A stretch of 64,000 nucleotides of DNA from positions 64,772 to 128,771 of the IMG/VR virus record IMGVR_UViG_3300028048_000077; one strand, 5' to 3'. Positions 1 to 64,000 of this stretch are shown here, piece by piece. The position numbers and the translations under genes are program-made. Positions within the stretch are counted from its first letter, which is position 1. The number at the start of each line of letters is the position of its first letter. The notes under the pieces are model-generated. The model was not told the DNA's origin, did not search any database, and was given only the letters and a program-made list of their open reading frames with translations. The DNA comes from a virus (lineage: Duplodnaviria > Caudoviricetes).

Positions 1-104
1 AAGAATAGAAGATACTCTCTAACCTAAAAAGGTTAGAGAGATATATTGTGTTTACAATACAATAATATGCTTATATATTAATATATCATAAGGAGGATTT
101 AAAA

Positions 105-740
105 ATGAAATTACCAATCATGATAGATTTTGAAGGATTAGATTGTTCTTTTAAAGAAACCAATTCTAAGAGATTAGCATCTTTTTTAAACACTAAGAGA
201 TATGAATTTCCATATTATGCTTCAGAGAACTCATATTTCATTAGGCAATACTTATCTGGTAAGTATAAAGATATAGATATTAATACTCCTATTATGATAG
301 CATATCTAATGGAGATGTTTGATGAATGGAATACTAAAATTATTCCAGATATTAAAAATGGATTAGATGTTATAATTTTTGATAGATTTTGGTATTCTAA
401 TTACTACTATCAATGTAAAACTACTAGAGATAGAATAGCTCTTCAGATTTTGGTAAATGAGCTTGGACTTCCAAAATGTGATATTATATTCAAGATGATG
501 ACTAATTTTGATATCACTATTAAAAAGATTAGAGAGAAAAACGATAAAGATATTCTTGAATCTGATGAAGAAAAAATGAAAGAGGTTCATAGTAGATTTG
601 AAACTTGTAAGTTTAATGGAGTTAATAATGTAGAAGAAATATATACTTATAATGGTAATGAATTCAGATCTGAAGATGAAATTTTTGAAGATATAACTAC
701 AAGATATTTTGAAGTACATAAGACTTTATTGGATAAATAA
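105..740 (+). CDS. tmk: thymidylate (dTMP) kinase
   Basis: P-loop-like FEGLDCSFKET, YEFP and IFDRF motifs of the TMPK family; GGAGG RBS. Confidence 0.8.
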   Translation: MKLPIMIDFEGLDCSFKETNSKRLASFLNTKRYEFPYYASENSYFIRQYLSGKYKDIDINTPIMIAYLMEMFDEWNTKIIPDIKNGLDVIIFDRFWYSNYYYQCKTTRDRIALQILVNELGLPKCDIIFKMMTNFDITIKKIREKNDKDILESDEEKMKEVHSRFETCKFNGVNNVEEIYTYNGNEFRSEDEIFEDITTRYFEVHKTLLDK

Positions 741-763
741 TATAATTTATATTAAAAGGAGGA

Positions 764-1375
764 GTGATCATGGCTAATAAAATCTTTACGTTTCTAAAGA
801 AGTATTGGTCACATATATTATGTGTAATACTTCTGATCATAGTCGGGTTGTTTGTATATAAGTGGTATAATGATACATATGTAAAGAAACCTGTTACATT
901 TGAATCTCAAAAAGAAGCATCTACTCCAGAAGGAGTAGATAGAGCTGCTCAAAATGCACAAGTTTATATTAGTCCAACTCAATCTAAAGAGATAGCACAT
1001 AAGATAGAATACATATATACTAATAATGTACAACCAGAGTATATAGTTCCTACTACTGCTAAAGATGTGGAAAAGACTGCTAAAGAAGAAGAGAAAAAGA
1101 ATAAAGCTGATTTTAGTATTGTGACTAACCCAGATAAACCAGATGAACAGTTTGATTTTTCTAAGTATAAAGAGAATACTCCTATTAATTTGAATCAGTA
1201 TAATATACATGCATATAAGAAAGTGATACGTTCAGTTTCCTATGCTCCTACGGAGAAAATAGTGGGTGTTAGTATTCAGCAAAAAATAAATGATCATGGT
1301 ACTTATATGGGTGTAGGAGTAGATTACGATATAGATGATAAGAAAGTATATGGAAAAATAATTGTTAGTTGGTAA
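764..1375 (+). CDS. membrane-anchored protein (N-terminal TM helix, beta-strand-rich C-terminus ending in Trp); possible lysis accessory
   Basis: ILCVILLIIVGLFVY hydrophobic segment; C-terminal GVGVDYD..VYGKIIVSW; AGGAGG RBS. Confidence 0.5.
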   Translation: MIMANKIFTFLKKYWSHILCVILLIIVGLFVYKWYNDTYVKKPVTFESQKEASTPEGVDRAAQNAQVYISPTQSKEIAHKIEYIYTNNVQPEYIVPTTAKDVEKTAKEEEKKNKADFSIVTNPDKPDEQFDFSKYKENTPINLNQYNIHAYKKVIRSVSYAPTEKIVGVSIQQKINDHGTYMGVGVDYDIDDKKVYGKIIVSW

Positions 1376-1379
1376 AAAG

Positions 1380-1415
1380 AAAAGGGAGCCTTAAGATAGG
1401 CTCCCTTTTTCTTTT
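1380..1415. terminator. bidirectional intrinsic terminator
   Basis: AAAAGGGAGCC-ttaagata-GGCTCCCTTTT between convergent genes. Confidence 0.8.
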
Positions 1416-1692
1416 ATCCAATTCTGAATGATTTCACATCATCCAGATCTTTTAACAATTCATCTAATGGCTTTTTATTCAATCTGTTAGTACATATATA
1501 TGCATTATAAGGATCTACATATATTGCACCTCTATCATTTGTTCTAACAAACTGAACAATAAAATTCCCATAAAAATCATCATATTGGTTAGCTGGGTCA
1601 TCCACATAATATTCCGGATGACGATACATATCATCATCCCGATCATATGTATAAACATTAATATTATTATATTTTGTTAAAAACTTTTCCAT
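1414..1692 (-). CDS. hypothetical early protein
   Basis: AAGGAGG RBS before ATG at 1692; early-promoter motif at 1742-1762. Confidence 0.7.
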   Translation of the reverse strand: MEKFLTKYNNINVYTYDRDDDMYRHPEYYVDDPANQYDDFYGNFIVQFVRTNDRGAIYVDPYNAYICTNRLNKKPLDELLKDLDDVKSFRIG

Positions 1693-1741
1693 ATTAATCG
1701 CCTCCTTCAAGCTGGGCTATGGAATACCCTTTCTTTTATTA

Positions 1742-1762
1742 TCATATGTATAGTATATGTTT
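1742..1762 (-). promoter_or_regulatory. putative phage early promoter (TATACTATAnATRTGA)
   Basis: minus strand AAACATATACTATACATATGA; one of 13 copies. Confidence 0.65.
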
Positions 1763-1814
1763 ATTTTTTTTTATTTTTACAAAAACTTAAATGTAGTTAT
1801 ATGGAGGTGGAGAA

Positions 1815-2435
1815 ATGAAGAGTGTTCATTCAATACCAGATCAATCATGTTTTTCGATTAAGATGCCAGATATTCCAGATGATATAAAATCTGGAATAGG
1901 TTTTATTGTGGATAAATCCTATAATTTTAATTCTAATATAAAAGTATTACAAGATGTAGTTCTATCTGTAATATTCAATAATAGAAATGCTAGATATGCT
2001 GTTTATTCAGAATATGAAAGATGTACATTCTGGATAAGGAAATACTTATATGAAGATTTTAAGATTCCTAAAGAGAATATTAAATTTATTCCAAAGTATG
2101 AAGTTTCTAGTGATGATGAAATTTGTCCATATTTTCATGGAAGTGTATCATTAAGAGAATACAAAGAAGTTATTGCTGCTTTTAAATTAAACTCTTTATA
2201 TGTATTTACTGATAATCCTAAATCTGATACTATAAGAGAATTAGTAAAATCTGCTCATATGTATCACTTTAAAATCTTTACAATAGACTGTGAAGGTAGT
2301 TTCATAGATTATGATAATCCAAATAACTCTACTAATGAATACTACTTCACTCAAGGAGGATATATTAATGAACCTGTTAAAACGCCTAAAGAACTTATTT
2401 TTAGATCAAAGCCTTCCAACGGAGGAAATTATTAA
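1815..2435 (+). CDS. hypothetical protein
   Basis: 206 aa ORF with GGAGG RBS. Confidence 0.65.
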   Translation: MKSVHSIPDQSCFSIKMPDIPDDIKSGIGFIVDKSYNFNSNIKVLQDVVLSVIFNNRNARYAVYSEYERCTFWIRKYLYEDFKIPKENIKFIPKYEVSSDDEICPYFHGSVSLREYKEVIAAFKLNSLYVFTDNPKSDTIRELVKSAHMYHFKIFTIDCEGSFIDYDNPNNSTNEYYFTQGGYINEPVKTPKELIFRSKPSNGGNY

Positions 2436-3702
2436 TGGTGATGACCCTAAAGCTAGGTTCTTATCTCATAAAAAGTTTGAAGGTATTTCTTGTGAAATTA
2501 TTGACCATTCAGACTCTACATATCTTGTATCTACTGCATCTAGAATATGTGTAGGAATGGGACCAGTAGAAGAATATGATAAAAGAATTGCTCATTTATC
2601 TAAAATTATTAAGATGGGTCATGAATCTGTATTAGAACATACAAATATTATTATGATGCTTCATATTTCTCAGAGTGCTATGAATACAAAATGGCTCGCT
2701 GAATTATTAGCATCTTGTAAATATCTTGATGTAAAAACCAATGAGTATAATGATACTACTCATATTCTTATTGGTGGTTCTATTAGAGGATATAAGCATC
2801 TTATTAAGTTTACTAAGGATGCTTTAAGAAATCATTATATCTTAAAAATTATAGATTCACTTTATTCTTCTGCTGAAGCTGTATTCTTTGAAGATATGAT
2901 TGAAGCTGAAGTTATGGATAGAGATAAATTTGCAGTATTGGATAATCCAAGAGCTACAAATATGAGATTTGATCCATATGCAGATGAAGATGAAGAATCT
3001 GCGATTAAGCTTGATCCTATAAGTAGAACTAAGATTGAAACTCCTACAGCAACTATACTCGGTTCGGTTCAACCAAAGTATTCTGATATTATGAAATATG
3101 TATCTCAATATGGATTTACTGTAGATGATGTATTAGATATAGTCAAAGTATCTGTTATTATACATGATATTTCTAGACCAATATCTATGCAAGTTATTCG
3201 TCATAGAAATGCTATTACTCAAGAATCTCAGAGATATGTAGATTATTCTAAAAAGGCATTTATTAATCCTCTTAAGTTTCATGATACTGATGAAATGCTA
3301 AATAAGAAGTTTAAGTTATCCTTATTTGGTACTAACTTTGAGCTCTCTGGACAAGAACTTGGAAACAGACTCTGTAAAATTTATCATCAATTAATTGAAC
3401 AAGGTATGAAGAAACAGGATGCTAGATCATTCTTACCTTCTAATGTATGTACTCGTCTAATTATGACGTTTACATATAAAAATCTTTTTCATTTCTTTAA
3501 CATGAGATTGGATAAAGCTGCACAAGCTGAGATTCGTAATCTTGCAAATGATTTATTAAAAGCTTTTAATGAATATGATAAGGAAATTCTTAATACATAT
3601 GATAGGAAAAATGTAGAAATTCCTTATTATATCATAGAAGATAAAATGAGGGTATTATCTGATGCTGAAGTTGATGAAATACTCTCAGAAGAAGAAATCT
3701 AA
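2368..3702 (+). CDS. thyX: flavin-dependent thymidylate synthase ThyX (long form)
   Basis: GHESVLEH, RHR..TQESQRYV and DARSFLP motifs; AGGAGG RBS before ATG at 2368. Confidence 0.9.
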   Translation: MNLLKRLKNLFLDQSLPTEEIINGDDPKARFLSHKKFEGISCEIIDHSDSTYLVSTASRICVGMGPVEEYDKRIAHLSKIIKMGHESVLEHTNIIMMLHISQSAMNTKWLAELLASCKYLDVKTNEYNDTTHILIGGSIRGYKHLIKFTKDALRNHYILKIIDSLYSSAEAVFFEDMIEAEVMDRDKFAVLDNPRATNMRFDPYADEDEESAIKLDPISRTKIETPTATILGSVQPKYSDIMKYVSQYGFTVDDVLDIVKVSVIIHDISRPISMQVIRHRNAITQESQRYVDYSKKAFINPLKFHDTDEMLNKKFKLSLFGTNFELSGQELGNRLCKIYHQLIEQGMKKQDARSFLPSNVCTRLIMTFTYKNLFHFFNMRLDKAAQAEIRNLANDLLKAFNEYDKEILNTYDRKNVEIPYYIIEDKMRVLSDAEVDEILSEEEI

Positions 3703-3727
3703 TTTATTATCAAAGGAGACTTTTATC

Positions 3728-4207
3728 ATGAACAACTGCATTATTTATTCCAAGAAGTTTGACACTCTGACTGATGGCTTTAATGAGCTGGTTAAGTATG
3801 TACCATCTGTTAAGGATTATATCGATATCTCTACTCTTGAGAATGTTACAGAGGAAGCAATTATCGATGTTCTGATTGCTAAGCTTAAGGAGAATATCTC
3901 TGTAACTACAAATCCTAATTTCCCTTTCACTTATTCTTTCAAGTGTGATATGTATGGTGTTACATTTGATACAGATAAGCGTTTCTCTTTTGGCTGGAAG
4001 CCACGTCGTGATGAGAATGGTAATGTATTCTACATTATGCGTGCTCTGTTCCCTCTTCGCAAGGTGCAGTCTACTTCCGAGCATAATCTTATGAATGATG
4101 GTTGGAAAGATCGTATCCATAAGAAGGAATTTGCTGGAAAACCAAATGGAAAGTTCAATAAGGAAAATACTGCTGTTGAAGAAAATGGAGTAGCAGAAGA
4201 GGCTTAA
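3728..4207 (+). CDS. hypothetical protein
   Basis: AAGGAG RBS before ATG at 3728; codon usage like the capsid gene. Confidence 0.7.
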   Translation: MNNCIIYSKKFDTLTDGFNELVKYVPSVKDYIDISTLENVTEEAIIDVLIAKLKENISVTTNPNFPFTYSFKCDMYGVTFDTDKRFSFGWKPRRDENGNVFYIMRALFPLRKVQSTSEHNLMNDGWKDRIHKKEFAGKPNGKFNKENTAVEENGVAEEA

Positions 4208-4232
4208 GAATCCTTAAAGGAGGAAGCAATTA

Positions 4233-4652
4233 ATGGCTGAAGAAAAAGAAGTTCTTTGTAAAGAACTGCCATCTAAAGTGAATGAATTAGTATTGGCATT
4301 CCCAGGGGTATTTGGTGCATTGATGAATTATCAGAATATGTCTCCAGAGTTCTTTGAATTTTTTAAGGAAACTATTGATAAACTTTCTGATTTAGGAATC
4401 ATTATAATTGAGGATGATGAAAAAGATCCTAAGCGTAAATCTCTCCAGGTCAAAGTGTGTGAGGTTATTAATCAGGCTGAGGAACTCGACGTAATCATCA
4501 AAGATATTGATGAGCATATTAAGGCTGAAATGGAAGAAGCTCGTAAGAGATTTGAACTCCAGACTGGCATTAAACAGGAAAAGAAAACCGAAAGTGGTAT
4601 TGTTCTTCCTGGTTCTATGCCTTCTGGTCCAGCTCCTAAGATTATCGTTTAA
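4233..4652 (+). CDS. hypothetical protein
   Basis: AGGAGG RBS; 139 aa ORF. Confidence 0.7.
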   Translation: MAEEKEVLCKELPSKVNELVLAFPGVFGALMNYQNMSPEFFEFFKETIDKLSDLGIIIIEDDEKDPKRKSLQVKVCEVINQAEELDVIIKDIDEHIKAEMEEARKRFELQTGIKQEKKTESGIVLPGSMPSGPAPKIIV

Positions 4653-4658
4653 TAATTT

Positions 4659-4684
4659 CTCCCTCTACCGAAAGGTAGAGGGAG
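4659..4684. terminator. conserved-stem hairpin (CCCTCTACC family)
   Basis: CTCCCTCTACC-GAAA-GGTAGAGGGAG. Confidence 0.75.
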
Positions 4685-4701
4685 TTATTGTATACCAGTT
4701 C

Positions 4702-4714
4702 GACATTTCGATAA
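4702..4714 (+). promoter_or_regulatory. putative late promoter RAC(A/T)-N6-TAA
   Basis: GACA-TTTCGA-TAA just upstream of the RBS; recurs before virion genes. Confidence 0.5.
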
Positions 4715-4735
4715 TCATATAAAGGAGGAAGAGAT

Positions 4736-7700
4736 ATGGCTGTATTCTTAGATAATCTTAAATATATGAGATTATATAGAACTCAAATATATTTACCAGT
4801 AAAAATGGAATCTAGAAAAACTGGTAGTTTGATTTTCTTGCTTTCTAATAATCCAAATACTGCTTCATTATTGATGAATCATCCTAAAACTATTAACATC
4901 AATAGCTTTATAAGTTATTATGTAGAGAAGAATGTAAATCTCTATCTTAATGAAAGTACTAAGTATTGGGGATTAGAAGAGTCTATTTCTGCCAAAGAAA
5001 GAAGAGAAATTCCAGCGGATCAATTTGGTCTTCCAGAGGAAAGAAAGTATCCTTTGGATACTCCAGAACATGTTCGTTCTGCTATTAAACTCTTCGGTCA
5101 TTGTGAAGAAGATAAGAAACATCAGCTTGCAGTTCGTATTATGAAAGCTGCTAAGAAATTTAATATAGAAATTAAAGAGGATACTGAGGTTTATAAGTAT
5201 GCTCATATGAAATCTATTAAAGAAGAGATGTTAGAGGAAGAAGTAAATTATGAATATAATTCTCCTTCTTTGATAACTCCAAATACAGGTAGTATTACTG
5301 AACAGTATATGACCTACAATGTAGATAATCATACTTATAGAACTTTCTTTGATGAAGATATTGATTCTTTATTAGAAACTACAGATATGAAACTTAGAAA
5401 GATTTTATATGCTGGTAGAATCAAGAATAATAAAGAACAGCTTCTTATCTATGATAAGATTAAAGGTATGCATCCTAATATCAAATATACTTATCTTACT
5501 TTGGATAAGTATAAAGCTAAGAATCTGTTTGTAGATACTTCTCATTATTTGAGTGATTTTGCTAATAAGAATACATATAAACTTGATATAGGATTAAATC
5601 TGTATGCTAAACTCTTATCTAAATTATTCAATGATAATAGATATATGCAGAATGGATATACTAAATTTACAATATTCGTTGATGTAGATGAAGTATATAA
5701 AGATGATGCTACATCTTATGATTTTAGAAAAGATATCAATATCTTATCTTTGATTAATAGATACTTAATTCTTAGAAAAGATTTGAAGTCTGTATTGCCA
5801 CATGATATTGTATTCTTCTCTAAGAATGCATATTTTAAAGTAAACGTAGCTGATCTTGATAAGACTAACCTTATTAAGTTCAAAATGTTTATAAAGAAGC
5901 TAAAAACTAATGATATCGATGACTCAGAGTACACAAATAAGGACTCTCAGGAAGTGCTTGTGACGAAATTTGCCGATAAGCTCGAAAAGAGGGGTATTTC
6001 CCTTGATAATCTCTCTAAAACGGAAAAATTCGCAAATTGGTCAATTAAAAATATAGTTAACCCAGGAATGCATATTGATACTGATTCTAAGAAAAAAGAA
6101 TTAGTAGAAAAAATTCATACTGCTGCTGAGAAGTCTTCTACTGAAGAAGAACTTGAAAAGAATATCGAAGATCAGAATACTGAAGATGAAGTAATGGATA
6201 TCATTCAGGATCTTGAATCAGAAGATAGTGGAGTCAATGTATCAAAAGCAAGAGCTACTCGTATGAGTACTTTGAATCAGAAATTCAGAGGAAAGAAGTT
6301 CAATGGTAAAACCATTGCTGAATATCTGAATACTGAGCAGAAAGATATTCCTAAGGATAATATTCCAATTGATAGTATCAATGAAGATTGGAAGGAAGTT
6401 CATTTTAGTAAGTTCAATGAAACTTATGATTTGGATAATGATATTATCTCTATCTTCAATTCTATGACAGATAAGTCTGCTCCAATTGCAATATTGGATA
6501 TAGATAAAGAAGATAAAGTAACATCTGAGGATTATCTTGAAACTTGGACTGTTAAGTTTGAAGATGTAGATGGTAAACGTCATACTATTAAACTTGATGT
6601 TCCTAAGTTCATTGATAATAGATTTATGATGCTTAGAGGTAACTATAAGACTATTCAGGGTCAGCTTATGCTTCTTCCAGTAATTAAAACTGGTCCAGAT
6701 ACTTCTCAGATTGTATCTAACTATAATAAGATATTTATTCGTAGATATAACCCATCTAATGGTAGTAAAACTACTAGAAAGATGAGTATTCTTACTAAGA
6801 TACTTGATAAGTATGATGGTAAAACTTTTAAAGTATCTATTGGTGATAATGATCTTATTTGTCAGAAGTATGAATTACCTATCGAATATCAAGATTTAGC
6901 TACATCATATTCAAGAATTGAGTTTAATGATGGAAGCTTTATTTCATTTAATCTTGATGAGATGTATGAATTAAGAGATAAGACCAAATCGAGCTTTTCT
7001 ATAGTAAGTAGTATTCCATTATATTATAATGCTAAACTTAAGAAAGTTAGATCTGTTGATATGCATATAGCTCCAAATATCTTAAATATCTTAGAAGATC
7101 ATGCAAGATCAAATGTTGATAAAGAATTATTAGAGCTTATTGCAAATACTAAACCTTCTCAAAAGCTTTCTTATACTACAGCTAGTATTTTGAATACTGA
7201 GATTCCAGTAATTGTAGTTATGGCATTCTCTGAAGGATTGCAGAAATCTATGGAGAAAGCTCATATCACATATAAATTCAGTGAAACTAGACCACCAAAA
7301 GAAGATAAACGTCCATATATTAAATTCAAAGATGGATATCTCCAGTATGATGATACAGTAGATGCTTCTATTCTTATGAATGGATTACAATATGTAGATA
7401 CTGGATTCTATTCTATTAAAGATATAAATGAGAAAGATATGTGGATAGATGCATTGGATAACTTCGGTGGTAGAATTAAAGCAGATGGTTTGGATAACTT
7501 CTATGATCTTATGATTGATCCTATTACTAAAGAAATTTGTGAGTTATATAAACTTCCTACAGACTATGTATCTATACTTGCATATGCATCTGCATTATTA
7601 GTAGATACTAAGTATAATAAACATACTGATATTACTGGTAATAGATATAGAACTAAGGAACTCATTGCAGGATATGTTTATAAAACTCTTGCTACTTCTT

Positions 7701-9337
7701 ATGGTATTTATCAATCTACTAGAAAGAAGAATAAGAAATCATCTGAGTTTTCTATCAAACAATCTGCTGTAGTAGATGCTATACTAAAGGATCCAACTGC
7801 TAGTGATCTTAGTATTCTGAATCCATTACTTGAGATTGAGGCTACAAATGCAGTTTCATTTAAGGGATTATCTGGTATGAACTCTGAACGAAGCTACTCA
7901 CTTGATAAGCGTATTTATGATGAGAGTATGCTTGGAGTTATTGGAACTTCTACAGGTTTTTCTGGTAATGTAGGTATTACTAGACAGGCTACTGTAGATT
8001 CTAGTATTGCTAATACTAGAGGATTCATTAAACAGAATAAGGGGGATAAACTTAATACTCTTAATATGCTTACTGCTACTGAGGCTATGACTCCATTCAT
8101 GACTACTCATGATGATGCAATGCGTATAGCAATGGGTTATATTCAGACTTCTAAACATCAGATGAGAACTAAGAGATCTTCTCCTAACTTGGTTACTACT
8201 GGTATGGATGAAGCTATTCCATATATGACTTCTAATTTCTTCTCATATAAATTTAGAGGAAAGAAAGGAAAAGTAATCTCTGTATCAGATAAGTTCATAG
8301 TATATGAAGATACTGAGACTAAAGAAAGAGGATTCGTAGATCTGGAAGAAAAGACTATGAAGAACTCTGATGGTGGTTTCTATGTAACTCTTAGACTTAA
8401 GCCAAATGTTAAGAAAGGTCAGATTCTTAATAATAATGATATCTTAGCATATGATCCAACTTGTTATTCTAAACAGGTTGGAAATGAAGAAGGTAATGGA
8501 GTTTCTTATAATGTAGGAACTATGGCTAAGATTGCTATTATGACTACAGATGAAGCATTCAATGATTCTACTGTAATTACTAATACATTATCTGAATCCA
8601 TGAGCTCTGATTATTGTGTAGAGAAAGCTAGATATCTTCCTAAGGATACAAATATCTATCATCTTGTACAAAAGGGAATGGAAATTCAAGAGGGTGAACC
8701 TCTTATGATATTCCAGAATGCATTTGAAGAGAAAGATGCTAATACATTATTAAATTCTATTACAGATGCAGATGTAGAAGCTGTAAGTGATCTTGGACGT
8801 ATTCATGTTCGTAGTAAGCTTACTGGTGTAGTACAAGATATTAAAATATTCCGTACTTGTGAATTAGATGAACTTTCTCCTTCTTTAAGAAAACTCGTAA
8901 CTACATATGAGAATAGAATTAAGAAAGAGAAGGCTGAACTTAAGAAAATGGGAGTACAGAATGTAGAAGGATTACTTGATCCAGACTACAAATTAGAGGC
9001 TCAGGGTAAACTTAAGGATTGTTTAGATGGAGTAAAGATATTTGTTTATATTAAGTGCCATGATAGTATGGGCGTAGGAGATAAACTTGTATTCTCAACA
9101 GCACTTAAAGGTGTAATCAAAACTGTTATTCCAGAAGGACAAGAACCATATACAGACTTTAGACCTAATGAAAAAGTAGAAGCATTACTTACTACAGCAG
9201 GTGTAAATGCTCGAATGGTTGGTAGTATAATTCTTAATGGTTTGATTAATAAGATTCTTATAGAAACTGATAGAAAGTGTAAAGAGAATCTTGGAATCAA
9301 ATGGAAGAATCTATATGAAATAGAAGAGAATCAATAA
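4736..9337 (+). CDS. phage multisubunit RNA polymerase beta-like subunit with long N-terminal extension (probably virion RNAP)
   Basis: beta motifs HDDAMRIAMG..Q, LVTTGMD, AFNDS and GVGDKL..ALKGVI..P. Confidence 0.85.
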   Translation: MAVFLDNLKYMRLYRTQIYLPVKMESRKTGSLIFLLSNNPNTASLLMNHPKTININSFISYYVEKNVNLYLNESTKYWGLEESISAKERREIPADQFGLPEERKYPLDTPEHVRSAIKLFGHCEEDKKHQLAVRIMKAAKKFNIEIKEDTEVYKYAHMKSIKEEMLEEEVNYEYNSPSLITPNTGSITEQYMTYNVDNHTYRTFFDEDIDSLLETTDMKLRKILYAGRIKNNKEQLLIYDKIKGMHPNIKYTYLTLDKYKAKNLFVDTSHYLSDFANKNTYKLDIGLNLYAKLLSKLFNDNRYMQNGYTKFTIFVDVDEVYKDDATSYDFRKDINILSLINRYLILRKDLKSVLPHDIVFFSKNAYFKVNVADLDKTNLIKFKMFIKKLKTNDIDDSEYTNKDSQEVLVTKFADKLEKRGISLDNLSKTEKFANWSIKNIVNPGMHIDTDSKKKELVEKIHTAAEKSSTEEELEKNIEDQNTEDEVMDIIQDLESEDSGVNVSKARATRMSTLNQKFRGKKFNGKTIAEYLNTEQKDIPKDNIPIDSINEDWKEVHFSKFNETYDLDNDIISIFNSMTDKSAPIAILDIDKEDKVTSEDYLETWTVKFEDVDGKRHTIKLDVPKFIDNRFMMLRGNYKTIQGQLMLLPVIKTGPDTSQIVSNYNKIFIRRYNPSNGSKTTRKMSILTKILDKYDGKTFKVSIGDNDLICQKYELPIEYQDLATSYSRIEFNDGSFISFNLDEMYELRDKTKSSFSIVSSIPLYYNAKLKKVRSVDMHIAPNILNILEDHARSNVDKELLELIANTKPSQKLSYTTASILNTEIPVIVVMAFSEGLQKSMEKAHITYKFSETRPPKEDKRPYIKFKDGYLQYDDTVDASILMNGLQYVDTGFYSIKDINEKDMWIDALDNFGGRIKADGLDNFYDLMIDPITKEICELYKLPTDYVSILAYASALLVDTKYNKHTDITGNRYRTKELIAGYVYKTLATSYGIYQSTRKKNKKSSEFSIKQSAVVDAILKDPTASDLSILNPLLEIEATNAVSFKGLSGMNSERSYSLDKRIYDESMLGVIGTSTGFSGNVGITRQATVDSSIANTRGFIKQNKGDKLNTLNMLTATEAMTPFMTTHDDAMRIAMGYIQTSKHQMRTKRSSPNLVTTGMDEAIPYMTSNFFSYKFRGKKGKVISVSDKFIVYEDTETKERGFVDLEEKTMKNSDGGFYVTLRLKPNVKKGQILNNNDILAYDPTCYSKQVGNEEGNGVSYNVGTMAKIAIMTTDEAFNDSTVITNTLSESMSSDYCVEKARYLPKDTNIYHLVQKGMEIQEGEPLMIFQNAFEEKDANTLLNSITDADVEAVSDLGRIHVRSKLTGVVQDIKIFRTCELDELSPSLRKLVTTYENRIKKEKAELKKMGVQNVEGLLDPDYKLEAQGKLKDCLDGVKIFVYIKCHDSMGVGDKLVFSTALKGVIKTVIPEGQEPYTDFRPNEKVEALLTTAGVNARMVGSIILNGLINKILIETDRKCKENLGIKWKNLYEIEENQ

Positions 9338-9342
9338 AACTT

Positions 9343-9368
9343 TCCCCTACCCTTAATTGGGTAGGGGA
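9343..9368. terminator. conserved-stem hairpin
   Basis: TCCCCTACCC-TTAATT-GGGTAGGGGA between convergent genes. Confidence 0.75.
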
Positions 9369-9374
9369 TATTTC

Positions 9375-10044
9375 TTATTTTATTCCATATAATTCATTAT
9401 CACTTTCTAAAGTAATTCCTGGTCCTAATTCATTCATAAATAATTTAGTATTATCTACTGTAAAATTTCCATCTATTAAACATTCATCTGCAAAGAATAT
9501 ATCTCCAACTGTATAATTGAAATTAAAATCTCCAGCATTTCCATATAACCATCCATGAATCATCATTATATTATAAATATTATTTGAATTATTATATGAA
9601 TATAAAAAATTTCCATCCAAATACCATTTATATATATTATTATTACAAGTTACAGTTATATTATATATAATATTTGTTTTTATAGAAATATTAGTATTAT
9701 AATGCAAATCACCAATATTTCCACTCCAACCCCATATATACATAATACCATTATATATTCTTATTGCAAGTGTTCCATAATCAGAAAATTGTATCCAAAG
9801 TGTATCAACATATTGACCTACTCTATCTACTAAAAATTTATAATTTAGTGTAAAATTAGTTACATTTCTGATATTAATATATTTATACGTTCCATCATTA
9901 AAATTATCTTTAGCTTTATAATATAAACCGTCTATATTTGAATTAAGAGGTTTAATATCATCATAGGGTTCGCTAAATTTTATGTAATCTCCCCCCCCCG
10001 ATTACTACTTTTCCATTATTAACGAATACTCTATCAAAAGTCAT
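9375..10044 (-). pseudogene. lectin/LamG-like protein gene out of frame at a G9 tract (candidate phase-variable gene, OFF state)
   Basis: AGGAGG RBS and ATG at 10044, 15 codons, then G9 (9991-9999) leading to TAG at 9973-9975; G8 or G11 gives an uninterrupted ORF (222 aa with G8) joining the 9375..9743 ORF. Confidence 0.75.
9991..9999 (-). repeat. poly-G(9) homopolymer tract
   Basis: C9 on the + strand in very AT-rich DNA. Confidence 0.95.
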
Positions 10045-10123
10045 AATATATTCCTCCTATTATACTAATTACTTATTTGTAGCAAAAAAAAACAAAAGAG
10101 TAAGTAGAATAGGGGTGAATAAT

Positions 10124-10816
10124 ATGATAAATAGAAGTATTATAGAATTATGTTTAAGACGTAATTCGGGGGGGGGGTACTATAATGTAGTGAATAATAC
10201 AAGTTATTCATTCGTTAATGGTTCAAGCTTACCATACCCTTCTGACTATAAAATTCGTCCAGAATGTACAATAGATTTAAGAAGTGGAGAAACTGGAATA
10301 AATTTAAATAGTTATAAAATAAATAATAAAACTATATGTTTTTGGATAAAGGATACAAGTACGTATAGTGGAAATGGTGGAGTAATATTTAGCAATTTTA
10401 ATTTAATGATTAAAAATAATACATTATATATTTTAAATGCTCCAGCATCTGGAACAGTTACATTATGCAGTCATGATTTTACTAAATGGACTTTTGTTGA
10501 AATATATGCAATAAATAATGGTAGTAGTTCTGTAAAAAATATTACATTATTTATAAATGGAACAAAAATAGGAACTTTTACTATTTATTATAATAATACA
10601 TGGGATTATTATGGTGAAAGTATAAAATATATTGGGTATTTTAGTTTAGGGAGCAATAAATTTAATTTTAATGGAATATTATCAGATGTATGTATAATTA
10701 ATGGAAGATATCATACTGATGGTTATAAAATTCCAAGTTATTATTTAAATCATTCATTATATGATAATATAAAATTTTATTTATTATATGAATCAAATGA
10801 TAATATATATGGGTAA
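10124..10816 (+). CDS. LamG/concanavalin-A-like beta-sandwich protein with in-frame G10 tract (ON state)
   Basis: TICFWIK, KWTFVEI, ITLFING and FNGILSDVCI pattern typical of LamG-like domains; G10 at 10168-10177. Confidence 0.75.
   Translation: MINRSIIELCLRRNSGGGYYNVVNNTSYSFVNGSSLPYPSDYKIRPECTIDLRSGETGINLNSYKINNKTICFWIKDTSTYSGNGGVIFSNFNLMIKNNTLYILNAPASGTVTLCSHDFTKWTFVEIYAINNGSSSVKNITLFINGTKIGTFTIYYNNTWDYYGESIKYIGYFSLGSNKFNFNGILSDVCIINGRYHTDGYKIPSYYLNHSLYDNIKFYLLYESNDNIYG
10168..10177 (+). repeat. poly-G(10) homopolymer tract
   Basis: TC-GGGGGGGGGG-TAC encoding SGGGY. Confidence 0.95.
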
Positions 10817-10827
10817 TAAAAAAGAAA

Positions 10828-10852
10828 ATCCCTACCCAATAAGGGTAGGGAT
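10828..10852. terminator. conserved-stem hairpin
   Basis: ATCCCTACCC-AATAA-GGGTAGGGAT. Confidence 0.75.
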
Positions 10853-10865
10853 ATTTTTATTATTA

Positions 10866-11069
10866 TTAATCACAGTAAGTTCTAGAGCATTTAGGACATC
10901 CAGTAATTAAAGTTTCTGCTGCTTCCTCTTTTGTATACTGATCACTTCCAGTACCAAAAATAGTATGTCCACAGCTCCAGCACACACCATCTTTAGGAGC
11001 AAAATATGGAGCCTTAAGCTTTACACATAACTTTTTCTGCTCTTCAATACATTCTTCGATATAACTCAT
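10866..11069 (-). CDS. small Zn-ribbon protein
   Basis: CWSC...CPKC; GGAGG RBS. Confidence 0.7.
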   Translation of the reverse strand: MSYIEECIEEQKKLCVKLKAPYFAPKDGVCWSCGHTIFGTGSDQYTKEEAAETLITGCPKCSRTYCD

Positions 11070-11082
11070 AAACTATTCCTCC

Positions 11083-12270
11083 TTATACTCCATATTTAAT
11101 ATAAAACTCTATTAATTTAGCTTTATACTCTTCATATCCAATTCCAGCATATCCAATTATTATATGATATAATTCTGATCTATGCCCTTCTGTATTATTC
11201 AATATTTTTTCTATTAAATCAAAAACTTCCTTTAAACAGAACATATATTGATTTATCATATTATTATACATAGAATTAAGATATGATTCTTTTGATTCTT
11301 CTTCCTCAGCTAATTTTCTTTTCTTTTCTTCAAATATTTTTCTTATATAATTATCTGTTTCAATTCTGTTACGTTTTTCCCTCTCTTCTATAATTCTTTT
11401 TAGTTTTTCCTCCTCTTCTTTAATCCTTTTTAGTTTTTCTGCTCTCTTTTTAATTAATTTTTCCTGGCATTCTTTAAATGCCTTTCTAAAAATATTTTTC
11501 TCTTCTTCAGATAAATATTTAAAAGGTCTTAAAAATCTTTCTAATTCTCTATTATTATTTTCATCAAGTTGTTTTCTTAATAATATTCTTCTTTTCGCAT
11601 CAATTTCCTTTCTTTTATCTAATAATTCTTTATAATACTCATTTGTATGATTTAAATTAATTTTTAAAGAATAGTCTTCTAAAACTCTTTTATCATTATT
11701 AATTTTAGATGGATCATCATCAACCAAATCCATAAAATCTAATAACCATTTACCTCTAGTAGGATGCCTAAGTTTTCTTAATGCTTTAGCTTCAATTTGC
11801 CGTATTCTTTCTTTTGATACTCCAAAATGTTTTCCAGTATTTTCCAAAGTTTCCATATTATCTAAAAATCTATACTTTAAAACATTCTTTTCTCTATCAT
11901 ATAAAGTATCAAGTATTATATGTATTCTTGCATTATATTCTTCTTTACAAATATCATTTATCATAACATCTTCAGTATAATAAACATCATCTATTAATTC
12001 AGATATGTACTCATTTTCTTTTAATAAATTTCTTTTATACTTTGATACATTTCTATTTATTAAAAGATTAATAAACTGAGCTGGATAGTTATTCTTTAAA
12101 CCACCTTTCTCTATAAGCTCTTCAACAATATTTTCAAATATATCTTCAGATACATCTGAATACTCTGGAAAATGAGAATCAATATATCCTATAACTTTAT
12201 CTTTAAAGATATTATAAGAATCGATATCTCCTTCCATCATTCCATTAACAATTTTAGCATACGATTTCAT
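11083..12270 (-). CDS. sigma-70 region-4 containing protein with C-terminal coiled coil
   Basis: [43 protein letters not shown] closely matches SigA region 4.2; no clear region 2. Confidence 0.8.
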
Positions 12271-12340
12271 AGCTACTCCTCTCCTCTTTAAAACAAAAAC
12301 TTAGTAAATTTTATAGGGAGTAGCATTTAAGCTACTCCCT

Positions 12341-12362
12341 ATTCATATATATAGTATATAAT
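12341..12362 (-). promoter_or_regulatory. putative early promoter
   Basis: TATATACTATATATATGAAT on the minus strand, followed by hairpin ATAGGGAGTAGC/GCTACTCCCTAT. Confidence 0.65.
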
Positions 12363-12383
12363 TAAAAAATATTTTACACCATC

Positions 12384-12415
12384 TATCCCTGTACCCAACT
12401 AAGGGTACAGGGATA
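12384..12415. terminator. conserved-stem hairpin
   Basis: TATCCCTGTACCC-AACTAA-GGGTACAGGGATA. Confidence 0.75.
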
Positions 12416-12454
12416 AATAGTTTTGAAAAAAGAAAAGCATGAAAATTACAGTAC

Positions 12455-12811
12455 TTATATGTTATTTAATGATAATAATCTATCTACGTCTTTATCTGTA
12501 TAACCATCCCAGTGCTTAGCCTTAGGAATCTCTTTACAGTCAAATAAGTTCCAATACTTATTCTCATAATGATATCCATATGCTCCTTTTGGAGTTTCAA
12601 TGGTTACTAAGAACCAACCACCACCAAAGCAATCTTCACCGTCTTCATGCTTCTTAGTCTTCCAGGCTAACTCTTTATGAGAATTTACAATAGTAGCAAA
12701 TAAAATACATCTCTGAAGATATAAATCATTGAATGAATGAAATCCATCATCTACATCTCCAATATCATCTACACCTGCAATATCACAAATCTTCTTATAT
12801 TTATCTTCCAT
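12455..12811 (-). CDS. conserved phage protein, WDGH-like family
   Basis: DGFHSFNDLY..R, KKHEDG, GWF, YHY and WDGYT motifs. Confidence 0.65.
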   Translation of the reverse strand: MEDKYKKICDIAGVDDIGDVDDGFHSFNDLYLQRCILFATIVNSHKELAWKTKKHEDGEDCFGGGWFLVTIETPKGAYGYHYENKYWNLFDCKEIPKAKHWDGYTDKDVDRLLSLNNI

Positions 12812-12832
12812 AAATTATTACTCCTTTTATCT

Positions 12833-13111
12833 TCAAGTACTTCTTTTTATTGCTTCATTTAAAGCGTCTTTATTTAATTTATAAATTTGTTTATGTAATG
12901 GTGTTACTTCATTTCTATTTATATTATTCTCTTCAATTTCTTGATTAAGATACTCTAATATTCCTTGTCTACAATCTATTTGATTAGTACCAGGTTTATA
13001 TTCTTCTTGACAAATATTAATAATATTTTTTGTACAGTAGTTACATGTATTTTCTAATCTCCATTTTAAAAGCTCTTCTGGGGAAGATGCTATTTTCTGC
13101 CATCTCTTCAT
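12833..13111 (-). CDS. hypothetical Cys-containing protein
   Basis: AGGAGG RBS; CNYC motif. Confidence 0.65.
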   Translation of the reverse strand: MKRWQKIASSPEELLKWRLENTCNYCTKNIINICQEEYKPGTNQIDCRQGILEYLNQEIEENNINRNEVTPLHKQIYKLNKDALNEAIKRST

Positions 13112-13135
13112 TTATACCCCTCCTAAAAAAGAAAG

Positions 13136-13161
13136 TCTCTCTACTCATAAGAGTAGAGAGA
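13136..13161. terminator. conserved-stem hairpin
   Basis: TCTCTCTACTC-ATAA-GAGTAGAGAGA. Confidence 0.7.
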
Positions 13162-13167
13162 AAATTC

Positions 13168-13260
13168 TTAGTTATCTTTCTTCTTCAAACCAAGCATAAC
13201 CAGGTTAAATACTACGATGCCAACAATAGCACCAGTTAAAAGGATTACAAGATCACCCAT
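13168..13260 (-). CDS. 30-aa single-TM peptide (not in ORF track)
   Basis: GAGGT RBS; MGDLVILLTGAIVGIVVFNLVMLGLKKKDN. Confidence 0.65.
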   Translation of the reverse strand: MGDLVILLTGAIVGIVVFNLVMLGLKKKDN

Positions 13261-13280
13261 ATTATCTTACCTCTTTTCTA

Positions 13281-13811
13281 TTATTTATTCTCAATCCATG
13301 CTGGGCAAGGAGCAGTAACTTTAAGAGACTCATAGGCTCCAACTTTGCTCATGCCACGGCCATAGATCTTCTTACCATTACTATCAATACCTACAACCTT
13401 AGGGAATGGACGAGAAGATGCTTCAATCTCTTTAAGCTCAATTGCTACATTGCTCTTCTCACGGCCACCCATAGCAATTTTACGACCAGTGTGTACATAA
13501 GAGTTTACAAACTCCTTACTGATGTTTACCATGTTCTCAGCTTCAGAAGTTCCAAACTCATAGTTTACTGCAAGTGCATCAGCTTCAGTGTTACTAATGC
13601 CAGCAGAGTGCTGAAGAACAGAGGAAACAATCTGCTTAGCAGATTCAGCAGGACAATACTCACCAGTCTTACCAGACTTGTCATAGACAGCTACTTTGTA
13701 AGAAGTGTCATTGAGCATAGCCTTCATTACACGAACTTCGTCCTTCTTAGAGGAACTCTTCTGAGTAAGATTAGTCTTAATCTCGTTAATCAACTTTTCA
13801 ACTTTTTCCAT
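13281..13811 (-). CDS. hypothetical protein, probably highly expressed
   Basis: AGGAGG RBS; codon usage like the capsid gene. Confidence 0.75.
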   Translation of the reverse strand: MEKVEKLINEIKTNLTQKSSSKKDEVRVMKAMLNDTSYKVAVYDKSGKTGEYCPAESAKQIVSSVLQHSAGISNTEADALAVNYEFGTSEAENMVNISKEFVNSYVHTGRKIAMGGREKSNVAIELKEIEASSRPFPKVVGIDSNGKKIYGRGMSKVGAYESLKVTAPCPAWIENK

Positions 13812-13961
13812 TTTAGAAACCTCCTATATATGCATATATAATGGAACCATTATAACTAAGTCTATTGCTTAGTAACTTTTAACTCATCTAATCCTATTGG
13901 TTTCAATGCTTTCACGTCAATTGGAGTGGATTTTAAATCTATTTCACCCTCTTTTAACATT

Positions 13962-14129
13962 TCATTCTCTTTTAATTTCCTTGGTTTTATATTTTTCTCG
14001 TTCATCTTCAGTCAAATGGAAGAATACCTTAGGTAATTTTCCATGTTTTCCTTTCTCTAGAAGAAGTTTATCGAAATCTTCTCTAGAATATTTACATATC
14101 TCTTTAAAGAATTCTGTAGGCTTTGGCAT
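13962..14129 (-). CDS. 55-aa hypothetical protein (not in ORF track)
   Basis: GGTGGTG RBS; MPKPTEFFKEICKYSREDFDKLL... Confidence 0.55.
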   Translation of the reverse strand: MPKPTEFFKEICKYSREDFDKLLLEKGKHGKLPKVFFHLTEDEREKYKTKEIKRE

Positions 14130-14186
14130 AGCTTCACCACCTTCATTATATTATTGGCAAGGGTTTAGAAAAGTATTTTAAGATAA

Positions 14187-14221
14187 CAAAAAAGAAAGGG
14201 AAGCATTGTATTGCTTTCCCT
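14187..14221 (-). terminator. intrinsic terminator of the mini-peptide unit
   Basis: minus strand GGGAAAGCAA-TACA-ATGCTTCCC-TTTCTTTTTT. Confidence 0.7.
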
Positions 14222-14257
14222 TGAGGAATTACAAGCCAGTATGTTGGTGATATGATG

Positions 14258-14338
14258 CTAGAAAATTAAGAATTTTATCAATTCTATTATCAGACTTTCG
14301 ATTAAGCCCAATATGAATTGTATTAAAATCTTCATCAT
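14258..14338 (-). CDS. 26-aa amphipathic peptide, type I toxin-like
   Basis: AGAAAGGAGG RBS; MMKILIQFILGLIESLIIELIKFLIF; own promoter motif and terminator. Confidence 0.65.
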   Translation of the reverse strand: MMKILIQFILGLIESLIIELIKFLIF

Positions 14339-14402
14339 ATCATTAACCTCCTTTCTGCTGGCGTGAATAGGGTATAGAGTAGTTGGTGAAGAAGCTATAC
14401 CC

Positions 14403-14425
14403 TATTCATATCTATAGTATATAAC
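14403..14425 (-). promoter_or_regulatory. putative early promoter
   Basis: GTTATATACTATAGATATGAATA on the minus strand; 14-bp inverted repeat TGAATAGGGTATAG/CTATACCCTATTCA directly downstream. Confidence 0.65.
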
Positions 14426-14452
14426 TAAAAATAGTTAGTTTATCAGTATAAA

Positions 14453-14478
14453 TCCCTCTACCCAAATGGGTAGAGGGA
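14453..14478. terminator. conserved-stem hairpin
   Basis: TCCCTCTACCC-AAAT-GGGTAGAGGGA. Confidence 0.75.
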
Positions 14479-14484
14479 AATGTT

Positions 14485-14757
14485 TTAGTTAATAATCATA
14501 TTAATAAAATCTTTAATATCAATTCGTTTATTTTTATGTAATTCTTTAATAGTTTCTATTTTTTCTGGAATATTTTTTATAGTTTCATCTATAAGATGTT
14601 CTTTAATATCTAATATATCTATCCAAAAATTATTATCAAACTCAATTTCAATATATTTTGTATTAATTTCTTTACCTAATAATTTTCTTACATTAGTTAA
14701 TTTAGCTTTTGATATATCGATATGACTATTATAATCAAGATTAATAATACAACTCAT
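14485..14757 (-). CDS. hypothetical protein
   Basis: 90 aa ORF with AAGGTGG RBS. Confidence 0.6.
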   Translation of the reverse strand: MSCIINLDYNSHIDISKAKLTNVRKLLGKEINTKYIEIEFDNNFWIDILDIKEHLIDETIKNIPEKIETIKELHKNKRIDIKDFINMIIN

Positions 14758-14774
14758 AATTATTTTACCACCTT

Positions 14775-15545
14775 TTAATTAATACAATACATAATAGGCT
14801 GATTCTTGTTTGCTGGAGATACATAGGTTTCTTTAAGTTTATCCACAATATCTTGTCTTCTCTCTGCCTTATTCTGAAGATCACTTATCTTCATATCTGT
14901 ACCAGCAAATACAGTTTCTATTCCATCATAATATTTAAGATTTTCATATAGATAACTTGCTACATCTGCAATTGCAAGTTCTTCAAATGTTTCCATCTTA
15001 GTAGGAGCAATAGTCATAAGATTTGTACTATGCTTAACAAATAAACTAATAGGAATCTTAGTAAGGAAATTGAGCATACTATGATCTATAATACCACTAA
15101 GTTTAATCATATTAGGCTCAATATATTCTACATAAATACCATTTGAGAATACAGATACATGGTCAGCTATCATCTGAGTCATCATAATATCTTCAGCATC
15201 ATAAGAAGAAGATAATAAATCAAATGTACCCCATCCACCACCTAACTGATATGCTGGAGCTTTAGAAGAGAAATCATGCCAGTCTATATCACCAGCACCA
15301 AGTATCTTTACACTATTACATATATCTTCATCTATGATATAAGTATTACGAAACTTTTTATTTTCTGGACCCAGAATATATCTTATCTTATGTGGAAAGA
15401 AACGAGAGAAGGTATCTAATGTATCTCCATCTATTACTTCTACCCAAGTATCTTTTGCTAGATTATCTGGTAGATGTAGCATTTTTGTACCAATTCGACG
15501 CTCAATCTTATTCAAAAGATCAGTCATTCTATTATTCATTGGCAT
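14775..15545 (-). CDS. probable virion neck/head-completion-like protein
   Basis: GGAGG RBS; loose resemblance in size and C-terminal helix pattern to neck proteins; near the prohead protease. Confidence 0.4.
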   Translation of the reverse strand: MPMNNRMTDLLNKIERRIGTKMLHLPDNLAKDTWVEVIDGDTLDTFSRFFPHKIRYILGPENKKFRNTYIIDEDICNSVKILGAGDIDWHDFSSKAPAYQLGGGWGTFDLLSSSYDAEDIMMTQMIADHVSVFSNGIYVEYIEPNMIKLSGIIDHSMLNFLTKIPISLFVKHSTNLMTIAPTKMETFEELAIADVASYLYENLKYYDGIETVFAGTDMKISDLQNKAERRQDIVDKLKETYVSPANKNQPIMYCIN

Positions 15546-15565
15546 GGTAGTAAACCTCCAATCAA

Positions 15566-15587
15566 TTATATACTATATATATGAGTA
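15566..15587 (+). promoter_or_regulatory. putative early promoter
   Basis: TTATATACTATATATATGAGTA. Confidence 0.65.
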
Positions 15588-15606
15588 AGTAAGAAGGGAG
15601 AATCAT

Positions 15607-16359
15607 ATGTATAAACGAATTAAATTGTGGATCGATAAATCGTATGAAGCACTGAATGGTAAAATAAATAGAATACCAGCAGTTGGTTATACGATTAACT
15701 ATGATCCTAATGTAACTAAATTGGGTGGGGAGAACAATGCATATCTAACATTTTATTCTCAAACCATTCAAAAATTTCTTTGTAATAAACTTAGTACAGA
15801 GAAAGAATACAGAGCTATGACTGTAATTATTGTAGCACATGAGTTATCTCATATAGACCAAGCTATTGATTATGATAGATATTCTAATGATATTCAATAT
15901 GCTAGAGCTATAGAAGAAGATAATAATAAGCGTACTTTTATATGGCTATTAAATAATCTAGAATATGTAAATAGTATTATGTATGGTATTGATATACAGT
16001 TCATAATCAATTATGCTAGGAATTATAATGTAAATTTACAAAACAACGTAAATCTCTCTATTTATGATACTATACGTACACAAATAGAGCCTCTTATGAG
16101 TCAAGTAGCATGCAGATTTGACGATATGATCAATATCACACTAAGAATACTAAAAAACAACATACCAATCGATTATATAGTAAAAATCAATGGTAAACTT
16201 GGAAATACTGAATCTATTATGAATGCTTTAAGAGAAATATATAGATATAATAAGTATATGTTAAAAAATATATTACTTAATAATTCTATTCTCATTGAAG
16301 TATCTCTTGATGAAGAAGATTCATACATTACCAAACATATGCATTATTCAATAACTTAA
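15607..16359 (+). CDS. HExxH putative metallopeptidase
   Basis: VAHELSHIDQ plus downstream IEEDN. Confidence 0.55.
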   Translation: MYKRIKLWIDKSYEALNGKINRIPAVGYTINYDPNVTKLGGENNAYLTFYSQTIQKFLCNKLSTEKEYRAMTVIIVAHELSHIDQAIDYDRYSNDIQYARAIEEDNNKRTFIWLLNNLEYVNSIMYGIDIQFIINYARNYNVNLQNNVNLSIYDTIRTQIEPLMSQVACRFDDMINITLRILKNNIPIDYIVKINGKLGNTESIMNALREIYRYNKYMLKNILLNNSILIEVSLDEEDSYITKHMHYSIT

Positions 16360-16393
16360 AGAAAAAGAGTCCCAAGATGGGACTCTTTCTTTT

Positions 16394-17251
16394 TTATTTT
16401 AAGCAATAGTTCATAATCTCATTCTGTACATACTTCTCAAGTGGAACAAAGATTGTATCATAATTTTTATCTACTAATGTAACCATCTTACCATCTTCAG
16501 ATAGTGCAATACTCTGATAGAAACAATCAAAGTTCTCAATAATAGTTTGAATATTAGTAGACTCCTGTTTGATATAATCAATTACGTTCTTATTGGAGAA
16601 AGGAGCAATAATCTGGAATCCTTCCTCTACACCCTGGGTATTACCATATTCTTTAATCAGATCTTGATTAACCTTAAGCTTATATGGTTTATTCTGTAAC
16701 TCTGTACCCTCGGTTACAATCTTCTCCATATATGCAGTAGGATGAGAAGGATAGTATACTCTATCCCAAGTAATAACTCTAAGGTTATTTACATATGCCT
16801 TACCATTACGATTCTCAATAGAACCAAGAGCTCTAAGAGAGAATGAAGGCTTTTCACCATAACGAAGATCTTTATCAAACTCATCACCAAATTGGTTATT
16901 AGTACCACGGAACTGAGCTTTTACTTTATTTCCATCCATCCACAGTTTAGTATACTGAACCTGTACAAGTTTAGGCTCAATCTTAGCCTGACGAGCTAAA
17001 TCTTTAGCATCTGGATGACCAGCCTCACCTTTAAGATTACCAGTCTCAAGAAGCTCTTTAGTACGAGGAGTTACATAAATCTCTCTATATAAATCCTTAT
17101 GAGCATATACACGCTTATTACGGTTTAACTGCTCAGCCTCCTGAATGATACCCTCACCAATTACTCTATAACCATCATCATTCTTTATCTGGAACTCAAT
17201 CTCTTTTGCAGAAGATTCATTGATAATATATCCAATATTTGATACTGCCAT
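16394..17251 (-). CDS. prohead core (maturation) protease, T4 gp21-like
   Basis: NRNKRVY, GEAGHP, FSLRALGS and TWDRVYYPSH motifs. Confidence 0.9.
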   Translation of the reverse strand: MAVSNIGYIINESSAKEIEFQIKNDDGYRVIGEGIIQEAEQLNRNKRVYAHKDLYREIYVTPRTKELLETGNLKGEAGHPDAKDLARQAKIEPKLVQVQYTKLWMDGNKVKAQFRGTNNQFGDEFDKDLRYGEKPSFSLRALGSIENRNGKAYVNNLRVITWDRVYYPSHPTAYMEKIVTEGTELQNKPYKLKVNQDLIKEYGNTQGVEEGFQIIAPFSNKNVIDYIKQESTNIQTIIENFDCFYQSIALSEDGKMVTLVDKNYDTIFVPLEKYVQNEIMNYCLK

Positions 17252-17322
17252 TTTCTACGTTCCTCCCTTAATTTGATTATTAGTAAGTCAAATTGAGGAA
17301 AATGTAAAAGTAGAAAAAACGG

Positions 17323-17345
17323 GTTATATACTATAAATATGAATA
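17323..17345 (+). promoter_or_regulatory. putative early promoter
   Basis: GTTATATACTATAAATATGAAT overlapping hairpin ATGAATAGAT/ATCTATTCAT. Confidence 0.65.
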
Positions 17346-17416
17346 GATGTCCGTATCTATTCATAATAAAAAAATGTTGGGGTTGCTCATCCCCATTGCT
17401 TAAGGAGGCGATTAAA

Positions 17417-17710
17417 ATGAGATGGTTAAATAAAATAGTAAATAAGCAGGTTATCCGTGCCTTTAGTTTTATCCCAGCATTAGGCTGGAGAGAGGTTCCA
17501 GTCGAAGAGGTTAAACACTTCTTCAGACATAACCTTGATAAGATGAAAGTAGATGACCGTGCCTCTTACCGTCGCACCTGTGACGGCAAGTTAGTTTGTT
17601 TTATCATTGCCTTTTATGGTAATGAAAACAAGAAAGATGTCAATTATGTAAAGGGAATCCTTAAAGACGCCCTTTACAAGCATGAGAAAGCTATGAAGGG
17701 TGCTGCTTAA
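17417..17710 (+). CDS. hypothetical early protein
   Basis: AAGGAGG RBS before ATG at 17417. Confidence 0.7.
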   Translation: MRWLNKIVNKQVIRAFSFIPALGWREVPVEEVKHFFRHNLDKMKVDDRASYRRTCDGKLVCFIIAFYGNENKKDVNYVKGILKDALYKHEKAMKGAA

Positions 17711-17728
17711 GCACCCTTCATTTTTTTT

Positions 17729-20053
17729 TTAGTCAATATATCCCATAAATCTCTTATATGCTATTATATCTTCCATCAAAGTATGTTTCTCTTCTTCTGT
17801 CATTGGCCTACTGTTAGGACCCTTTTCGGTACTATTAGCAACTTTACTAAATGTGAGTAAGCATGTACATAAGAATCTATCATCTTCTCTTACATATACA
17901 TCTACTCTTCTATCTAATAAGAATAACCCATCTTGATCAGAATGAGCATCATAATTTCTTATAATATATTTTTTGTTTATATTGAAGAGAGATACATCCA
18001 TATCTTGTTTAAAGAGAGATATAACATTCTTATTATTCTCTATCTCAGATTTAATATTCTTAAGCATATTAGCATTATCATTCTTAATAGGAACTATCTT
18101 AGTACCAGTGCCTTCATATCCCTCTTCATCTTTACCAAGATCTAACTCCATATCAAAAGAAGAAATACCAAGCTTACCAAGAGAATTAATATCTTTAACA
18201 GAATTAATATTCATAGTAAGATCATCTAATTTATCATATGATAATCCAGATGCTGCTAAACTATTCATTTTGCTTTGAGCTGTTTCTGTAAACTTCTTAA
18301 GCATAGAAGTAGCAGTATCTCCTAATGTAGATATATTTATAAGAGAATTAGACATAATTCCTTTTAAATCCACACTGGAAGCAGCCTTACCAAGATTAGA
18401 AATAATTGGTGTTACAGAATTAGCAACAGTAGTAAATGTAGTTGGATACTTAGAAAATTGATCTATATAAGTTTCTGTATTTAGTTTAATATTAGAATAT
18501 CCAGATAAACACTCAGTAAGTTTTTGTATATTTTTTGTTGTTTGCTCATTATATCCAGTATTTGTACTACTTATAATAGATATAGAACTTTGTAAACTAG
18601 CCATTATATCATCAGTAGTTCCTACATATGGAATCAAAGTATCTTTACGATATTGCTCTAAATTCTGAGAATCAGTTTTTACTTGACTAAAACATCCACT
18701 CATTGTAGGAATATTAGATTTTATATTAATAGGTGTAACTCCATCTACATATCCAGTAGAATTTGTAATATTTCCCATAATAGAACAAACACTAGATTTT
18801 CCTGTTTTATAATCACTAACTATATTTGAATAATTTGAAGTACTAGTACTAAACAATTGTTTTGCATTTGCTAATTGATCTAATTTTTCTTGTTTTTGTG
18901 CTTTAGTCATTGCACCTACTAGCCCTTCTCCATCTTCTATTTCTTCTATAGTAGGAGTTGAACTAATTCTATCATACTCAGTATCTATAATTTGTAATGC
19001 AATAGACTGCAATGATAAATTATTCAAATTTAACTTTGTGATCTTATTATCTGTAACATTAATCTCAGAGAGTATATCTTTATTATTTTCAGTAAATGAT
19101 TTTATCTTTCCTGAAAATTTATCAGAGGTTTGAGTTATTTTTTCTACATTATCTTTTACACTTCCTAATTCTGTTACAGAATTATCTTTAGCAGGATTAA
19201 GAATAGATGTAATAGTATTGAATTGTTTTCCAGTATCATGATCTATCTTATAATCTGTATCTAAAGCATTAATATTAACTACATATAATTCATTTTCTTT
19301 ATCTTCAGTTATACCAAATACATTTGCCGCTGCATCTTCAGCATCACATACTATAAATAATACGGTATCATATATATCATCTTTTCTAGCAATAGGGTTA
19401 CCAGAAGAACTCATAATATATAAAGCATCTGGCTCAAAGAATACTCTACAATTAGTATCGTAAAATACGCTGAGTTCTAAATTAAGAAATTGTAAAGTTT
19501 TAAATAAACTATCCTGAGGAGGTATAATTAACTGATCATATGTAGGATTATAAGTAAATGGTTCTATTAAGGTAGGGATATTTTGAATATATTTTCCAAC
19601 TATATTCATCATATCAGAATCAATCACAGTAGTATTATTAGTTTGCTTATTATATTCAATACAGTTCTTAAACATCAAACCAATGTATACTTCTTTAAAT
19701 ATATCTTTTCTATTTTCTGCACCCTTATAATCTATCTCTTTATTATAATTGATATCATTATCTATAAAGTATAGACATTCATAATCCCACATAGGTTCTG
19801 CTGTTCCTTTAGGAGTACCTTCATCATTTACAACTACTTTATCTATTCTAAGAGTCATAGTAGCAGTAGATGCATTTAAAATGATATCATCAAAAAGATT
19901 CTTATCTATATTTAATGTGCAATACATTGTAGGAGTTATTTTCTCTTTAAAATTATGATCTATAAAAAGCTTACGAATGTTTATAGAGTTTATAATAGTA
20001 TGAGCATCTCCATTATTGTATGTAAGTTTAATATCATACTTATATCGTGCCAT
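17729..20053 (-). CDS. probable virion (tail/baseplate hub-like) protein with central helical S/T-rich insertion
   Basis: 774 aa; beta-rich ends and helical middle; late-promoter motif at 20074-20086. Confidence 0.45.
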   Translation of the reverse strand: MARYKYDIKLTYNNGDAHTIINSINIRKLFIDHNFKEKITPTMYCTLNIDKNLFDDIILNASTATMTLRIDKVVVNDEGTPKGTAEPMWDYECLYFIDNDINYNKEIDYKGAENRKDIFKEVYIGLMFKNCIEYNKQTNNTTVIDSDMMNIVGKYIQNIPTLIEPFTYNPTYDQLIIPPQDSLFKTLQFLNLELSVFYDTNCRVFFEPDALYIMSSSGNPIARKDDIYDTVLFIVCDAEDAAANVFGITEDKENELYVVNINALDTDYKIDHDTGKQFNTITSILNPAKDNSVTELGSVKDNVEKITQTSDKFSGKIKSFTENNKDILSEINVTDNKITKLNLNNLSLQSIALQIIDTEYDRISSTPTIEEIEDGEGLVGAMTKAQKQEKLDQLANAKQLFSTSTSNYSNIVSDYKTGKSSVCSIMGNITNSTGYVDGVTPINIKSNIPTMSGCFSQVKTDSQNLEQYRKDTLIPYVGTTDDIMASLQSSISIISSTNTGYNEQTTKNIQKLTECLSGYSNIKLNTETYIDQFSKYPTTFTTVANSVTPIISNLGKAASSVDLKGIMSNSLINISTLGDTATSMLKKFTETAQSKMNSLAASGLSYDKLDDLTMNINSVKDINSLGKLGISSFDMELDLGKDEEGYEGTGTKIVPIKNDNANMLKNIKSEIENNKNVISLFKQDMDVSLFNINKKYIIRNYDAHSDQDGLFLLDRRVDVYVREDDRFLCTCLLTFSKVANSTEKGPNSRPMTEEEKHTLMEDIIAYKRFMGYID

Positions 20054-20095
20054 GTATATTCCCCCTATTCTTCTTACTAATCTGTTTAAAATTTA

Positions 20096-20120
20096 TCCCT
20101 CTACCAAAATGGTAGAGGGA
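20096..20120. terminator. conserved-stem hairpin
   Basis: TCCCTCTACC-AAAAT-GGTAGAGGGA. Confidence 0.75.
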
Positions 20121-20126
20121 CTTATT

Positions 20127-20519
20127 TTACCACATGTAAGTATTAGGGCTTTCACCATTATCACGTACATCTACATGGCAACCCCAGTCATAAAGACCGA
20201 TTCCATCGAAACCAATCTGCTCACAGTACCATTTGAGCTGTTCTGGAGTATGGCAATATTCATAGTCTGGAGTCTGTACATCTGCTGCTGTTCCATCAAC
20301 ATGCTGAGAATTAGGTACACCACCTACTTCAGCATTATGAGCTGGGCAACGATATGCACAAGAAATCTCAAGTGGACCACCAATCATTTCACGAAGAGCT
20401 TCAAGCTTTTCGAGAAGAAGAGGACTTACCTTATCTGCAGTTTCTGGACCACAATCACAATGACCCTGAGATGCACCATGGCACATCAATTCTTCGGCGG
20501 AAAAATGTTCACTAGGCAT
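20127..20519 (-). CDS. peptidase M15 family Zn peptidase (endolysin candidate)
   Basis: YRCPAHN..VGG..NSQH...AAD and HVDVR motifs. Confidence 0.9.
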   Translation of the reverse strand: MPSEHFSAEELMCHGASQGHCDCGPETADKVSPLLLEKLEALREMIGGPLEISCAYRCPAHNAEVGGVPNSQHVDGTAADVQTPDYEYCHTPEQLKWYCEQIGFDGIGLYDWGCHVDVRDNGESPNTYMW

Positions 20520-20539
20520 TTTTAAAATCTCCTTTCAAT

Positions 20540-20914
20540 TTAAGCAAATGCTGGATGATGCTGAGCTTTCATCTTACTAATATGACTATTTATATTCGCC
20601 ATATGGCGATGAGCATCATTATATTTTTCTCCTTCTGGTGTTTCAGAAGCTTTTAATCCCGTTCTTTTTCTACCATCATTTGTTCTTTGCAAAGCTTTTC
20701 TAGTTTTATCAAGTCTATCTTGAGCTCTTTGTTTCAATTTATCTACTACTTCTTTAGTAAATTGTTTGTAATTATGCTCTTCTTCGAGAGACTCAATATA
20801 ATTTTCAAGAGCGGCAATATAACCAGCAGCATATGCATCCATCACATATTCCTGCTGAGCTTCATTGAGGCTATTCATAATAGCTGTCTCTTTTAATACT
20901 TCATCTAAAATCAT
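20540..20914 (-). CDS. small probable internal head protein
   Basis: acidic N-terminus with LxE sites and basic C-terminus. Confidence 0.5.
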   Translation of the reverse strand: MILDEVLKETAIMNSLNEAQQEYVMDAYAAGYIAALENYIESLEEEHNYKQFTKEVVDKLKQRAQDRLDKTRKALQRTNDGRKRTGLKASETPEGEKYNDAHRHMANINSHISKMKAQHHPAFA

Positions 20915-20925
20915 AATACTCCTCC

Positions 20926-22101
20926 TTACTTATTTGCTGTATGTATGATTAGAGCAAAGTAAAACTTAATACTCTTTTTATAAGCATTTTTAGTAGCTAA
21001 TCTCTTCTTACGAGCAGCATACCTAGTAGAATAAGTATCTAACCAACCTTCTACTATTTCATCTATCTTTAATAAATGTTTGTTGGCAGTATTAGGTTTT
21101 GGAGTAATAGTATATGTAAGGAACTGAATATCCGCTACTTCCTTAGTAGACTTAGGCTCAGCACAATATGTATAAATCATATTACGAACCACAATCTTAA
21201 TATCTCCAATAGTATGTTTATCATTTATGATAGACTCTAAGATTTGTTTTACTTCTTCTGCTCTTACTAATGAAGAAGACGCCATCTTACAATACTTATA
21301 TTCTATGGTATTAGATTGAATCTTAGCCATAGCTTTATCTATAAACTTTTCACACCGTAAAGAATCCGAATCTGCTAAATGGAAATCTTCAGGCATCTGA
21401 TTTTCAGAATTGTATACTATATAATCTTTATTCTCATATGCTTTATAGTATTCTTTAGCAATATTCTTGATAATAGATTTGATTCTATTATGAAGCTGTT
21501 GTACTAAGTATGCTATATCTTCATCTGAGAAAGATTTAAACATTCTTTCATAACTTTCAAGCCATTTATCAGAGATAGTCTTAACAGTAGCTATAACTGT
21601 TTTAGACTTCTTAAATTCAAATGACTGAGAAAGATTATTCATTACATATTCCATAATCTCTCTATATTTAGAAGGTTCTGCAACTGGGAACATTGCATAG
21701 TGAATAGATGGATAAAATTTACCACTGAATGCTAAATACAAAGCTGCTAACTGAGCATCTTTAGTATTCTTTTTCATTATATAATACCTAATCAAACTCA
21801 TGATTAGAATTGTAGGCTCATCCTTAGCATATCTAGGATTAAAAGCTGCTATATTCCAATAATAAGTTTCAGATATAGCTTTCTTAACTTGTACTCTATC
21901 TATATCAACTGCAGAATGTAATTCATCTGCATCTATACTACCATATGCCATTCTATCATATGGGCCAGTATCGAATAATTGTTGGTTTCTTCTATCTACA
22001 AATTTAGAGATGCATTGTTTAAACTTAGCAGCTCTAGAGCTCATTTTCTTTTCTACTATTGGATATAGAATCTTAAGAATAGCAGTGGTATTATTTTTCA
22101 T
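20926..22101 (-). CDS. hypothetical late protein
   Basis: 391 aa; GAGGTG RBS; late motif at 22116-22128. Confidence 0.7.
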   Translation of the reverse strand: MKNNTTAILKILYPIVEKKMSSRAAKFKQCISKFVDRRNQQLFDTGPYDRMAYGSIDADELHSAVDIDRVQVKKAISETYYWNIAAFNPRYAKDEPTILIMSLIRYYIMKKNTKDAQLAALYLAFSGKFYPSIHYAMFPVAEPSKYREIMEYVMNNLSQSFEFKKSKTVIATVKTISDKWLESYERMFKSFSDEDIAYLVQQLHNRIKSIIKNIAKEYYKAYENKDYIVYNSENQMPEDFHLADSDSLRCEKFIDKAMAKIQSNTIEYKYCKMASSSLVRAEEVKQILESIINDKHTIGDIKIVVRNMIYTYCAEPKSTKEVADIQFLTYTITPKPNTANKHLLKIDEIVEGWLDTYSTRYAARKKRLATKNAYKKSIKFYFALIIHTANK

Positions 22102-22173
22102 CTCTTATTCACCTCTTATAGCATTGTCCAAAAAAGCACATTTTAATCATATACTCTTAAAGAAAAAATTAAG

Positions 22174-22192
22174 CATATACTATATATATGAA
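22174..22192 (+). promoter_or_regulatory. putative early promoter (sRNA1)
   Basis: CATATACTATATATATGAA. Confidence 0.65.
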
Positions 22193-22311
22193 AAGGTACC
22201 CATTCCTTTTTGTGTTTTCCATTATTAATTATGAAATTTAATTTCATAATTAAACTCCTTTCATTATAAAATATCCCATTGGGGAGGGGGTATATTATCC
22301 CCTTATTTTTT
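22189..22311 (+). ncRNA. candidate small RNA 1 with anti-RBS/anti-AUG segment
   Basis: promoter motif, no sense ORF with RBS, TTCATAATTAAACTCCTTTC, terminator AGGGGG..CCCCTTATTTTTT. Confidence 0.55.
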
Positions 22312-22318
22312 ATATAAA

Positions 22319-22372
22319 TTGTAATATTCGGAAAATTTAAACATATACTATATATGTGAATAAAAGGATTCA
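22319..22372 (+). repeat. 54-bp promoter/5'-end block duplicated at 35824-35877
   Basis: 53/54 identity by manual alignment. Confidence 0.9.
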
Positions 22373-22455
22373 CCTCCTTTCTGTTTGTTCTTCTCATCTC
22401 CTTTCAATTCACCCATATGGGGAGGGGGCCTCATCAGCCCCCTTATTTTTTTTTT
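22357..22455 (+). ncRNA. candidate small RNA 2 with 16S rRNA 3'-end-like anti-SD
   Basis: promoter at 22342-22362; GGATTCACCTCCTTTCT plus a second CATCTCCTTTC; terminator AGGGGGC..GCCCCCTTA-T10. Confidence 0.6.
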
Positions 22456-22463
22456 CATAATAA

Positions 22464-22492
22464 ATCCCTCTACCCAATTAGGGTAGAGGGAT
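22464..22492. terminator. conserved-stem hairpin
   Basis: ATCCCTCTACCC-AATTA-GGGTAGAGGGAT. Confidence 0.75.
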
Positions 22493-22501
22493 AATCTTAT
22501 T

Positions 22502-22972
22502 TTATTTATCGTAGTTTTCAAGAGTAAGCTTAACCAGAGTACCATCAGCCTTGATTTCCTCTACAGGAACCTTATGCCAACAAAGCTTCTTGATATCTTC
22601 AAGATCAAGAACAATAGCTTTCTTTTCACCAATAAATGGATAAGTAACATAAGAAACATTTATACCATTAGCATAAACATTTACTCTTTTCTTACCTGGC
22701 TGAACAGGTGGATATTTAGTTTCATCTTTACCAGTTACTTCAGGAGTAGCGGAAACTTTTTTAGGCTCTTCCTTTTTAACTTCTGGTTTAGGTTCTTCTT
22801 TCTTAACTTCCTCTACAGGAGCTTTTGCTTCCTCTTTAGTAGCCTCAGCTTTTACTTCCTCTTTTTTAGGAGCTTCTGCCTTAACTTCCTCTTTAGGAGC
22901 CTCAGCTTTTACTTCTTCTTTAGGCACTTCTGCCTTAACTTCTTCTTTAACTTCATTTTTTTCCTTAGACAT
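22502..22972 (-). CDS. protein with N-terminal EEVKAEAPK repeats and small C-terminal domain
   Basis: AAGGAGG RBS before ATG at 22972; about 5 imperfect 9-aa repeats. Confidence 0.7.
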   Translation of the reverse strand: MSKEKNEVKEEVKAEVPKEEVKAEAPKEEVKAEAPKKEEVKAEATKEEAKAPVEEVKKEEPKPEVKKEEPKKVSATPEVTGKDETKYPPVQPGKKRVNVYANGINVSYVTYPFIGEKKAIVLDLEDIKKLCWHKVPVEEIKADGTLVKLTLENYDK

Positions 22973-23088
22973 CAATTTTTCCTCCTTATCATAAATATCA
23001 ATCAATCCTTCGAAGGCTGATATGATATCTATACAATCATTATTTTTTATATTATTATTTAGAATGAGTTTAAATTCATTCATATAAT

Positions 23089-23319
23089 TTAAATAATATC
23101 GTCATCATCATCTACTTCATCATAATATACATCATCATCAGCAGATACAGTTTCTTCATCATCGTCATATAAAAGTATATCATCCATATCATCACATTCA
23201 CCGAATGCGATATCTTCTTCAGCTTCTTTTTCTAGATCAATCTCTTGCTCGATAATAAATTCATCAGTTTCATCGAATACATCGTATTCAGTATCATCAG
23301 AAAGCAATGCTTCTAACAT
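23089..23319 (-). CDS. highly acidic small protein
   Basis: AAGGAG RBS; MLEALLSDD..., strongly D/E-rich. Confidence 0.65.
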   Translation of the reverse strand: MLEALLSDDTEYDVFDETDEFIIEQEIDLEKEAEEDIAFGECDDMDDILLYDDDEETVSADDDVYYDEVDDDDDII

Positions 23320-23332
23320 CGTATTCACTCCT

Positions 23333-23485
23333 TTATACTTCTGGGAATAATATATCGATTGCTTCATGAGGGTCATTTTCAATTACACCTTCAAGAAGTT
23401 CATCATCTTGAGTTTCCTCAATAATATCTAAAGACATATCATGATCTAAAGACTCCATAAGAGCTATATCTAAACTATTAAGCAT
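23333..23485 (-). CDS. small acidic protein
   Basis: AGGAGG RBS before ATG at 23485. Confidence 0.6.
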   Translation of the reverse strand: MLNSLDIALMESLDHDMSLDIIEETQDDELLEGVIENDPHEAIDILFPEV

Positions 23486-23534
23486 TTTATCCCCTCCTAT
23501 TTGTAAATTAATTATATGTTTCGGAGGTATGCTC

Positions 23535-24746
23535 TTATTCAAATTGTTTAAGAGGTTCTTTCTTTTCCATAGTATCTAATATGTACTGTTTAAGTATATA
23601 AATAATAATAGGAAGCTCATGAAATAACTCTGTACTATTTTTATATTCAATTTCCTCTAAAGCATCAATCATACTATCATTTAGCGGTTTTAAGCCGTTA
23701 AAGTAGTTTATAATGATATTATAGTACTTTTTGTCTTTAAACTCTTTTTCGGCACTTATGGCCTTCGTCAGATCATTAGAATAGGTAGGTATAGGTTCTG
23801 CAAGTACCCCCATTGTGCACTGATGTACAATATAATATGGTTCTAATCTTTGAGATAATAGAGACATCGGATCTCTATTCTCAATACCATAATATCTATG
23901 ATGAATAACTTTCTTATTTCGAGTTTCTACATTTCTATAGATACTCTTATCATATTCAATACAGAATGTTTCTGGTAAAGCAGTAGCTTGCTCAAGATAG
24001 ATAAAATTACTTCCATAATCAAGTACTTTATTTCTAATAAGGAATTCTATAACTTCAGGATCATAGAATTGTGCTTCTGCATATTTGAATACATAAGTCT
24101 GTAATTGATCTCTCCAGAATATAGAATGATAGTATTTAGAAAGAGTTTCACAAACAGACTCTAGTCTTTCTACAAACTTATATTCTTCATCTTGAATAAT
24201 AGATTTGTAGTTACTTCCTACATTATCGGAAATCATTTTGAAATTCTTTTCTACTATAGGGCTGAAATCATCTCCAACTCTGTCCATTACATAGGAAAGT
24301 TTCCAGAAGTTATTTCCATTTTCTAATGTATCTATAGTAACTTTAGTTATTCTAAACCAACATTTATTCTTAGTAACATGATCTATTGTAAAATAAGAAT
24401 CAGGATATGGTTTAAAAGTATTAGGAGGAAGTATACATTCTCCCTCTATTTCATTACCTTCTAAACCAAAATCATTCATCTCTAACTCAGTAGATATTCT
24501 CTCAATTCCAAAGAGTAATACCTTTTCGATCTTATTATACCTAAGAGGAGTATCAGGAGTTAAGATATCATTTATATCTTTAGTACCATCATCTAAAGTA
24601 GTTTGAGTATCGTTCACATTATAGAATGTAACAGTGACTGGATGTTTATCCGTAAACATATAAAACGGATTATCTAATCTGTGTATCATTCCATGTTCTA
24701 ATGATTCTACTGTATTAGTATACGTAGTATTTAAGAACCTTCCCAT
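23535..24746 (-). CDS. probable virion structural protein
   Basis: 403 aa ORF with GAGGAG RBS; no decisive motif. Confidence 0.45.
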   Translation of the reverse strand: MGRFLNTTYTNTVESLEHGMIHRLDNPFYMFTDKHPVTVTFYNVNDTQTTLDDGTKDINDILTPDTPLRYNKIEKVLLFGIERISTELEMNDFGLEGNEIEGECILPPNTFKPYPDSYFTIDHVTKNKCWFRITKVTIDTLENGNNFWKLSYVMDRVGDDFSPIVEKNFKMISDNVGSNYKSIIQDEEYKFVERLESVCETLSKYYHSIFWRDQLQTYVFKYAEAQFYDPEVIEFLIRNKVLDYGSNFIYLEQATALPETFCIEYDKSIYRNVETRNKKVIHHRYYGIENRDPMSLLSQRLEPYYIVHQCTMGVLAEPIPTYSNDLTKAISAEKEFKDKKYYNIIINYFNGLKPLNDSMIDALEEIEYKNSTELFHELPIIIYILKQYILDTMEKKEPLKQFE

Positions 24747-24791
24747 ATTCTCACTCCTCTAAAAAAAAAATGGGAATATATGTATTCCCAT

Positions 24792-25823
24792 TTATATTAC
24801 TCTTTGTACAGAATCAATTATATGATTCTTATCTACTCCATAATCCTTTTCTCCTTGAAATGTATTTCTATGAATATAAAGCTCCATTCCAAGATTTTGT
24901 ATTAGATTAGATATTCTATATAAAATACTATCTTCCACATCATTATCAAGATATACATGAAATCTAGCATTCATTATATTATAATCTAATAAATACATTC
25001 GGATTACATTTTCATATCCCTTACCACATGCAGCAGTATATATCTTATTCATTTTAACACCACCACATGTATTATAGCATATGGATAAAATATCAAACGG
25101 TCCTTCTGCTACATGAATGTCCACGGTATCAGGATTGGTCAAATCGACCAGTGTAGGAATAGTATAAAATGATACTCCTTCTTCATGTATTGTATACAGA
25201 TTATACTTATTATCAATCGAAGGATCTATTAATCCTTGTTTATAATACATATTTTTTAATACAACATGACTATTATCCATTGATAGAAATCCAACAGATG
25301 CACATGATAGTTCATATACTATATCAGATGCTCTAGTATACTTATCTATTCCATTAAAGTTAAGCATATATAACAGATTAGGAACTATCTTATCCATTAT
25401 TGGATTTGGAATAACTATCCCTAAACGATCATTTATATAATCTACTTTTCCTTGTTCTTGTTCCATATACCAAGGATTCATAATATTATATTTACGTGTA
25501 CGTTGATTGATAGTATTCTTCATTTTCTTATACACTTTACCCATATAATTATTTAACTCACTGAATACAGCAAGGTCATTATCATCATAGGTAGGTATAA
25601 ACTGCTTAAGTATATCAGGAGTTAGTACTCCTTTACTTCCACACTTAAAACAATTATAGAATGGAGTATCACCACTTGTTTTAATATATAGATGCCTAGC
25701 ATTCTTATCCTTTTGAGAATCTCCACAAAATCTACATCTCATAGATATCTCTTTTCCTCCAGAACAAGATCTAGCATCTTCAAATTTATCTAAAAGATAT
25801 TTGTGCAATGCTTTTAAATCCAT
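24792..25823 (-). CDS. DNA primase (T4 gp61-like)
   Basis: Zn finger RCRFCGDS...YNCFKC; TOPRIM motifs AEGPFD, YLDND and KDYG. Confidence 0.9.
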   Translation of the reverse strand: MDLKALHKYLLDKFEDARSCSGGKEISMRCRFCGDSQKDKNARHLYIKTSGDTPFYNCFKCGSKGVLTPDILKQFIPTYDDNDLAVFSELNNYMGKVYKKMKNTINQRTRKYNIMNPWYMEQEQGKVDYINDRLGIVIPNPIMDKIVPNLLYMLNFNGIDKYTRASDIVYELSCASVGFLSMDNSHVVLKNMYYKQGLIDPSIDNKYNLYTIHEEGVSFYTIPTLVDLTNPDTVDIHVAEGPFDILSICYNTCGGVKMNKIYTAACGKGYENVIRMYLLDYNIMNARFHVYLDNDVEDSILYRISNLIQNLGMELYIHRNTFQGEKDYGVDKNHIIDSVQRVI

Positions 25824-25845
25824 ATTACACCTCTATATAAAAGAT

Positions 25846-25871
25846 ACCCTAGGGGATTTCTCCCCTAGGGT
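25846..25871 (-). terminator. hairpin
   Basis: ACCCTAGGGGA-TTTC-TCCCCTAGGGT. Confidence 0.65.
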
Positions 25872-25880
25872 GATCTTATT

Positions 25881-27488
25881 TTACTTATTTATCATTAATA
25901 CAAACTTCATGAACTCTTCACATATGATATCCTTATCGACTACAATGTCTTTGCCATTAATGCTTGGGTCATAGTAGTTTATATGTGTGAATTCACTAGC
26001 TATAGCTTCTGCTATAAATTTAAATAGAATCTTTTCAACATTGTCTTGGTCTTTATAAATATTTAATATTGATAAATATTTTTCAGACATCTTAAGCCTA
26101 GTTACCATGGTCTTACTAATAGACTTTCTAGCAACACCACGTTTAGTTCTACCAGATACAATTTCAGCTAATGTAAAGATACCATTATTATTCATAATAC
26201 GCTTTGCAGCAATCAGCAACTTTACATATTGAACTTGATTAGTATAGTTTACAGATATTATATCACCAAACATCTTGGCAAATATAAATCTTATAATATT
26301 TTCTTGATAAGCAAATCTTATATCACGACCATCTTTAGAAAGTTCATTAATATAAAATTGGATTTCATGCTCATCAAAAGGACCATACTTAATATCTATA
26401 GTTTTCATAACATCCTCTGAATTTACTTTATATTGAGCAGCTTCAGATTCGTTCTTTTTAATCATATACGCCTCAAACTTATCAGTCTGAGAGTTATTAT
26501 CTTCATCTCTTATAGAAGAAGACACTGGTCTTAATGTATATTCATATTGAATATTAGTAATCTTAAACTTAATATCATATGCAATACTATTATAGTTAAA
26601 GCAAATGATAGATTGATTATACACATACTTAGGTATAATCTGGCATAAAAGATTCTCAAGAATATTAATACCATGAGTAATAGGATTAATACCACGGATT
26701 TCTTGCATTTCCCAAAGCTGTCTATCATGGTTCATACTCTTACCGATATTTGCCATAACAGTTTCAAACAGTTTGGATAATAAATCTACTCCAGTATGAA
26801 GTTTAATATTATCATAGATTTTATTAAATGCTCTAGTTAAGATTTCTTTAGTCTCTTCACTAGAATTAATACCCTTAATATACATAAAGTGACTAATCAA
26901 TGGAATCATAAACATCTGATACAAAGCTCCCATAATAAGAAGCTTAGCATGATAATCATGATACTCTAAACAAGGATTTCTTGTATCTTTTTTAGATGTA
27001 GTCATCTTAATATAGTTATAGTCATTCATCTCTTTAATGAGAAAATATAATATTGGGTTAGCGTCCCAAGATATTATATATTTATACAAATCGTCAATGA
27101 ATGCATCGATTGTATAAATATTTCCATAACAGTCAATTTGAAATTTAATTTTAGAATAGATAGAAAGCAACATATGATTTCTATCAAAGAATTTCTCAAA
27201 ATAATTTATATACAAGCATAAATGCTCTCTAAAGCCTATCTTTCTTTCACCAGTATTCTTATCTATCTTCGAATCACTATTGTAACACTTCTTTGGTGTC
27301 ATATAGAAGTAGTCAATATGATTTCCCTCTGGAAGATTATAAAACTGATGTAAAGGAGCAATTAAAGCACCCTTAACCTGTGTGAAAAGTTGGTCTTCTG
27401 GCATCATCACCCATTTATCCACCTCTGGGATAGTAGGTATACCAACATGCCTAAATATCTTCGGAATATTTTGTTTAATCAATTGCAT
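25881..27488 (-). CDS. large helical early protein; possible promoter-specificity subunit of the non-virion RNAP
   Basis: 535 aa, early-promoter motif upstream, size similar to phiKZ gp68/AR9 gp226; function is inference only. Confidence 0.35.
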   Translation of the reverse strand: MQLIKQNIPKIFRHVGIPTIPEVDKWVMMPEDQLFTQVKGALIAPLHQFYNLPEGNHIDYFYMTPKKCYNSDSKIDKNTGERKIGFREHLCLYINYFEKFFDRNHMLLSIYSKIKFQIDCYGNIYTIDAFIDDLYKYIISWDANPILYFLIKEMNDYNYIKMTTSKKDTRNPCLEYHDYHAKLLIMGALYQMFMIPLISHFMYIKGINSSEETKEILTRAFNKIYDNIKLHTGVDLLSKLFETVMANIGKSMNHDRQLWEMQEIRGINPITHGINILENLLCQIIPKYVYNQSIICFNYNSIAYDIKFKITNIQYEYTLRPVSSSIRDEDNNSQTDKFEAYMIKKNESEAAQYKVNSEDVMKTIDIKYGPFDEHEIQFYINELSKDGRDIRFAYQENIIRFIFAKMFGDIISVNYTNQVQYVKLLIAAKRIMNNNGIFTLAEIVSGRTKRGVARKSISKTMVTRLKMSEKYLSILNIYKDQDNVEKILFKFIAEAIASEFTHINYYDPSINGKDIVVDKDIICEEFMKFVLMINK

Positions 27489-27544
27489 TTACCTCTCTCT
27501 TAACTCTATATTTTTAAAAGCCCTATTAATGCAATCCTCCTTTC

Positions 27545-27564
27545 TCATATATATAGTATATGTT
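27545..27564 (-). promoter_or_regulatory. putative early promoter
   Basis: minus strand AACATATACTATATATATGA. Confidence 0.65.
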
Positions 27565-28331
27565 TATTTTTTTCTTTTGATTATATTGGTTCTTTTTGTA
27601 GTAGCAGTTCTAGAGACTGTTCCCGTTCTTGAAACTGTAGGAGTAGTTGCTATTGTATTAAGTTTAGAAGATTTATAATTGGCTCTCATTTCACTAGCTT
27701 TAGTAGCTAGTGTCTTCTTTCTTAAATTAACAGCATCCTTAGCTTCATTATACAGCTCTAATTTTCTATCAGTAGGAATCATCTTATTAGATAATTCTCC
27801 AATAGATAGACTACTTTTATTATCTCTCCAAACTGGTTTAGAGAACAAACCTCTAAGTTTAATATACAGATAAGCAAAATATAATGATTTTACATATCCT
27901 ACTACACCTTGAGGATTTCTTACTTTAGATTCTAGTTTAAATGCAGTCTTAGGAATGTTCTTCTTAAGCTTCTGTATAAGCATCTTATTCTTATCAAAAG
28001 CTTGAGCAAAGTTAAACATAAAAGCTGGATCATTAGAGAAGAATTGTATATCATATCCTGCTAATGTAGGAGATTTCTCTAATTCTCCATCTCCAGTTTT
28101 AAATCCAATAACTGTATCCCAGAAGAAATGCTCAACAGATTCAGATGGTATCTGAATATAGAGATAATATTCTTTCTCATTAGAAATAATACACTGAGTT
28201 TTCCATATACCAGCTTCTCTAGCAACAAGAAGATTAAACTTTTTAGTATATAACTCTTCATATACAAATCTCTGAGAATATACAGCATTTCCTTTTCCCA
28301 TAGGATTTCTTATGTATTCTTCTAGAGTCAT
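27564..28331 (-). CDS. hypothetical protein with basic C-terminal tail
   Basis: GGGGTG RBS before ATG at 28331. Confidence 0.7.
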   Translation of the reverse strand: MTLEEYIRNPMGKGNAVYSQRFVYEELYTKKFNLLVAREAGIWKTQCIISNEKEYYLYIQIPSESVEHFFWDTVIGFKTGDGELEKSPTLAGYDIQFFSNDPAFMFNFAQAFDKNKMLIQKLKKNIPKTAFKLESKVRNPQGVVGYVKSLYFAYLYIKLRGLFSKPVWRDNKSSLSIGELSNKMIPTDRKLELYNEAKDAVNLRKKTLATKASEMRANYKSSKLNTIATTPTVSRTGTVSRTATTKRTNIIKRKK

Positions 28332-28392
28332 AATATCACCCCTTATATTCCGTATGGAGAGTGCTAATGCACTCTCCACCGAAATTTATATA

Positions 28393-30126
28393 TTATTCTT
28401 CCTCTGTAATATCAGTATAACTATTATACTGTACATCAGCTACAAGGAACTGATTGGTTAAGAATACAGTACCCATGATCTTATTAATTGCCTCTAAGAT
28501 ATTAGAATCAGACTTGATAGAAGAAAGTACAGTATTATCATACTGCTTAGTACGAATATTCATAGGCATCTCATGATTAAACATATCTTCAATCAATCTG
28601 ATTACTTCATCATCTGCTTTTTCTTTATTGAAATAGAGACGAGCATAAAGATTCTCATAAGCATCTACAATAATCTGATAAATATTATACTCTTCATTAT
28701 CATCACTATCACAAAGAAGCTCATCAAAAGCTGCATACCCCTCAAAGTTGGCACCACGACCATAACCATTAATAGCAGCAGAACGGCAGTTTAATACAGC
28801 ATCTTCTACCAAATCTCTAAGAGCATCTCTATCAGTAAGAGAAATACCACCTACAAAGATCTCAACGAGATTAGATTTGAATGCATTAATACGACGCTTC
28901 AAAGTAGCAATCTCTACAATGTTCTCTCTAGTCTCTTCAAGAGAAGCAAGCTTATCTTTCATATCCTCAAGACGAGAATTATAGAGATCAGATAGAGTAC
29001 CATCTTCATTATGCATCAGAACAGGATTAATGAATTTAGTATTATTAGAAGTAGAGATTACTGCTTCTGCATGACCACAGAAATTATGAATATTTTCAAT
29101 AGTAGGAGCTAAACCTCTCTCCTGATCAGCCTTTAATAATGCTGGATCAATATACTTGCGAATAAGTTTAGCACCAGACAGATATGCTAAATCCATCAAA
29201 TAATCAGTCTTACTAATATTAGTAATAATATTCAATGGGTACATTACTCTCTTTGCAGGAGGCATCTGAGCCATACCTTTAACAAAGTCATCAATAACAC
29301 TAATTACATCTGTACCAATACGAGGGCATACAATTATAGTAGGAACTACTTTATCAAATTCTCTCTTAGAAGCAGGTTCAGTAATATTATCATATATTAC
29401 TTTTTCCATATATGCAGAAATCTCAATAGTATCAATAGGATCCTCAAAGATATAAATCTCAGGATTTCTGATTTCACAAGTATGCTTCTCTGTATTATTG
29501 ATAAGAGCTACATCACCATATCCAGAAGGAATAGTAAATCCATCATGCTCTCTTGTCATAGTTTCTGTTCCACCAGATACTCCAACATCAATGAATACAT
29601 CCATACCATACTGCTTATAAATATCAGTAATCAGATTAGCAATGTACTCATTATTATCTGTAGAAATCATAGCAATCTTATAGATATCTTCTACAGTAGT
29701 TTCAATTCTATTGGATTCAATAATCTCAATAGCTTCATTAACTGCAGTATTAAAATCAGCAATAAGTTGCTTATCAGAAATATTAAATTTCTTACTTGCG
29801 TCACAGAGATTCTTAAAAATCTCATATGCAAGAATAACCGCAGACGTAGTACCATCACCAACTGTAGTAACAATTCTACGAGTAATATCTACAAGATTCT
29901 GTTTCATTGTAAACTCAATTGGACCAGTAAACATGATTTCCTGAAGAATAGTATGACCATCCTTAGTATATCTAGCAATATCTTTCTCTTTACGATATGC
30001 AGTGTTTACTCCATTAGGACCAAAAGATTTAGTAAGAGTATCTGCAAGTACTTTAAGTGTAGCAGTCTGTACTACTCTAAGAGAATCTTTATTTACAATA
30101 TTAGAACGAACTTTGAATTTACCCAT
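28393..30126 (-). CDS. GroEL-like phage chaperonin
   Basis: SFGPNG, TKDGHTIL, VGDGTTSA, VGG..DLVEDAV motifs. Confidence 0.92.
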   Translation of the reverse strand: MGKFKVRSNIVNKDSLRVVQTATLKVLADTLTKSFGPNGVNTAYRKEKDIARYTKDGHTILQEIMFTGPIEFTMKQNLVDITRRIVTTVGDGTTSAVILAYEIFKNLCDASKKFNISDKQLIADFNTAVNEAIEIIESNRIETTVEDIYKIAMISTDNNEYIANLITDIYKQYGMDVFIDVGVSGGTETMTREHDGFTIPSGYGDVALINNTEKHTCEIRNPEIYIFEDPIDTIEISAYMEKVIYDNITEPASKREFDKVVPTIIVCPRIGTDVISVIDDFVKGMAQMPPAKRVMYPLNIITNISKTDYLMDLAYLSGAKLIRKYIDPALLKADQERGLAPTIENIHNFCGHAEAVISTSNNTKFINPVLMHNEDGTLSDLYNSRLEDMKDKLASLEETRENIVEIATLKRRINAFKSNLVEIFVGGISLTDRDALRDLVEDAVLNCRSAAINGYGRGANFEGYAAFDELLCDSDDNEEYNIYQIIVDAYENLYARLYFNKEKADDEVIRLIEDMFNHEMPMNIRTKQYDNTVLSSIKSDSNILEAINKIMGTVFLTNQFLVADVQYNSYTDITEEE

Positions 30127-30799
30127 TTGCTTTTTCTTCCTCCTCTTTTAACGGTGGTAAACAATAAGAGAATCCAGTATACATATCAATAGTTTTAGGT
30201 AAAGCTGGAAAGTATGCATAAGCTTCATCTTTAAGATTACCATTATCTTTGTAATTAAGTGCAATATTTAATAGATAAATACATAGATGTGGTTGTTTGA
30301 GATTTTTATAAAGCTCTAAATCATACACATCTCTAACAATTACAATATCATAATCTGTAGTATCATATCCATCTACTACTACTGGATAATCATTCGGAAC
30401 TATTCTTTTTAAATAATTATACTGAATGGTATCCTTACAATTAATACAACAAGATATATCACAATCTTTAGCTTTTTTCCATGTATATGTTAATCTAAGT
30501 ACATCAGTAGGCCTAGAATGTTTAAGTATAGCATCTTCAAATTTAGTACATAGATCTTTATATACAGAATCTACATTATCACCAAGCTTATCATTAACTA
30601 ATAATAATTTTAATGGATTCTTATCTTTGCTTGCTATTACAGAATTTTTATAGTATGCATCAGATGCTCTTACCATATTAGCTTTAAAATATTCTATTTT
30701 AAACTTTTTGGATAATACCATGTATCTAAATATACCATAAGTAAAATCTATAGCAGCATTAAAATCTAATAAAACTTTACTACCTCTTCTTTGTTTCAT
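30119..30799 (-). CDS. hypothetical protein (possibly degenerate HAD-like)
   Basis: N-terminal VLLDFNAAID. Confidence 0.55.
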   Translation of the reverse strand: MKQRRGSKVLLDFNAAIDFTYGIFRYMVLSKKFKIEYFKANMVRASDAYYKNSVIASKDKNPLKLLLVNDKLGDNVDSVYKDLCTKFEDAILKHSRPTDVLRLTYTWKKAKDCDISCCINCKDTIQYNYLKRIVPNDYPVVVDGYDTTDYDIVIVRDVYDLELYKNLKQPHLCIYLLNIALNYKDNGNLKDEAYAYFPALPKTIDMYTGFSYCLPPLKEEEEKANG

Positions 30800-30852
30800 G
30801 ATTATGCACCAAAAAATAAAAATGAGGAGAGAATAAATCTCTCCTCAAAGTA

Positions 30853-31659
30853 TTAAGCCATCTCTAATTCTTCAAGGGTTGTATTTCTAGTAGTAGCTGA
30901 AGAAGTATTATAAGAAGATTCTCCAGAACCAGAATTACCACCATTATTGAAATAACTGGTGCGACTATAGTTATTTCTATGTGAAGATGCATTCAGATCT
31001 ACGCCTAACTTCTCTGCAATCTTACGAGCATCATCACGTACTTTATTGATACCGAAGTTTACAGCATCATAACATGCACCAGAAATACCACCAGACTGAC
31101 CAAGAACATACTGCTCTAACTGGTAATGAAGAAGTTCAAATTCATTATAAGCATATGGTTCAGTTTCAGTAGTATATTTACCAGTCTTGTTATCATAGTT
31201 CAATACTGCAAAATCAGAACCAATCTTGATTTCATAGTTCAGCATCTGAGTAACAGAACCAGACTCATTTACCTTGGCAATTGTAATAGTAGGAACTCCA
31301 CCATTTACATATTCACCATTAGATACTACGATAACACCGATATTGGTAGCTACACCCTTATTAAACTTAACCTTGTTATCCTTCTGATAAAGTTCTTTAA
31401 ACTCATCAAGAATCTTCATAAGAGTAATAGCCTTATTCACATTCAGATAAATGGATACACCATTATCCTTATCATATTTATCATAATTACCACCATCATT
31501 TACTTTTGGGGCAATGGTAGCCTTAAGCATAAACTTCCAAATAGCAAAAGAAAGAGAAGTCTTCTCATACTTTGCATCAGGATTAGTCATTCCATATCCA
31601 TAAGTTACAGGTCTAAAAGGTTCATTATTGTTAAAAGTATTATTATCTCCAAGTGCCAT
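30853..31659 (-). CDS. putative single-stranded DNA-binding protein
   Basis: beta-rich core, G/N/S-rich linker and acidic tip; near primase; inference. Confidence 0.4.
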   Translation of the reverse strand: MALGDNNTFNNNEPFRPVTYGYGMTNPDAKYEKTSLSFAIWKFMLKATIAPKVNDGGNYDKYDKDNGVSIYLNVNKAITLMKILDEFKELYQKDNKVKFNKGVATNIGVIVVSNGEYVNGGVPTITIAKVNESGSVTQMLNYEIKIGSDFAVLNYDNKTGKYTTETEPYAYNEFELLHYQLEQYVLGQSGGISGACYDAVNFGINKVRDDARKIAEKLGVDLNASSHRNNYSRTSYFNNGGNSGSGESSYNTSSATTRNTTLEELEMA

Positions 31660-31686
31660 AGTTAAAATCCTCCATTAGTAAAAATA

Positions 31687-32001
31687 TTAATCTTTTTTAT
31701 TGATATTTAAAGCTATATCATGTAGTAATTTTAAAGCAGAATCTGTTTCATCATATTTATTTTGTAAATGATTAAGATATATTCTTTGTAATTCATATAA
31801 AAAAGAATCACCTTTTGATTTTGAATAAACAAAATTTAATGTGTCATTATCAGAGCGTTTAAAAATAAAATTTATAGCATTTAACTCATCTATATTATCA
31901 ATTGCATATTTAATCTGTTCCTGCTTAGTTTTTAATTCATTTATTTTAGATAATAAATATTCAGCATTCATTTCATTCAACCTCTTTCCAATCATTTGCA
32001 A
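31687..32001 (-). CDS. hypothetical protein
   Basis: 104 aa ORF overlapping the upstream gene end. Confidence 0.55.
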   Translation of the reverse strand: MQMIGKRLNEMNAEYLLSKINELKTKQEQIKYAIDNIDELNAINFIFKRSDNDTLNFVYSKSKGDSFLYELQRIYLNHLQNKYDETDSALKLLHDIALNINKKD

Positions 32002-32227
32002 GCATATCAGCCTGACTAGCTAACCAACCGAGCTGAACTCCAGAAGTGCCGACAAATGCTACTGCCTGATTGCCAATAGCATCATGATTAGCATTGATAA
32101 CCTCGCCCTTAGAATTAGTATAACTAATATTAGATGCAAGTTCAATATATTGATTCTTACCATTCCAGCCAGACCTTTGTACCTTCTTTCCTTCTTTCAT
32201 TGCATTAATAGCTTCACCAAAATTCAT
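31973..32227 (-). CDS. DUF2829 / Tad2-like anti-defence nucleotide sponge
   Basis: MNFGEAI.AMK.GKKV.R.GWNGK and W.ASQ.DMLA.DW signature. Confidence 0.85.
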   Translation of the reverse strand: MNFGEAINAMKEGKKVQRSGWNGKNQYIELASNISYTNSKGEVINANHDAIGNQAVAFVGTSGVQLGWLASQADMLANDWKEVE

Positions 32228-32347
32228 AATATACTCCTCCTTAAAAATATTATATTTAACCCTATATTTATGTAGTGATTAAAATAAGAATTTAATTACG
32301 TAAGAGCCCCCTAGACCATCGTCTAGGGGCACTCTACGTCTTATATA

Positions 32348-33523
32348 TTAATCATCAAATCCGTAATTTACATATAAACGAGTTTTATTTCTTCTCAATT
32401 TTTCAGAAGCTAATTGATTTCTAAGTGCATTATATTCATTAAGCAACTTAGTCCATCTTACTCTCTGAGTAGTAGGAATATCATCTTCTGTAGAGAGATA
32501 ATCTGCAATTACTGACATACGAGAATTAATTCTAGCAATCAACAATAATGCCTGATCATCATCTTCTACATTATTAGCCTCAAACTTCAGCTCATAATAA
32601 TCATTTTCATATCCTTTAAGGCCAGATACTTTGAAAGAATTCAATGCGTTACCAAGGAATCCTTCATTGATCATATTATCATCAATCATATCAAGTCTCT
32701 TAATAAGATTCTCTATCTCTCTCTTACGAAGTTGAGAAGAAATAGAAGGAAGAATATTAATAAGCTCTTTTCTTGCAGTACGCTTATTATTCTTCATATT
32801 ATTATAGAGATTGAGAATATAAGAGAGAACTACAATTGGAGTCTCATATTCATTGAATGAAATCATTCCATTATTCTTAAGCTTAGTTCTAATTTCAAGT
32901 AAAGTAGCATTAAAATTAGGACTAAGTTCACTAGCAGAAATATCATTAATGAATTGATTATTACCAATACCAGCATCACCGATATTAAACATAGATGTTA
33001 CTTTCTGCATAGCATCTCTAATACCAAAGTTAAAGATATCATTATATGCAGCATATTCACTAGGTCTAATAATTTCTCTCTTATTTACCAGATACATATT
33101 AACCAAATCTCTTACTTTCTTCATTGGTACATTATCTGTACAAAGAGCAGTAATATCATATATAATACATAAAGCAATCTCATAAGTCGATAGTGCATTG
33201 AAAAGCTTACTATCAATCTCAAGATAGTATTTATTAACTATAAAATCTCTATCTGGATTCAATACTATATTAGCCATTCCAGTATCATTATTAGAGAATA
33301 TTGGATATACATTCAATCCAAAGAATTGTTTATCTGTATTTTTAGTAATGATTACAGCATCACATAATGGATTTGATATTCCATCATTACCTCTAAACAA
33401 TTTATTTAAATCTTCTTTAATATCTTTAGTGATAGATGTCTCATCAGTATTAGAAAGATTCATTGTATATAATCTTAAACTACCTTCAATATCAGAAATT
33501 GTATTATTAATCTTGTTTATCAT
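32348..33523 (-). CDS. probable head-associated virion protein
   Basis: downstream of the capsid gene; 391 aa. Confidence 0.5.
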   Translation of the reverse strand: MINKINNTISDIEGSLRLYTMNLSNTDETSITKDIKEDLNKLFRGNDGISNPLCDAVIITKNTDKQFFGLNVYPIFSNNDTGMANIVLNPDRDFIVNKYYLEIDSKLFNALSTYEIALCIIYDITALCTDNVPMKKVRDLVNMYLVNKREIIRPSEYAAYNDIFNFGIRDAMQKVTSMFNIGDAGIGNNQFINDISASELSPNFNATLLEIRTKLKNNGMISFNEYETPIVVLSYILNLYNNMKNNKRTARKELINILPSISSQLRKREIENLIKRLDMIDDNMINEGFLGNALNSFKVSGLKGYENDYYELKFEANNVEDDDQALLLIARINSRMSVIADYLSTEDDIPTTQRVRWTKLLNEYNALRNQLASEKLRRNKTRLYVNYGFDD

Positions 33524-33686
33524 TTACTTGCACCTCCGAATTTTCATTATTAGAAAGTTGAGGGTTTAAAGTATTTACAATCACACCATTAGTTGGAGAT
33601 GAATATGTATTCATATTTGCAGTATAATCTATAACAGCTCGTTCTTTATCTGAATAGAATTTTCTAATATCATTTACTGTTTCCAT
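33507..33686 (-). CDS. 59-aa protein repeating the capsid C-terminal motif
   Basis: AAGGAG RBS; DYTANMNTYSS..NG versus capsid DYTANQNTYAS..NG. Confidence 0.6.
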   Translation of the reverse strand: METVNDIRKFYSDKERAVIDYTANMNTYSSPTNGVIVNTLNPQLSNNENSEVQVNDKQD

Positions 33687-33710
33687 AACTATTCTCCTTA
33701 CAAACATAAA

Positions 33711-33737
33711 CAAGCCTACCCACGAAGGGTAGGCTTG
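33711..33737 (-). terminator. terminator after the capsid gene
   Basis: CAAGCCTACCC-ACGAA-GGGTAGGCTTG. Confidence 0.75.
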
Positions 33738-33775
33738 CTTTATGGAAGAATTTTACCATTTTGGTATTGGATAAA

Positions 33776-35668
33776 TTACCACTTACCGTTCTCAACATTA
33801 CCCATTGGAGTAACGCTAGTAACTGCACCGTTAACACCAGATGCATAAGTGTTCTGGTTAGCAGTGTAATCGTTCATAGCATTAGAACCAATTGGATCCT
33901 TAGAACCAAGAACTTCACGGAGACCACGAGGGTTAACGATAGTCAGACGACCCTGTACAGGCTGATACTGAATGAGCTTATAACGCTCGAATGCAGTTAC
34001 TGCTGGCAGGTATACGTTCTCTACCGCACGAATTTCATTGGATACATAGAACTGATAATCAAACAGCTTATACATAACACGCATGGAGTTATGAGGAATA
34101 AGCAGAATGATCAGATTGTTGTTGTTACGCAGTTTATCAGAGGATACGAACTGATATACACGCTTATCAGAAGTAACAACAGTCTTCTTAAACTCAAGCT
34201 CAACAGGACCAATATTGCTTGGAGTAGTATAGGTGTGCTGAGTAGGAGTAATACGACGAATGATGTCAGGACGACCAATGATGTTAACAGTCATGTTGCT
34301 ATCATTGAGTACCTGCAGCATGGAAGTTACATAGCTATCAAGCTGATCCATGAAGGTTGCTGCTCTCCAAGAGAGAGGATCCTGCAGGAAGTTGGAAGGT
34401 GGTACGAAGTCGTAAGCACCCTGGAACTTCTGGGACTCAGGCATACCAACAAAGGAATTATCCAAGAAGTTATGAATATCATCATCTTTCCAGTTGCGGA
34501 GAGAAATGTTGATGATGCTCATCAGCTTAGTAACCTGATTTACCTGATACAGAGCATTGACATCTTTGATTTCTTCAGGGCTGATAGGTACACTAATGTG
34601 TGGTGCCTCTGGGATCTCGAAGATATCAGTCTTAGCCTTCCACTTGCTGTAGCAAGTCTTGAACTTAGCAGAGGAAGTATCGAGTACTGCATGGAGAATT
34701 ACACCCTTAATACGAGCATCAGCAGTATTCAGCATGAACATGTTGTCCTTCATGCAACCATTGATAACTGGCTGGATATAAGAAGGATCTGCACCTGGAT
34801 CTCCAATATTTACAGGAGAAGTACGGTTGAACATTACATAATCGAAGTCACCATAATGAGGCTCGAAGTGCATCTCATTGATAGTAACAACATGGTCAAC
34901 TGCAACACCAGTACCAGTTGCCTTAGTAATTGCAGAACCAGAAACTGCAGGAGTTGCTACTGTCAGATACTCTTCACCATCAGCAACCTTGCTGTTTACC
35001 AATACACCAACAACTGCAGTCTTGATGGAGAGATCACCTACACCACCGAAATCATTAGATACGATGTTATAGGTATTATCCTCAGGCAATGCAATATAGA
35101 TATCCTTCATAGGAACAGAATTTGCGATTGCATCATGAATCTTATTCTGCTCGAGGAAGATATCGATCTCATTACCGTTGGTATCTACGAGATAACGATA
35201 TTCCATAGTCAGAGTGAACTTAGGGCTCTGAGCTACATCCTTTGGAATACACTGCTCGAATACACAGTTAGTGGTAATGTTCTTATGCATAGGCAAAGCC
35301 ATACCAATTACTGGGTTGAAGCTACCAAGAGGAGCGTTCTCGTTCAGTGGGCTAGTAATTGCAGAGATATCATTCTCGAACAGTGCATTCATCATCTGCT
35401 CATGATCTTCTACTGCATACGGATTGTTCTTAAACTTAGGATCTTCAGGATCATAAGAATTCTCAAGGAATGCATCACGCATAGCCTCACGGGTTGCCTC
35501 ATGCATAAAGAATGCATCTGGCTGACGATAAATATCAATTGCAGACTCAGACAGAGCTGCTTTTGCTACGTCTACAAACTGTTCAGCAAGTGGACGCATT
35601 GGATCATTTTCATAAGCACGAAGCTGCTTTGCAAGCAGTTCTTTACGGCTTTCACCAACTACTGGCAT
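33776..35668 (-). CDS. major capsid protein precursor
   Basis: 630 aa; strongest codon bias and raised GC in the window; acidic propeptide ending near PLNE; own late motif and terminator. Confidence 0.75.
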   Translation of the reverse strand: MPVVGESRKELLAKQLRAYENDPMRPLAEQFVDVAKAALSESAIDIYRQPDAFFMHEATREAMRDAFLENSYDPEDPKFKNNPYAVEDHEQMMNALFENDISAITSPLNENAPLGSFNPVIGMALPMHKNITTNCVFEQCIPKDVAQSPKFTLTMEYRYLVDTNGNEIDIFLEQNKIHDAIANSVPMKDIYIALPEDNTYNIVSNDFGGVGDLSIKTAVVGVLVNSKVADGEEYLTVATPAVSGSAITKATGTGVAVDHVVTINEMHFEPHYGDFDYVMFNRTSPVNIGDPGADPSYIQPVINGCMKDNMFMLNTADARIKGVILHAVLDTSSAKFKTCYSKWKAKTDIFEIPEAPHISVPISPEEIKDVNALYQVNQVTKLMSIINISLRNWKDDDIHNFLDNSFVGMPESQKFQGAYDFVPPSNFLQDPLSWRAATFMDQLDSYVTSMLQVLNDSNMTVNIIGRPDIIRRITPTQHTYTTPSNIGPVELEFKKTVVTSDKRVYQFVSSDKLRNNNNLIILLIPHNSMRVMYKLFDYQFYVSNEIRAVENVYLPAVTAFERYKLIQYQPVQGRLTIVNPRGLREVLGSKDPIGSNAMNDYTANQNTYASGVNGAVTSVTPMGNVENGKW

Positions 35669-35846
35669 TGTAAATTCCTCCTTTTTAGAGTATATATAAA
35701 TACTCTGTTGATTATCATTGTTATTCTAGCATGCCTATTGGAATGCAATTACATTATAGTTGAATTAGCAAAATGTAATATTAAAAAAATATTTAAAGTT
35801 TAACATATCTATTTGTACTATTTTTGTAATAGTCGGAAAATTTAAA

Positions 35847-35867
35847 CATATACTATATATGTGAATA
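35847..35867 (+). promoter_or_regulatory. putative early promoter (sRNA3)
   Basis: CATATACTATATATGTGAATA. Confidence 0.65.
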
Positions 35868-35957
35868 AAAGGATTCATCCTTATTCAAGTTCATGTTTTT
35901 CTATCCTTAAAAGGAATAGGATGTGTTTAGGCCACAACACACTCCTATTCTTTTTTT
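35862..35957 (+). ncRNA. candidate small RNA 3
   Basis: 5' hairpin TGAATAA..TTATTCA; linker TTCATGTTTTTCTATCCTT (complement of AAGGA-N9-ATGAA); terminator GAATAGGA.TGTGTT/AACACACTCCTATTC-T7. Confidence 0.55.
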
Positions 35958-35965
35958 ATAATTTA

Positions 35966-35991
35966 TCCCTCTACCCTAACTGGGTAGAGGG
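35966..35991. terminator. conserved-stem hairpin
   Basis: CCCTCTACCC-TAACT-GGGTAGAGGG. Confidence 0.75.
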
Positions 35992-35998
35992 AATAAAA

Positions 35999-37417
35999 TT
36001 ACATTTCATCTAATTCATACTTATCAGATTTCTTTTCTTTTTTCTTTTTCTTCTTATCTTTCTCTTCATCTTCTTCAGGTTCTTCTATATCTTCTTCGTC
36101 TTCTTTAGATTCTTTATCTTTATCCTCATCTGACTCTTCATCTTCATCAAATTCTGGTAAATCTAATTCTTCATCATCTTCGTCTTTATCTTTTTTCTTT
36201 TTCTTCTTATCTTTCTCTTCATCTTCTTCAGATTCTTCGTCATCTTCTATATCATCAAATTCTGAATAATCTGGTACTTCTTCTACATCATCATCTTTAG
36301 TTTCTGAAGATTTATCTTTCTCTTCATCTTCTTCTTTATCTTCGTCATCTGGTTCTTCTTCATCCTTTTTCTTTTCGCTCTTCTTTTTGTCTTTACGATA
36401 TTTTTCTGCTTCTTTATCTACTTTATTAGCTTCTTCTATTATTTTGGTTAAAGCCAAAAAGATAGCCATATGACGTTGTAAGATAATTTGGTTTTCTATA
36501 TATGATTTACTATCAAAATCTTTAGTAAGAGCATCTTTTAAGAGAGTCTTCAGATCTAAAAGCTTTTTAATTACAAAGTTTATAGTATTTATTGTACTCT
36601 CTTTTCTAGTAAATCCAGAAAGACGCTCAATAGACTTTGTGATATTATCATATAATTTAACGAACTGAGATTTTAATTCAGTCTTTTTGAGCTCAACCAC
36701 TTCTGGAGGTAAATCTGAGAAGAGTTCCTGATCTGCTTGCTGGAACTCAGAGCCTGAACCAGCAGCCGCAGCTCCTCCAGTATTGTCGTCAGGATTATCT
36801 CCTCCAGCGTCTCCTTCATCATCCCCAAGATCCTCGTCACCATCTTCACCATCGGCATAATCAGGTGGGTCTTCAGAACCAGTATCATCTCCACCACCAG
36901 CTCCAGGATCAGCCCCACCGCCAGCACCAGCATCGTTACCACCAGCATCAGGTTGAGCACCGTCTCCTGTATCAGCATTAGCGTCATCTCCTTCTCCTTC
37001 AGCATAATCTGGTACATCATCATCTCCACCACCAGCATCTGCAGGGGCATCAGCAGTATCATCTGCAGGAGGTGCATCATTCGTAGGAGCTTCAGCAGGC
37101 TCATCAGGAGGTGCATCGTCTCCTTCTCCTTCAGCATAGTCTGGTACAGGATCATCCTCTTCAGGAGTATCATCTGCAGGGGCAGGATTATCTTGTGCAG
37201 GAGGTGGATCTTGTGGAGCAGGATTATCTGCAGGAGGTGGTGTTTGATCATTAGCAGGAGGAGTATCCTGAGCTGGAGGATCATTTTGAGGAGCAGGTGG
37301 AGTTGTGACCCCACCATTATTCGGAGGATTTTGAGTATTATCATCTCCTAATGGTTTACCATTAGAAGTGATCACTTCATTTATATGAGTTAATCCAGCA
37401 AGATTAAAGAAATTCAT
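35999..37417 (-). CDS. acidic low-complexity protein, scaffold/core-like
   Basis: P/D/A/G-rich N-half with repeated PDYA(E/D)GE(G/D), helical core, D/E/K tail; upstream of the capsid gene. Confidence 0.55.
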   Translation of the reverse strand: MNFFNLAGLTHINEVITSNGKPLGDDNTQNPPNNGGVTTPPAPQNDPPAQDTPPANDQTPPPADNPAPQDPPPAQDNPAPADDTPEEDDPVPDYAEGEGDDAPPDEPAEAPTNDAPPADDTADAPADAGGGDDDVPDYAEGEGDDANADTGDGAQPDAGGNDAGAGGGADPGAGGGDDTGSEDPPDYADGEDGDEDLGDDEGDAGGDNPDDNTGGAAAAGSGSEFQQADQELFSDLPPEVVELKKTELKSQFVKLYDNITKSIERLSGFTRKESTINTINFVIKKLLDLKTLLKDALTKDFDSKSYIENQIILQRHMAIFLALTKIIEEANKVDKEAEKYRKDKKKSEKKKDEEEPDDEDKEEDEEKDKSSETKDDDVEEVPDYSEFDDIEDDEESEEDEEKDKKKKKKDKDEDDEELDLPEFDEDEESDEDKDKESKEDEEDIEEPEEDEEKDKKKKKKEKKSDKYELDEM

Positions 37418-37433
37418 TTAATCACCCTCATTA

Positions 37434-39668
37434 TTAATCATTATCATCGCCAGGAAGTCCTCTAGCGTCACTAATATCTTTTTCATTATAATCTACTTTC
37501 ATTCTCCATTTCATCTTAGCATAATGACCTTGGAGCTTTTTCTTAATAAGCATAAGATGACGAACTCTTTCGAGATCATTATTATCTTCTGCTTGTTTAA
37601 TATATTTATCTACCATAACAAGTTCTACATCGAGTTCATTAATGAACTTCTGTCTTTCTTGTTTAAGATTTTTATTTCTCATAAGACCTACTGCAACGGC
37701 AGATATTAATGCAAGCCATGGATTAATGAAAGCTAAACCACCAAATCCAAGTACAAGCTTAATACACTTAGAAAGAGGTGGTAACCAATCTCCCTTAACG
37801 GCTGCTTCTCTATTACCATAACTTACAATACTATTAAACTTCTTTTCTACAGTTCTAGCATTAGCATCTATCTGATTTGAAATCATCTGTTGTTTTACAT
37901 CTAATTTGCCAAGACTAGATTTTACTTTATCTAATGCTATATCTACCATACTACTGATAGACATCTCATGAATATAACTATTCATAATATTAAGATCAAC
38001 TGATATTTCAGAGATAGTTCTAATTGCATCATATGGATTAGTATTTTCTTCAAATACAATTGGAGTACTTAAAAGATTCTTCATTTCATTAAATTTAGCT
38101 ATCTTAGAATAATCAGGATTATCAGATTTACGTTCTCTACGTACAGCCTCAGTAATCTGCCTCTTAACAGCTCTAGGCTCAATAAATTCAGGATACTTAC
38201 AAGCAAAATCTGTCATATATTGAGCATGATCAATATTATTAAACAAATGAGGCATCATTGTATTTTTATACGTTTCATATTGATCAAAATTATTAGCAAG
38301 ATCAATAATAGAATTTGCAATACTACTTGAGAAAGCATATACCATATCAGTATTTTCAAACTTCATATCGAAGTCTCCAAATTCATCTCCAGTCTTTTTA
38401 CCATTATAATCATCAGGACGGAGATCATATGCATCTTTCTCTTCATCATCTTTCATAGCATCATAATGACTTTCTAATCTATCAATACCATCATCTAATC
38501 CTTTGATATATTCTTTGAGTCTTTTTTTCTTTTCTTCATCTTTACAATCTTCTAACTGTTTAGCAGCCTTAGCCCTTTGTTTATGCCAAGATTTAAGAGC
38601 TTTCTTAGTAGATTTTCTAGTAAGATGAATACGAGTTAAAGTAGAAGCAATAAATGCAGCTATTCCAAGCCAAGGATTAATAGCAGTAGCTCCTACAGTA
38701 ATAAAGAAATGGAAACAAAGTGCTAAAAGGTTATTAGTCTCTACAATAACATCTTCTTCTCTACTAGTATTCATAAGAGTATGACAAATAGAATTTACAG
38801 TACTCTTAAATACAGAAACATTTTTATCTGGAAGAGATTTAAATTTTTCGATTATATTATTTATGATAGTTTTTGTGTCTACAGCTTCAAAGATACTTTC
38901 AATAGTTTCTTCTTTTACTGTATATACAAAGTTCTCTTTCAATCTATCAAGATAAGCAGTTTCATGAATGAATGGATTAGAATTGATCACATCTTTCATA
39001 ATATCAATCAATTCACCTTCTGTATCTTGCTCATTCAAATGATTGTATAAAAAGTAATCCGTTACAGCTTCTACAATCATAGAATCTTCATATGGAATAT
39101 AGTTTTTACTAAATACAAACTGGCATTCATTTAAACAAGTTTTATATTTAGTATTTACACCCATTTTATAAGTATCAATGAAGGAGCAGAGTTCATATAT
39201 ACATTCATATAGATTTTCAGAAGATGCTTTTTCTTGAACATAGCTATCCATATCAAATCTCATACAAAGATCTTCATGTGTTTTGATCATCATATCACAT
39301 TTCTTGATATCTGCTATTGCATCCATTACAGTATCAGTATTCTTTGTGAGTTTGATTATAGATTCTACATCTGCAAAGTTTTTCAAAGAAGATACATTTG
39401 ATTCGATAATTGATGTACATTCCTCTATCTGAGAAATATCTCCATGCTCATTTACCATATCAAATAATTCAAACATCTTATCTAAGCATTCTTCTTCAAT
39501 CATACTATAATCTTTCCAAGATTTAATAGCATCTTTGAGATTTTCATAATTATATTCTTCCTGATAAGAAGTATATAATGGATAACTTGCTAAATATTCA
39601 CCATATCTTGTTTTTACTTTTCTTTGCCGATTACGATTCATTACGGAAAGCATCGTTATTTCACTCAT
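37434..39668 (-). CDS. large virion protein with two related hydrophobic segments (possible ejection protein)
   Basis: GATAINPWLGIAAF and GLAFINPWLALISAV internal repeats; late motif at 39706-39718. Confidence 0.5.
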   Translation of the reverse strand: MSEITMLSVMNRNRQRKVKTRYGEYLASYPLYTSYQEEYNYENLKDAIKSWKDYSMIEEECLDKMFELFDMVNEHGDISQIEECTSIIESNVSSLKNFADVESIIKLTKNTDTVMDAIADIKKCDMMIKTHEDLCMRFDMDSYVQEKASSENLYECIYELCSFIDTYKMGVNTKYKTCLNECQFVFSKNYIPYEDSMIVEAVTDYFLYNHLNEQDTEGELIDIMKDVINSNPFIHETAYLDRLKENFVYTVKEETIESIFEAVDTKTIINNIIEKFKSLPDKNVSVFKSTVNSICHTLMNTSREEDVIVETNNLLALCFHFFITVGATAINPWLGIAAFIASTLTRIHLTRKSTKKALKSWHKQRAKAAKQLEDCKDEEKKKRLKEYIKGLDDGIDRLESHYDAMKDDEEKDAYDLRPDDYNGKKTGDEFGDFDMKFENTDMVYAFSSSIANSIIDLANNFDQYETYKNTMMPHLFNNIDHAQYMTDFACKYPEFIEPRAVKRQITEAVRRERKSDNPDYSKIAKFNEMKNLLSTPIVFEENTNPYDAIRTISEISVDLNIMNSYIHEMSISSMVDIALDKVKSSLGKLDVKQQMISNQIDANARTVEKKFNSIVSYGNREAAVKGDWLPPLSKCIKLVLGFGGLAFINPWLALISAVAVGLMRNKNLKQERQKFINELDVELVMVDKYIKQAEDNNDLERVRHLMLIKKKLQGHYAKMKWRMKVDYNEKDISDARGLPGDDND

Positions 39669-39743
39669 CTTATTTCTCTCCTTCATTATATTGGATTTAG
39701 ATGATTTATTTAAAAGTTGAACAGGTATTCTTACACAACCTAT

Positions 39744-39773
39744 CCCCTATACCCTTCCGATGGGTATAGGGGA
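39744..39773. terminator. conserved-stem hairpin
   Basis: CCCCTATACCC-TTCCGAT-GGGTATAGGGG. Confidence 0.7.
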
Positions 39774-39876
39774 AAAGTTAGAGCCAAAATATAGTAGTTA
39801 GAGAGGAGGACACACACCTCGATAGGAATAGTCTCCGAAAACTTTCCTATTAAAATATGGTTATCAAGAATTTTAT

Positions 39877-41559
39877 TTAAAACTCAGGCATAGTGATTTT
39901 CTTCATATCATCTGGTAATATCATAGTTAAGTTATACATAGATTGTAAGCATTCTATTTCTTCTTTAAGAATACATTGACCATTCAGATCTATAAATCTT
40001 CGTCTACTATTAAGAATAGTTTCTAATTCTTTATTTGCTTCCATAGAATATAAAGATTTAATGGATACAGTATCACCATCATAGTCTCCACCCATAGAAT
40101 CAAGATAAAGATTACATATCTTAGTAGTATCTGAGAATTTATTTGTAGTATCTGTATTCAATTCATCTTCAGAAATATCTGGATAGAATTTATAGAATTC
40201 GTTATTAACTACCATTGGTTTAGTTTTTAGAGTAGATGATACTCTTACTTTAGAAGGAAATTGATTGAAATAAGAATCCATTGGATAACGTGTAATGAGT
40301 ACACACTTATCCTTTACAGCTTCACAAGCAGCCATAAATATCAAATCACACCAAGTCATTGGTCTAACAATAGCTGGTATATTTGATATTTCTTCATTAT
40401 TCTTTATTTTATCATATTCTTCTCTATCTATATTATATCCTATAAAATATATTTTATATTCTTTTTTCTTATTTTCAGGATCTCTAATAGTAATAGGTCT
40501 AAATCTATTTGCAATACCATGAGCAAATCTATCTAACTCTTCTTTTATTACTTCATCTGAAAATTGAACCATGTAATCATTTCCTATATTAAGAAATGTA
40601 TCTTTACCATTCTTATCTTTAATAGGAAATACTTCATTACCAGAGAATTGTCTCTCAAAGAAACGTCTAATGAAGAATACAATCTGAGGAAAATAATTTG
40701 CTGTTAATGATGCAAGTGGTACAGCAGTATAATCCAAATCAGTAATCATATCTTCTATATTCTCTACTTTTAACTCAGGAGCAGAGATAACTGTACGGGC
40801 AGAATAGTCTGTAGTCTTAGACATATTTGCTCTTCTAAGTACACCAAACTTACCTGCTATACCAGTAACAGGTTGTCCATTAAAAATACCTTTAGTAAAG
40901 TAATCATAAATCTCAGCTAACGTATCTTGAATCCTACCTCTGATAGAATTAGAAAGAGATAAACCATAGTCATGAGATTCAGATAAACTTCTAGTAGCAA
41001 TAATAAGCTTAGAATATAACTGATTGATATCTCCTACTCCTACATATTTACCAGTAGTCTTTACATCTCTATAGTATGCAGGAATTACTACCATATTCTT
41101 TACAAAGATTCTATCTCTATATTTATTAAGAAAATCTATAGTAGCATCTCTACTAGGAGAACCATTCTTTTTAAGTTTCAATTTGCTAAAGTTTTCTTGT
41201 AAGAATTTGATTCCAGTCTTACCATTATCATCTTCTACAAGTTCACCATTAGTAATAGTAAAATTCTTAAGACCATGTACTATATCTTTAATCTTTCTAT
41301 CTACTTTACACCATACTTTATATGCCATAGGATGAATAAATATTTCATTCTCCCCTAAAGGAATCTGAGCAAAGATAGTAGATCTTTCATCTTTGGTAAT
41401 ACCAAAGATTTCATTTGAAAGTAAACCATCTATAGTAGGTGTAGAATTAGCATCAAAGAATATAGGATTATCTATAGGCTTTAACTTATTAACTTTAACA
41501 AAGTTAGAAATATTCAAAGGTTCTGTTTTAAAATGCTTTAATTGTTGTTTATCAGCCAT
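39877..41559 (-). CDS. phage RNA polymerase beta'-like subunit (catalytic N-terminal half)
   Basis: GLLSNEIFG, GKFGVLRRANMSKTTDYSARTVI, ITRYP and catalytic GGDYDGD. Confidence 0.92.
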   Translation of the reverse strand: MADKQQLKHFKTEPLNISNFVKVNKLKPIDNPIFFDANSTPTIDGLLSNEIFGITKDERSTIFAQIPLGENEIFIHPMAYKVWCKVDRKIKDIVHGLKNFTITNGELVEDDNGKTGIKFLQENFSKLKLKKNGSPSRDATIDFLNKYRDRIFVKNMVVIPAYYRDVKTTGKYVGVGDINQLYSKLIIATRSLSESHDYGLSLSNSIRGRIQDTLAEIYDYFTKGIFNGQPVTGIAGKFGVLRRANMSKTTDYSARTVISAPELKVENIEDMITDLDYTAVPLASLTANYFPQIVFFIRRFFERQFSGNEVFPIKDKNGKDTFLNIGNDYMVQFSDEVIKEELDRFAHGIANRFRPITIRDPENKKKEYKIYFIGYNIDREEYDKIKNNEEISNIPAIVRPMTWCDLIFMAACEAVKDKCVLITRYPMDSYFNQFPSKVRVSSTLKTKPMVVNNEFYKFYPDISEDELNTDTTNKFSDTTKICNLYLDSMGGDYDGDTVSIKSLYSMEANKELETILNSRRRFIDLNGQCILKEEIECLQSMYNLTMILPDDMKKITMPEF

Positions 41560-41631
41560 TGTATTCACCTCTTATGCTAAAGTCAAAATCACAAAAATAT
41601 AAAGGCAGCCCCATAAGAGGCTGCCTCATAT

Positions 41632-41937
41632 TTAATGTGCCTTTAAATTGATTATCATATTTCCATCTTCTATCCTGGAAGTAATTAAGAAGTTTCTATT
41701 GAATAGATATACTTCCAGCATATTAAGAGTTTCTGATAAATAACTTTGTTCAAGTTTAACCATCGGAATGATTTTATACGTAATACTTTTAGGATTTGAC
41801 TGTACTTCTATATTAATCTGACCTGGAGCAAATCTATTATTCAGAAACTCATATAACAAAATATGCTCATCAAAATATTTCACGTATTGCTCATCCGTGG
41901 TATATGATATAATATTTTTGAACTCTTCGAGAGTCAT
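41632..41937 (-). CDS. hypothetical protein
   Basis: GGGTG RBS; MTLEEFKNII... Confidence 0.6.
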   Translation of the reverse strand: MTLEEFKNIISYTTDEQYVKYFDEHILLYEFLNNRFAPGQINIEVQSNPKSITYKIIPMVKLEQSYLSETLNMLEVYLFNRNFLITSRIEDGNMIINLKAH

Positions 41938-41945
41938 ATTATATT

Positions 41946-42163
41946 TCACCCACCTTCGAAAGCATCTTCTAATACTTCGCTTTGTTTTCTTTTCTTACCC
42001 TCATCGCTTTGTGATTCGATTACTGCCATATAGTAAAAATAATGGAGTATACCCAATGGAGCTTTTAATAGATAATCTATAGTCATTCTCCCTCTATAGT
42101 ATCTAGCAACCATGTTTACTCTGTCATAATACTGGCGTACCGAGCCAAGCGATGCCGTATAAA
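41946..42163 (-). CDS. -1 frame extension of the upstream gene (or separate small ORF from ATG 42113/42086)
   Basis: open -1 frame YTASLGSVRQYYDRVNMVARYYRGRMTIDYLLKAP...EGG from slippery G GTT TTT. Confidence 0.5.
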
Positions 42164-44092
42164 AACCAAGTACAATGGGCTAATATCCTCATCAGAAGGT
42201 TTAATCTCTTTCTTACACTTAGGACAAGTGCTATCTGGATAATGGAATCTAGCATTAACCTTATTCTCATTAGAGATATTGATAATGGTAGAAGAAATAA
42301 TACCATACTCATCAGAAGATAAGGTCTTAAGTACATTGTAGAATGCAATGATCTTATTCTTTGTAGTCTTAGCAGGATCATTCTCTACTGGCTTACAATC
42401 AATCTTCATGAGAGTAGGTTCATCACTTCTATCAGAATGATGAATAAAGTAGATATTACTCATATATGCAATGGTACCAATAATGGTAGCATACTTATCA
42501 CGGAAGTTCTTGTCCAAAGAAGAAGCACCAAATATAATATCATATATAGATGGAGCACGGAAACCAATAGCATACTTATCATTAATCTGAATTACATCTT
42601 CTTCAATAGTATCAGGAGTCATATCAATACCCTTCTTCAGGATTTCCTGATACAACTTCTCTGCTTTATCATCTACATATGTAATCATATCCTTATAGGA
42701 TTTCTCCTCTAAGTACATATGCTTACAAGCAGGATTATCACACTGATAAGTGATAAAGTTAGAATTCTTGAAAGTAGCAAGATAAATACCAAAGTACAGG
42801 TCATTGATATCAAACCAGTTGATAGTCTTAATCCACTCTTCCATAGTGGCTGGCTTATTAGCATCAATCAAATGATTGTACAGAGTATTGAATGTAATTC
42901 TAGAAGCCAATGAATTACTATCTTCTGGATTCAAATTTTCAATTTCTTCACCAGACAGTGCAGAGAAAGTAACAAGACGACCAGAGTTAGGTAATACCCA
43001 AGTAGCAGTATTAACTACATTAGATGCAGTTCTCAATACCTTACTTACAGGAATTGGCTTAGAAGAAATCTTAAATTTAGTAAGTCTCTTCTCAGATGCA
43101 GGAGTCAGATGTAATTTCTGGATTACCTGCTCACGGAACTGATTGAAAATCTCCTTACGCTCTTCATCATCTACATTTTCATCATCTTCATCTTCAAGGA
43201 AGTCTTTGAAATCTTCATCTGTAATTTCAGGAAGTGTAGCTGAAGCTGTAGGAATAGCAGTATCAGTAGTAATACTAGTTTTAGCAGGTTCAGAAGTAGG
43301 AATCTTAGCAATAGCTTCATCTGGCTTATTAGATTTAGGAGCATTTGCCATATCCTGTAAAGGATCAGGAATTACAGTTTCTTTTTTCTCCTCTACAACT
43401 TTCTCTTCTATTACTTCTTCCTCCATTACAGGAGCTTCTTCAATTTTAACTTCTTTCATTTTCTTACTCATCTCTTCCTCTGTTGGAATTAAATCAGTTG
43501 GATCAATTTCCTCTTCTTCAACTAATCCAAAATCTTTTTGTATATCAGAAATACTATCTGAATCTGGTTTTACCATATCTTTAGCAAGATCTTCTTTAGC
43601 ACTATCTGCAATATCAAGAAGAGTATCAAGATCTTCAGAAATAGTAGTATTTACTTCTTTAATCTCAGTATTCTTTGCTTCTTCTTCTCTTTCTTTTGCA
43701 ACTGCTTCCATATATTCTTTTACATTATTCTTATCAGAGATAATACCAGCAGCTTCCATCTCTTCAGCCTCAATTGCTTTTTCAATACAAGCCTCTTTAA
43801 ATGGATCAACCACATTAGTTATCAAATCATCTGCTTTTGCTTTAAGATAAGAATCTACCTCATCCATAAGCTTTTCTTCAGCTACTTGACTAGCTGGCTT
43901 TTTAGGAACAAACATATCTGGAGCGATTTCTTTAAGATCAGCTTTTTCAGTTTTACTATTCTTTACCATATCTGGAGTAATAATAGTATTCTTAGTAATC
44001 TTTTTCTTTGTAAGATTTTCTTCAGTAGGAGTAGTAGTTTCCTCCTCTTGCATAATATCGTTTAAGGATGCAATTTTCTTTTCATCTGCCAT
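42116..44092 (-). CDS. baseplate-hub/tail assembly chaperone-like protein (T4 gp26-like C-half) with acidic N-terminal extension
   Basis: CDNPAC and CPKC Zn motifs, GFRAPSIYD; next to a gp25-like gene. Confidence 0.6.
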   Translation of the reverse strand: MADEKKIASLNDIMQEEETTTPTEENLTKKKITKNTIITPDMVKNSKTEKADLKEIAPDMFVPKKPASQVAEEKLMDEVDSYLKAKADDLITNVVDPFKEACIEKAIEAEEMEAAGIISDKNNVKEYMEAVAKEREEEAKNTEIKEVNTTISEDLDTLLDIADSAKEDLAKDMVKPDSDSISDIQKDFGLVEEEEIDPTDLIPTEEEMSKKMKEVKIEEAPVMEEEVIEEKVVEEKKETVIPDPLQDMANAPKSNKPDEAIAKIPTSEPAKTSITTDTAIPTASATLPEITDEDFKDFLEDEDDENVDDEERKEIFNQFREQVIQKLHLTPASEKRLTKFKISSKPIPVSKVLRTASNVVNTATWVLPNSGRLVTFSALSGEEIENLNPEDSNSLASRITFNTLYNHLIDANKPATMEEWIKTINWFDINDLYFGIYLATFKNSNFITYQCDNPACKHMYLEEKSYKDMITYVDDKAEKLYQEILKKGIDMTPDTIEEDVIQINDKYAIGFRAPSIYDIIFGASSLDKNFRDKYATIIGTIAYMSNIYFIHHSDRSDEPTLMKIDCKPVENDPAKTTKNKIIAFYNVLKTLSSDEYGIISSTIINISNENKVNARFHYPDSTCPKCKKEIKPSDEDISPLYLVFIRHRLARYASIMTE

Positions 44093-44113
44093 AATTATTT
44101 TCTCCCCTTCTTA

Positions 44114-44512
44114 TTATTCTTTTACAGCTTCTAAGGTTTCATACTCAGGTCTATATATTAATTCATATGCTATACCATTTATTATGATTTGAATAAGTAA
44201 GTCTTTAGTTTTTGTAAGAGTTAATTCAACACCAACAGAAGTAAACTGAGGTAAATACATAGAAATTTGAGATTCAATATCATCAGCTAATTGATTTAAT
44301 TCAGATTCTTTAGCATATCTATATTTACTTACTAATCCAACTCCCATTTTAGGGTGAGTTGGATAAGTTCCAGGCTCAAGTAATATAAGTCTTATTAATA
44401 GAGTATAGGTAGCATCTACATCAGTATACACAGTAGGTCTATTAAACTCATTAGTTCCAAGGAAGTATTCTATTACAGAATTTGGTTTGTTAGTATCTAA
44501 TATCTTAGCCAT
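44114..44512 (-). CDS. baseplate wedge protein, gp25-like
   Basis: LILLEPGTYPTHPKMGVGL...I..YLP pattern. Confidence 0.75.
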   Translation of the reverse strand: MAKILDTNKPNSVIEYFLGTNEFNRPTVYTDVDATYTLLIRLILLEPGTYPTHPKMGVGLVSKYRYAKESELNQLADDIESQISMYLPQFTSVGVELTLTKTKDLLIQIIINGIAYELIYRPEYETLEAVKE

Positions 44513-44578
44513 ACTATAACCTCCTAATTTATTATATTGTGAATGTTGTATAATTATATTAATAAAAATATTTTTAAA

Positions 44579-44599
44579 GATATACTATATATATGAGTA
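44579..44599 (+). promoter_or_regulatory. putative early promoter
   Basis: GATATACTATATATATGAGTA plus hairpin TAGGAAG/CTTCCTA. Confidence 0.65.
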
Positions 44600-44662
44600 G
44601 GAAGTGAGTAGCTTCCTATAGAAAATTTACAAGTCTTTGTTTTTAAAAGGGAGGAAAAGTTT

Positions 44663-45724
44663 ATGCAGTTAAATGAAAACAAAATCTTTAAGGTATCATC
44701 CAGAAAAATGGAGAATTGTGCTTTATATATGTATGCTAAACAAAGCACAAGAGAAGGAATTATCAATGATATTTTTGAAAATCTAAAGAATGCTGACTTT
44801 GATGCTTTATCAAAGCAAGCAATGTGTTCATTAGGTGCTAAACTCTATGTAACTAAAAATGAATTTAAAGAAGTTTGTGGAGTTATTAAGAAAGGATGTA
44901 AAAATTATAATCTTAGTACAAAATTTATTGTTGAAACATGTATTATTTTGGCAATAAAAGGTTTGCATAAAAACGGCAGCTTGTATATATCTAGAAATGA
45001 AATTGATACTAAAGGTAATAGCATTGTCATTAGTGTTCAGCATCCATATGCTAAAATGCTTAGATGCAAAATTGAGCCAAAATATGACAAGTTATCACCA
45101 TCTGAATTAATAACAATGGCTGTAAAATATGTTCTTAAGAACAAGTATGAATGTATAAATATTTTACAAAAGCATGTTAATATTACAGAAAATGATAAAG
45201 CATTCCTAAAAGAATTGTATATGAGTAACAGAAATACTCTTAAAGAATTTGAAGATACTCTGTCTAAACTTATTAAATTCCATTATAAAGGTAAAGTTAC
45301 AAAAACAGACTTTAGTATTTATAATTGGCTTGTAGATGAGTTTATCATCAAGTATTACAAGCTGGATAGGAATATCTTTACTATTGGAAAGGTAATTGAA
45401 AAGGAGGCAGAAAAAGATCCTGAACCAATTCCTGAGAAAAAGGATGAAGAAATCATTCCTGATCCTAAAAAGGATAAGCTTGGCTTTGCTCAATATATAA
45501 CTAATAAAAGGTATGGCAAAAAAGAAGAAGAAAAGAATGTAACTAAAGATGAGATCTATGGTAGAGTACATGTAGATCCTGAGAATACTAAGATTAAAGA
45601 TCCAGTTACCAATTCTTCTTCAGATGTTGTAGATGATGATGATTGGATCATGATGAAGATTCTCAAACTTCGTCGTCAGCTTAAGCATACCAAGCTTGAG
45701 TTAATAATTAGAGATAAGGAGTAA
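44663..45724 (+). CDS. hypothetical early protein
   Basis: GGAGG RBS; 353 aa. Confidence 0.7.
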   Translation: MQLNENKIFKVSSRKMENCALYMYAKQSTREGIINDIFENLKNADFDALSKQAMCSLGAKLYVTKNEFKEVCGVIKKGCKNYNLSTKFIVETCIILAIKGLHKNGSLYISRNEIDTKGNSIVISVQHPYAKMLRCKIEPKYDKLSPSELITMAVKYVLKNKYECINILQKHVNITENDKAFLKELYMSNRNTLKEFEDTLSKLIKFHYKGKVTKTDFSIYNWLVDEFIIKYYKLDRNIFTIGKVIEKEAEKDPEPIPEKKDEEIIPDPKKDKLGFAQYITNKRYGKKEEEKNVTKDEIYGRVHVDPENTKIKDPVTNSSSDVVDDDDWIMMKILKLRRQLKHTKLELIIRDKE

Positions 45725-45728
45725 AGAT

Positions 45729-46031
45729 ATGAGAGGATCTAGAAGAGTTCAAGAAACCAAAGCTTATAGATTGTATGTAGTAGGCACCATATCTGCTAAA
45801 AAGCGTAAAGTGTCAATAAGACCAGCATTGCTTGGTGATTATAATATAAATGTGGAAACGTATTACTACACAGATAAGGAAGATCCAAGTAATGGAGAGA
45901 GAGGAGATTGTATCTATGTAGAGTTCAGAACTGTTAAGAAAAGAAAGAAAACATTCAGATCTACTATGATCATTCGTAATACTGAATGGAATTCTACATC
46001 AGTTGTAACGATATGGAGTAGGTGGCATTAA
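45729..46031 (+). CDS. small basic protein
   Basis: shares YY.TD.E...DCIYV...TV.KR with the next ORF. Confidence 0.65.
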   Translation: MRGSRRVQETKAYRLYVVGTISAKKRKVSIRPALLGDYNINVETYYYTDKEDPSNGERGDCIYVEFRTVKKRKKTFRSTMIIRNTEWNSTSVVTIWSRWH

Positions 46032-46333
46032 TGCAAAGAAATAAGCAAATGATAAAGGCTTTAGGCCTTTATGTGAAATCTAAAAAGTACAAAAGTTATC
46101 GCCAATTTACTACTCCAGCATTAGGAGGATCTATTTCTGGTGATATAATCCTTTCTGATAAGTACTATTTCACTGATAATGAGAATAATGATTGTATTTA
46201 CGTACAGAGAAATACAGTCATTAAAAGGTGTTATAAGCCAATATTAAAGCGTTTAACAACCTTGTTTATATATCATCGTATCAATGGATCATTACTTCAA
46301 TTGGGATGGAGTAAATATAATATAGTACACTAA
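46031..46333 (+). CDS. small basic protein, paralogue of the preceding ORF
   Basis: YYFTDNENNDCIYVQRNTVIKR; start uncertain (46022 or 46031). Confidence 0.65.
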   Translation: MQRNKQMIKALGLYVKSKKYKSYRQFTTPALGGSISGDIILSDKYYFTDNENNDCIYVQRNTVIKRCYKPILKRLTTLFIYHRINGSLLQLGWSKYNIVH

Positions 46334-46402
46334 TTATATATGGGCTAGGTTTCTAGCCCATTATTTTTTGTGATTTTGACTCTAGTATAAGAGGTGAATA
46401 CG

Positions 46403-47197
46403 ATGAGTAAAGTATATAAATGTCAATTTTGTTCTTTTCATGGAACAAAAGAGAAGTTAGTTTCTCATGTAGATAGAAAACATCCAGAAATGATACCAGA
46501 AGGATTTACTGCTGGAAGAACTGTATTTAATTATATTAATCATAAAGACCATGGAGTTTGTGTAGTATGCAAACGTCCTACAGAATGGAATGAAGATAGA
46601 TTAAAATATAATAGATTATGTGGTAGAGAATCTTGTAAGAAAGCATTAAGAGAGAAGTATTCTAAGAATATGATTAGAGTACATGGAACAGATAATCTTC
46701 TTACTGATATGGAACAACAGGAGAAGATGTTAAAGAATCGTAGAATATCTGGTAAATATAGATTTACTGATGGTGGATATTGTACATATACTGGACAATA
46801 TGAACTTAAGACTTTAGAGTTTTTAGATAAAGTTTTAGGTTATAAGAGCAATGAGATATTGACTCCTGGTCCAATAGTAGAATATGAATATCAAGGTAAG
46901 AAACTTAAATGGATCTTAGATATATTGATTATTCCATATAATCTTGTAATAGATGTAAAAGATGGTGGAGATAATCCTAATAATAGAGAAATGAAATCTT
47001 ATAGAGAGAAACAGATTGCAAAAGAAAGTAGCATACAAAAGTTAGGAAACTTCAACTATCTACGTTTAACTAATAATAACTTTGAACAGTTAATACAGAT
47101 ATTAGCAGAGTTAAAGATGCAGATGATAGATAGTTCATATGAAGATGGAAGAACTATTATAAGAGTACATGAAGATTATATAGATGATATAATTTGA
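46403..47197 (+). CDS. Zn-finger plus PD-(D/E)xK nuclease (TnsA-N/T4 gp4-like)
   Basis: CQFC..H..H, CVVC..C..C, YTGQYE and WILD...VIDVK. Confidence 0.6.
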   Translation: MSKVYKCQFCSFHGTKEKLVSHVDRKHPEMIPEGFTAGRTVFNYINHKDHGVCVVCKRPTEWNEDRLKYNRLCGRESCKKALREKYSKNMIRVHGTDNLLTDMEQQEKMLKNRRISGKYRFTDGGYCTYTGQYELKTLEFLDKVLGYKSNEILTPGPIVEYEYQGKKLKWILDILIIPYNLVIDVKDGGDNPNNREMKSYREKQIAKESSIQKLGNFNYLRLTNNNFEQLIQILAELKMQMIDSSYEDGRTIIRVHEDYIDDII

Positions 47198-47204
47198 CAC
47201 AATA

Positions 47205-47234
47205 TATCCCTCTACCCCGAAAGGTAGAGGGATA
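47205..47234. terminator. conserved-stem hairpin
   Basis: TATCCCTCTACC-CCGAAA-GGTAGAGGGATA. Confidence 0.75.
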
Positions 47235-47257
47235 CACTGCTGGTAAATTTGATTTTA

Positions 47258-47280
47258 GTTATATACTATATATATGAATA
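47258..47280 (+). promoter_or_regulatory. putative early promoter
   Basis: GTTATATACTATATATATGAATA plus 5' hairpin TGAATAGATATA/TATATTTATTCA. Confidence 0.65.
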
Positions 47281-47333
47281 GATATAGAGCAATTATATTT
47301 ATTCAAAGTATATAACGAAAGAAGGTGTTTACC

Positions 47334-47432
47334 ATGTTTCTAATTAGTAGGATGAAAGATATACTAGACATTTTGATTCTTATATCTAACATCATAGAAC
47401 TAATAGAAATATTGAAAATCTTCTGTAATTAA
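47334..47432 (+). CDS. 32-aa amphipathic peptide, type I toxin-like
   Basis: GAAGGTG RBS; MFLISRMKDILDILILISNIIELIEILKIFCN. Confidence 0.55.
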   Translation: MFLISRMKDILDILILISNIIELIEILKIFCN

Positions 47433-47543
47433 TTGTTACTAAAATAATAAAGTTATATACTAAAGAAATTACTTATCTTTAACAAAAACTTCTTCTTGGG
47501 ATAAGATAATATATAGATACTACGAAAGAAGAAAATAAACTTA

Positions 47544-47573
47544 TACCCCTCTACCGTAATGGTAGAGGGGTAC
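47544..47573. terminator. conserved-stem hairpin
   Basis: TACCCCTCTACC-GTAAT-GGTAGAGGGGTA. Confidence 0.75.
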
Positions 47574-47576
47574 ATA

Positions 47577-47894
47577 TTACCAAGATACTATTATTTTTTC
47601 ATTTTCGAATAATACATTATATCCATATTTTTCATCTTCTAATATAGATTTTATATCTGGATATACTGTTTTAAAATCTATATTTTTAAAATAAGATTTA
47701 AAAGTAGATGAATCGCAATTTTCTAAATCAAACTCACATGAAAATTTTCCAGATTGAGCTTTCTTTACACAAGCATCTATTATAAATATCATAATATTAT
47801 CAAATACTTTTTCTTTCTCTGTATCTCTTACATGTTTGGAAATTTCATGTAAATCTTTTGCTGGTATTACTTTGAAACTTAAATCTTTTTTCAT
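47577..47894 (-). CDS. hypothetical protein
   Basis: GAGGT RBS; MKKDLSF...IVSW. Confidence 0.65.
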   Translation of the reverse strand: MKKDLSFKVIPAKDLHEISKHVRDTEKEKVFDNIMIFIIDACVKKAQSGKFSCEFDLENCDSSTFKSYFKNIDFKTVYPDIKSILEDEKYGYNVLFENEKIIVSW

Positions 47895-48075
47895 ATGTAT
47901 ACCTCTTTCTGATAACAACTATATTTTCTGTACATAATTGTTATCTCCCCCAGACCCCCATTCATTCATTTTCTTACTACGTAAGTTACTTGAAATTTAA
48001 CTTTTTACATATTTGAGATTTAGTACTCTTATAATATATAAATTATAAGAGAATATGTAAAAGTTAAAAAAATGA

Positions 48076-48098
48076 GTTATATACTATAAATGTGAATA
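48076..48098 (+). promoter_or_regulatory. putative early promoter
   Basis: GTTATATACTATAAATGTGAATA. Confidence 0.65.
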
Positions 48099-48143
48099 AG
48101 AATAAAAGTGGTTAGTCATCTACATATCTAGGAGGTAATTAAA

Positions 48144-48416
48144 ATGACAACAGCAAGATTATCTAAAGTGGAAAACATTGTTCGTAGCTTTACATATGCT
48201 CTCGAGCATGATAAGATCGTAGCCAAAATGGAAAACACGGAATTTGACCCATATTGGTTTTGTGCATTTACTGGTCGTAATTCTGTGTTACTCGGTGTAG
48301 TGTCTGATGAGGAGGAAAAAGAACTCCTCAATTATGGAATTTCTACCGAAAAAGAAAATGATTATGCAGAGTATAAGATAGTAGACTTTCATAAGTTTGA
48401 AGATGCTATAGCATAA
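48144..48416 (+). CDS. hypothetical early protein
   Basis: AGGAGG RBS; followed by terminator AAGAAG..CTTCTTTTTTTT. Confidence 0.7.
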   Translation: MTTARLSKVENIVRSFTYALEHDKIVAKMENTEFDPYWFCAFTGRNSVLLGVVSDEEEKELLNYGISTEKENDYAEYKIVDFHKFEDAIA

Positions 48417-48526
48417 AGCTTCTGCTAAACAAAAAAGAAGAAGTTGCTTAATTCAAGTAACTTCTTTTTTTTTATTGTAAAGATATCCAAATTCGACAAT
48501 TTGATAATTGTGAAGGAGGTATAAAT

Positions 48527-49159
48527 ATGGCTACTCCAATTGCAGGAATATCTGCGCCAGTAGGAATTACAAATAATTCTCATTTATTCGTTACTCAGTA
48601 CAATACCACTATGGGTACTAGATTTGCTGTTGGTAATGATATTATGACTAAGAAAGTTATCCATCAAGATACTGATGGAAAGCTTAAACTTACAAACTCT
48701 TCTGAGTTATTTAAAGATGCTTTTGGAAAAGTATTTAAATATGTAGGAGAGAATACAGAAGAGATCTATAAGACTCTTATAGATAATCTTGATGAAGATG
48801 TAGAAGATGATTTTATATATACCACTATTACTAATAAGAGATTATTAGATAGTGATCAGATAAATTTTGACCCTTTATTTGAAGAAGTTAGTTATGCTAG
48901 TCTTCAGGAAGCTATAAATACTGAATGTCATTCTTTGATGAATCAGTATAGAAGAATAAATAATATAGACTTTCCTCATATTCCAGTAATGAGTGATAGA
49001 GAAATTCATGAAGCAGATAAACTTCTTGAAGGAGTAAATAATGTAACTGTATATTCTCATCCAATGGGATACTTTGCAGAGAATGATGTAACTGGAAGAA
49101 GAACAGGTTATTATGATAATATATCTGATATCTGTTTAGATCATTTGGGGGTGAATTAA
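48527..49159 (+). CDS. hypothetical late protein
   Basis: AAGGAGG RBS; late motif at 48495-48507. Confidence 0.7.
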   Translation: MATPIAGISAPVGITNNSHLFVTQYNTTMGTRFAVGNDIMTKKVIHQDTDGKLKLTNSSELFKDAFGKVFKYVGENTEEIYKTLIDNLDEDVEDDFIYTTITNKRLLDSDQINFDPLFEEVSYASLQEAINTECHSLMNQYRRINNIDFPHIPVMSDREIHEADKLLEGVNNVTVYSHPMGYFAENDVTGRRTGYYDNISDICLDHLGVN

Positions 49160-51370
49160 TTGCTTAATCCTATTCCTTTAGTAACAGATAAAGATGAAAA
49201 TTTAGATACTCGAATAAAGATATATCGAGGAAAATCTGATAGAGTTATATTATATACTAAATATGATACTTTACATGATTTAAATAATGATTATGAAGCA
49301 TACCTTCAACAGGATGAAGATAATAGAATTATATCAGATATAGTATCTATTGAGTTTACTGATAAGAATAACATTGAACGTTATCAAGATATGAGAAAGA
49401 AATTTCTTAAAGATTATGATGGTATCTTTGATCCAATAAAAGGATATATAAGACATTATGATCATCTTGATAGCTTTAGTGAAGCAAAAGAAACTAAGAA
49501 AGTTAAAAGTTCTAAAAATGCTCATGAAGAATATTGGGAACTTACTGAATCTAAGCTTAAACAATATAGAGTAAACTACTCTAATATTATAGCTGGAATG
49601 TTTGTTAGATTGGAGAGTTTAGTAGAGTTATTGTATTTTGATTATCATAAAATAGATGTAGTTCAAAATGCATTAGCTCCAGTAAATAAAGATGATGCTA
49701 AAAGAATTATTTTTTCTAACTATCATGACCCTGAAACTGAAAAAGAAAGGGAATTCTTTAAAGATAAAGTATTAGGAATAGTATGTTATGATAGTAAGAA
49801 GAAAAAAGGATATTGCTACTGTCAGGACACTGAAAAGTTCTATGAATTTACTAAAGCAAGACCACCTATAGATCATACTAAAGGAATGCTTTATGGACCT
49901 ATGTTAAGAAGAGAAGCAAAAGCTAGAAATATCCCTTCTTTACATACATCAGAACTTCTATCTAAATCATCTAAATTTGAATCATTTTATGATTATGCTA
50001 CTAATGGAAGTCTTCTTACTGAGCAAAGAGTAGTTTCATATCTTACAGATAAATATCCAAATCATCCTATTACTGGAATACTTAAGACTGATGTATTTGA
50101 TAGAGAAAAAGATGGAGATAAGATATCTGTAGATAGAGATATTCCATACTTTACTCCACAGCAGATGTATGATTTAGGAGTATCATACCATTCTAAAACT
50201 CCTTTATATTCTCCTACTCCAGACTGTATATCTATCAATGAGAAAGATATAAAGAAATGGTATGAAGAGTATAAACTGAAGTTAGAAGGATATAACTCTC
50301 CAGAGTTTACTCCTGGATATGAATGGAGAAATACTCTTACTAAATTATATAAAGATATAGATGAATTAGAGGGTCAAGCTCTTCTTAATAGAAAGCAGTC
50401 TATCTTAGACTTGGGATGGAATCCAGAAATTGCATTTAGTGATAAAGCTAGAAAGTTTGCTAGAAGTAAGATAGAAGATTATCTTAGAACTAGATTTTCT
50501 GCTAATGTAAAGAGTTATGAAGAATCTAGTATATCAATAAATGAATCTGGGGAATACGGTACTATAAATATTATATTCTATGAAGAATATAGAGATGGAT
50601 ATAAGAAGAGTGCTATTTCATTTAATGAAGCAAATAATGAATTATTTAACTTTGAAGGAAAGAGAATATATGATCAAATAGAAAAGAAAAGAATCTATAC
50701 ATGTTGCTTACCTCAAAGTATTATAAATAAGGTGTTTAATGCTTTTAGAAATGCACCAAATGAAAATGAATCATATACAGTTCCATTTAATTATATATAT
50801 GATACAAGAAGAGTAGCAGAAGATAAGTTTAGATGTATGCTTAAAATGGTTGATTCAAGTCCAGTAAAACTTCATATAGCATCTATCAAGAATCCTAAAT
50901 ATGTAACTGAAGGAACTCAGATAACTAAACTGATTCCAGTTACAGAAGTAAAGGAATTTCCAGTAGATTTTGATAAAGATGGAAATATGCTTATCAAAAA
51001 GGGAAAGAAACTTGATTATGAAGCAGAGTATGCTACTACACATTTAGCTATGAAGCAATATCATAAAGCTAAGAATGTAGAAGGTATGGAATACTGTATG
51101 TGTAAACTTTGGTATTTGAATCTTATGATTACAGAAGAGATTCAGAAAACTAAAAATAAATCTAAGAGAGAGAAACTTCATAAAGCCAGAGCTAAGATTA
51201 TAAATGACATTCATACATATATGCCATATATATTAGAATTGGATCCTGATTTTAATATAGAAGAAGCATATGAACAATCTCCATTCTCTGATCATACAAT
51301 AAAAATAAATAAATCTGTAATAGATGCAGCTTTAGAACTTCTTAAAGGATTAATAAAATTAGTAATCTAA
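49160..51370 (+). CDS. large probable virion protein
   Basis: 736 aa; TTG start with GGGGTG RBS. Confidence 0.6.
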   Translation: MLNPIPLVTDKDENLDTRIKIYRGKSDRVILYTKYDTLHDLNNDYEAYLQQDEDNRIISDIVSIEFTDKNNIERYQDMRKKFLKDYDGIFDPIKGYIRHYDHLDSFSEAKETKKVKSSKNAHEEYWELTESKLKQYRVNYSNIIAGMFVRLESLVELLYFDYHKIDVVQNALAPVNKDDAKRIIFSNYHDPETEKEREFFKDKVLGIVCYDSKKKKGYCYCQDTEKFYEFTKARPPIDHTKGMLYGPMLRREAKARNIPSLHTSELLSKSSKFESFYDYATNGSLLTEQRVVSYLTDKYPNHPITGILKTDVFDREKDGDKISVDRDIPYFTPQQMYDLGVSYHSKTPLYSPTPDCISINEKDIKKWYEEYKLKLEGYNSPEFTPGYEWRNTLTKLYKDIDELEGQALLNRKQSILDLGWNPEIAFSDKARKFARSKIEDYLRTRFSANVKSYEESSISINESGEYGTINIIFYEEYRDGYKKSAISFNEANNELFNFEGKRIYDQIEKKRIYTCCLPQSIINKVFNAFRNAPNENESYTVPFNYIYDTRRVAEDKFRCMLKMVDSSPVKLHIASIKNPKYVTEGTQITKLIPVTEVKEFPVDFDKDGNMLIKKGKKLDYEAEYATTHLAMKQYHKAKNVEGMEYCMCKLWYLNLMITEEIQKTKNKSKREKLHKARAKIINDIHTYMPYILELDPDFNIEEAYEQSPFSDHTIKINKSVIDAALELLKGLIKLVI

Positions 51371-51377
51371 CACAATA

Positions 51378-51407
51378 TATCCCTCTACCAAAAATGGTAG
51401 AGGGATA
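51378..51407. terminator. conserved-stem hairpin
   Basis: TATCCCTCTACCA-AAAA-TGGTAGAGGGATA. Confidence 0.75.
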
Positions 51408-51413
51408 AATGTT

Positions 51414-52022
51414 TTAAATAAATATAATCTCTGTATTATTATCTTTATTAAAATAAGTTTTATTTCTAGGATCATCAAATAGACATACATTCTTAATCTT
51501 TTTAGGAGTATTTTTAAAATATGCTCTTTTAATAGATGACCCAGTAAATATATCTAACATATTTGTTACAGATGCTATATCTAAAACTATTTCCTCAGGT
51601 AAAGATTCACATCCATGAAACATAAAACTCATATCTTTAACATTACTTGTATTCCATTTTGATATATCTAATTCTTTAAGATTATAGCATCCATAAAACA
51701 TAGAATGCATATTTGTTACATTACTTACATTCCAATTAGATACATCCAAATATTCAAGTTCAGTACAACCATTAAACATGGAAGTCATGTCTGTAATCTC
51801 ACTAACATTCCAATCAGTAAGATCTAATTTATCTAAATTTACTTCACTAAATTCAGAACACATGACCAAATTATTTTTAATACGAGTATTAATTTTATCA
51901 GATATGTCTTTATTAATACCTACAAGTTTCTGGAAATAATTGAATAGTTCATTAATATCTGATCTACAAATATTTTTAGAATCAAGTTCTATATTTAGGG
52001 ATATTTCCATGTCACCTATCAC
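51414..52022 (-). CDS. BspA/DUF285-type leucine-rich repeat protein
   Basis: three LD(L/V/I)..WN.S.(I/V)..M..MF.GC repeats. Confidence 0.85.
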   Translation of the reverse strand: MIGDMEISLNIELDSKNICRSDINELFNYFQKLVGINKDISDKINTRIKNNLVMCSEFSEVNLDKLDLTDWNVSEITDMTSMFNGCTELEYLDVSNWNVSNVTNMHSMFYGCYNLKELDISKWNTSNVKDMSFMFHGCESLPEEIVLDIASVTNMLDIFTGSSIKRAYFKNTPKKIKNVCLFDDPRNKTYFNKDNNTEIIFI

Positions 52023-52030
52023 TCCTTATA

Positions 52031-53068
52031 CTACAATCTTTGTAAATCAATTGGATTATTGATAAAGTAATTATTATTAATGTACTTAACTTTATCTGGA
52101 TCGTTTAGATCTACAATATATGTAGTATCCCTACTTTCAGGTAAAGTTTCATACAGCTTTACCTGATAGTTGAGGTCTAGAGCTTTGAATCTGTTATTCC
52201 ATTCAAACATTGTAAAACCTAATATGTCTTTGCTAGTAGCAAAAGTACATATTTGATCATACATAGATTCTATATCACCATATGTATTTGGATTCATATT
52301 GATGATGATATACAATGCCTTACTTATACTCATCTTTTTCTTTACATCTCGCTTAGAAAGGCCAGATAAACAAAATAGTGTACTAATTAATAGATTATTG
52401 AATCTATTGCGTATTTGAGCATTTGATGCTTCCTGAGCATATACAATTAAAGCATTTGAGGAATTCACAGAGAAAGAAATATCGTCTTGTTTAAACTTTT
52501 TCTTCCTAAATATTACACATGGATTGTAACATGGTAGTTGATAAGAAAATGGACTTGTACTAAATACAATATTAGGAAATCCATTATTAAAATCATTTCT
52601 CATAAGATATGATATAATAACTGCTGGTTCTACTGAACCTTTCTTTAGATATATCCCTGGAAGATATCTACAGAGTAATTCTAATATCTGAATATTTATA
52701 TTTTCTATCTTTAAATTTTCAGATACAGATTTCTTATTCAAATAATTATAGTTATACTCTGGTAAGAATTGCTTATTTATAGCATCAGTTTCATCAGAAT
52801 ATACTAATATTATATTTACTCTAACTCCAAGTTTACGATAGAAATCTTTTATATGAGCACAATAGTTTAATACTACTGCTGCTAAACAGTTTTCATCACT
52901 TATAAAAAAATCATTGTATAGTAATCTAGTAAACATAGTTACATCAATATATACATTAAGATCACAAGCAGTAGACCCAGCAAATTCTTGCTGGGTCAAC
53001 TCTGCTAACTTAGGATACTTGATGAAATTACTATACATGATAGCTTCTATAGAAATAGAAGAAACCAT
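52031..53068 (-). CDS. PIN/5'-3' exonuclease-like fold protein
   Basis: NVYIDV and VEPAVII motifs reminiscent of the T4 RNase H/FEN family; catalytic set looks incomplete. Confidence 0.4.
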   Translation of the reverse strand: MVSSISIEAIMYSNFIKYPKLAELTQQEFAGSTACDLNVYIDVTMFTRLLYNDFFISDENCLAAVVLNYCAHIKDFYRKLGVRVNIILVYSDETDAINKQFLPEYNYNYLNKKSVSENLKIENINIQILELLCRYLPGIYLKKGSVEPAVIISYLMRNDFNNGFPNIVFSTSPFSYQLPCYNPCVIFRKKKFKQDDISFSVNSSNALIVYAQEASNAQIRNRFNNLLISTLFCLSGLSKRDVKKKMSISKALYIIINMNPNTYGDIESMYDQICTFATSKDILGFTMFEWNNRFKALDLNYQVKLYETLPESRDTTYIVDLNDPDKVKYINNNYFINNPIDLQRL

Positions 53069-53082
53069 AATAATCTCTCTCC

Positions 53083-53508
53083 TTAATCATGAGTTGTATG
53101 AATAAAGCAATCACCATTAACCCATCTACTTAATTTAGATATACATGAATCACAAATTTGATTACCAAATCCTTTACCTCTACTAGCTTGAGATCCACCA
53201 CATAAAATACAAGTAAATGGTAATACTTGTGCAGTTTGTAATTGCTCAATACAATTCTTACAGAAATGTATCTTCATATTTCTTGGTTTGATAGAATCTA
53301 TTTCTTTACATGCAATACATTCAAAATACCATAATAAGGTTTGAGGTGGATATTCATTATCCACTATACATGTTTCAAAAATACATCTACCATTGGTGTC
53401 ACAATACTTACATTCTTTTCCATCTTTTACTTTACATTTTTCAAATTGGTCAAGATCTTTTTCTTCTGTATCATGACTATTATCTACACCAATATTATCT
53501 AAAGCCAT
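53083..53508 (-). CDS. Cys-rich Zn-binding protein
   Basis: multiple CxxC pairs. Confidence 0.7.
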   Translation of the reverse strand: MALDNIGVDNSHDTEEKDLDQFEKCKVKDGKECKYCDTNGRCIFETCIVDNEYPPQTLLWYFECIACKEIDSIKPRNMKIHFCKNCIEQLQTAQVLPFTCILCGGSQASRGKGFGNQICDSCISKLSRWVNGDCFIHTTHD

Positions 53509-53518
53509 TTAAATCACC

Positions 53519-53905
53519 TTACTTACTAAATACAACTCTAGGATCATAGAAATCTTCAGCTTCTACTTCTTTTTCTTTAGCTGAAGATACTTTCTTCTTT
53601 CCAATTACTTGTACAAGAGCATCATCAAAATCTTCTCTTTCCGCAAGAGTTTCAATATACTCTTTAGTTTCACCAAAACCTTTTCTAATTATAGCATTAG
53701 CAAGATTCTTTGGACCATCATCTGTAAGAAAAGTAATTCCTTTATCTGGAGATTCTCCAGTCTCACTAAGTCTCCATTTTCTTACTTCTGGTCTTTTAGC
53801 TGGTCTATCATTCCAATCTACCATTCTAAAACAAATAGCAGTATTACCTCTTTCATCAATAAGTTCATCAAAATCAGGATGTACATTAAACTTAATATCA
53901 AACAT
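53519..53905 (-). CDS. PC4/YdbC-like ssDNA-binding protein
   Basis: VDWN...EVRKW......KGITF signature. Confidence 0.75.
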   Translation of the reverse strand: MFDIKFNVHPDFDELIDERGNTAICFRMVDWNDRPAKRPEVRKWRLSETGESPDKGITFLTDDGPKNLANAIIRKGFGETKEYIETLAEREDFDDALVQVIGKKKVSSAKEKEVEAEDFYDPRVVFSK

Positions 53906-53906
53906 T

Positions 53907-54587
53907 TTATTTATCCTCCTCTTTATATCTTTTTAATTTTATCTTATCTGTTTTCAGTATAAACTTTTTATATTCTTCATAATCTTTAAATGTAATATAT
54001 TCATTATTATATACATCAAGACATTGTTCACCATTAGCAAATTCATAATCATTTGCTGATATAAATATATATAGTTTCTTATTTAGCTTCTTAGCATCTT
54101 TTAAAGCCAAATTGAATAAATCTTTCTTTAAGTTATTTATGATATTTATGCTTAAGCCATCAATCCCATCTATAAATACAAATAATTTATCTTGATCAGT
54201 ATTTCTTACATAAGTACCAAACTTTACAGCAATTATAGAAAGATTTGATAATATACCTTCGCCTTCAGAACCAGCCATAATATTAGCTGCTAATGAAATA
54301 TCATTATTAAATAATGCATCTCCAATAGATCTATTTCCTCCATCATGATAATTATCAAAACTTATTGTTTTATATCCAGCTTTTTTAATAATATTTTTAA
54401 ATGCGTATAAAGTAGTTGTTTTACCATATCCATTACATCCTACTAGAATAGTAAGTCCTTCTTTTAATTCAAATATACCATTCTTATATAATTTCCATTC
54501 ATCTTCATAATAATTTTCTGGCAATCTAATATATATACTACCATCTTGTTCTTTTAGTTCCAATTCTTTAATATCTTTTTTATACAT
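53907..54587 (-). CDS. ABC-type ATPase
   Basis: Walker A GCNGYGKTT, SEGE signature, Walker B FVFID. Confidence 0.8.
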   Translation of the reverse strand: MYKKDIKELELKEQDGSIYIRLPENYYEDEWKLYKNGIFELKEGLTILVGCNGYGKTTTLYAFKNIIKKAGYKTISFDNYHDGGNRSIGDALFNNDISLAANIMAGSEGEGILSNLSIIAVKFGTYVRNTDQDKLFVFIDGIDGLSINIINNLKKDLFNLALKDAKKLNKKLYIFISANDYEFANGEQCLDVYNNEYITFKDYEEYKKFILKTDKIKLKRYKEEDK

Positions 54588-54598
54588 ATCTTTTCTCC

Positions 54599-54778
54599 TT
54601 AGATATCAAAACTAATATTATTTTTATTTTCATATACTTTTCTATCCCAAGTGTATTGCTTTCCTGTATCTATATCAACTGCGTATACACAGTCATCATC
54701 AACTTCAGTTATTTTATATTTAATAGGATCTCCATTTGGAAGAGTACCTATAATTGTTTCATTCCCTGTATATTTCAT
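54599..54778 (-). CDS. 59-aa hypothetical protein (not in ORF track)
   Basis: GGAGG RBS; MKYTGNETIIGTLPNGDPIKYKI... Confidence 0.6.
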   Translation of the reverse strand: MKYTGNETIIGTLPNGDPIKYKITEVDDDCVYAVDIDTGKQYTWDRKVYENKNNISFDI

Positions 54779-54874
54779 AAAAATAACCCCTCCATAAAAA
54801 TATAAAAATAAAGAGGAACCATTTAAGGTTCCTCTTTGGTGTGTGTTAGTAAAATTAATTATTTAAAATTGTGA

Positions 54875-55789
54875 TTAAAAATCTCTCTTTGGACGGTTGA
54901 TATGGAGAGAACCGCTATTACCAGCGATACCCATATACAATTCATCCGACAGACTCTTAACATTGTTCTCATCAGCCTGCTGAATCTGAATCATATACTT
55001 CTGAATAATCTGATGACCATTCAAATCCTTATACGTATATGCAGGCAATGGATACATAGGAATCATTCTGTAGAAGAACTTATGTCCTTCCTCATCATGA
55101 GTTCCATACATCTTAGCCAGAACCTGATTAATATCCAGATTAATAGCCAGCTTACGAGTGGTAATTCTATTGAAACCACCATTGATATAGTTGGTCTCAG
55201 TTACCTCATAACAGAGTGCCTTGTTCTCCCAATTGTAATTATTATCGGCAGGATCACCTTTAATAAATTCACGGGATACAAATGGAGCCAAAGCATCTTT
55301 ACCTTCCTGAGTCAACTTCCAGATACGAGAACGATTCTGATAGATCATATTAGTTCTCTCAATAAGATCCATAGAGTTCTGAATCTTGCTGTCTTTCTCA
55401 TACAGGTTCTTAATGACTTTAATAGCTCCTTCTTTCCATACAAGGTCATTGCGATCCTCGAAATAGATAGTAAGAGTCATCTTACTTCTATCAGGAGTTG
55501 TAATAAGAGTACAACCGCAGTACTGAGGGAATGGAATAGCGAAAATGCTATTTACATCTTCCTCAAACTTAGTCTGAGGCATCAACTTCGTATTTACGAG
55601 AGATTCCATTGTCTGTTTTTCAACTTGAATGGTTGCTGTCAACTTACGATAGTCTTCACCCTGCTCACGTACTGGGTCTTTTTCCTTTTCAACTGACCTA
55701 GTAGGAGTTGTTGCTCCTTTTTCTCCTCTCTTTCTTTCGATAGTTTTGCGAGACAATGCATTGTCTCCAGCGAAATTGTTGTAGCTCAT
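54875..55789 (-). CDS. hypothetical early protein
   Basis: AAGGAGG RBS, early motif at 55874-55892, biased codon usage. Confidence 0.75.
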   Translation of the reverse strand: MSYNNFAGDNALSRKTIERKRGEKGATTPTRSVEKEKDPVREQGEDYRKLTATIQVEKQTMESLVNTKLMPQTKFEEDVNSIFAIPFPQYCGCTLITTPDRSKMTLTIYFEDRNDLVWKEGAIKVIKNLYEKDSKIQNSMDLIERTNMIYQNRSRIWKLTQEGKDALAPFVSREFIKGDPADNNYNWENKALCYEVTETNYINGGFNRITTRKLAINLDINQVLAKMYGTHDEEGHKFFYRMIPMYPLPAYTYKDLNGHQIIQKYMIQIQQADENNVKSLSDELYMGIAGNSGSLHINRPKRDF

Positions 55790-55873
55790 AATGCTACCTC
55801 CTTAAAATAATAAATTTAGTGGTTACCCGAGATAAAGTATGTGTTAGGTGAATTATAAAACTCGGTTACCCAC

Positions 55874-55892
55874 TTCATATATATAGTATACA
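55874..55892 (-). promoter_or_regulatory. putative early promoter
   Basis: minus strand TGTATACTATATATATGAA plus leader stem GGTAACCGAG/CTCGGGTAACC. Confidence 0.65.
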
Positions 55893-55905
55893 TTCAAATT
55901 ATTTT

Positions 55906-56745
55906 TTACTTAAGCATATCTTCACTGATAAGAGAATATGAAACCACATATACTTTACCATTTTCAAATCTACTAAGAAAATAATTTGATTGTATCTTAT
56001 CTAAATCAATGTCTTTTTTATATTCTACTACAGAAAGATTTGTATATGGAGCACCAACAAAAAGTTCAAATTCTTCTTTAGATAAAGTATTAGGATCTAA
56101 ACTAGAGATTCCCAAAGAAGCATCTATATCTTTTTGCATAATCTGTAATAGATCATGTATAGATTCAGGACCATAAATTTCTCCATGATATTCATGCTTA
56201 AGAGAGTTTGCTTTAAAATTCTTAAAGTTATTCTCCATCATTCTATTAATCTTATCCTTATCATCAGATAATAGATTCTCGATATCTTCAATACTATCAT
56301 CAAGATATGAATTAATCATAATAGTAGAATGAACTTTAGAAGCAGATAAGAACAAAGATAACTCTTTATTCTCAATAGCATTTGTAATATAATCTCCTAA
56401 TATTATCTTATCTACATTCTTATCATTTAATATCATCTGTCTACCAATAATATTAGGTACAGGAGCAGGTTTCTCCATATCTTCTTTTCTCATAACATAG
56501 AGAATTATATCATTCTGAGCCTTAGAAGTAGATACAAGAGAAATACAATATAAAGCATCAGGGATTAAAGTACTATACTCAGATAATTCTTTCTTATTAA
56601 GAGTAAATACTTTATCATTAGACTCATCTTTACATTCTATTTTATTTTCATTCAGAACTTTTATTACTCTAAATGCATTGGTAATATCTGTATCTGAATT
56701 ATATTTAAAGAATCTCTTACCAGTAATTACATCATACTTATTCAA
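55906..56745 (-). CDS. hypothetical protein
   Basis: 279 aa; TTG start with GGAG RBS. Confidence 0.7.
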   Translation of the reverse strand: MNKYDVITGKRFFKYNSDTDITNAFRVIKVLNENKIECKDESNDKVFTLNKKELSEYSTLIPDALYCISLVSTSKAQNDIILYVMRKEDMEKPAPVPNIIGRQMILNDKNVDKIILGDYITNAIENKELSLFLSASKVHSTIMINSYLDDSIEDIENLLSDDKDKINRMMENNFKNFKANSLKHEYHGEIYGPESIHDLLQIMQKDIDASLGISSLDPNTLSKEEFELFVGAPYTNLSVVEYKKDIDLDKIQSNYFLSRFENGKVYVVSYSLISEDMLK

Positions 56746-56811
56746 TACTATCTCTCCCTCTTAATGTGATTATATATAAGTATCTACAGTAGTTAAATTT
56801 AACACAAAAAA

Positions 56812-56836
56812 TCCCCGTACCAAGAAGGTACGGGGA
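56812..56836 (-). terminator. conserved-stem hairpin
   Basis: TCCCCGTACC-AAGAA-GGTACGGGGA. Confidence 0.75.
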
Positions 56837-56842
56837 ATAATA

Positions 56843-58039
56843 TTAAGGATTCTGAGGATTTTGACCAGGAGCAGGTTGCTGAGGTTGTGGATTCTGAGTA
56901 GCAGGCTGTTGCTGTTGTTGCATATACTCATTACGAGGACACACAGTCTGAAGAATCTTAATATAATCATTATAAATTATATTAGAAGAACGTAAACGAG
57001 CATTCAGAATTGCAGTAGCTACATTCTGAATAGCTCCCATATACATTCCCATAGATTGAGTCTTTTGTTGTTCCTGTGATGCAGCCTGTTTATCAATCTT
57101 TACACCAGAAGTATCTACAGCTTTATCATTCTGACCAAGGCCAGTTATTGGTTTAGTTTCTGCAGGAGGATTCTGTCCTTGAGCAGCATTAGCTGCTTGA
57201 GCTGGTGCAGTTTGAGCTGGTGGTTGATTATCTGCTTCATTAAATACTGATTCAAGAATACTCTTATACTGATAAGCCTTATGACGTATATCAGCTTTAG
57301 AATAATCAGTAGAAGCATTAACATTTTGCTGTTTAGTTGTTGGTGGATTTGTATTTGGTTGTGGAGTAGGATTTATACCTTGAACTGCTTTACCAATTAA
57401 ACCAAGGATATTATTTATATCATTATTTATCTGACCCAATTGTTTTGGAAAATCCAAACACCAAGTTACTATACCATCCATATTAAGTTGATTTACATTT
57501 GTATTAATCTTCTGAGAATTCCCATTTCCACCCTGGAAATAATTTAAACAAAATTGATCAAACTTAATTTGTCCCTGAGGATTAAATCCATCCATCATAA
57601 ATTTCTGTATATTAGCAATACATTCATCTTTATTATCTGCTTTAACTGTATCATACATCTCTGGTTTAAATTTACTAAAAATATTATTCATATTTTTAAT
57701 ATTATTAATACCATTTTCATATGGTTGCATTTCTAAAGGAATATTTTTACTTTTAGCAACTTCTGCTACTTTAGGTTGGATAGCTTTAAGATAAGCTTCA
57801 TCATGTTTATTTTGAATTTGTTTCTTAGTATACTCAACAAATTTAGTTACCATATTTGTAAATATTGTTTTAATCTTACCCATCATCTCAGTAGAATTAA
57901 ACTCTTCTAAGATAATCTGATTAATCTGCTCTTCAGTGAGTACATTAGTAGATTCATCTAATCTCTTCATAGCATTTTGTACTCTAGCTTTATTTGCAGC
58001 ATAATGTATATATGCAGCATCTCTAACTAAATTATTCAT
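56843..58039 (-). CDS. probable internal head protein
   Basis: LxE propeptide then amphipathic KIKTIF helix; Q/P-rich linkers. Confidence 0.55.
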   Translation of the reverse strand: MNNLVRDAAYIHYAANKARVQNAMKRLDESTNVLTEEQINQIILEEFNSTEMMGKIKTIFTNMVTKFVEYTKKQIQNKHDEAYLKAIQPKVAEVAKSKNIPLEMQPYENGINNIKNMNNIFSKFKPEMYDTVKADNKDECIANIQKFMMDGFNPQGQIKFDQFCLNYFQGGNGNSQKINTNVNQLNMDGIVTWCLDFPKQLGQINNDINNILGLIGKAVQGINPTPQPNTNPPTTKQQNVNASTDYSKADIRHKAYQYKSILESVFNEADNQPPAQTAPAQAANAAQGQNPPAETKPITGLGQNDKAVDTSGVKIDKQAASQEQQKTQSMGMYMGAIQNVATAILNARLRSSNIIYNDYIKILQTVCPRNEYMQQQQQPATQNPQPQQPAPGQNPQNP

Positions 58040-58870
58040 TTATTTTTCCTCCTTAATCTCTTGTGGATGGTCTTTCTTATATAGTTTGATACACTCTAAT
58101 ACATATTCAAATATAAAAGCATGCCAATGCATCAATCCTCTGAATAATATATCTACAATAGATATATCTAAAGTAAGAAGTTTATGTATATCTTTTGCTT
58201 CTTTTTCAGAATAATTCATTTTATCTGTTATAGATTTCATCTTAGTAAAATTATCTATAATATTTATGCAATGTTTCATATAGTATTTTACATTATCATA
58301 TGTAATATCTTTTCTTTCAAGTTCGATAATCATAAATCTTCCAAGAACTTTTTTAGATAACCAATCATCTAATATTTCTCTTGGTGAATCTTCTTTTAAA
58401 GAATATCCTCTATTTAATTTATCTATAACTTCTTGAGCAGTCTTATCATAATCAAATGTATCTTGATTTAATGCTAATTGAGTAGTATATATAATACTAT
58501 ATATTTCAGAAAATCTCTGACCCAATTCTACTCTTCTACAAATATTAGAGTATCCTTTTATTTTAACTTTTGTATAGTATTTATCAATGATAGGAGAAGC
58601 CATCTTTAATTGCTTCTCAAAATATTTACATTTTAATCCTAACCAGTTTCTAAACTTCTTAAAGTACAAACAAATCTGTTCCCATAGTTTCTTTAAAATT
58701 TGCTTTATTTTTGTTTTAGATTCATTACTAATAACATCTTCTTTAAAGATTCTTAGATCTTCATGAACTAGATCTATCATATTATCATAGTAATCTCTAG
58801 TAGATTGTAAAACAAATTCCAAATAGGAGTCTTCATTATATACATCAGTAATTACTGGCTGTATTAACAT
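58040..58870 (-). CDS. probable internal head protein
   Basis: KIKQILKKLWEQICLYFKKFRNWL amphipathic helix. Confidence 0.55.
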   Translation of the reverse strand: MLIQPVITDVYNEDSYLEFVLQSTRDYYDNMIDLVHEDLRIFKEDVISNESKTKIKQILKKLWEQICLYFKKFRNWLGLKCKYFEKQLKMASPIIDKYYTKVKIKGYSNICRRVELGQRFSEIYSIIYTTQLALNQDTFDYDKTAQEVIDKLNRGYSLKEDSPREILDDWLSKKVLGRFMIIELERKDITYDNVKYYMKHCINIIDNFTKMKSITDKMNYSEKEAKDIHKLLTLDISIVDILFRGLMHWHAFIFEYVLECIKLYKKDHPQEIKEEK

Positions 58871-58874
58871 GATA

Positions 58875-59924
58875 TCACTCCTTACTTCTTCTATCTTTTA
58901 CTACTTTCTTAAGTACTTTAGCATATGTATATACCATCTGATATATACAATCCAGCTCAGTACCTACATATATATTAATCTCTTCTAATACAATACAGAG
59001 CATAGAGTTATATACTTTATTACAGAAAGACTCAATTGCCACTGCAAGATTAACCTTAGATGTACTAGTGGAATTATTATACTTAGCAGCTTTATTATAA
59101 ATTGCATTTATATAGAAGATGATCTTATCTACAAACTCTTGACAAGTTTCTGAGTCATCTTGAATTGCTTTATACATTTCATTCCATTTAGCCTTCTTAA
59201 GATAGTCATAAGACATAGATACATATTTAGTATCTATTTTTATATTACTAGACTTAGAATCTCCACAATGGAACTTCTTATTTACTTCTTGAATAAACTC
59301 ATACTGATTTATATATTTAGCAGAAGATCCTCTCTTTAATATAGTATTCCGAATCTGTCTAACATATTCTTCACTACTAGAAAGAATATTATCATCATAA
59401 AACTTCTGGAATACTTTGATCATATCTTCTGGTTTCTTATTCTTATTACAATCATCATATACTTTCTGTACTTTATCAGCAAGATTCTTAAGTACAATAT
59501 ACAGATGTTTAGTATCTTCTTTATTGATAGAATATCTATAGATATCCTCCATAGTGAAAGAATCACTATTACTAAACTTCATTACATACTCTGAGTTGGC
59601 TAATACATAGTCTATATCATCCATAAATAGACCACGGATTCTATCATAAAAGTTATCTACAATCTGCATCATAGATGATAATACACCTTTAGCAGATGAT
59701 CCAGAATCATCTGCAAACTTCTTTATATTTTTAGCTTCAGTAAGAAGAAGCTTTTGATTTTCAAGTCTTTGTTCATGATAATTAGAAAGAGTATTGAATA
59801 CGCTAACTATAGCATCATCCATAACATTTCTAGTATCTGGTTTCAATATAGTTTGAAAATTTATTTCTGGATCATTTGGTTTGCATAATGGTCCTTTTCT
59901 TAAATATTCTTTTGAAAGCAACAT
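58875..59924 (-). CDS. probable internal head protein
   Basis: same cluster; LTE site; late motif at 59942-59954. Confidence 0.5.
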   Translation of the reverse strand: MLLSKEYLRKGPLCKPNDPEINFQTILKPDTRNVMDDAIVSVFNTLSNYHEQRLENQKLLLTEAKNIKKFADDSGSSAKGVLSSMMQIVDNFYDRIRGLFMDDIDYVLANSEYVMKFSNSDSFTMEDIYRYSINKEDTKHLYIVLKNLADKVQKVYDDCNKNKKPEDMIKVFQKFYDDNILSSSEEYVRQIRNTILKRGSSAKYINQYEFIQEVNKKFHCGDSKSSNIKIDTKYVSMSYDYLKKAKWNEMYKAIQDDSETCQEFVDKIIFYINAIYNKAAKYNNSTSTSKVNLAVAIESFCNKVYNSMLCIVLEEINIYVGTELDCIYQMVYTYAKVLKKVVKDRRSKE

Positions 59925-59982
59925 TTGTATCCCTCCTCAGATTACTAGAATGTTTTCGATATTAAAGATTTCCTACAAAATA

Positions 59983-60010
59983 GATCCCTAGGCATTTCTG
60001 CCTAGGGATT
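59983..60010. terminator. hairpin terminator
   Basis: ATCCCTAGGCA-TTTC-TGCCTAGGGAT. Confidence 0.75.
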
Positions 60011-60043
60011 ATTTTTTGTAATCTAATTAATTAGATAAAATGA

Positions 60044-61015
60044 TTAAGCAAGACCGATAGACTCGAGATATGCCTTTGCATCCTCATCATTCATCTCAGC
60101 GGACTCATCCTTACGCTCATCATCATTCTTACCACCAACAGCCATACGCTGGAATCTGTTTGCCTGGCTAACAACATCCTTAATCATGGAAGTCAGAACA
60201 GTGCAAGCATTGGAAGCGATCTTTGCACCTTCAACAATTGCATTGGCCTTAGTCTGATTATGAACAGTATCATCATCCTTAGCATTTCTAGCCATAGCAT
60301 CTGCTTTATTCTCAAGATCTTTGATGATAGCTTCAGTCTCTTTAACCAAATTAGCAAATTTAGTTTCAGGAACCTTAGAGCCAACAATAGCTTTTATTTC
60401 CTCAAAGCTATAAGTGAATTTGGTCTCTTTATCAGAACCACGTACTTCTCTCTTAATACCAGAAGCAAGACCATCAGTTTCATAATCAGCACAAATTTTT
60501 GCTTTAAGAGCCTTGAAACGCTCATTAGACTTCTTGCTGAAATCACTCTTAGTATCAACAATATCAATGGACTTACCAAATTCATTGACACCAGTACGAA
60601 TATTACCATTAACCTTCTCAATGTTACTAAAGTTCTTCAGACCTTCATAACCATAGAAAGTTGTAACTTTAGAGGCATTCTCTTTGATCTTTTCCTGATT
60701 AACTGAGAAATACTGATAAGCATTCTTATGCAGACCAGTAATGAAGTTCTTAAGCTTATAGAAGTACTTCTTAATGAAAGCCCAGATCTTAGCAAATACG
60801 CTCTTGATCTTTTCAATAACACCCTCAGCAAGAGGCTCGATTTTACCCTCATTTACATACTGCTTAAACTCTTCTTTAGCCTGCTCAAGCATCATTTCAC
60901 CATGAGCCTGCTCAATACCAACCATACACTCTACAAGAGCATCAGTCAATGAATCTTCACTCATAATCGCTTCATTAACGATTGCATTTTCGTCTAATAC
61001 AGAATCTAACAACAT
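60044..61015 (-). CDS. abundant internal head protein
   Basis: acidic propeptide, LAE/GVIEKIKSVFAKIWAFIKKYF; codon bias like the capsid gene. Confidence 0.65.
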   Translation of the reverse strand: MLLDSVLDENAIVNEAIMSEDSLTDALVECMVGIEQAHGEMMLEQAKEEFKQYVNEGKIEPLAEGVIEKIKSVFAKIWAFIKKYFYKLKNFITGLHKNAYQYFSVNQEKIKENASKVTTFYGYEGLKNFSNIEKVNGNIRTGVNEFGKSIDIVDTKSDFSKKSNERFKALKAKICADYETDGLASGIKREVRGSDKETKFTYSFEEIKAIVGSKVPETKFANLVKETEAIIKDLENKADAMARNAKDDDTVHNQTKANAIVEGAKIASNACTVLTSMIKDVVSQANRFQRMAVGGKNDDERKDESAEMNDEDAKAYLESIGLA

Positions 61016-61110
61016 ATCTAAATTCCTCCTTAATTAATTAAGTTCTGAGTCATTATTTCCCAGATTATTAATAAAATGTTTAGTAGTAAGTATTTAAAAC
61101 TTACTACTCA

Positions 61111-62055
61111 TCATATTTCTTTCAGTATACGCTTAATATACTGAGGTGAAACATCTACCATTTGCATGGTGTTAAGTTCTTCTAATACAGTATACATTAC
61201 TACATTAGCATTCACTATTGCATCCATGTTTATATGATTGTTCTCATCTAAGTAATGTGAACGTAAATCATCATCTTTCATTACTGCTTCAGAGAAGTTA
61301 GTAACCATAGCACCAAGCATATTCATAGGTTTTCTATAAATAGCAGCACTTCTAGCTTTAGCATCATTAATATATGCTTCTTTTACAGCATCAGATTTAT
61401 CTTTAAGCTGATTAGCTTTCTCAGTAGCCTTAGCATAAATATCTCTGATAGCAAGCTTATTCTCAGTATTATTAGATAAGAAATCCTGAACAGAATTTGC
61501 TACTCTCTTATGAATAAGATTAATAGTTCTTTGAGGAACTAAATCTTTGATATCACTTACAAATCTCTCTGCAAGATCAGAATCCATCATATAAGCAACA
61601 TCATCTTCATTATTATTAGATTTAGCTACTTTCTCAGCAGTTTCTACAATAAGATCTTTATAGATTTCACAATGTCTAGCCATCTCAGATATGAGAAGAT
61701 TTTTATAAGTCCATCTTCTAATAAGATTTGTATATCCTTCTTCTTGAACAAAGTTCTTGATCATATTATGGCCAATAGCATAGTCTTCTGCATCAGCCTT
61801 TTGATCTTCCATAATCTTATCAAATACTACTCCAATAGCAGTTTCCATAAGATAATTTTCTACTGATTCTTTAAAATTAGCATGTTTCTTAAATTTTTGC
61901 TTCATATATTGCATTTTATTATGCATAACTTCAGTAGCAGTTAATTCTTTACCACCTTTACCTGTAGATACACCAGGAGTTGGTATAGAAGTAGCTGGTT
62001 TATCTAAATTGGTTAGATTTTCAAGAAGTACTTCATTCATTGTTTTTAATCGCAT
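61111..62055 (-). CDS. probable virion/head protein
   Basis: GGAGGAG RBS; LxE sites; within the structural cluster. Confidence 0.55.
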   Translation of the reverse strand: MRLKTMNEVLLENLTNLDKPATSIPTPGVSTGKGGKELTATEVMHNKMQYMKQKFKKHANFKESVENYLMETAIGVVFDKIMEDQKADAEDYAIGHNMIKNFVQEEGYTNLIRRWTYKNLLISEMARHCEIYKDLIVETAEKVAKSNNNEDDVAYMMDSDLAERFVSDIKDLVPQRTINLIHKRVANSVQDFLSNNTENKLAIRDIYAKATEKANQLKDKSDAVKEAYINDAKARSAAIYRKPMNMLGAMVTNFSEAVMKDDDLRSHYLDENNHINMDAIVNANVVMYTVLEELNTMQMVDVSPQYIKRILKEI

Positions 62056-62072
62056 TCTATACTCTCCTCCTT

Positions 62073-63095
62073 TTAGAATAAAGTATTACCATAAGTATTT
62101 GCAGAATCAGGTTTAGAATCAACTACATCGTTTATATTCATATCCTTATTATCTTCTTTCTGCATTTTGGTAGCTTTCTTATCTGCATCAGCAGTATTTA
62201 CCATAAAGAACTCAGCAATCTTTCTAAACTTCTGAGCTAAGAAAGATTGTTTCTTCATAACCATCTTCTTATCATCAATAGTTTGAACTTCTCCAGCTTC
62301 GATTCCTTGAACATTCATTTCAAGCAAATCTGCTTGTAAATCAAAGTACTGAGAAATTCTAGTTCTTCCAGCATAGAAGAAATAAGTAAGTTCTCTTACA
62401 ATTGGTAAAATATTGAGAAGAATAGCACATATTGCCATCATTGTAGCAATAGCACCAAGTGTAGCACCAGAAACAGCAAAGTTTCTTACTTTATGCTGAA
62501 TCAAACTACGGAAAGCAGACTCAATCTGACCTTCTTTACAAGCCTTATTAAATGCAACCAGATTATCATATACTAAACTATCTTTAGTACGTGCTAAACC
62601 AGCTTTATCAAATACAATCTTGAATTCAGAAGATCCAGTAGTCTTGATATACTCTACTGTACAAGCAATCAGATAACTGATGCTATTTACAATAGAAAGT
62701 ACCATGGTATTATAAGTAACCATAATGATATCACTCTTAATCATGAAACCCTTAGTATAGATACCCTTATCATTCTCTATGAAATCCATAGCAGCACGAA
62801 TAGTATCTACAGTCTCTAAAGGTTGCCGATATTCTGTAAGAATACCTTCCATTACATCAAGGCATTCTCTCATCTTAGGATATTCCTTAAGAGCTTTAAT
62901 ATCACCCTTAGTTTTAGGAATATCACCAAAATCAATATCAGTAGTATGATCAAGAATGATGTTATATAACTTTGAGGTCAGTGATAAAAGCAAGTTATTC
63001 TGATCTGCCTCATCAAGAGAAAGCAAGATAGTTCTAGTATTTCTATCACTAATATCAAAGTATTCTGATATTACATCTTTAAAATATGCACGCAT
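62073..63095 (-). CDS. probable virion protein with a hydrophobic segment
   Basis: GATLGAIATMMAICAILLNILPIV. Confidence 0.55.
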   Translation of the reverse strand: MRAYFKDVISEYFDISDRNTRTILLSLDEADQNNLLLSLTSKLYNIILDHTTDIDFGDIPKTKGDIKALKEYPKMRECLDVMEGILTEYRQPLETVDTIRAAMDFIENDKGIYTKGFMIKSDIIMVTYNTMVLSIVNSISYLIACTVEYIKTTGSSEFKIVFDKAGLARTKDSLVYDNLVAFNKACKEGQIESAFRSLIQHKVRNFAVSGATLGAIATMMAICAILLNILPIVRELTYFFYAGRTRISQYFDLQADLLEMNVQGIEAGEVQTIDDKKMVMKKQSFLAQKFRKIAEFFMVNTADADKKATKMQKEDNKDMNINDVVDSKPDSANTYGNTLF

Positions 63096-63114
63096 TGTAT
63101 CTTCCTCCTTTCTC

Positions 63115-64000
63115 TTAACGCTTAGTGAGCAGATTAATTACTTTCTTATAGGCACCATCTGCTCCATTACCCTGGCGTTCAAGATGTGAGAAAGACATAG
63201 TCTCATAAGAACCAGAGCCATCATCATATAAGAAATGAACCTTTTCTGTATTTTCATCTACAATGATTATAGTCATTATATTATATGCATTCATAATAGT
63301 ATGAGCAGTACCAACTCTCATAATATCCATACGCTCATATTTCTTAAGATAATCTGCTTCTTCTTTAGAAAAAACAAGAGAAGTGATTGCAGCCGCATCA
63401 TTTACAGATCCAGTCCAACGACGGAATTTAGACATGATTGCTCTACGCTCTAACATCTTCCATACTGGAGAAGAACTACCTTTACCAGAAGTAGATACAG
63501 AATCAACTTTTGCTTTATTAATAGCAAATACAAAGTCTTTCCAGAAAGAAATCTGACCAGTAGTTGCTTTAATGAAAGAGAACAAACCATTCTTATCTTC
63601 ATTCTTAGATACGAGTCTTTCCATCATATCAGAAGAAGATACATACTGTAATCTAGCCTTAACACCAATGATAGCAGTAGAACTAATTGGGGTATCGCCC
63701 TTTGTAGAAACAAAGTTGATAATCATCATGGTAGGTACAAGCTCATTAGCTTTAGCTACATCGCTAGGAACAATTTGCTTACTATAAGTTTCAAATCTAT
63801 CTTTCATAGATTTTGTACTACCATACATAATATCGGCATCATTCTTACGCTTAGTTTCTTTATTCTTTAAAATTTCTAAACGCAACTGACCAGAATTTTT
63901 ATAAATACCATTTTTCCCAAAAATACGTTTGCCATTATCTACATTTTTATCTTCATTAAGAGCTTCATCTAAAGAATTAGTCTTAGTAAGGAATCCATTA
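63115..64000 (-). CDS. C-terminal part of a probable virion protein (start outside the window)
   Basis: no RBS at 63885 and the frame appears to stay open toward the window edge. Confidence 0.6.
   Translation of the reverse strand, partial: NGFLTKTNSLDEALNEDKNVDNGKRIFGKNGIYKNSGQLRLEILKNKETKRKNDADIMYGSTKSMKDRFETYSKQIVPSDVAKANELVPTMMIINFVSTKGDTPISSTAIIGVKARLQYVSSSDMMERLVSKNEDKNGLFSFIKATTGQISFWKDFVFAINKAKVDSVSTSGKGSSSPVWKMLERRAIMSKFRRWTGSVNDAAAITSLVFSKEEADYLKKYERMDIMRVGTAHTIMNAYNIMTIIIVDENTEKVHFLYDDGSGSYETMSFSHLERQGNGADGAYKKVINLLTKR

Follow-up and report, generated by a model that had tools for sequence, protein, structure and literature searches.

Poly-G tracts in a divergent pair of LamG-fold genes of an uncultured jumbo phage as probable slippage switches

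Phase variation has long been regarded as a bacterial defence against phages and, to our knowledge, few examples in phages themselves have been documented besides Fletchervirus and a 2025 preprint on T-even phages. The locus described here raises the question of whether an uncultured phage switches genes of its own in this way. Two divergent genes, one on the minus strand (9375–10044) and one on the plus strand (10124–10816), each carry a run of G residues shortly after the start codon, and the run is out of frame in the former and in frame in the latter. The reading we consider probable is that the pair forms a terminator-bounded LamG cassette of two genes, controlled by independent poly-G slippage switches and perhaps serving a role at the glycan interface as a form of bet-hedging.

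The window, that is, the whole 64,000-nucleotide stretch of DNA that was analysed, comprises bases 64772–128771 of a linear, single-contig IMG/VR virus record of 128,771 bp (CheckV completeness 52%, GC 30%). The source is a fragment of an uncultured jumbo phage with a multisubunit RNA polymerase (RNAP) of the PBS1/AR9 type. Just upstream of the pair, the 1533-aa β subunit of the jumbo-phage multisubunit RNAP is encoded at 4736–9337, with 30–32% identity to its counterparts in PBS1-type jumbo phages of Staphylococcus, Listeria and Bacillus. Downstream of the pair come a small zinc-ribbon gene and a gene for a sigma-70 region-4 protein, followed farther along by the major head gene and a second RNAP β piece. 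Placed between the RNAP β gene and the sigma-like gene, in surroundings of 25–30% GC, the pair has transcription genes as its neighbours, and no recognisable tail module was found at its position.

A bidirectional terminator hairpin at 9343–9368 (CCCTACCC-loop-GGGTAGGG, with a 10-bp stem and T-rich tails on both strands) lies between the end of the RNAP β gene and the 3′ end of the minus-strand gene. A near-identical hairpin of the same type follows the plus-strand gene at 10828–10852, the two bracketing the pair. Four copies of this hairpin type are present in the record, two of which are those flanking the pair. The idea that they mark a mobile cassette was rejected because the same hairpin also terminates a topoisomerase gene. 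Between the two start codons is a 79-bp divergent control region (10045–10123), in which the Shine-Dalgarno sites of the two genes lie, together with an A9/T9 run (10084–10092). The promoter motif TATACTATA-N-ATATGA occurs 10 times in the window against 0.04 expected and has no copy within this 79-bp region, and no second promoter motif was obtained from k-mer enrichment. An AR9-like AACA-N6-TW string, too short to mean much, is found both 33 nt upstream of the plus-strand gene and 41 nt upstream of the gene for the major head protein.

The effect of tract length on each gene was followed by simulating the reading frame. The minus-strand gene is laid out as a 15-codon leader, a G9 tract (9991–9999; C9 on the plus strand) and a 204-codon body in the +1 frame. 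Its ATG at 10044 follows AGGAGG, and the tract, which starts with codon 16, leads in its G9 form to a stop after 23 codons; the resulting 23-codon ORF (9973–10044, minus strand) is the sole product of the OFF allele from the authentic start. Tract lengths of 8, 11 and 14 are ON lengths, with G8 giving a protein of 222 aa and G11 one of 223 aa, both ending in LESDNELYGIK with the stop at 9375–9377. The ORFs and the frame table thereby agree with the preliminary description, made from the sequence alone, in which the same stop and the same two restored products had been given.

The plus-strand gene starts with ATG 10124 behind GGGGTG. Its G10 tract (10168–10177, plus strand), which begins at codon 15/16, is read in frame as NSGGGYY, again as described earlier, and leads into an open ORF of 230 aa plus stop whose product ends in YESNDNIYG. 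The ON lengths are 7, 10 and 13, while G8, 9, 11 and 12 each run into a stop after 19–22 codons. In this assembly the plus-strand gene is therefore ON and the minus-strand gene OFF, and both possess the 5′-proximal, slippable homopolymer (at least 8 nt) with length-dependent frame that is characteristic of contingency loci.

Chance does not account for the two tracts. No other G/C run in the window reaches 8 nt, and 0.05 such runs are expected from shuffles. Across the whole 128.8-kb record, the distribution of run lengths is bimodal, at 5 and then at 9–11, with 19 runs of length 5, none of 6–8 and seven of 9–11. GGG is the rarest Gly codon, with a 5.6% share of Gly codons. Gly-Gly-Gly in long ORFs outside the LamG family is always written with GGT, GGA or GGC; the tracts of the family are pure GGG. 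The tracts are therefore over-represented with respect to both composition and codon usage, as contingency loci are.

The earlier suggestion of scanning the genome for further runs of at least eight G residues near gene starts, in genes with the YG C-terminus, was followed up, and all seven tracts of 9–11 in the record were found to map to one gene family. Its nine members, here A to I, share a plan of a single LamG/ConA-like domain in about 220–255 aa, and five of them have coding tracts, four of which are out of frame in the record. A and B form an operon on the minus strand, with coding tracts of G11 in A, which is partial at the contig edge, and G9 in B, both OFF. F and G form another minus-strand operon, in which G has an OFF coding tract of G10 and F is fixed, its Gly codons being interrupted (GGTGGGGGTGGG). 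The plus-strand operon C-D-E is built differently. D is likewise fixed by interrupted Gly codons (GGTGGCGGA), and C and E carry non-coding tracts 7 nt before the ATG, G9 in C, where it is the 3′ arm of a CCCC-loop-GGGG hairpin, and G11 in E, with a hairpin of the same type. H and I are the minus-strand and plus-strand genes of the pair.

Pairwise identity among the family members is only 16–23%, and the near-invariant residues amount to one Gly and the C-terminal YG. The similarity that had been noticed between the C-termini of the two genes turned out to be family-wide, with (E/K)x(D/N)(D/N)xxYG, followed by 0–7 residues, in all complete members. The (D/N)xxYG ending is absent from all unrelated ORFs of the record. 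The motif was also considered as a general sorting tag, an idea that was dropped as the motif is confined to the family; for the same reason, its distribution does not separate a docking role from a structural one. When the family profile was run against 1.84 billion representative proteins, it retrieved about twenty small relatives, all with the same C-terminus, and its other hits were generic LamG domains within large proteins. The family is under-annotated, because gene callers split or truncate its members (calls of 122, 137 and 205 aa).

The preliminary description had called both proteins β-sandwich-like, with clear LamG motifs in the plus-strand gene. The fold stood up, on the family profile and on structure; the motifs proved less than clear, as Pfam Laminin_G_3 (PF13385) matches the plus-strand gene with 24.1 bits (E = 4.6e-5), below the curated cut-off of 27.6, and does not match the minus-strand gene. 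Across the aligned family, PF13385 matches 11 of 25 members at E ≤ 0.01 (best 2e-13), and the family profile finds the ConA-like chains 4qvs, 7fgz and 2v73 in the PDB. Modelled with AF2 on the family alignment, the minus-strand protein in its ON form has a core (about residues 55–165) with pLDDT 70–91 and values below 50 at the termini, where the tract loop and the C-terminal motif lie; for the plus-strand protein, modelled from its single sequence, pLDDT was 36.

With the model of the ON minus-strand protein, Foldseek returned neurexin LNS domains, laminin G, PL7 lyases and a galectin, with a probability of 1.0 for LNS, LamG and PL7, and VIA matched it to ConA-like jelly rolls with Z up to 12.8 and an rmsd of 3.3 over 171 residues. 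CBM structures were also among the matches from these two comparisons. The structure prediction proposed earlier as a check has thus yielded a two-sheet jelly roll that can be superposed on solved ConA-like members. The BFVD matches were LamG proteins of phages, some of them small and encoded by jumbo phages (RSL2, Ea35-70 and Psa21), and the ESM Atlas placed the plus-strand protein among viral single-domain LamG clusters (TM 0.68). With the family profile, Foldseek, VIA, BFVD and the ESM Atlas in agreement, we take the LamG/ConA-like β-jelly-roll fold of the proteins as settled. They resemble PF13385 and the small jumbo-phage LamG proteins in being single β-jelly-rolls of about 220–250 aa, and differ from PF13385 in that the pair falls below its curated cut-off and in that the family adds a leader-plus-tract module and the (D/N)xxYG motif, neither of which has been described for PF13385.

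Does the length of the tracts vary? An intact form of the minus-strand gene product was found in P0156, a 223-aa protein from a 13.6-kb contig of a Logan assembly, which is identical to the post-tract body at 204 of 204 positions and to the leader at 18 of 18. P0156 belongs to the same 90% cluster as P0003, which is the 122-aa truncated call of the minus-strand gene in JGI/IMG and ENA. It reads VVIGGGGDYIKF, with GGGG, one Gly more than the in-frame part of the window. Since the tract in the window is flanked by ATC on one side and AGATTAC on the other, GGGG requires G11, and P0156 is exactly the G11 ON form predicted by the frame simulation. Tract length therefore differs between otherwise identical sequences, G9 against G11, although this and the other ON/OFF differences are deduced from protein calls across assemblies, to which assembler error at homopolymers may contribute.

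Homologues without tracts at this position had been regarded as evidence against switching, and the orthologues present the opposite picture, retaining the leader and, at the matching position, GGGG. P0005 (220 aa) and P0008 (221 aa, from a 43-kb ENA contig), both of related phages, begin M(T/N)FNRVFVNN(R/G)KVVIGGGG. Among the orthologues of the minus-strand gene, identity is 87–91% in leader plus tract, 27–54% in the body and 63–70% in the C-terminal 63 residues. For P0004, P0006 and P0007, relatives of the same gene, the called start is an internal one, as expected in the OFF state.

Two other loci of the family were found in two forms. P0158 (232 aa, YAGGGGWRD) is fused where P0157 and P0013, of 35 and 205 aa on one 1326-bp contig, are split, and back-translation is compatible with G11 in the former and G9 in the latter. 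P0159 (240 aa, NGRFGGGGIRL) and P0082 (MEDSGGGGIRL) represent a second such locus in two states. The first four residues of P0082 correspond to the +1 frame of the bases of P0159 and are followed by Gly again, so a G homopolymer is required. For the plus-strand gene, no OFF allele was found among the public copies of its protein, which is identical in JGI, Logan and ENA, and thus only the ON state was seen. The sole hint of an OFF state for this gene is P0002, an 84%-identical orthologue called from an internal Met.

Phase variation by slipped-strand mispairing at the pair, as proposed in the preliminary description, is well supported at the level of sequence comparison, because the ON form P0156 exists, the orthologues retain GGGG and two other loci occur both fused and split. 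Most likely the phage flips both genes on and off at random.

What the switched proteins do was approached through fold and conservation. The conserved ends and variable middle, together with the fold, speak for diversifying selection on a protein that binds a ligand. We infer that the proteins may reside on the virion, bind receptors and dock through their C-termini. No signal peptide was found in them, and the PHROGs search with eight family members gave one weak match only, to a family of unknown function. No longer, fused forms of the minus-strand protein, such as tail fibres, were found, which is weak evidence.

The proposed mechanism is as follows. The G tracts would gain or lose G residues by slipped-strand mispairing during replication of the phage DNA, and length differences would arise at a high rate within one population. 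The tract would be read as a loop of three or four Gly residues between the leader of about 15 codons and the jelly-roll body, with the body in frame for one length class in three (8 and 11 for the minus-strand gene; 7, 10 and 13 for the plus-strand gene). As each gene has one such class in three, the two would switch independently, so that the pair could adopt four expression states and the whole family many more. As accessory adhesins or decoration proteins, for instance, the products may bind, or cut, glycans at the phage–host interface, and switching could then act as bet-hedging against variable host surfaces. A more tentative extension, to which we give clearly less weight than even odds, is that the jumbo phage displays nine lectin-fold cassettes in combination, each with a portable, conserved switch module of leader and poly-G, a fast-evolving body and the shared (D/N)xxYG ending as a plug into one common virion site, and releases bursts of mixed glycan specificity. 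The mixture would come from the five coding tracts switching independently, the two tracts acting at ribosome-binding sites and the two locked copies, and would amount to a genetic analogue of antigenic variation, which has not been described for jumbo phages.

Several other explanations of the tracts were weighed. If the tract were in reality invariant and in frame, G9 would be a homopolymer miscall in sequencing or assembly and the minus-strand gene simply ON. The homopolymers are long, and the ON form P0156 exists with an otherwise identical sequence. However, JGI/IMG and ENA agree on the OFF call and a third source gives the ON call, the difference is 2 nt where the usual error is 1 nt, four of the five coding tracts of the same record are out of frame, and two more family loci are split or fused in unrelated contigs. 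We regard an artefact as very unlikely, because ascribing all of this to error needs an implausibly high consensus error at G9–11. It is just as improbable that the genes are decaying paralogues, in which the tracts are mutational hot spots and the OFF copies pseudogenes, not parts of a regulated switch. Decay would fit the predominance of OFF genes among those with coding tracts, the lack of the whole family in the nearest relative (see below) and an in-frame TGA that one paralogue with an interrupted tract has where its orthologue has Trp. Yet the bodies behind the OFF tracts are fully open for 175–229 codons and none has a second lesion; orthologues agree best in leader plus tract, the tracts are made of the rarest Gly codon, and ON forms of the same genes exist.

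If transcriptional slippage or programmed frameshifting on the G run corrected the frame in the RNA or on the ribosome, tract length would set the ratio of short to full-length product instead of acting as a binary genetic switch. Homopolymers of at least 9 nt are known slippage sites of RNA polymerase, and the phage uses its own non-canonical RNAP, both of which speak for this possibility; we nevertheless consider it unlikely, as the DNA-level length differences between assemblies already account for ON and OFF. Such correction and a DNA switch are mutually compatible. A further possibility, doubtful in our judgement but with a share of the probability worth reckoning with, is that the switch is real but serves proteins other than virion lectins. 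Small polysaccharide lyases or depolymerases are candidates, as are factors that act within the cell or on the host, in anti-defence or superinfection exclusion. The structures that match best are in fact PL7/PL18 alginate lyases with one domain and the same size (Z 12.4–12.8), the genes sit among transcription genes and not tail genes, and contingency loci of T2/T4 act against host defence (bioRxiv 10.1101/2025.10.21.683753). Against this possibility, sequence identity to the lyases is 6–11%, the near-invariant residues of the family are limited to the single Gly and the YG, a His within MIHGW is missing from the orthologues P0005 and P0006, and most phage proteins that look like LamG are structural or tail proteins. 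When two alignments were inspected by eye for the conserved catalytic Arg/Gln/His/Tyr motifs of PL7 alginate lyases, no His or Gln conserved throughout the family was seen.

If the tracts are slippage switches of ligand-binding proteins, as we prefer, several known systems invite comparison. In Bordetella phage BPP-1, a diversity-generating retroelement switches tropism through Mtd, a C-type lectin fold that is mutagenised by reverse transcriptase. The present system resembles it as a phage-encoded diversification of a ligand-binding protein in a fraction of the progeny, but differs in mechanism, with no reverse transcriptase or template repeat seen here. The closest precedent in kind is Campylobacter Fletchervirus, with hypermutable poly-G tracts in receptor-binding protein genes, as the work of Sorensen et al. 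(2021, Cell Rep 35:109214) is recounted in PMC11959909 and bioRxiv 10.1101/2025.10.21.683753. In that account its tracts are about 7–11 nt long and their frame shifts lead to subpopulations differing in surface proteins; a lytic phage whose AT-rich genome has several intragenic G tracts is common to both. In contrast, there is no sequence relationship (blastn and tblastn against phage records; PHROGs), and the carrier here is a small single-domain LamG family in a jumbo phage with its own RNAP, with a putative virion role.

Contingency loci have also been described in T2/T4 and other coliphages (Gomez, Barrick and Waters, bioRxiv 10.1101/2025.10.21.683753), and share with the present ones simple-sequence repeats in phage ORFs, reversible frameshifts and bet-hedging. 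Those are mostly short repeats (at least 6) spread over all gene classes, whereas the tracts here are 9–11 long, consist of a rare codon, belong to one paralogous family and occupy a fixed point behind a conserved leader. Bacterial 5′-proximal poly-G/C contingency loci, such as Campylobacter cj1421/cj1422 and those of Haemophilus and Neisseria (PMC8713573, PMC4235727), likewise have a homopolymer a few codons into the ORF, are ON at one-third of lengths and occur at several loci per genome; the loci here are viral and not cellular, and no mismatch-repair context is known for them.

The principle is thus already known from Fletchervirus and T2/T4, and what deserves note is the jumbo-phage setting, the organisation of the LamG family and the presence of both states in public data. 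With this locus, an uncultured jumbo phage that has an RNA polymerase of its own joins the known cases, and so does another protein fold. As both states of the minus-strand gene are already in public assemblies, mapping of reads offers a direct test of switching. Should the proteins serve in host recognition, predictions of host range or receptor from metagenomes for such phages would have to take tract state into account.

The distribution of the system was assessed by several searches. The nearest IMG/VR relative (229.5 kb, 91% complete, 64% identity in RNAP β) contains no G run of eight or more and no family member, and has unrelated genes after its RNAP β. Since tracts, family and cassette are all missing from this relative, comparison of the sequences indicates that the cassette and the whole system are accessory, not general to the lineage. 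Related loci were not found in IMG/VR, JGI metagenomes or GTDB genomes with the plus-strand protein, the minus-strand body or one of the protein alignments as queries, and 50,697 phage records gave no match to the locus by blastn or to the plus-strand protein by tblastn. The exact pattern AGTAATCGGGGGGGG was found at ten loci in IMG/VR, none related to the LamG family; at three of the ten, a poly-G tract lies in a methyltransferase gene.

In two members of the LamG family, C and E, the poly-G tract lies outside the ORF, 7 nt 5′ of the ATG. These tracts are G9 in C and G11 in E (L002:2056–2085 and L002:3472–3504, L002 being a stretch of the same record), and in both cases the tract supplies the 3′ arm of a hairpin, CCCC(C)-gagtaatc-GGGG. 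Neither gene has a Shine–Dalgarno site other than the tract. The GTAATC-Gn flank of both tracts is also present at the − gene of the LamG pair.

A terminator of the form CCCTACCC-loop-GGGTAGGG occurs in four copies, at window positions 9345–9366 and 10830–10850 and at genome positions 4283–4303 and 21594–21613. In the copies that follow family genes E and I, the terminator is preceded by aaaaaagaaaat, and this shared sequence suggests that the 3′ ends were duplicated together with these genes.

Family member F, on the − strand of L003 (another stretch of the record), carries the interrupted tract GGTGGGGGTGGG and has an in-frame TGA at L003:2673–2675 (genome about 36672), after ..MVDENTVAY. 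At this position its orthologue P0016 has Trp (..IGYWLFDGN..). There are two readings of the TGA: a nonsense mutation by one G-to-A substitution, or a codon that is recoded or read through.

Between the divergent genes of the LamG pair, the 79-bp control region has an A9/T9 run at its mid-point (window 10084–10092), the only one of the record's A/T runs of at least 9 that is not a terminator tail. Elsewhere in the window, TATACTATA-N-ATATGA was found in ten exact copies versus 0.04 expected, at positions 1742, 12343, 14406, 15569, 17327, 22176, 27545, 44581, 47262 and 55875. Every copy is upstream of a gene, and the string presumably defines one of the phage's promoter classes; no copy precedes the LamG pair or the major head gene. 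At window positions of about 41560–41630 (− strand) and about 46335–46402 (+ strand), an RNAP beta piece and one other gene are preceded by almost the same string, tttttgtgattttgact(t/c)tag(c/t)ataagaggtgaatac. The string lies 3′ of a hairpin and may represent a second promoter or leader class.

The closest IMG/VR relative, IMGVR_UViG_3300045594_000116 (229.5 kb; RNAP beta 64% identical), has no G/C run of at least 8 across 229 kb and no LamG family member, so the poly-G system is lineage-specific. Near-identical AT-rich IMG/VR phage contigs (L005:4923–4940, L006:479–493 and L011:3600–3616) also have a poly-G tract in a gene for a DPPY-motif DNA methyltransferase (MIELFNGDCFEVIGGGAVKDN..), at about codon 14. 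This phage contingency locus is a separate one, independent of the LamG family; its tract is G10 and in frame in two of the three contigs, and G8 and out of frame in the third.

What the first reader, a model, noticed from the sequence alone, without database searches (positions are those of the whole stretch)
14187..14425. Stand-alone 26-aa amphipathic peptide gene whose 3' UTR folds back over its start codon
Seen: early promoter, 14-bp 5' hairpin, strong SD, ORF MMKILIQFILGLIESLIIELIKFLIF and a terminator. The 3' UTR (14248-14257 and 14235-14239) is complementary to the start region (14333-14342, 10/10) and to 14358-14362, putting the ORF in a long-range loop. GTTGGTGA recurs on both sides. 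Established: short hydrophobic ORFs with UTR-sequestered initiation regions typify type I toxin mRNAs. Its SD region could also form about 14 contiguous pairs (one G-U) with sRNA2, though SD complementarity is generic. Inference: a tightly controlled membrane-active peptide.
Basis: partly seen in the sequence, partly recalled or inferred. Interest (0 to 1): 0.72.

Follow-up and report, generated by a model that had tools for sequence, protein, structure and literature searches.

The report
Jumbo-phage micropeptide gene, self-locking mRNA
An unannotated 26-codon gene for a very oily, single-helix peptide, one of five sister mini-genes in a giant phage, lies in an mRNA predicted to fold back over its own start site once its tail is made; it resembles bacterial type I toxin genes, but no antitoxin RNA was found and its effect is untested.

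Summary
On the minus strand of 14187-14425 there is an early-promoter motif, a 13-14 bp 5' hairpin, a long Shine-Dalgarno, a 26-codon ORF, a terminator, and a 10/10 complement between the start region and the first bases after the stop.

It is not a lone gene. The 128.8-kb record, about half of a jumbo phage with its own RNA polymerase, holds five paralogous cassettes encoding 26-39 aa Ile/Leu-rich helices.

- **Coding:** against the closest paralog, dN/dS is 0.17 and the ORF is more conserved than its UTRs.
- **RNA fold:** all 58 consensus pairs are kept, nine through double changes, three of them in the leader/3'-UTR closing helix.
- **Start-site lock:** the start site is predicted open until the first 15 nt of 3' UTR exist, then locked (about 4 to 11-14 kcal/mol).

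- The promoter and 5' hairpin are generic to this phage's early transcripts.
- The 8-nt repeat is expected by chance.
- Start-site occlusion is strong in only 3 of 5 paralogs.
- No conserved antisense promoter, known toxin family or homologue outside this phage was found.

Earlier notes of this scan describe the sister cassettes in this genome and unrelated locked micropeptide mini-genes in other phages.

Verdict: a real micro-gene, type I-toxin-like in design; function inferred only.

The parts
14453..14478 (-). Bidirectional terminator stem-loop of the upstream 90-aa gene. It forms the left edge of the duplicated cassette and is part of a repeated stem-loop plus early-promoter module.
   Evidence: Terminator scan. 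Homology with paralog A starts here. The stem-loop recurs at 13 or more places in the genome.
14407..14421 (-). Phage early-promoter motif: a 9-nt AT-rich core at 14421-14413, then 5 nt, then the putative +1 G at 14407.
   Evidence: About 25 copies of the motif lie ahead of genes and sRNA-like units. The layout resembles the virion-RNAP early promoters of AR9, a conserved AT-rich element with G+1 six nt downstream (PMC5312081). The start site is inferred, not mapped.
14364..14408 (-). 5'-terminal hairpin: 13-14 bp stem with a 17-nt loop.
   Evidence: Folds. Two compensatory double changes against paralog A. The feature is generic: 13 of 25 early transcripts have one.
14358..14362 (-). 5' strand of the outer closing helix; pairs with 14235-14239.
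   Evidence: 5/5 complement. Present in the MFE. Three of the five pairs changed on both sides in paralog A and stayed paired.
14346..14356 (-). Extended Shine-Dalgarno of 11 nt; the core ends 8 nt before the ATG.
   Evidence: The 9-nt core occurs 9 times in the genome, 4 of them at cassettes.
14333..14342 (-). Start-codon region; 5' strand of the inner closing helix; pairs with 14248-14257.
   Evidence: 10/10 complement. Present in both MFE and centroid.
14258..14338 (-). 26-codon ORF plus TAG stop. It encodes a hydrophobic helix that is 73% I/L/F/V/M, with polar residues at positions 3, 7, 11, 14, 15, 19 and 22.
   Evidence: dN/dS is 0.17 against paralog A. ORF identity is 77%, against 37-44% for the UTRs.
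14235..14257 (-). 3' UTR segment that carries both 3' strands of the closing helices (14248-14257 and 14235-14239).
   Evidence: Adding the first 15 nt after the stop raises the start-site opening cost from 3.9 to 11.2 kcal/mol.
14187..14222 (-). Intrinsic terminator: 10-bp stem with a one-base bulge, then a T-run. It forms the right edge of the duplicated cassette.
   Evidence: Folds. 91% identical to paralog A, with one compensatory pair. Homology with paralog A ends at 14184.

Best explanation
The locus is a genuine, monocistronic early gene of a jumbo phage that has its own multisubunit RNA polymerase. It belongs to a phage-specific family of at least five paralogous cassettes. Each is built as stem-loop terminator, early promoter, 5' hairpin, very long Shine-Dalgarno, 26-39-codon ORF and terminator. 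They look to have spread within the genome by recombination at the repeated terminator/promoter modules, as PeSL cassettes do in T4-like phages.

The product is one very hydrophobic alpha-helix with a narrow polar stripe. It most likely inserts into the host cytoplasmic membrane, in the manner of the small type I toxins TisB and DinQ.

The mRNA is capped by a 5' hairpin and a 3' terminator, which would stabilise it. The start site is free while the RNA is nascent. It is buried as soon as the first bases after the stop codon are transcribed, because they pair with the start codon region and with the leader. Each transcript would therefore be translated briefly and then stored closed, keeping the dose of a membrane-active peptide low.

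Shown here: gene anatomy, paralogy, purifying selection on the peptide, covariation of the RNA helices, and predicted thermodynamics.

Inferred: transcription start, membrane location, toxicity, the burst-then-lock behaviour, and the biological purpose (host takeover or exclusion of rivals).
For: - **Phage context:** RNAP beta and major head protein hits. The record is 128.8 kb and about 52% complete.
- **Five cassettes:**. Homology between this unit and paralog A runs exactly from terminator to terminator (14184-14485, 74%).
- **Coding:** pS 0.51 against pN 0.13, giving dN/dS 0.17. The ORF is 77% identical while the leader and tail are 37-44%. By my arithmetic, five open frames of 26-39 codons behind an SD in 30% GC DNA have a joint chance of about 2e-6.
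- **RNA structure:** 58 of 58 consensus pairs are kept between C and A. Nine are kept through double changes, against 0-2 in slid controls.
- **Codon choice:** native codons fold better than synonymous recodings in all five cassettes (z -2.4 to -3.8). Controls have mean z -0.9, and 16% reach -2.4.
- **Start-site lock:** opening cost is 13.7 kcal/mol in the full RNA, against 2.4-5.9 when truncated at or before the stop. C, D and E fall in the top 3-4% of 107 controls.
- **Peptide character:** composition and polar stripe. The nearest language-model look-alikes of paralog D are DinQ and TisB clusters (0.79 and 0.76), which is a lead only.
- **Stand-alone status:** four of the five cassettes sit at convergent gene junctions with nothing downstream.
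Against: - No expression, translation or toxicity data exist.
- The start site is not occluded in paralogs A and B. In D and E it is occluded by other means, so the lock is not a uniform family trait.
- This unit's own leader/tail complementarity is only p = 0.068 against shuffles.
- Covariation rests on two sequences, and the structure was derived from that same alignment.
- No homologue was found outside this phage lineage: the four nearest relatives lack the family, and a profile search of 1.84 billion proteins returned only a paralog.
- All copies in other metagenomes are identical, so there is no population-level test.
- The peptide's whole-length hydrophobic moment is not significant against shuffles (p = 0.15).
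- Early depolarisation would seem costly to a phage that needs host energy.
Confidence: 0.45

Rival explanations
1. The gene is real, but the peptide is not a toxin. It would be a small membrane-embedded modulator or assembly factor. Candidates include a partner or inhibitor of a host membrane protein, a superinfection-exclusion factor, or a component of early infection membranes. Under this reading the folded mRNA serves mainly to resist host RNases rather than to gate translation.
For: - Coding and hydrophobic character are as in the main reading.
- 5' hairpins at +1 are common to early transcripts, which suggests a general stabilising device.
- A and B have ordinary start-site accessibility together with very strong Shine-Dalgarno sequences, which fits high rather than throttled expression.
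- No antitoxin RNA was detected.
Against: - Three of the five paralogs have start sites in the top 3-4% for occlusion.
- The closing helix that brackets the start site and ORF co-varies.
- The peptide has no recognisable motif tying it to any partner, and no family hits.
Confidence: 0.3
2. The RNA itself is the product: a structured early small RNA. It could, for example, act as a decoy carrying a super-strong ribosome-binding site, or as a sponge or partner for the 16S-mimicking sRNA2. The ORF would be incidental or only weakly used.
For: - It shares the promoter and terminator style of the ORF-less sRNA-like units at 22174-22455.
- Four of the five cassette start regions rank in the top 0-3% for pairing with sRNA2.
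- The RNA structure exceeds what the peptide sequence requires.
- The helices co-vary.
Against: - dN/dS is 0.17, and the ORF is far more conserved than the UTRs.
- Open frames with correctly spaced SD and ATG are kept in five copies whose nucleotide sequences are largely unalignable.
- The sRNA2 match is explained by the long SD and is shared with other strong SDs.
Confidence: 0.1
3. It is a leader peptide or attenuator that controls read-through into the downstream same-strand genes (the 55-aa, 32/47-aa and 176-aa genes). None of these has an early-promoter motif of its own.
For: There is no early-promoter motif between 14407 and 12358 on the minus strand. The cassette terminator lies about 60 nt ahead of the next gene.
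Against: - Paralogs A/B, D and E end at convergent junctions with no downstream cistron.
- No alternative antiterminator pairing with the terminator arms appears in the folds.
- The peptide is conserved for its own sequence.
Confidence: 0.05
4. It is a chance ORF in a repeated intergenic terminator/promoter spacer.
For: Gene callers did not call it in any of the metagenome contigs. The DNA is AT-rich and the ORF is short.
Against: - The 81-nt frame falls below the usual gene-caller length limit (my knowledge), so the missing call says little.
- Purifying selection is seen.
- The five paralogs all have an SD.
- Family members make up 4 of the 7 SD-led intergenic small ORFs in the genome.
Confidence: 0.03

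Closest known systems
Type I toxin-antitoxin toxins with small amphipathic inner-membrane helices (TisB/IstR-1 and DinQ/AgrB of E. coli) and type I toxin mRNAs locked by 5'-3' pairing (hok/Sok of plasmid R1, aapA1/IsoA1 of Helicobacter pylori)
   Same: - A 26-39 aa single hydrophobic helix with a narrow strip of polar and charged residues, as described for TisB (PMC8309996).
- A strongly structured mRNA whose initiation region is buried by long-range pairing.
- The nearest language-model look-alikes are DinQ and TisB clusters, though below the reliable score.
   Different: - No sequence homology to any toxin family.
- No cis-antisense gene and no conserved antisense promoter.
- It sits in a lytic-type jumbo phage under an early phage promoter, in five copies, rather than in a chromosome, plasmid or prophage under stress control.
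- The 3' strand of the lock lies upstream of a terminator hairpin, so activation by 3' trimming as in hok or aapA1 is not obviously possible.
- The lock is missing in two paralogs.
PeSL (promoter-early stem-loop) cassettes of T4-like phages (PMC2839356, PMC4122927)
   Same: - Composite stem-loop terminator plus early promoter modules repeated in intergenic regions.
- The modules flank small orphan genes in variable parts of the genome.
- Duplication boundaries coincide with the modules.
- The cassette region is absent from the same position in the nearest relative.
   Different: - The promoter is not sigma-70-like. It is a phage-specific AT-rich motif resembling virion-RNAP promoters of AR9-type jumbo phages.
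- Recombination and mini-circles were not tested.
- PeSLs say nothing about the cargo, which here is a single peptide family with a co-evolving mRNA fold.
Phenol-soluble modulins and delta-toxin of staphylococci
   Same: About 20-26 aa, helical, with no signal peptide. There is a weak sub-threshold match to an alpha-PSM model (E 0.17, 12 bits).
   Different: The score is far below the 33-bit cut-off. The peptide is much more hydrophobic (73% I/L/F/V/M) with a narrow polar face, so it looks membrane-integral rather than a soluble surfactant-like peptide.

Membership tests
Type I toxin-antitoxin system | Small (under about 60 aa) hydrophobic alpha-helical membrane peptide | tested here: met
   26 aa, 73% I/L/F/V/M, no proline, polar residues spaced 3-4 apart. 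This is a sequence-level test only.
Type I toxin-antitoxin system | Antisense RNA antitoxin, either cis-overlapping or trans-encoded with specific complementarity | tested here: inconclusive
   - One sigma-70-like site with an extended -10 lies on the plus strand at 14228-14256. Promoter-like counts equal the shuffle expectation, and no equivalent site is conserved in paralogs.
- No phage early motif is found on the antisense strand.
- sRNA2 pairs with the SD region in trans, but through generic 16S-like complementarity.
Type I toxin-antitoxin system | Toxin mRNA with a cis-inhibitory fold that sequesters the SD or start | tested here: met
   Opening cost is 13.7 kcal/mol, within the top 4% of controls. 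The cost depends on the 3' UTR. The closing helix co-varies with paralog A. Prediction only; the lock is not present in paralogs A and B.
Type I toxin-antitoxin system | Growth arrest, depolarisation or death on ectopic expression, relieved by the antitoxin | not testable with these tools
   Needs experiments.
Type I toxin-antitoxin system | Sequence membership of a described toxin family (Hok, Fst/Ldr, TisB, DinQ, Ibs, ShoB, TxpA/BsrG and others) | tested here: not met
   No Pfam, NCBIfam or PHROG family at E up to 10, apart from a 12-bit PSM match. Atlas scores of 0.79 and 0.76 are below the 0.9 level. No Rfam family was found for the RNA.
PeSL-type mobile regulatory cassette | Conserved composite of early promoter and stem-loop terminator, repeated in intergenic regions | tested here: met
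   The stem-loop plus promoter segment 14392-14490 matches many other loci. About 25 copies of the promoter motif exist.
PeSL-type mobile regulatory cassette | Flanks orphan genes in variable regions; indels bounded by the modules | tested here: met
   C/A homology is bounded by terminators. The nearest relative, G001, has different, opposite-strand genes after the conserved 256-aa virion gene. The family is absent from four relatives.
PeSL-type mobile regulatory cassette | Sigma-70-type early promoter used by host RNAP | tested here: not met
   The motif has no -35/-10 layout. It resembles the AT-rich element plus G+1 of jumbo-phage virion RNAP promoters.
PeSL-type mobile regulatory cassette | Recombination between modules yielding excised mini-circles | not testable with these tools
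   Needs inverse PCR on infected cells.
Phenol-soluble modulin / delta-toxin | Match to curated PSM models | tested here: not met
   NF033427 scored 12.3 bits against a cut-off of 33.

The most novel reading that the evidence does not exclude
The five micropeptide mRNAs and the phage's own 16S-3'-end-mimicking small RNA (sRNA2, 22342-22455) form a trans-acting, type I-like circuit inside a lytic jumbo phage. The mRNAs carry near-perfect extended Shine-Dalgarno sequences. These are bound either by ribosomes or by the mimic RNA, so the phage could time a pulse of membrane-active peptides. The purpose might be to exclude rival phages or shut down host functions. Alternatively, the mRNAs could titrate the mimic RNA.
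Probability: 0.12. Interest if true: 0.8.

Novelty: new variant of a known kind. Interest (0 to 1): 0.55.

Why it matters
Genes this short are skipped by gene callers. As a result, the early "host-takeover" repertoire of giant phages is largely blank at this scale.

A multi-copy family of membrane-type peptides, each inside an mRNA whose fold co-evolves with the coding sequence, suggests that lytic phages use the same design logic as bacterial type I toxins (a tiny helix plus a self-locking mRNA) without the classical antisense partner. If that holds, it offers three things:

- a tractable case of burst-then-lock translation set by the order of transcription;
- a new source of small membrane-active peptides;
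- an example of how terminator/promoter modules spread mini-genes within jumbo-phage genomes.

Tried and rejected
**Searches for relatives that led nowhere**
- blastn of 13000-16000 against the phage collection found no match.
- An exact or degenerate 18-nt coding pattern run against IMG/VR gave 117 or more hits. All were unrelated small frames in AT-rich DNA.
- The search for related loci and the search for homologous proteins refuse queries this short.
- A DNA and profile search of the four nearest jumbo-phage relatives found only the shared terminator and promoter words, with no peptide family. A scan of the closest relative for SD-led intergenic small ORFs found nothing comparable.
- A profile search of 1.84 billion representative proteins returned only paralog E itself.

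**Population variation**
- Four contigs from other samples carry this cassette, and others carry A/B and E. All are 100% identical.
- The one divergent strain is also identical across 13900-16800, so it gives no signal.

**Ideas considered and dropped**
- Conserved antisense promoter.
- Leader-peptide or attenuator role.
- Meaning of the repeated 8-mer, which is at chance level.
- Rfam families.
- PSM kinship.
- Whole-helix amphipathic moment: not significant (p = 0.15), although an 18-residue window reaches 0.41.

Full report
**What is there**

The window is the right half of a 128,771-nt IMG/VR virus record with 30% GC, judged about 52% complete. It encodes a multisubunit RNA polymerase beta subunit and a jumbo-phage-type major head protein. 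Its nearest relatives in IMG/VR are 216-261-kb phages with 46-59% head-protein identity.

The unit lies on the minus strand, read directly from the sequence. In order it contains:
- the terminator stem-loop of the upstream 90-aa gene (14478-14453);
- an AT-rich promoter motif with its core at 14421-14413;
- a 13-14-bp hairpin (14408-14364);
- an 11-nt Shine-Dalgarno (14356-14346);
- a 26-codon ORF (14338-14258);
- a 3' UTR of about 35 nt;
- a bulged terminator hairpin with a T-run (14222-14187).

Both helices appear in the MFE and centroid structures. No other ORF of 20 aa or more overlaps 14190-14480 on either strand.

**It is one of a family**

A search of the phage's own record found a 72-74% identical copy, here called A. 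The homology runs from terminator to terminator (14184-14485) and does not extend into the flanking genes.

Reading the genome by its promoter motif and by a peptide profile gave five cassettes:
- C, the unit under review, 26 aa;
- A, 29 aa;
- B, 34 aa, directly behind A;
- D, 32 aa, in this window near 47262-47440 on the plus strand;
- E, 39 aa.

All have the same plan. All encode Ile/Leu-rich helices with a shared acidic position in an I-I-E/D-L-I-like core.

Among SD-led small ORFs lying outside long ORFs, family members are four of seven in this genome. A/B, D and E sit at convergent gene junctions with nothing downstream. The units are therefore monocistronic and not leader peptides. Only C has same-strand genes after it.

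**Generic versus specific features**

The promoter motif occurs about 25 times, ahead of ordinary early genes and ORF-less sRNA-like units. It consists of a conserved AT-rich block followed a few bases later by G. This resembles the virion-RNA-polymerase early promoters mapped in the Bacillus jumbo phage AR9 (PMC5312081). By analogy I place +1 at G14407, which is an inference.

Thirteen of 25 such promoters are followed within 3 nt of that G by a stable hairpin. The 5' hairpin is therefore a general trait of this phage's early RNAs. From general knowledge of 5'-end-dependent decay in Gram-positive bacteria it is most simply read as a stabiliser, not as a toxin-specific device.

The stem-loop plus promoter segment recurs at many loci. 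This is the architecture of the PeSL cassettes that shuffle orphan genes in T4-like phages (PMC2839356; PMC4122927), but with a different promoter type. In line with that, the nearest relative keeps the conserved 280-, 252- and 256-aa genes next to the cassette. After them it has unrelated opposite-strand genes.

**Is it coding?**

Over 25 aligned codons of C against A there are 7.0 synonymous differences on 13.8 sites and 8.0 non-synonymous on 61.2 sites. This gives pS 0.51, pN 0.13 and dN/dS 0.17. The replacements are conservative.

The ORF is 77% identical, while the leader and 3' UTR align at only 37-44%. By my arithmetic, with about 8% stop codons per random codon at this composition, five frames of 26-39 codons staying open behind an SD has a joint chance near 2e-6. 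The copies are not fully independent, so this is a rough figure. I take the gene as real (about 0.9).

**Is the RNA fold selected?**

Four lines of evidence bear on this.

1. *Covariation.* In the C/A alignment made by MAFFT, all 58 consensus pairs are standard pairs in both sequences. Nine are kept through changes on both sides: two in the 5' hairpin, three of the five pairs of the leader/3'-UTR closing helix, one in the start-codon helix, one in the terminator and two elsewhere. Sliding the partners by 1-3 columns gives 0-2 such pairs and 35-46% pairing. The caveats are that there are only two sequences and the structure was derived from the same alignment.
2. *Codon choice.* In all five cassettes the native codons give a more stable leader-ORF-tail domain than synonymous recodings drawn from the phage's codon usage (z -2.4 to -3.8). 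In 45 control gene starts the mean z is -0.9, and 16% reach -2.4.
3. *Leader/tail complementarity.* Complementarity beats dinucleotide shuffles of the tail with p = 0.068 (C), 0.008 (A), 0.116 (B), 0.0085 (D) and 0.39 (E). The Fisher combined p is 6e-4.
4. *Start-site accessibility.* The cost of opening positions -16 to +6 is shown in the table.

| Unit | Opening cost, kcal/mol |
|---|---|
| C | 13.7 |
| D | 13.9 |
| E | 16.4 |
| A | 7.5 |
| B | 5.7 |
| 107 control start sites | mean 6.7, 95th percentile 12.1 |

For C the cost is 2.4-5.9 kcal/mol for RNAs ending anywhere up to the stop codon. It jumps to 11.2 with the next 15 nt and to 13.3-13.7 with more. The means differ between paralogs: D closes with the last codons, E with a local anti-SD hairpin present from the start, and A and B not at all.

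**The peptide**

It is 73% I/L/F/V/M. Polar residues lie at positions 3, 7, 11, 14, 15, 19 and 22, a stripe with 3-4 spacing, and net charge is zero. The four paralogs show the same kind of stripe.

The whole-length helical moment is not significant against shuffles (p = 0.15), but the best 18-residue window is 0.41 at mean hydrophobicity 0.66. This is the profile of a membrane-embedded, possibly oligomerising helix. It recalls the narrow charged strip described for TisB (PMC8309996).

No Pfam, NCBIfam or PHROG family matches, apart from a 12-bit sub-threshold alpha-PSM match. A language-model look-up of paralog D puts DinQ and TisB clusters nearest, at 0.79 and 0.76, which the tool itself rates as a lead only.

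**Antitoxin question**

One sigma-70-like site with an extended -10 lies on the plus strand just past the stop (14228-14256). However, promoter-like counts equal the shuffle expectation in every cassette region, and no equivalent site is conserved in paralogs. The phage early motif never occurs antisense to a cassette. Rfam gives nothing near threshold.

sRNA2 pairs with the start regions of C, A, B and E better than with 97-100% of 107 control start sites. Part of B's score comes from pairing to the sRNA2 terminator stem. The cause is that these cassettes carry an unusually long Shine-Dalgarno. Its 9-nt core occurs only nine times in the genome, four of them at cassettes. sRNA2 in turn carries a 16S-3'-end-like stretch. 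That is enrichment, but not specificity.

**Comparative reach**

The family was not found anywhere else:
- not in the four closest relatives, by DNA or by profile;
- not in 1.84 billion representative proteins, where only paralog E itself appeared;
- not by exact look-up.

Proteins under 30 aa are rarely called, and several tools refuse such short queries. Absence is therefore weak evidence.

Copies in other metagenomes are identical. The one divergent strain is also identical across 13900-16800.

**Most likely mechanism, and rivals**

*Best reading (0.45 as a whole).* This is an early, monocistronic micro-gene on a PeSL-like cassette. Its very hydrophobic helix goes to the host membrane. Its output is limited because the mRNA closes over its own start once the 3' UTR is made, while the hairpin and terminator make the closed RNA long-lived.

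I rate the steps separately:

| Step | Confidence |
|---|---|
| Real gene | 0.9 |
| Selected closed-loop fold | 0.75 |
| Membrane location | 0.6 |
| Toxin-like depolarising action | 0.3-0.35 |

*Main rival (0.3).* The gene and fold are the same, but the peptide is a benign membrane modulator or exclusion factor, and the fold serves stability.

*Minor rivals.* RNA-only function (0.1), leader peptide (0.05), chance ORF (0.03).

**Comparison and novelty**

The unit works like a type I toxin gene: a tiny helix in a self-locking mRNA. It fails two membership tests, since it has no family homology and no demonstrable antisense partner, and it cannot be tested for toxicity here.

It also fits the PeSL idea of mobile promoter/terminator cassettes, except for the promoter class.

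Other agents of this scan noted the sister cassettes in this genome. They also noted non-homologous locked micropeptide mini-genes in other phages. I treat those notes as leads, not as evidence.

I file the finding as a new variant of a known kind and score interest at 0.55. The anatomy and selection signals are solid and unusual for a lytic jumbo phage, but the function is wholly inferred and the family is so far confined to one phage lineage.

Noticed in passing
window 13168-13260 (-), terminator 13161-13136: A separate 30-aa ORF with a classic single transmembrane stretch and a Lys-rich C-terminal tail, followed by a strong terminator. It is called as a gene in the metagenome contigs. It looks more like a textbook small membrane or type I-toxin-like protein than the 26-aa peptide does, and it is unrelated to the family.
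   Followed up: no
window 47201-47640 (+) (paralog D); G000 38160-38560 (+) (E); G000 56350-56850 (-) (A, B): Four sister micropeptide cassettes. E hides its Shine-Dalgarno in a local anti-SD hairpin from the first moment of transcription. D and E have 3' UTRs of about 110-120 nt before a terminator shared with a convergent gene.
   Followed up: partly
whole genome; e.g. window 12329-12413, 14392-14490, 22451-22491, 47201-47281: A composite stem-loop terminator plus early-promoter module recurs at 13 or more places. This is a PeSL-like system in a jumbo phage. The first transcribed bases after the putative +1 G are also conserved.
   Followed up: partly
window about 13850 and leftwards (locus L168 compared with the window): A strain from another sample is identical from about 13900 to 16800 and then diverges sharply to the left, with 10-139 differences per 200 nt. 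This looks like a recombination breakpoint just downstream of the cassette and the 55-aa gene. The sigma-region-4-like gene differs in length there (353 against 395 aa).
   Followed up: no
window 22342-22455 (+): sRNA2 carries a stretch like the 3' end of Gram-positive 16S rRNA. It is predicted to pair best with the few phage start sites that have the longest Shine-Dalgarno sequences, four of which are micropeptide cassettes.
   Followed up: partly
window 27545 (-): At one early promoter the extended Shine-Dalgarno word begins right at the putative +1, so there is no 5' hairpin or leader at all.
   Followed up: no
window 14129-13962 (-) and following genes to 12455: The 55-aa, 32/47-aa, 176-aa, 30-aa, 92-aa and 118-aa genes downstream have no early-promoter motif of their own between 14407 and 12358. 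How they are transcribed is unclear: read-through of the cassette terminator, or another promoter class.
   Followed up: no

Follow-up and report, generated by a model that had tools for sequence, protein, structure and literature searches.

The locus studied here raises the question of what, if anything, is encoded in a gap of 400 nt (22102-22501) that separates two minus-strand genes of a phage and in which two copies of a promoter motif point against the flanking operons. The window, by which we mean the whole 64,000-nt stretch of DNA that was analysed and to which coordinates refer unless another sequence is named, is the right half of a 128,771-bp IMG/VR virus record with a completeness of 52% by CheckV. 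The phage sequence is present in bovine gut and related bioreactor metagenomes, is AT-rich (30% G+C) and has strong Firmicutes-type Shine-Dalgarno sequences (SDs). Relatives with proteins 45-60% identical to those of the phage are found on contigs of 230-340 kb, which points to a jumbo-type phage. No T4-like markers were seen in it, and the phage records of GenBank yielded only a trivial 88-nt match in Bacillus phages, located inside the 193-aa gene. The genes of the setting are as follows.

20926-22101, minus strand: 391-aa gene, heading an operon that contains an M15 peptidase/endolysin-like gene
22502-23083, minus strand: 193-aa gene, the last in an operon that contains the primase
4736-9337, plus strand: 1533-aa protein with a marginal RNAP beta (Rpb2_6) domain and DUF6582
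11083-12270, minus strand: 395-aa protein with a sigma-70 region 4 domain, sitting behind an early promoter
28393-30126, minus strand: 577-aa Cpn60-like chaperonin

Contigs of two RNA libraries (runs X4 and X16), which show neither strand nor transcript ends, cover the flanking genes and not 22102-22500. Within the 193-aa gene, low-complexity Lys/Glu/Val repeats at 22760-22815 draw deep unrelated contigs in all four runs, with depths of up to 1,700, and this deep coverage is a mapping artefact and not expression.

A directional promoter class of early type

A sequence-only reading of the gap had described two back-to-back units, each running from an early-promoter motif to a terminator, and the strings and positions that it quoted were all found as stated, including the promoter motifs, GGATTCACCTCCTTTCT, CATCTCCTTTC and a 20-nt anti-initiation string at 22243-22262. 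The sequence CATATACTATATAT, present on the plus strand at 22174-22187 and 22342-22355, is an exact copy of the phage's main promoter motif, and the exact 14-mer occurs in three copies, one for each of the units 1-3 described below. When up to two mismatches were allowed, the motif was found 18 times in the window as against 6.4 +/- 2.4 times in shuffled sequence, and none of 100 shuffles reached 18. A strict form, defined as TATACTATA followed by three bases and then RTGA, has 27 sites in the whole record, 21 of which are followed within 25-123 nt by an SD-led ORF in the same orientation, this orientation following the strand of the motif, whichever strand that is. The motif is a real, directional class. 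Its transcripts tend to begin with a hairpin, which lies in the first 50 nt and begins no more than 5 nt from RTGA at 19 of the 27 strict sites, and the 5' hairpins of promoter-class transcripts have a mean energy of -10.3 kcal/mol compared with -4.4 kcal/mol for shuffles. No enrichment of the motif was seen in a distant 231-kb relative (G001).

The motif can be read as TATACTAT-(6N)-G and is close to the experimentally mapped early promoter of the virion RNAP of AR9, a Bacillus jumbo phage, which reads AAATATATATTAT-(6N)-G+1 (PMC5312081); because of this closeness the label 'early' is reasonable by analogy. Like the early promoters of AR9/PBS1, those of the phage consist of a long, conserved stretch rich in A and T, have their purine start 6 nt further on, lack a -35 box and stand in many copies ahead of non-structural genes (PMC5312081). 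They differ in the core, which is TATATTAT in AR9/PBS1 and TATACTAT here, and possibly in the reader, which is the virion RNAP there; the present phage also encodes a sigma-70 region 4 protein. The RNAP beta-like domain encoded by the phage was counted in favour of the early-promoter reading. The promoters of the gap, and the block that leads into the 391-aa gene, are the following.

22162-22189, plus strand: promoter 1, an A/T-rich upstream block and the exact core at 22174-22187; predicted start at G 22190, by analogy with TATACTAT-(6N)-G
22319-22357, plus strand: promoter 2, within a block of about 54 nt (22319-22372) nearly identical to 35824-35877; predicted start at G 22358
22102-22145, minus strand: conserved block (leader or promoter-like) before the 391-aa gene, unchanged in strains where the slot is filled differently

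Further sequences of a regulatory appearance were noticed in the record. About 30 kb before the window start (G000:C1:34620-34870, minus strand), an early promoter is followed by a leader of about 250 nt and an SD-led gene; a perfect 15-bp long-range stem pairs the first 15 nt of this leader with a site about 150 nt downstream, and the region is a candidate for a structured leader with a regulatory role or for another non-coding RNA. The promoter-like block before the 630-aa gene (35700-35800, minus strand) has a TATAAT box, is near-invariant where the protein is 81-90% identical, and is a candidate promoter of a different, perhaps late, class. The block at 22102-22145 is common to two further genes (w41575, minus strand; w46387, plus strand): the 391-aa, 563-aa and 267-aa genes share TTTTG(G)AC followed by ATAAGAGGTGAATA abutting the start codon, at 22102-22145 (minus), 41569-41610 (minus) and 46350-46400 (plus). 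Two of the three ATAAGAGGTGAATA genes are identical at 26 of 28 positions over the start region, and the block may mark a second promoter or regulatory class.

Three promoter-to-terminator units

Behind the three exact promoter copies, folding and terminator prediction delimited the following elements.

22188-22311, plus strand: unit 1, predicted non-coding RNA of about 120 nt, terminator 97 nt from the start
22188-22213, plus strand: 5' hairpin of unit 1, by folding
22225-22253, plus strand: A-U hairpin of unit 1, by folding, followed by a single-stranded CU-rich tail
22284-22311, plus strand: intrinsic terminator of unit 1, a G-rich stem (scanner site 22284-22304) and then a T tract
22356-22458, plus strand: unit 2, predicted non-coding RNA of about 100 nt
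22358-22386, plus strand: 5' hairpin of unit 2, followed by a pyrimidine-rich single-stranded linker and the terminator
22422-22455, plus strand: intrinsic terminator of unit 2 (scanner site 22422-22444), also by folding
35824-35957, plus strand: unit 3, promoter and 5' hairpin as in unit 2, with a different single-stranded linker; predicted start near 35863

All three predicted RNAs have a 5'-terminal hairpin, an unpaired pyrimidine-rich linker and an intrinsic terminator. A 3' module composed of CTCCTTTCA, a short spacer, CCCAT..GGGGAGGGGG and the terminator is common to units 1 and 2, and a 5' module to units 2 and 3, their first 54 nt or so being nearly identical and their bodies unrelated. 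Unit 3 has only a UCCUU core in its linker, a long terminator stem with a U7 tract and a fold z of -4.7. The terminator scanner reported four sites where 0.5 were expected, counting 22284-22304, 22422-22444 and a bidirectional hairpin at 22464-22492. No sense ORF with an SD was found in units 1 and 2, the plus frames of which read through the terminators, and among all promoter sites only units 1-3 meet a terminator in less than 100 nt without a credible ORF. An Rfam search at a permissive E-value gave best scores of 16-29 bits against gathering thresholds of 40-65, and no tRNA or tmRNA was found in the units by ARAGORN. Units 1 and 2 point against the flanking minus-strand operons, and all three units have the same kind of neighbours, on one side a family hairpin at the end of a minus-strand operon and on the other the conserved promoter-like block of the following operon. 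Taken by their sequence, units 1-3 look like discrete plus-strand non-coding transcription units with an early-type promoter. The tandem arrangement originally described was confirmed, with the promoter beyond shuffles and the terminators detected by the scanner, as was the lack of an RBS-led sense ORF in the body of either unit.

The minus strand of the gap

As the plus strand carries anti-SD strings, the minus strand carries SD-like ones, and the opposite reading, namely that small SD-led genes on the minus strand are functional and possibly encode a type I toxin with the plus-strand RNA as antitoxin, had to be considered. A usable start stands behind one of the three minus-strand SD-like strings, as GAAAGGAG-N7-ATG, and opens this frame:

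22143-22247, minus strand: mini-ORF of 34 codons behind GAAAGGAG-N7-ATG, judged to be no gene

The two minus-strand SD strings in unit 2 offer no usable start, one abutting an ATG with zero spacer and the other being without a start codon. About half of the mini-ORF, its last 16 codons, is promoter 1 with the A/T-rich block upstream of it, read in reverse complement. An 84-codon frame (22143-22397, minus strand), which stays open across the AT-rich gap, shows this peptide motif again at its crossing of promoter 2, and the repeated peptide of that frame is the complement of the two promoters. No promoter before and no terminator after the mini-ORF was found in the minus orientation. In a 98%-identical contig from another sample, an additional A after 22223 stops the mini-ORF after codon 8, and the same insertion falls in the single-stranded linker of the unit 1 plus-strand RNA. 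Because the mini-ORF overlaps the promoter complement, is without a minus-strand promoter or terminator and is stopped in the variant, we concluded, on sequence grounds, that the plus-strand units are the functional reading, and we consider functional minus-strand genes highly improbable. A type I toxin-antitoxin system was rejected on the same three points. Another candidate, the minus strand of unit 2 as a mimic of a CRISPR repeat (a hairpin and ATTGAAAG), was searched for in 185,579 genomes and rejected as well, since no arrays were found; there were six single matches in unrelated taxa, about the number expected by chance.

The 16S-like stretch of unit 2

The sequence-only reading had taken part of unit 2 for a mimic of the 3' end of 16S rRNA.

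22366-22382, plus strand: 16S-3'-end-like stretch GGATTCACCTCCTTTCT, loop and descending arm of the 5' hairpin of unit 2

This stretch is one inserted base away from the Firmicutes 16S 3' terminus (the B. subtilis sequence, which may not be that of the host), and its 12-nt core is a full anti-SD. Within the predicted fold, the ascending arm finishes with GGA, the loop is UUCACC, and the descending arm, UCCUUU(C)U, pairs with the purine-rich leader AAAGGA; the unpaired probability over UCCUUUC is about 0.2-0.5. Unit 3 keeps the hairpin by means of other bases (UCCU with AGGA, UAUUCA with UGAAUA) and for this reason has no anti-SD. Since the stretch belongs to the class-wide 5' hairpin, which is formed by different bases in unit 3, the 16S resemblance is explained by a structural requirement common to the promoter class and is not conserved. 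The proposed mimicry was not supported, the stretch being the partly buried loop and 3' arm of a hairpin of the kind present in 19 of the 27 class transcripts, and the mimic is not kept in the paralogue.

A wider role built on this resemblance, in which unit 2 imitates the 16S 3' end and, together with unit 1, competes generally as an anti-SD so that translation of host (or defence) mRNAs ceases, is in our judgement very unlikely. In its favour are the near-identity to the Firmicutes terminus and the complete anti-SD core. A generic competitor would, however, hit the phage itself, because the phage's own genes carry the strongest SDs (AAAGGAGG, n=19 copies), and the cassette is absent from close strains. 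On these same two grounds the idea of a translational takeover system was not supported, the cassettes being missing or replaced in close strains. Very unlikely, too, is a version in which unit 2, joined by unit 1, genuinely mimics the ribosomal anti-SD; it would be an early phage RNA that competes with 16S rRNA for SDs, thereby reprogrammes the choice of mRNAs for translation, and sits on a mobile cassette gained and lost among strains.

An accessible CU-rich motif and its candidate target

Two related elements lie further downstream in units 1 and 2.

22395-22405, plus strand: CU-rich accessible motif of unit 2 (CATCTCCTTTC), homologous to 22252-22262 in unit 1
22236-22263, plus strand: anti-initiation-region block of unit 1, which includes CTCCTTTC at 22255-22262

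The string CTCCTTTC occurs three times in 230 nt, where about 0.003 copies are expected from base composition; two of the three are copies of one module, and the three copies are beyond compositional chance. It stands just before the terminator in units 1 and 2 with an unpaired probability of 0.8-0.9, and unit 3, which has a weaker UCCUU core in the corresponding position, leaves it likewise unpaired (0.8-0.9). Folding supported the postulated accessibility of the CU-rich segments for the linker motifs of units 1 and 2, and not for the 16S-like UCCUUUC.

In unit 1, 26 of the 28 nt at 22236-22263 are complementary to G000:C1:24403-24430, which comprises the SD, the AUG and codons 2-4 of a 138-aa gene (L023:1499-1915, minus strand) situated 62 kb from unit 1. 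This gene is the second in an early-promoter operon made up of a 66-aa gene, the 138-aa gene and a gene for a GyrA-like topoisomerase subunit. As the null for targets we used the similarity among real translation-initiation regions (TIRs) of the same genome, and by this TIR-versus-TIR null a match of 26/28 is reached by 1 in 7,626-10,011 TIR pairs. The gapped score of unit 1 against the 138-aa TIR has a per-pair p of 1e-4, corresponding to 0.014 expected among 142 TIRs. Cofolding in which intramolecular structure was charged ranked the 138-aa TIR first of 142 for unit 1 and second of 142 for unit 2, a ranking that is weakly discriminating, with z = -2.2 for unit 1 and small energy margins. When duplex energies of the whole RNAs were computed for 302 candidate starts, shuffled RNAs did as well, cis sites excepted.

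Over 14 nt, unit 2 is exactly complementary to the SD region of the M15 peptidase gene, the start of which lies within 20505-20550 (minus strand), and over 13 nt to the start of the 138-aa gene; it also has a 16/18 match to a micropeptide start. All three are within the TIR null; TGAAAGGAG occurs only four times in the record, at places that include unit 2, the M15 peptidase SD region and the 138-aa gene. The best target matches of unit 3 all fell within the TIR-versus-TIR null too. For each unit RNA, the strongest complement is the opposite strand of its own locus, that is, minus-strand read-through. Among the phage TIRs, the start of the 138-aa gene is the one statistically credible trans target that the sequences suggest for unit 1, and the match could equally be left over from a gene start that was once duplicated, without working as a seed. 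The claim that unit 1 contains the complement of a full initiation region was borne out, with a match beyond the TIR null, and the proposed comparison with phage initiation regions yielded the 138-aa TIR for unit 1 and nothing beyond chance for units 2 and 3.

Strain variability of the cassette slot

Comparison with related strains concerned the following segments.

22146-22464, no strand: segment of 319 nt holding units 1 and 2, missing in a related strain
22464-22492, no strand: bidirectional family hairpin, which ends the minus-strand operon of the 193-aa gene and backs up unit 2
35967-35991, no strand: family hairpin closing unit 3, which terminates the upstream minus-strand 472-aa gene
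4661-4682, 12387-12412, 14454-14477, 20097-20119 and 22466-22490: examples of hairpin family copies
35967-35991, 47208-47231, 47547-47569 and 51381-51404: further examples of the family
14230-14425 (minus) and 47262-47460 (plus) in the window, and L022:1-263 (minus): micropeptide cassettes
G000:C1:56529 (minus), 56783 (minus) and 38227 (plus): micropeptide cassettes outside the window

DNA contigs of two other samples (runs X2 and X5) join 22145 to 22465, an exact deletion of 319 nt, and a strain whose 391-aa protein is 84% identical has a gap of 74 nt at the cassette position. In two further strains, L022 (97% identity) and L021 (91%), the slot is occupied by the family hairpin and an equally oriented early promoter, which in L022 drives an SD-led gene for a hydrophobic micropeptide of 42 codons. 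One strain has unit 1 almost unchanged and diverges right after promoter 2. In its unit 1, a 5' stem pair is G-U where the window has A-U, a loop is altered and the terminator stem is made longer by an additional C, all of which fits the fold; the spacer has also gained 12 nt. Unit 3 is missing from three relatives in which the flanking gene is 81-90% identical, the hairpin there abutting the conserved promoter-like block. As the units are missing or replaced in close strains, with neighbouring genes 81-97% identical, they are dispensable, accessory and strain-variable cassettes. An IMG/VR search with the 5' block and the 3' module of the units gave no matches, no relative of the 391-aa protein was found in IMG/VR, and the sole metagenome contig found (L020) is without the upstream region. 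The proposed search of related phages for the same architecture came out negative, and no conservation or covariation could be read from the units, which are absent or replaced in all relatives found.

The hairpin family, which consists of CCCTCTACC, a loop and GGTAGAGGG, has 17 copies in the record, and in seven of them an early promoter follows 19-34 nt after the hairpin to give a composite module resembling the promoter-early stem-loop (PeSL) elements of T4-type phages. A family of micropeptide cassettes was also observed, each with an early promoter, a 5' hairpin of 13-17 bp, a strong SD, an Ile/Leu-rich ORF of 26-42 codons and a terminator; g56783 and g79192, which belong to it, are clearly paralogous and almost the same in their terminators, and in L022 such a cassette sits in the sRNA slot.

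Proposed function and alternative explanations

The explanation that we favour, tentatively and with somewhat less than even confidence, is that the units are accessory early sRNA genes, the products of which use an exposed pyrimidine-rich linker to pair with their targets as antisense RNAs, unit 1 probably being aimed at the start of the 138-aa gene. Architecture, promoter class, terminators, the absence of coding capacity, accessibility, the complementarity of unit 1 and strain variability were computed here, and transcription, start sites, targets and effect of the units are what we infer. The early-type promoter would transcribe each unit against the neighbouring operons, and transcription would stop at the unit's own intrinsic terminator after about 95-120 nt. 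The linker with its UCCUU(UC) core could then serve as an antisense seed on purine-rich translation-initiation regions. The RNA of unit 1 would pair with the SD, the AUG and the first codons of the phage's 138-aa mRNA, and the resulting duplex would block ribosome loading and could trigger duplex cleavage. Minus-strand read-through RNA across the gap would be a perfect cis target. Recombination at the repeated hairpin and promoter modules would allow strains to gain, lose and swap cassettes. The earlier suggestion of early antisense RNAs that occlude ribosome-binding sites stands in part, for the predicted units, the exposed anti-SD and the unit 1 match agree with it, whereas the targets of units 2 and 3 are within chance.

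The main rival, to which we give a distinctly smaller but still serious chance, sees in the units empty or decayed shuffling cassettes, a promoter and a terminator whose cargo has been lost or reduced to remnants, for instance a gene start copied in inverse orientation, and which are perhaps transcribed into an RNA without a regulatory role. The content of the slot, which is different in each close strain that was compared (it may be empty, hold a micropeptide gene or have some other body after the same promoter), the absence of unit 3 from three relatives, and the near-identical promoter and 5' block of units 2 and 3 with their unrelated bodies all speak for it. So do the real small ORFs of many neighbouring cassettes and the 17 hairpins, seven directly before a promoter, which resemble the indel-mediating PeSL modules of T4 (PMC2839356, PMC4122927). 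Yet the bodies have no residual similarity to any micropeptide cassette, units 1 and 2 retain the CU-rich motif and the terminator module while the remainder has diverged, the three CTCCTTTC copies far exceed composition, and every unit has a well-formed, correctly oriented terminator.

It is rather unlikely that the units work as operon insulators. In that case the opposing promoters and terminators would keep read-through out of the following operon with its different timing (391aa / M15 lysin / 774aa, or the 630-aa gene), both because polymerases collide and because the read-through RNA meets a perfect cis-antisense partner, and the body sequence would matter little. The common border position of all three units, from the hairpin to the promoter-like block of the next operon, and the strongest complementarity, to the opposite strand of the own locus, would suit such a role. 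In close strains, however, the hairpin alone suffices, and insulation explains the position of the units but not their motifs, leaving aside the accessible CU-rich repeats, the distant 26/28 match and the tandem arrangement. Accessory antisense sRNA genes remain our preferred reading.

If the RNAs are real, small antisense regulators would exist as exchangeable cassettes in uncultivated gut jumbo-type phages, capture of an inverted gene-start copy would be a possible origin of a phage sRNA, and PeSL-like hairpin and promoter modules would shuffle non-coding cargo along with small genes. The RNA of unit 1 and the 138-aa gene start make a clean, testable pair. On present evidence, the units reveal no new takeover of host translation.

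Comparison with known systems

Firmicutes have sRNAs with C/U-rich seeds, such as RsaE/RoxS, the RNAIII-type RNAs with UCCC loops, and FsrA. These resemble the units in having an accessible pyrimidine stretch aimed at SDs between a 5' hairpin and a terminator; they differ in that their C-runs lie in loops, in contrast to the U-rich anti-SD copies seen here, and no homology was found.

Phage antisense RNAs that block translation include c4 of P1/P7, sar of P22, OOP of lambda and as15 of PAK_P4, the last of which lies opposite the endolysin gene (PMC12197685). Like the units, they are short, have their own promoter and terminator and are proposed to pair with phage ribosome-binding sites (PMC12197685), and c4 acts in trans on a distant gene start, as proposed for unit 1. 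The units, which are predicted only, differ from them in lacking any sequence or Rfam relationship, in being tandem and strain-variable and in having a jumbo-phage early-type promoter. The sRNAs of the jumbo phages 201phi2-1 and phiKZ have a start site directly before a terminator (PMC11512511, PMC8244752); as here, they are intergenic, shorter than 250 nt, composed of a promoter and a terminator without a CDS, and encoded by giant phages with their own multisubunit RNAP. Transcript mapping revealed those sRNAs, one of which is conserved across genera, whereas the units are predicted from sequence and unconserved between strains.

The PeSL cassettes of T4-type phages bound accessory cargo and mediate its shuffling (PMC2839356, PMC4122927). 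They share with the present modules the composite of terminator hairpin and early promoter and the indels and replacements between close relatives; they belong to another lineage and have other motif sequences, the present cargo is non-coding, and no recombination intermediates were observed. The parallel is an analogy, not a homology. Phage antisense RNAs (PMC12197685) and jumbo-phage sRNAs (PMC11512511) are already known kinds, of which the units would be a predicted member.

What the first reader, a model, noticed from the sequence alone, without database searches (positions are those of the whole stretch)
35824..35957. Third sRNA-like unit sharing a 54-bp promoter/5' block with sRNA2 but with a different seed
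Seen: 35824-35877 matches 22319-22372 at 53/54 nt, 13.5 kb away. It continues into a 5' hairpin, a linker TTCATGTTTTTCTATCCTT (complement of AAGGATAGAAAAACATGAA, an RBS+ATG-like string) and a strong terminator, with no ORF. It lies against the direction of the flanking late genes. Inference: a modular sRNA cassette with constant promoter and scaffold and a variable targeting segment.
Basis: partly seen in the sequence, partly recalled or inferred. Interest (0 to 1): 0.78.

Follow-up and report, generated by a model that had tools for sequence, protein, structure and literature searches.

The report
Strain-specific orphan early-promoter RNA cassette
A giant gut or rumen phage carries, just upstream of its capsid gene, a 125-bp inserted cassette with one of its own early promoters, a hairpin and a terminator but no gene; it probably makes a ~95-base non-coding RNA, but its closest relatives lack it and no target was found.

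Summary
35824-35877 matches 22319-22372 at 53/54, the closest of 300 pairs among 25 copies of one phage promoter.

- **Promoter:** it resembles the early (virion RNA polymerase) promoter of Bacillus phage AR9. Of the 25 copies, 22 lead into a 5' hairpin, a strong ribosome-binding site and an ORF. Three do not: this unit and the tandem pair at 22.2-22.5 kb.
- **Predicted RNA:** G35863 to about 35957. It has a 5' hairpin, a 21-nt unpaired linker that reads as the antisense of SD-N9-AUG, and a long hairpin followed by U7 (z -4.7).
- **Interpretation partly supported:** only 15 nt of the RNA are shared with unit 2, and the terminators differ. No target better than chance exists in the 128.8 kb available.
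- **Conservation:** the unit is a ~125-bp indel. It is identical in two other metagenome samples of the same strain. It is absent from relatives with 90, 87, 81, 81 and 59% capsid identity.
- **Sister locus:** 97% and 91% relatives carry a micropeptide cassette where this strain has the tandem units. These cassettes therefore turn over quickly, much like PeSL elements of T4-type phages.

Verdict: a plausible young phage sRNA of csRNA-like design, or an empty by-product of cassette shuffling. The scan had already noted the tandem units on this genome.

The parts
35824..35877 (+). 54-bp block shared with 22319-22372 (53/54). It holds the upstream TTGTAA element, the spacer, the core promoter and the first 15 transcribed nt.
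   Evidence: It is the most similar of 300 promoter pairs (mean 31.7, sd 4.0; the next best is 48).
35847..35863 (+). Core of the early-type promoter. The predicted start is G35863.
   Evidence: 25 strict copies of the core exist in the genome. Spacing and the +1 G are inferred from the AR9 early consensus in PMC5312081.
35863..35886 (+). 5'-terminal hairpin of 10 bp with a 2-nt bulge, starting at +1.
   Evidence: The same feature follows most other copies of the promoter.
35888..35908 (+). Unpaired 21-nt linker carrying an anti-AUG (CAU) and, 9 nt later, an anti-SD (UCCUU).
   Evidence: It pairs with phage start regions better than shuffled versions on average (-11.7 against -9.1 +/- 0.95 kcal/mol), but no single site stands out.
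35909..35957 (+). Terminator-like hairpin (stem core 35913-35950, one bulged C) plus a seven-T run at 35951-35957.
   Evidence: The simple scan does not call it. The T-run is native to the site.
35826..35950 (.). Approximate extent of the indel relative to the 90%-identity relative L033. The boundaries are uncertain by a few bases because T-runs lie on both sides.
35967..35991 (.). Conserved palindromic stem-loop that follows the stop of the upstream - strand gene. The same element lies after unit 2 (22466-22490) and at 14454-14477.
   Evidence: It is also repeated 15-19 times in relative G001 and is present at this site in L033-L035 and L045.
35750..35762 (-). Late-promoter-like motif upstream of the capsid gene, one mismatch from the AR9 late consensus AACA-N6-TA. 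It points away from unit 3.
   Evidence: Conserved in L003, L004-6, L033, L034, L035 and L045. The consensus is from PMC5312081.
33776..35668 (-). Major capsid protein gene, the downstream neighbour.
35999..37417 (-). Gene for a 472-aa acidic protein, the upstream neighbour. Unit 3 points towards its 3' end.
   Evidence: It has no family hit.
22319..22456 (+). Paralogous orphan unit 2.
22174..22312 (+). Orphan unit 1. It shares its terminator type with unit 2.

Best explanation
Unit 3 is a young, strain-specific insertion of about 125 bp. It places a complete copy of the phage's early-type promoter in the gap between the 472-aa gene and the capsid gene, pointing against both.

Together with the T-run already present at the site, it forms a promoter, a 5' hairpin, a 21-nt open linker and a terminator. 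Early in infection this should give a non-coding RNA of about 95 nt (G35863 to about U35957).

The open linker is the antisense of a ribosome-binding site, a 9-nt spacer and a start codon. If the RNA acts, it most likely pairs with the start region of an mRNA and blocks ribosome entry, as streptococcal csRNAs are proposed to do. The mRNA could be from the phage or the host, and it is not in the sequence available.

- **Shown:** the promoter copy, the fold, the absence of a led ORF, and the indel.
- **Inferred:** transcription, the start point, termination, and any target.
For: - **Promoter family:** there are 25 strict copies with an upstream TGTAA element. Of these, 22 are followed within 25-230 nt by a strong SD and an ORF, which fixes the direction.
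- **Match to AR9:** the core fits the AR9 early consensus, with 6 nt to a conserved G. Hairpins in the other units begin at that G.
- **Fold:** z -4.69, with the linker unpaired.
- **Start-region bias:** the linker binds 126 phage start regions better than 30 shuffled linkers (-11.74 against -9.12 +/- 0.95) and better than coding-region controls (-8.04).
- **Paralogues:** two further orphan units have the same layout. Unit 1 mirrors 26 of 28 nt of the start region of a 138-aa phage gene.
- **No protein rival:** no gene was called here on identical contigs, and the longest opposite-strand frame of the family has no relative among 5.8 billion proteins.
- **Precedent:** short promoter-to-terminator units are reported as sRNAs in jumbo phage 201phi2-1 (PMC11512511).
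Against: - There are no transcript data.
- The unit is absent from relatives with 90, 87, 81, 81 and 59% capsid identity. It is invariant in the two other samples that carry it. So there is neither conservation nor covariation to show selection.
- No target beats chance. The best ungapped complement is 20/27, against 19.4 on average for shuffles (maximum 21), and that site is not a gene start.
- The anti-SD is only 5 nt.
- The U-tract was already at the site, so the terminator may be accidental.
- The - strand of the body looks like an inverted cassette leader (hairpin, SD, ATG). This fits a scrambled cassette as well as a designed seed.
- No orphan units were seen among 13 strict promoter copies in relative G004.
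Confidence: 0.45

Rival explanations
1. It is an empty or scrambled regulatory cassette. Recombination among the many repeated promoter, hairpin and stem-loop modules dropped a promoter block and an inverted leader fragment next to a T-run. It may be transcribed, but the RNA has no function of its own.
For: - The unit is a clean ~125-bp indel, absent from all relatives at 59-90% capsid identity.
- At the sister locus the 84% relative has no cassette, the 91% and 97% relatives have a micropeptide cassette, and this strain has two orphan units.
- The spacer of the promoter, which is free to vary in the other 23 copies, is identical in units 2 and 3. This points to recent copying.
- The - strand of the body has the layout of a cassette leader.
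- PeSL cassettes of T4-type phages cause this kind of indel between close relatives (PMC2839356).
Against: - Three orphan units in one half genome share the layout of hairpin, open anti-start-region linker and terminator.
- Unit 1 carries a 26/28 mirror of a real start region 62 kb away.
- The promoter keeps every consensus element.
Confidence: 0.35
2. It acts in cis. A polymerase-loaded convergent promoter, or the antisense RNA, stops or cuts read-through transcripts running from the 472-aa gene into the capsid gene. This uncouples the two genes or keeps early transcription out of the late cluster.
For: - The unit sits between the stem-loop that ends the upstream gene and the late-type promoter of the capsid gene, and faces upstream.
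- PeSL stem-loops are proposed to keep early transcription out of virion genes.
Against: - Relatives manage without it at the same site.
- The transcript ends before it reaches any coding sequence.
Confidence: 0.1
3. It encodes a small protein. Candidates are the 37-codon or 13-codon frame on the - strand, or the 50-codon GTG frame on the + strand.
For: - Open frames exist.
- The 37-aa frame and the 84-aa frame across units 1-2 share 18 residues, because both read through the 54-bp block.
- The 13-codon frame has an AAGGA-N9-ATG start.
Against: - The shared residues are the translated promoter, which occurs 25 times upstream of real genes.
- The 37-aa frame has no spaced SD.
- The + frames run through two hairpins.
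- No gene was called on identical contigs.
- The 84-aa frame has no relative.
Confidence: 0.04
4. It is a replication origin or a primer RNA promoter.
For: It is an orphan promoter in AT-rich intergenic DNA.
Against: - GC skew follows gene direction only, with no turn at 22 kb or 36 kb.
- Relatives lack the unit.
Confidence: 0.02

Closest known systems
Short intergenic promoter-to-terminator transcription units called sRNAs in jumbo phages 201phi2-1 and phiKZ (PMC11512511)
   Same: It is a jumbo phage with its own multisubunit RNA polymerase. A terminator lies directly downstream of a start site, the unit is under 250 nt, and the function is unknown.
   Different: Those units were seen by long-read RNA sequencing, while this one is only predicted. 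One of them is conserved across genera, while this one is limited to one strain. There is no sequence similarity.
csRNAs (cia-dependent small RNAs) of streptococci, RF02379 (PMC3091779)
   Same: Both have two stem-loops separated by an unpaired stretch that carries an anti-start-codon (CAU) and an anti-SD. They come as several paralogues of about 50-200 nt in a low-GC Gram-positive setting.
   Different: This unit has a phage promoter, not a CiaR-dependent one. It does not match the Rfam model. Its anti-SD is only 5 nt. It is not a member, only an analogue in design.
PeSL (promoter-early stem-loop) cassettes of T4-type phages (PMC2839356, PMC4122927)
   Same: Both are repeated early-promoter and stem-loop modules in intergenic DNA, associated with small genes of unknown function. 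They mark the insertions, deletions and replacements that separate close relatives.
   Different: PeSLs use sigma-70-type promoters and occur in a different phage lineage. They are described as flanking genes, not as making a stand-alone RNA. Mini-circles were not testable here.
AR9 early (virion RNA polymerase) promoters, AAATATATATTAT-N6-G (PMC5312081)
   Same: Both have a long invariant AT-rich core, 6 nt to a conserved G, tens of copies, and mostly genes of unknown function downstream. The capsid gene here also carries an AR9-like late motif.
   Different: The core differs by one base in the central octamer, and this phage has an extra TGTAA element upstream. Which polymerase reads it has not been shown.

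Membership tests
This phage's early-type promoter family | Core motif ATACTATA-N-A-Y-R-TGA | tested here: met
   The copy at 35850 is one of 25 strict matches.
This phage's early-type promoter family | TGTAA element about 20 nt upstream of the core | tested here: met
   It is present at 35825-35829 and in most other copies. Relative G004 has the same element.
This phage's early-type promoter family | Drives a transcript starting at the conserved G | not testable with these tools
   Inferred from AR9 and from hairpins that begin at that G.
Intrinsic terminator | Stable stem-loop directly followed by a U-run | tested here: inconclusive
   The fold gives a long stem followed by U7. The consensus scan does not call it, because of the bulge and its loop rule. 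Termination by the phage polymerases is unknown.
csRNA, RF02379 | Match to the Rfam covariance model | tested here: not met
   No hit at the gathering score, and no hit up to E 10 in 35780-36000.
csRNA, RF02379 | Unpaired region between two stem-loops with an anti-SD and an anti-AUG | tested here: met
   CAU and UCCUU lie 9 nt apart in 35888-35908.
csRNA, RF02379 | CiaR-dependent promoter | tested here: not met
   The promoter is the phage's own.
PeSL-type mobile regulatory cassette | Repeated promoter and stem-loop modules in intergenic DNA | tested here: met
PeSL-type mobile regulatory cassette | Indels between close relatives at these modules | tested here: met
PeSL-type mobile regulatory cassette | Sigma-70-type early promoter in a T4-type phage | tested here: not met
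   This is a phiKZ/AR9-like phage (RNAP beta, phrog_2986). The spacing to a sigma-70-like -35 element is 19 nt, and the sigma-70 scan finds nothing on the + strand.
Type I toxin-antitoxin antisense RNA | Small toxic ORF with a working start on the opposite strand, overlapped by the RNA | tested here: inconclusive
   The - strand has only 13- and 37-codon frames. The 37-codon frame has no spaced SD, neither was called by gene finders, and no relatives exist. Toxicity could not be tested.
Jumbo-phage intergenic sRNA (as in 201phi2-1) | Observed transcript with mapped 5' and 3' ends under 250 nt | not testable with these tools
   No RNA data are available.

The most novel reading that the evidence does not exclude
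The three orphan units belong to a mobile system that builds new translational repressors. A constant early-promoter and 5'-stem module is joined, by recombination at the repeated promoter and hairpin sequences, to an inverted copy of the leader and start region of some gene. This gives an early RNA that silences that gene or its relatives, and the cassettes move and turn over between strains.
Probability: 0.12. Interest if true: 0.7.

Novelty: new member of a known kind. Interest (0 to 1): 0.4.

Why it matters
If the RNA is made and acts on a start region, it would be an example of a giant phage acquiring a new small regulator by cassette shuffling within the divergence of a species. Its birth would be visible as a clean indel against close relatives.

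It would also add a Firmicutes-type jumbo phage to the few phages with candidate trans-acting sRNAs.

If it is inert, it still shows that early-promoter cassettes in this phage group move and are replaced quickly. It also shows that promoter-plus-terminator units without genes can arise by accident, which is a caution for calling sRNAs from sequence alone.

Tried and rejected
- **Rfam:** nothing at gathering thresholds. At E up to 10 on the unit there was only noise far below the cut-offs.
- **tRNA/tmRNA:** none.
- **Exact-pattern scans:** two scans of viral contigs for parts of the unit found nothing. The single metagenome scan hit only a GC-rich bacterial promoter by chance (L007).
- **BLAST:** GenBank phages gave no match in near or distant mode. 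The three RNA bodies gave no homologue in relatives G001 and G004.
- **Orphan units in relatives:** all 13 strict promoter copies in G004 have ORFs. Looser hits without ORFs were mirror images of promoters on the other strand. G001 uses a looser motif and was not resolved.
- **Target search:** there is a start-region bias on average but no outstanding site. The best site, at genome 36856 on the - strand, is not a gene start.
- **Origin of replication:** rejected on GC skew.
- **Protein-coding reading:** rejected.
- **Not completed:** a final significance test of local complementarity of the whole RNAs against all start regions could not be run, because the script machine was lost.

Full report
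**Setting**

The window is the second half of a 128,771-bp virus record rated 52% complete, with 30% GC. It encodes a phiKZ-type RNA polymerase beta subunit (39877-41568, phrog_2986, E 3.7e-81). The gene just below the finding is the major capsid protein (33776-35668, - strand, phrog_20655). The finding lies in the 330-nt gap between the capsid gene and a 472-aa gene (35999-37417, - strand).

**Observation**

- 35824-35877 and 22319-22372 agree at 53 of 54 positions.
- A 34-nt part occurs only at these two sites, with none expected by chance.
- The 97-nt + strand RNA folds to -26.9 kcal/mol, z -4.69. Its layout is a 5' hairpin, 21 unpaired nt and a long terminal stem.

**What the block is**

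- The centre of the block is one of 25 strict copies of a single motif in the record, with an upstream TGTAA element.
- 22 copies are followed within 25-230 nt by a strong ribosome-binding site and an ORF on the same strand. This fixes the direction and shows the motif is a promoter.
- Most transcripts would begin with a hairpin whose 5' arm is the conserved start sequence.
- The core resembles the early, virion-polymerase promoter of Bacillus phage AR9. Both have a long AT-rich core and 6 nt to a conserved G at +1 (PMC5312081). By that alignment the start is G35863.
- The genes behind these promoters are nearly all of unknown function. One is sigma-like. This is as reported for early genes of jumbo phages.
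- The capsid gene instead has an AR9-like late motif at 35762-35750 on the - strand. It is conserved in all relatives examined. Unit 3 and the capsid promoter are therefore divergent neighbours.

**The three orphans**

Only the copies at 22177, 22345 and 35850 lack a led ORF and run into a + strand terminator after about 100 nt. All three fold as a 5' hairpin, an open stretch and a terminator.

- In the 54-nt frame, units 2 and 3 are the most alike of 300 promoter pairs (53, against a mean of 31.7 and sd 4.0). This includes the spacer, which varies freely in the others.
- Beyond the block the RNA bodies are barely alike (z 2.9). The 3' flanks are alike (z 8.1) and the 5' flanks are not.
- The shared 3' flank is a T-run plus a conserved palindromic stem-loop (35967-35991, 22466-22490).

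**Relatives**

- Contigs from two other samples carry the capsid gene and the whole gap at 100% identity (L043, L044).
- Relatives with 90, 87, 81 and 81% capsid identity (L033, L034, L035, L045) are colinear on both sides but lack the unit. So does a 59% relative.
- Against L033 the difference is one block of about 125 bp (about 35826-35950), set directly before a T-run that L033 also has. The U-tract of the 'terminator' is therefore native to the site.
- At the sister locus the picture is equally fluid. The 84% relative has no cassette there.
- The 91% and 97% relatives have, in the same orientation, an early promoter, a 5' hairpin, a ribosome-binding site and a 42-codon peptide gene.
- This strain and a 99% relative have the orphan units.
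- The promoter type and the stem-loop are shared with phages down to 46-59% capsid identity.
- This behaviour matches the PeSL regulatory cassettes of T4-type phages (PMC2839356).

**Coding rivals**

- The - strand has 13- and 37-codon frames, and the + strand has 30- and 50-codon frames.
- The residues shared by the - strand frames of units 2 and 3 are simply the translated promoter.
- No gene was called here on identical contigs.
- The 84-aa frame across units 1-2 has no relative in the protein collection.

**Targets**

- The linker carries CAU and, 9 nt later, UCCUU, which is the antisense of SD-N9-AUG.
- Against 126 phage start regions it binds better on average than shuffled linkers (-11.74 against -9.12 +/- 0.95) and better than coding controls (-8.04). 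Its best site (-18.5) is no better than the best of the shuffles.
- The best ungapped complement in the record is 20/27, equal to shuffles, and it is not a gene start.
- For the family, unit 1 mirrors 26 of 28 nt of the start region of a 138-aa gene at genome position 24414. Unit 2 has a 14-nt perfect complement to the start region of the gene at 20127-20519.
- The - strand of unit 3's body has the layout of a cassette leader (hairpin, SD, 9 nt, ATG). The 'seed' may therefore be an inverted leader of a gene in the missing half, or a relic.

**Comparison with known systems**

- Short promoter-to-terminator units are reported as sRNAs in jumbo phage 201phi2-1, three of them intergenic (PMC11512511).
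- The two-stem design with an open anti-start-region stretch is that of streptococcal csRNAs (PMC3091779). There is no model match, so this is an analogue and not a member.

**Verdict**

- It is young, limited to one strain, invariant where present, and has no detectable target.
- My best reading is an early ~95-nt non-coding RNA that may act on a start region (0.45). A functionless product of cassette shuffling is close behind (0.35).
- An earlier follow-up of this scan reached a similar view of the tandem units on this same genome.

Noticed in passing
L038:1-360 and L036:1-127 (relatives of window 22102-22501): Where this strain has orphan units 1 and 2, the 97% and 91% relatives have a stem-loop, an early promoter, a 5' hairpin, a strong ribosome-binding site and a 42-codon peptide gene in the same orientation. 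The 84% relative (L037) has only the stem-loop. The locus is a hot spot for cassette replacement.
   Followed up: partly
window 22212-22263 versus genome position 24414 (- strand, outside the window): The body of unit 1 is the antisense of 26 of 28 nt spanning the ribosome-binding site to codon 4 of a 138-aa gene that is second in an early operon. Half of this segment lies in a perfect 14-bp AU palindrome within the RNA.
   Followed up: partly
window 22393-22406 versus 20519-20545 (- strand): Unit 2 has a 14-nt perfect complement to the start region of the 130-aa gene at 20127-20519, 1.9 kb away.
   Followed up: no
window 35750-35762 (- strand); L003, L004-6, L033-35, L045: A motif one mismatch from the AR9 late-promoter consensus (AACA-N6-TA) sits about 80 nt upstream of the capsid start codon. 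It is conserved in relatives down to 46% capsid identity. This suggests that the phage group shares AR9-type late transcription.
   Followed up: partly
window 14454-14477, 22466-22490, 35967-35991; G001 throughout: A 10-bp-stem palindrome recurs after gene ends. It is kept almost letter for letter in phages with only 59% capsid identity (15-19 copies in G001). It has no U-run on either side, so it is not a standard intrinsic terminator.
   Followed up: partly
window 14187-14425, 47258-47540; genome 38228, 56528, 56782: There is a family of stand-alone early units, each with a promoter, a 5' hairpin, a strong ribosome-binding site and a 26-39-aa Ile/Leu-rich peptide gene.
   Followed up: no
window 11083-12270 (- strand): A 395-aa protein under an early-type promoter hits sigma-factor families (phrog_351, E 2.8e-10).
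   Followed up: no
L042:1-149 (99% relative, unit 1): The few substitutions in unit 1 include an A-to-G change in the 5' stem that keeps pairing as G-U, and a change in the loop. This fits the predicted hairpin but comes from a single sequence.
   Followed up: no
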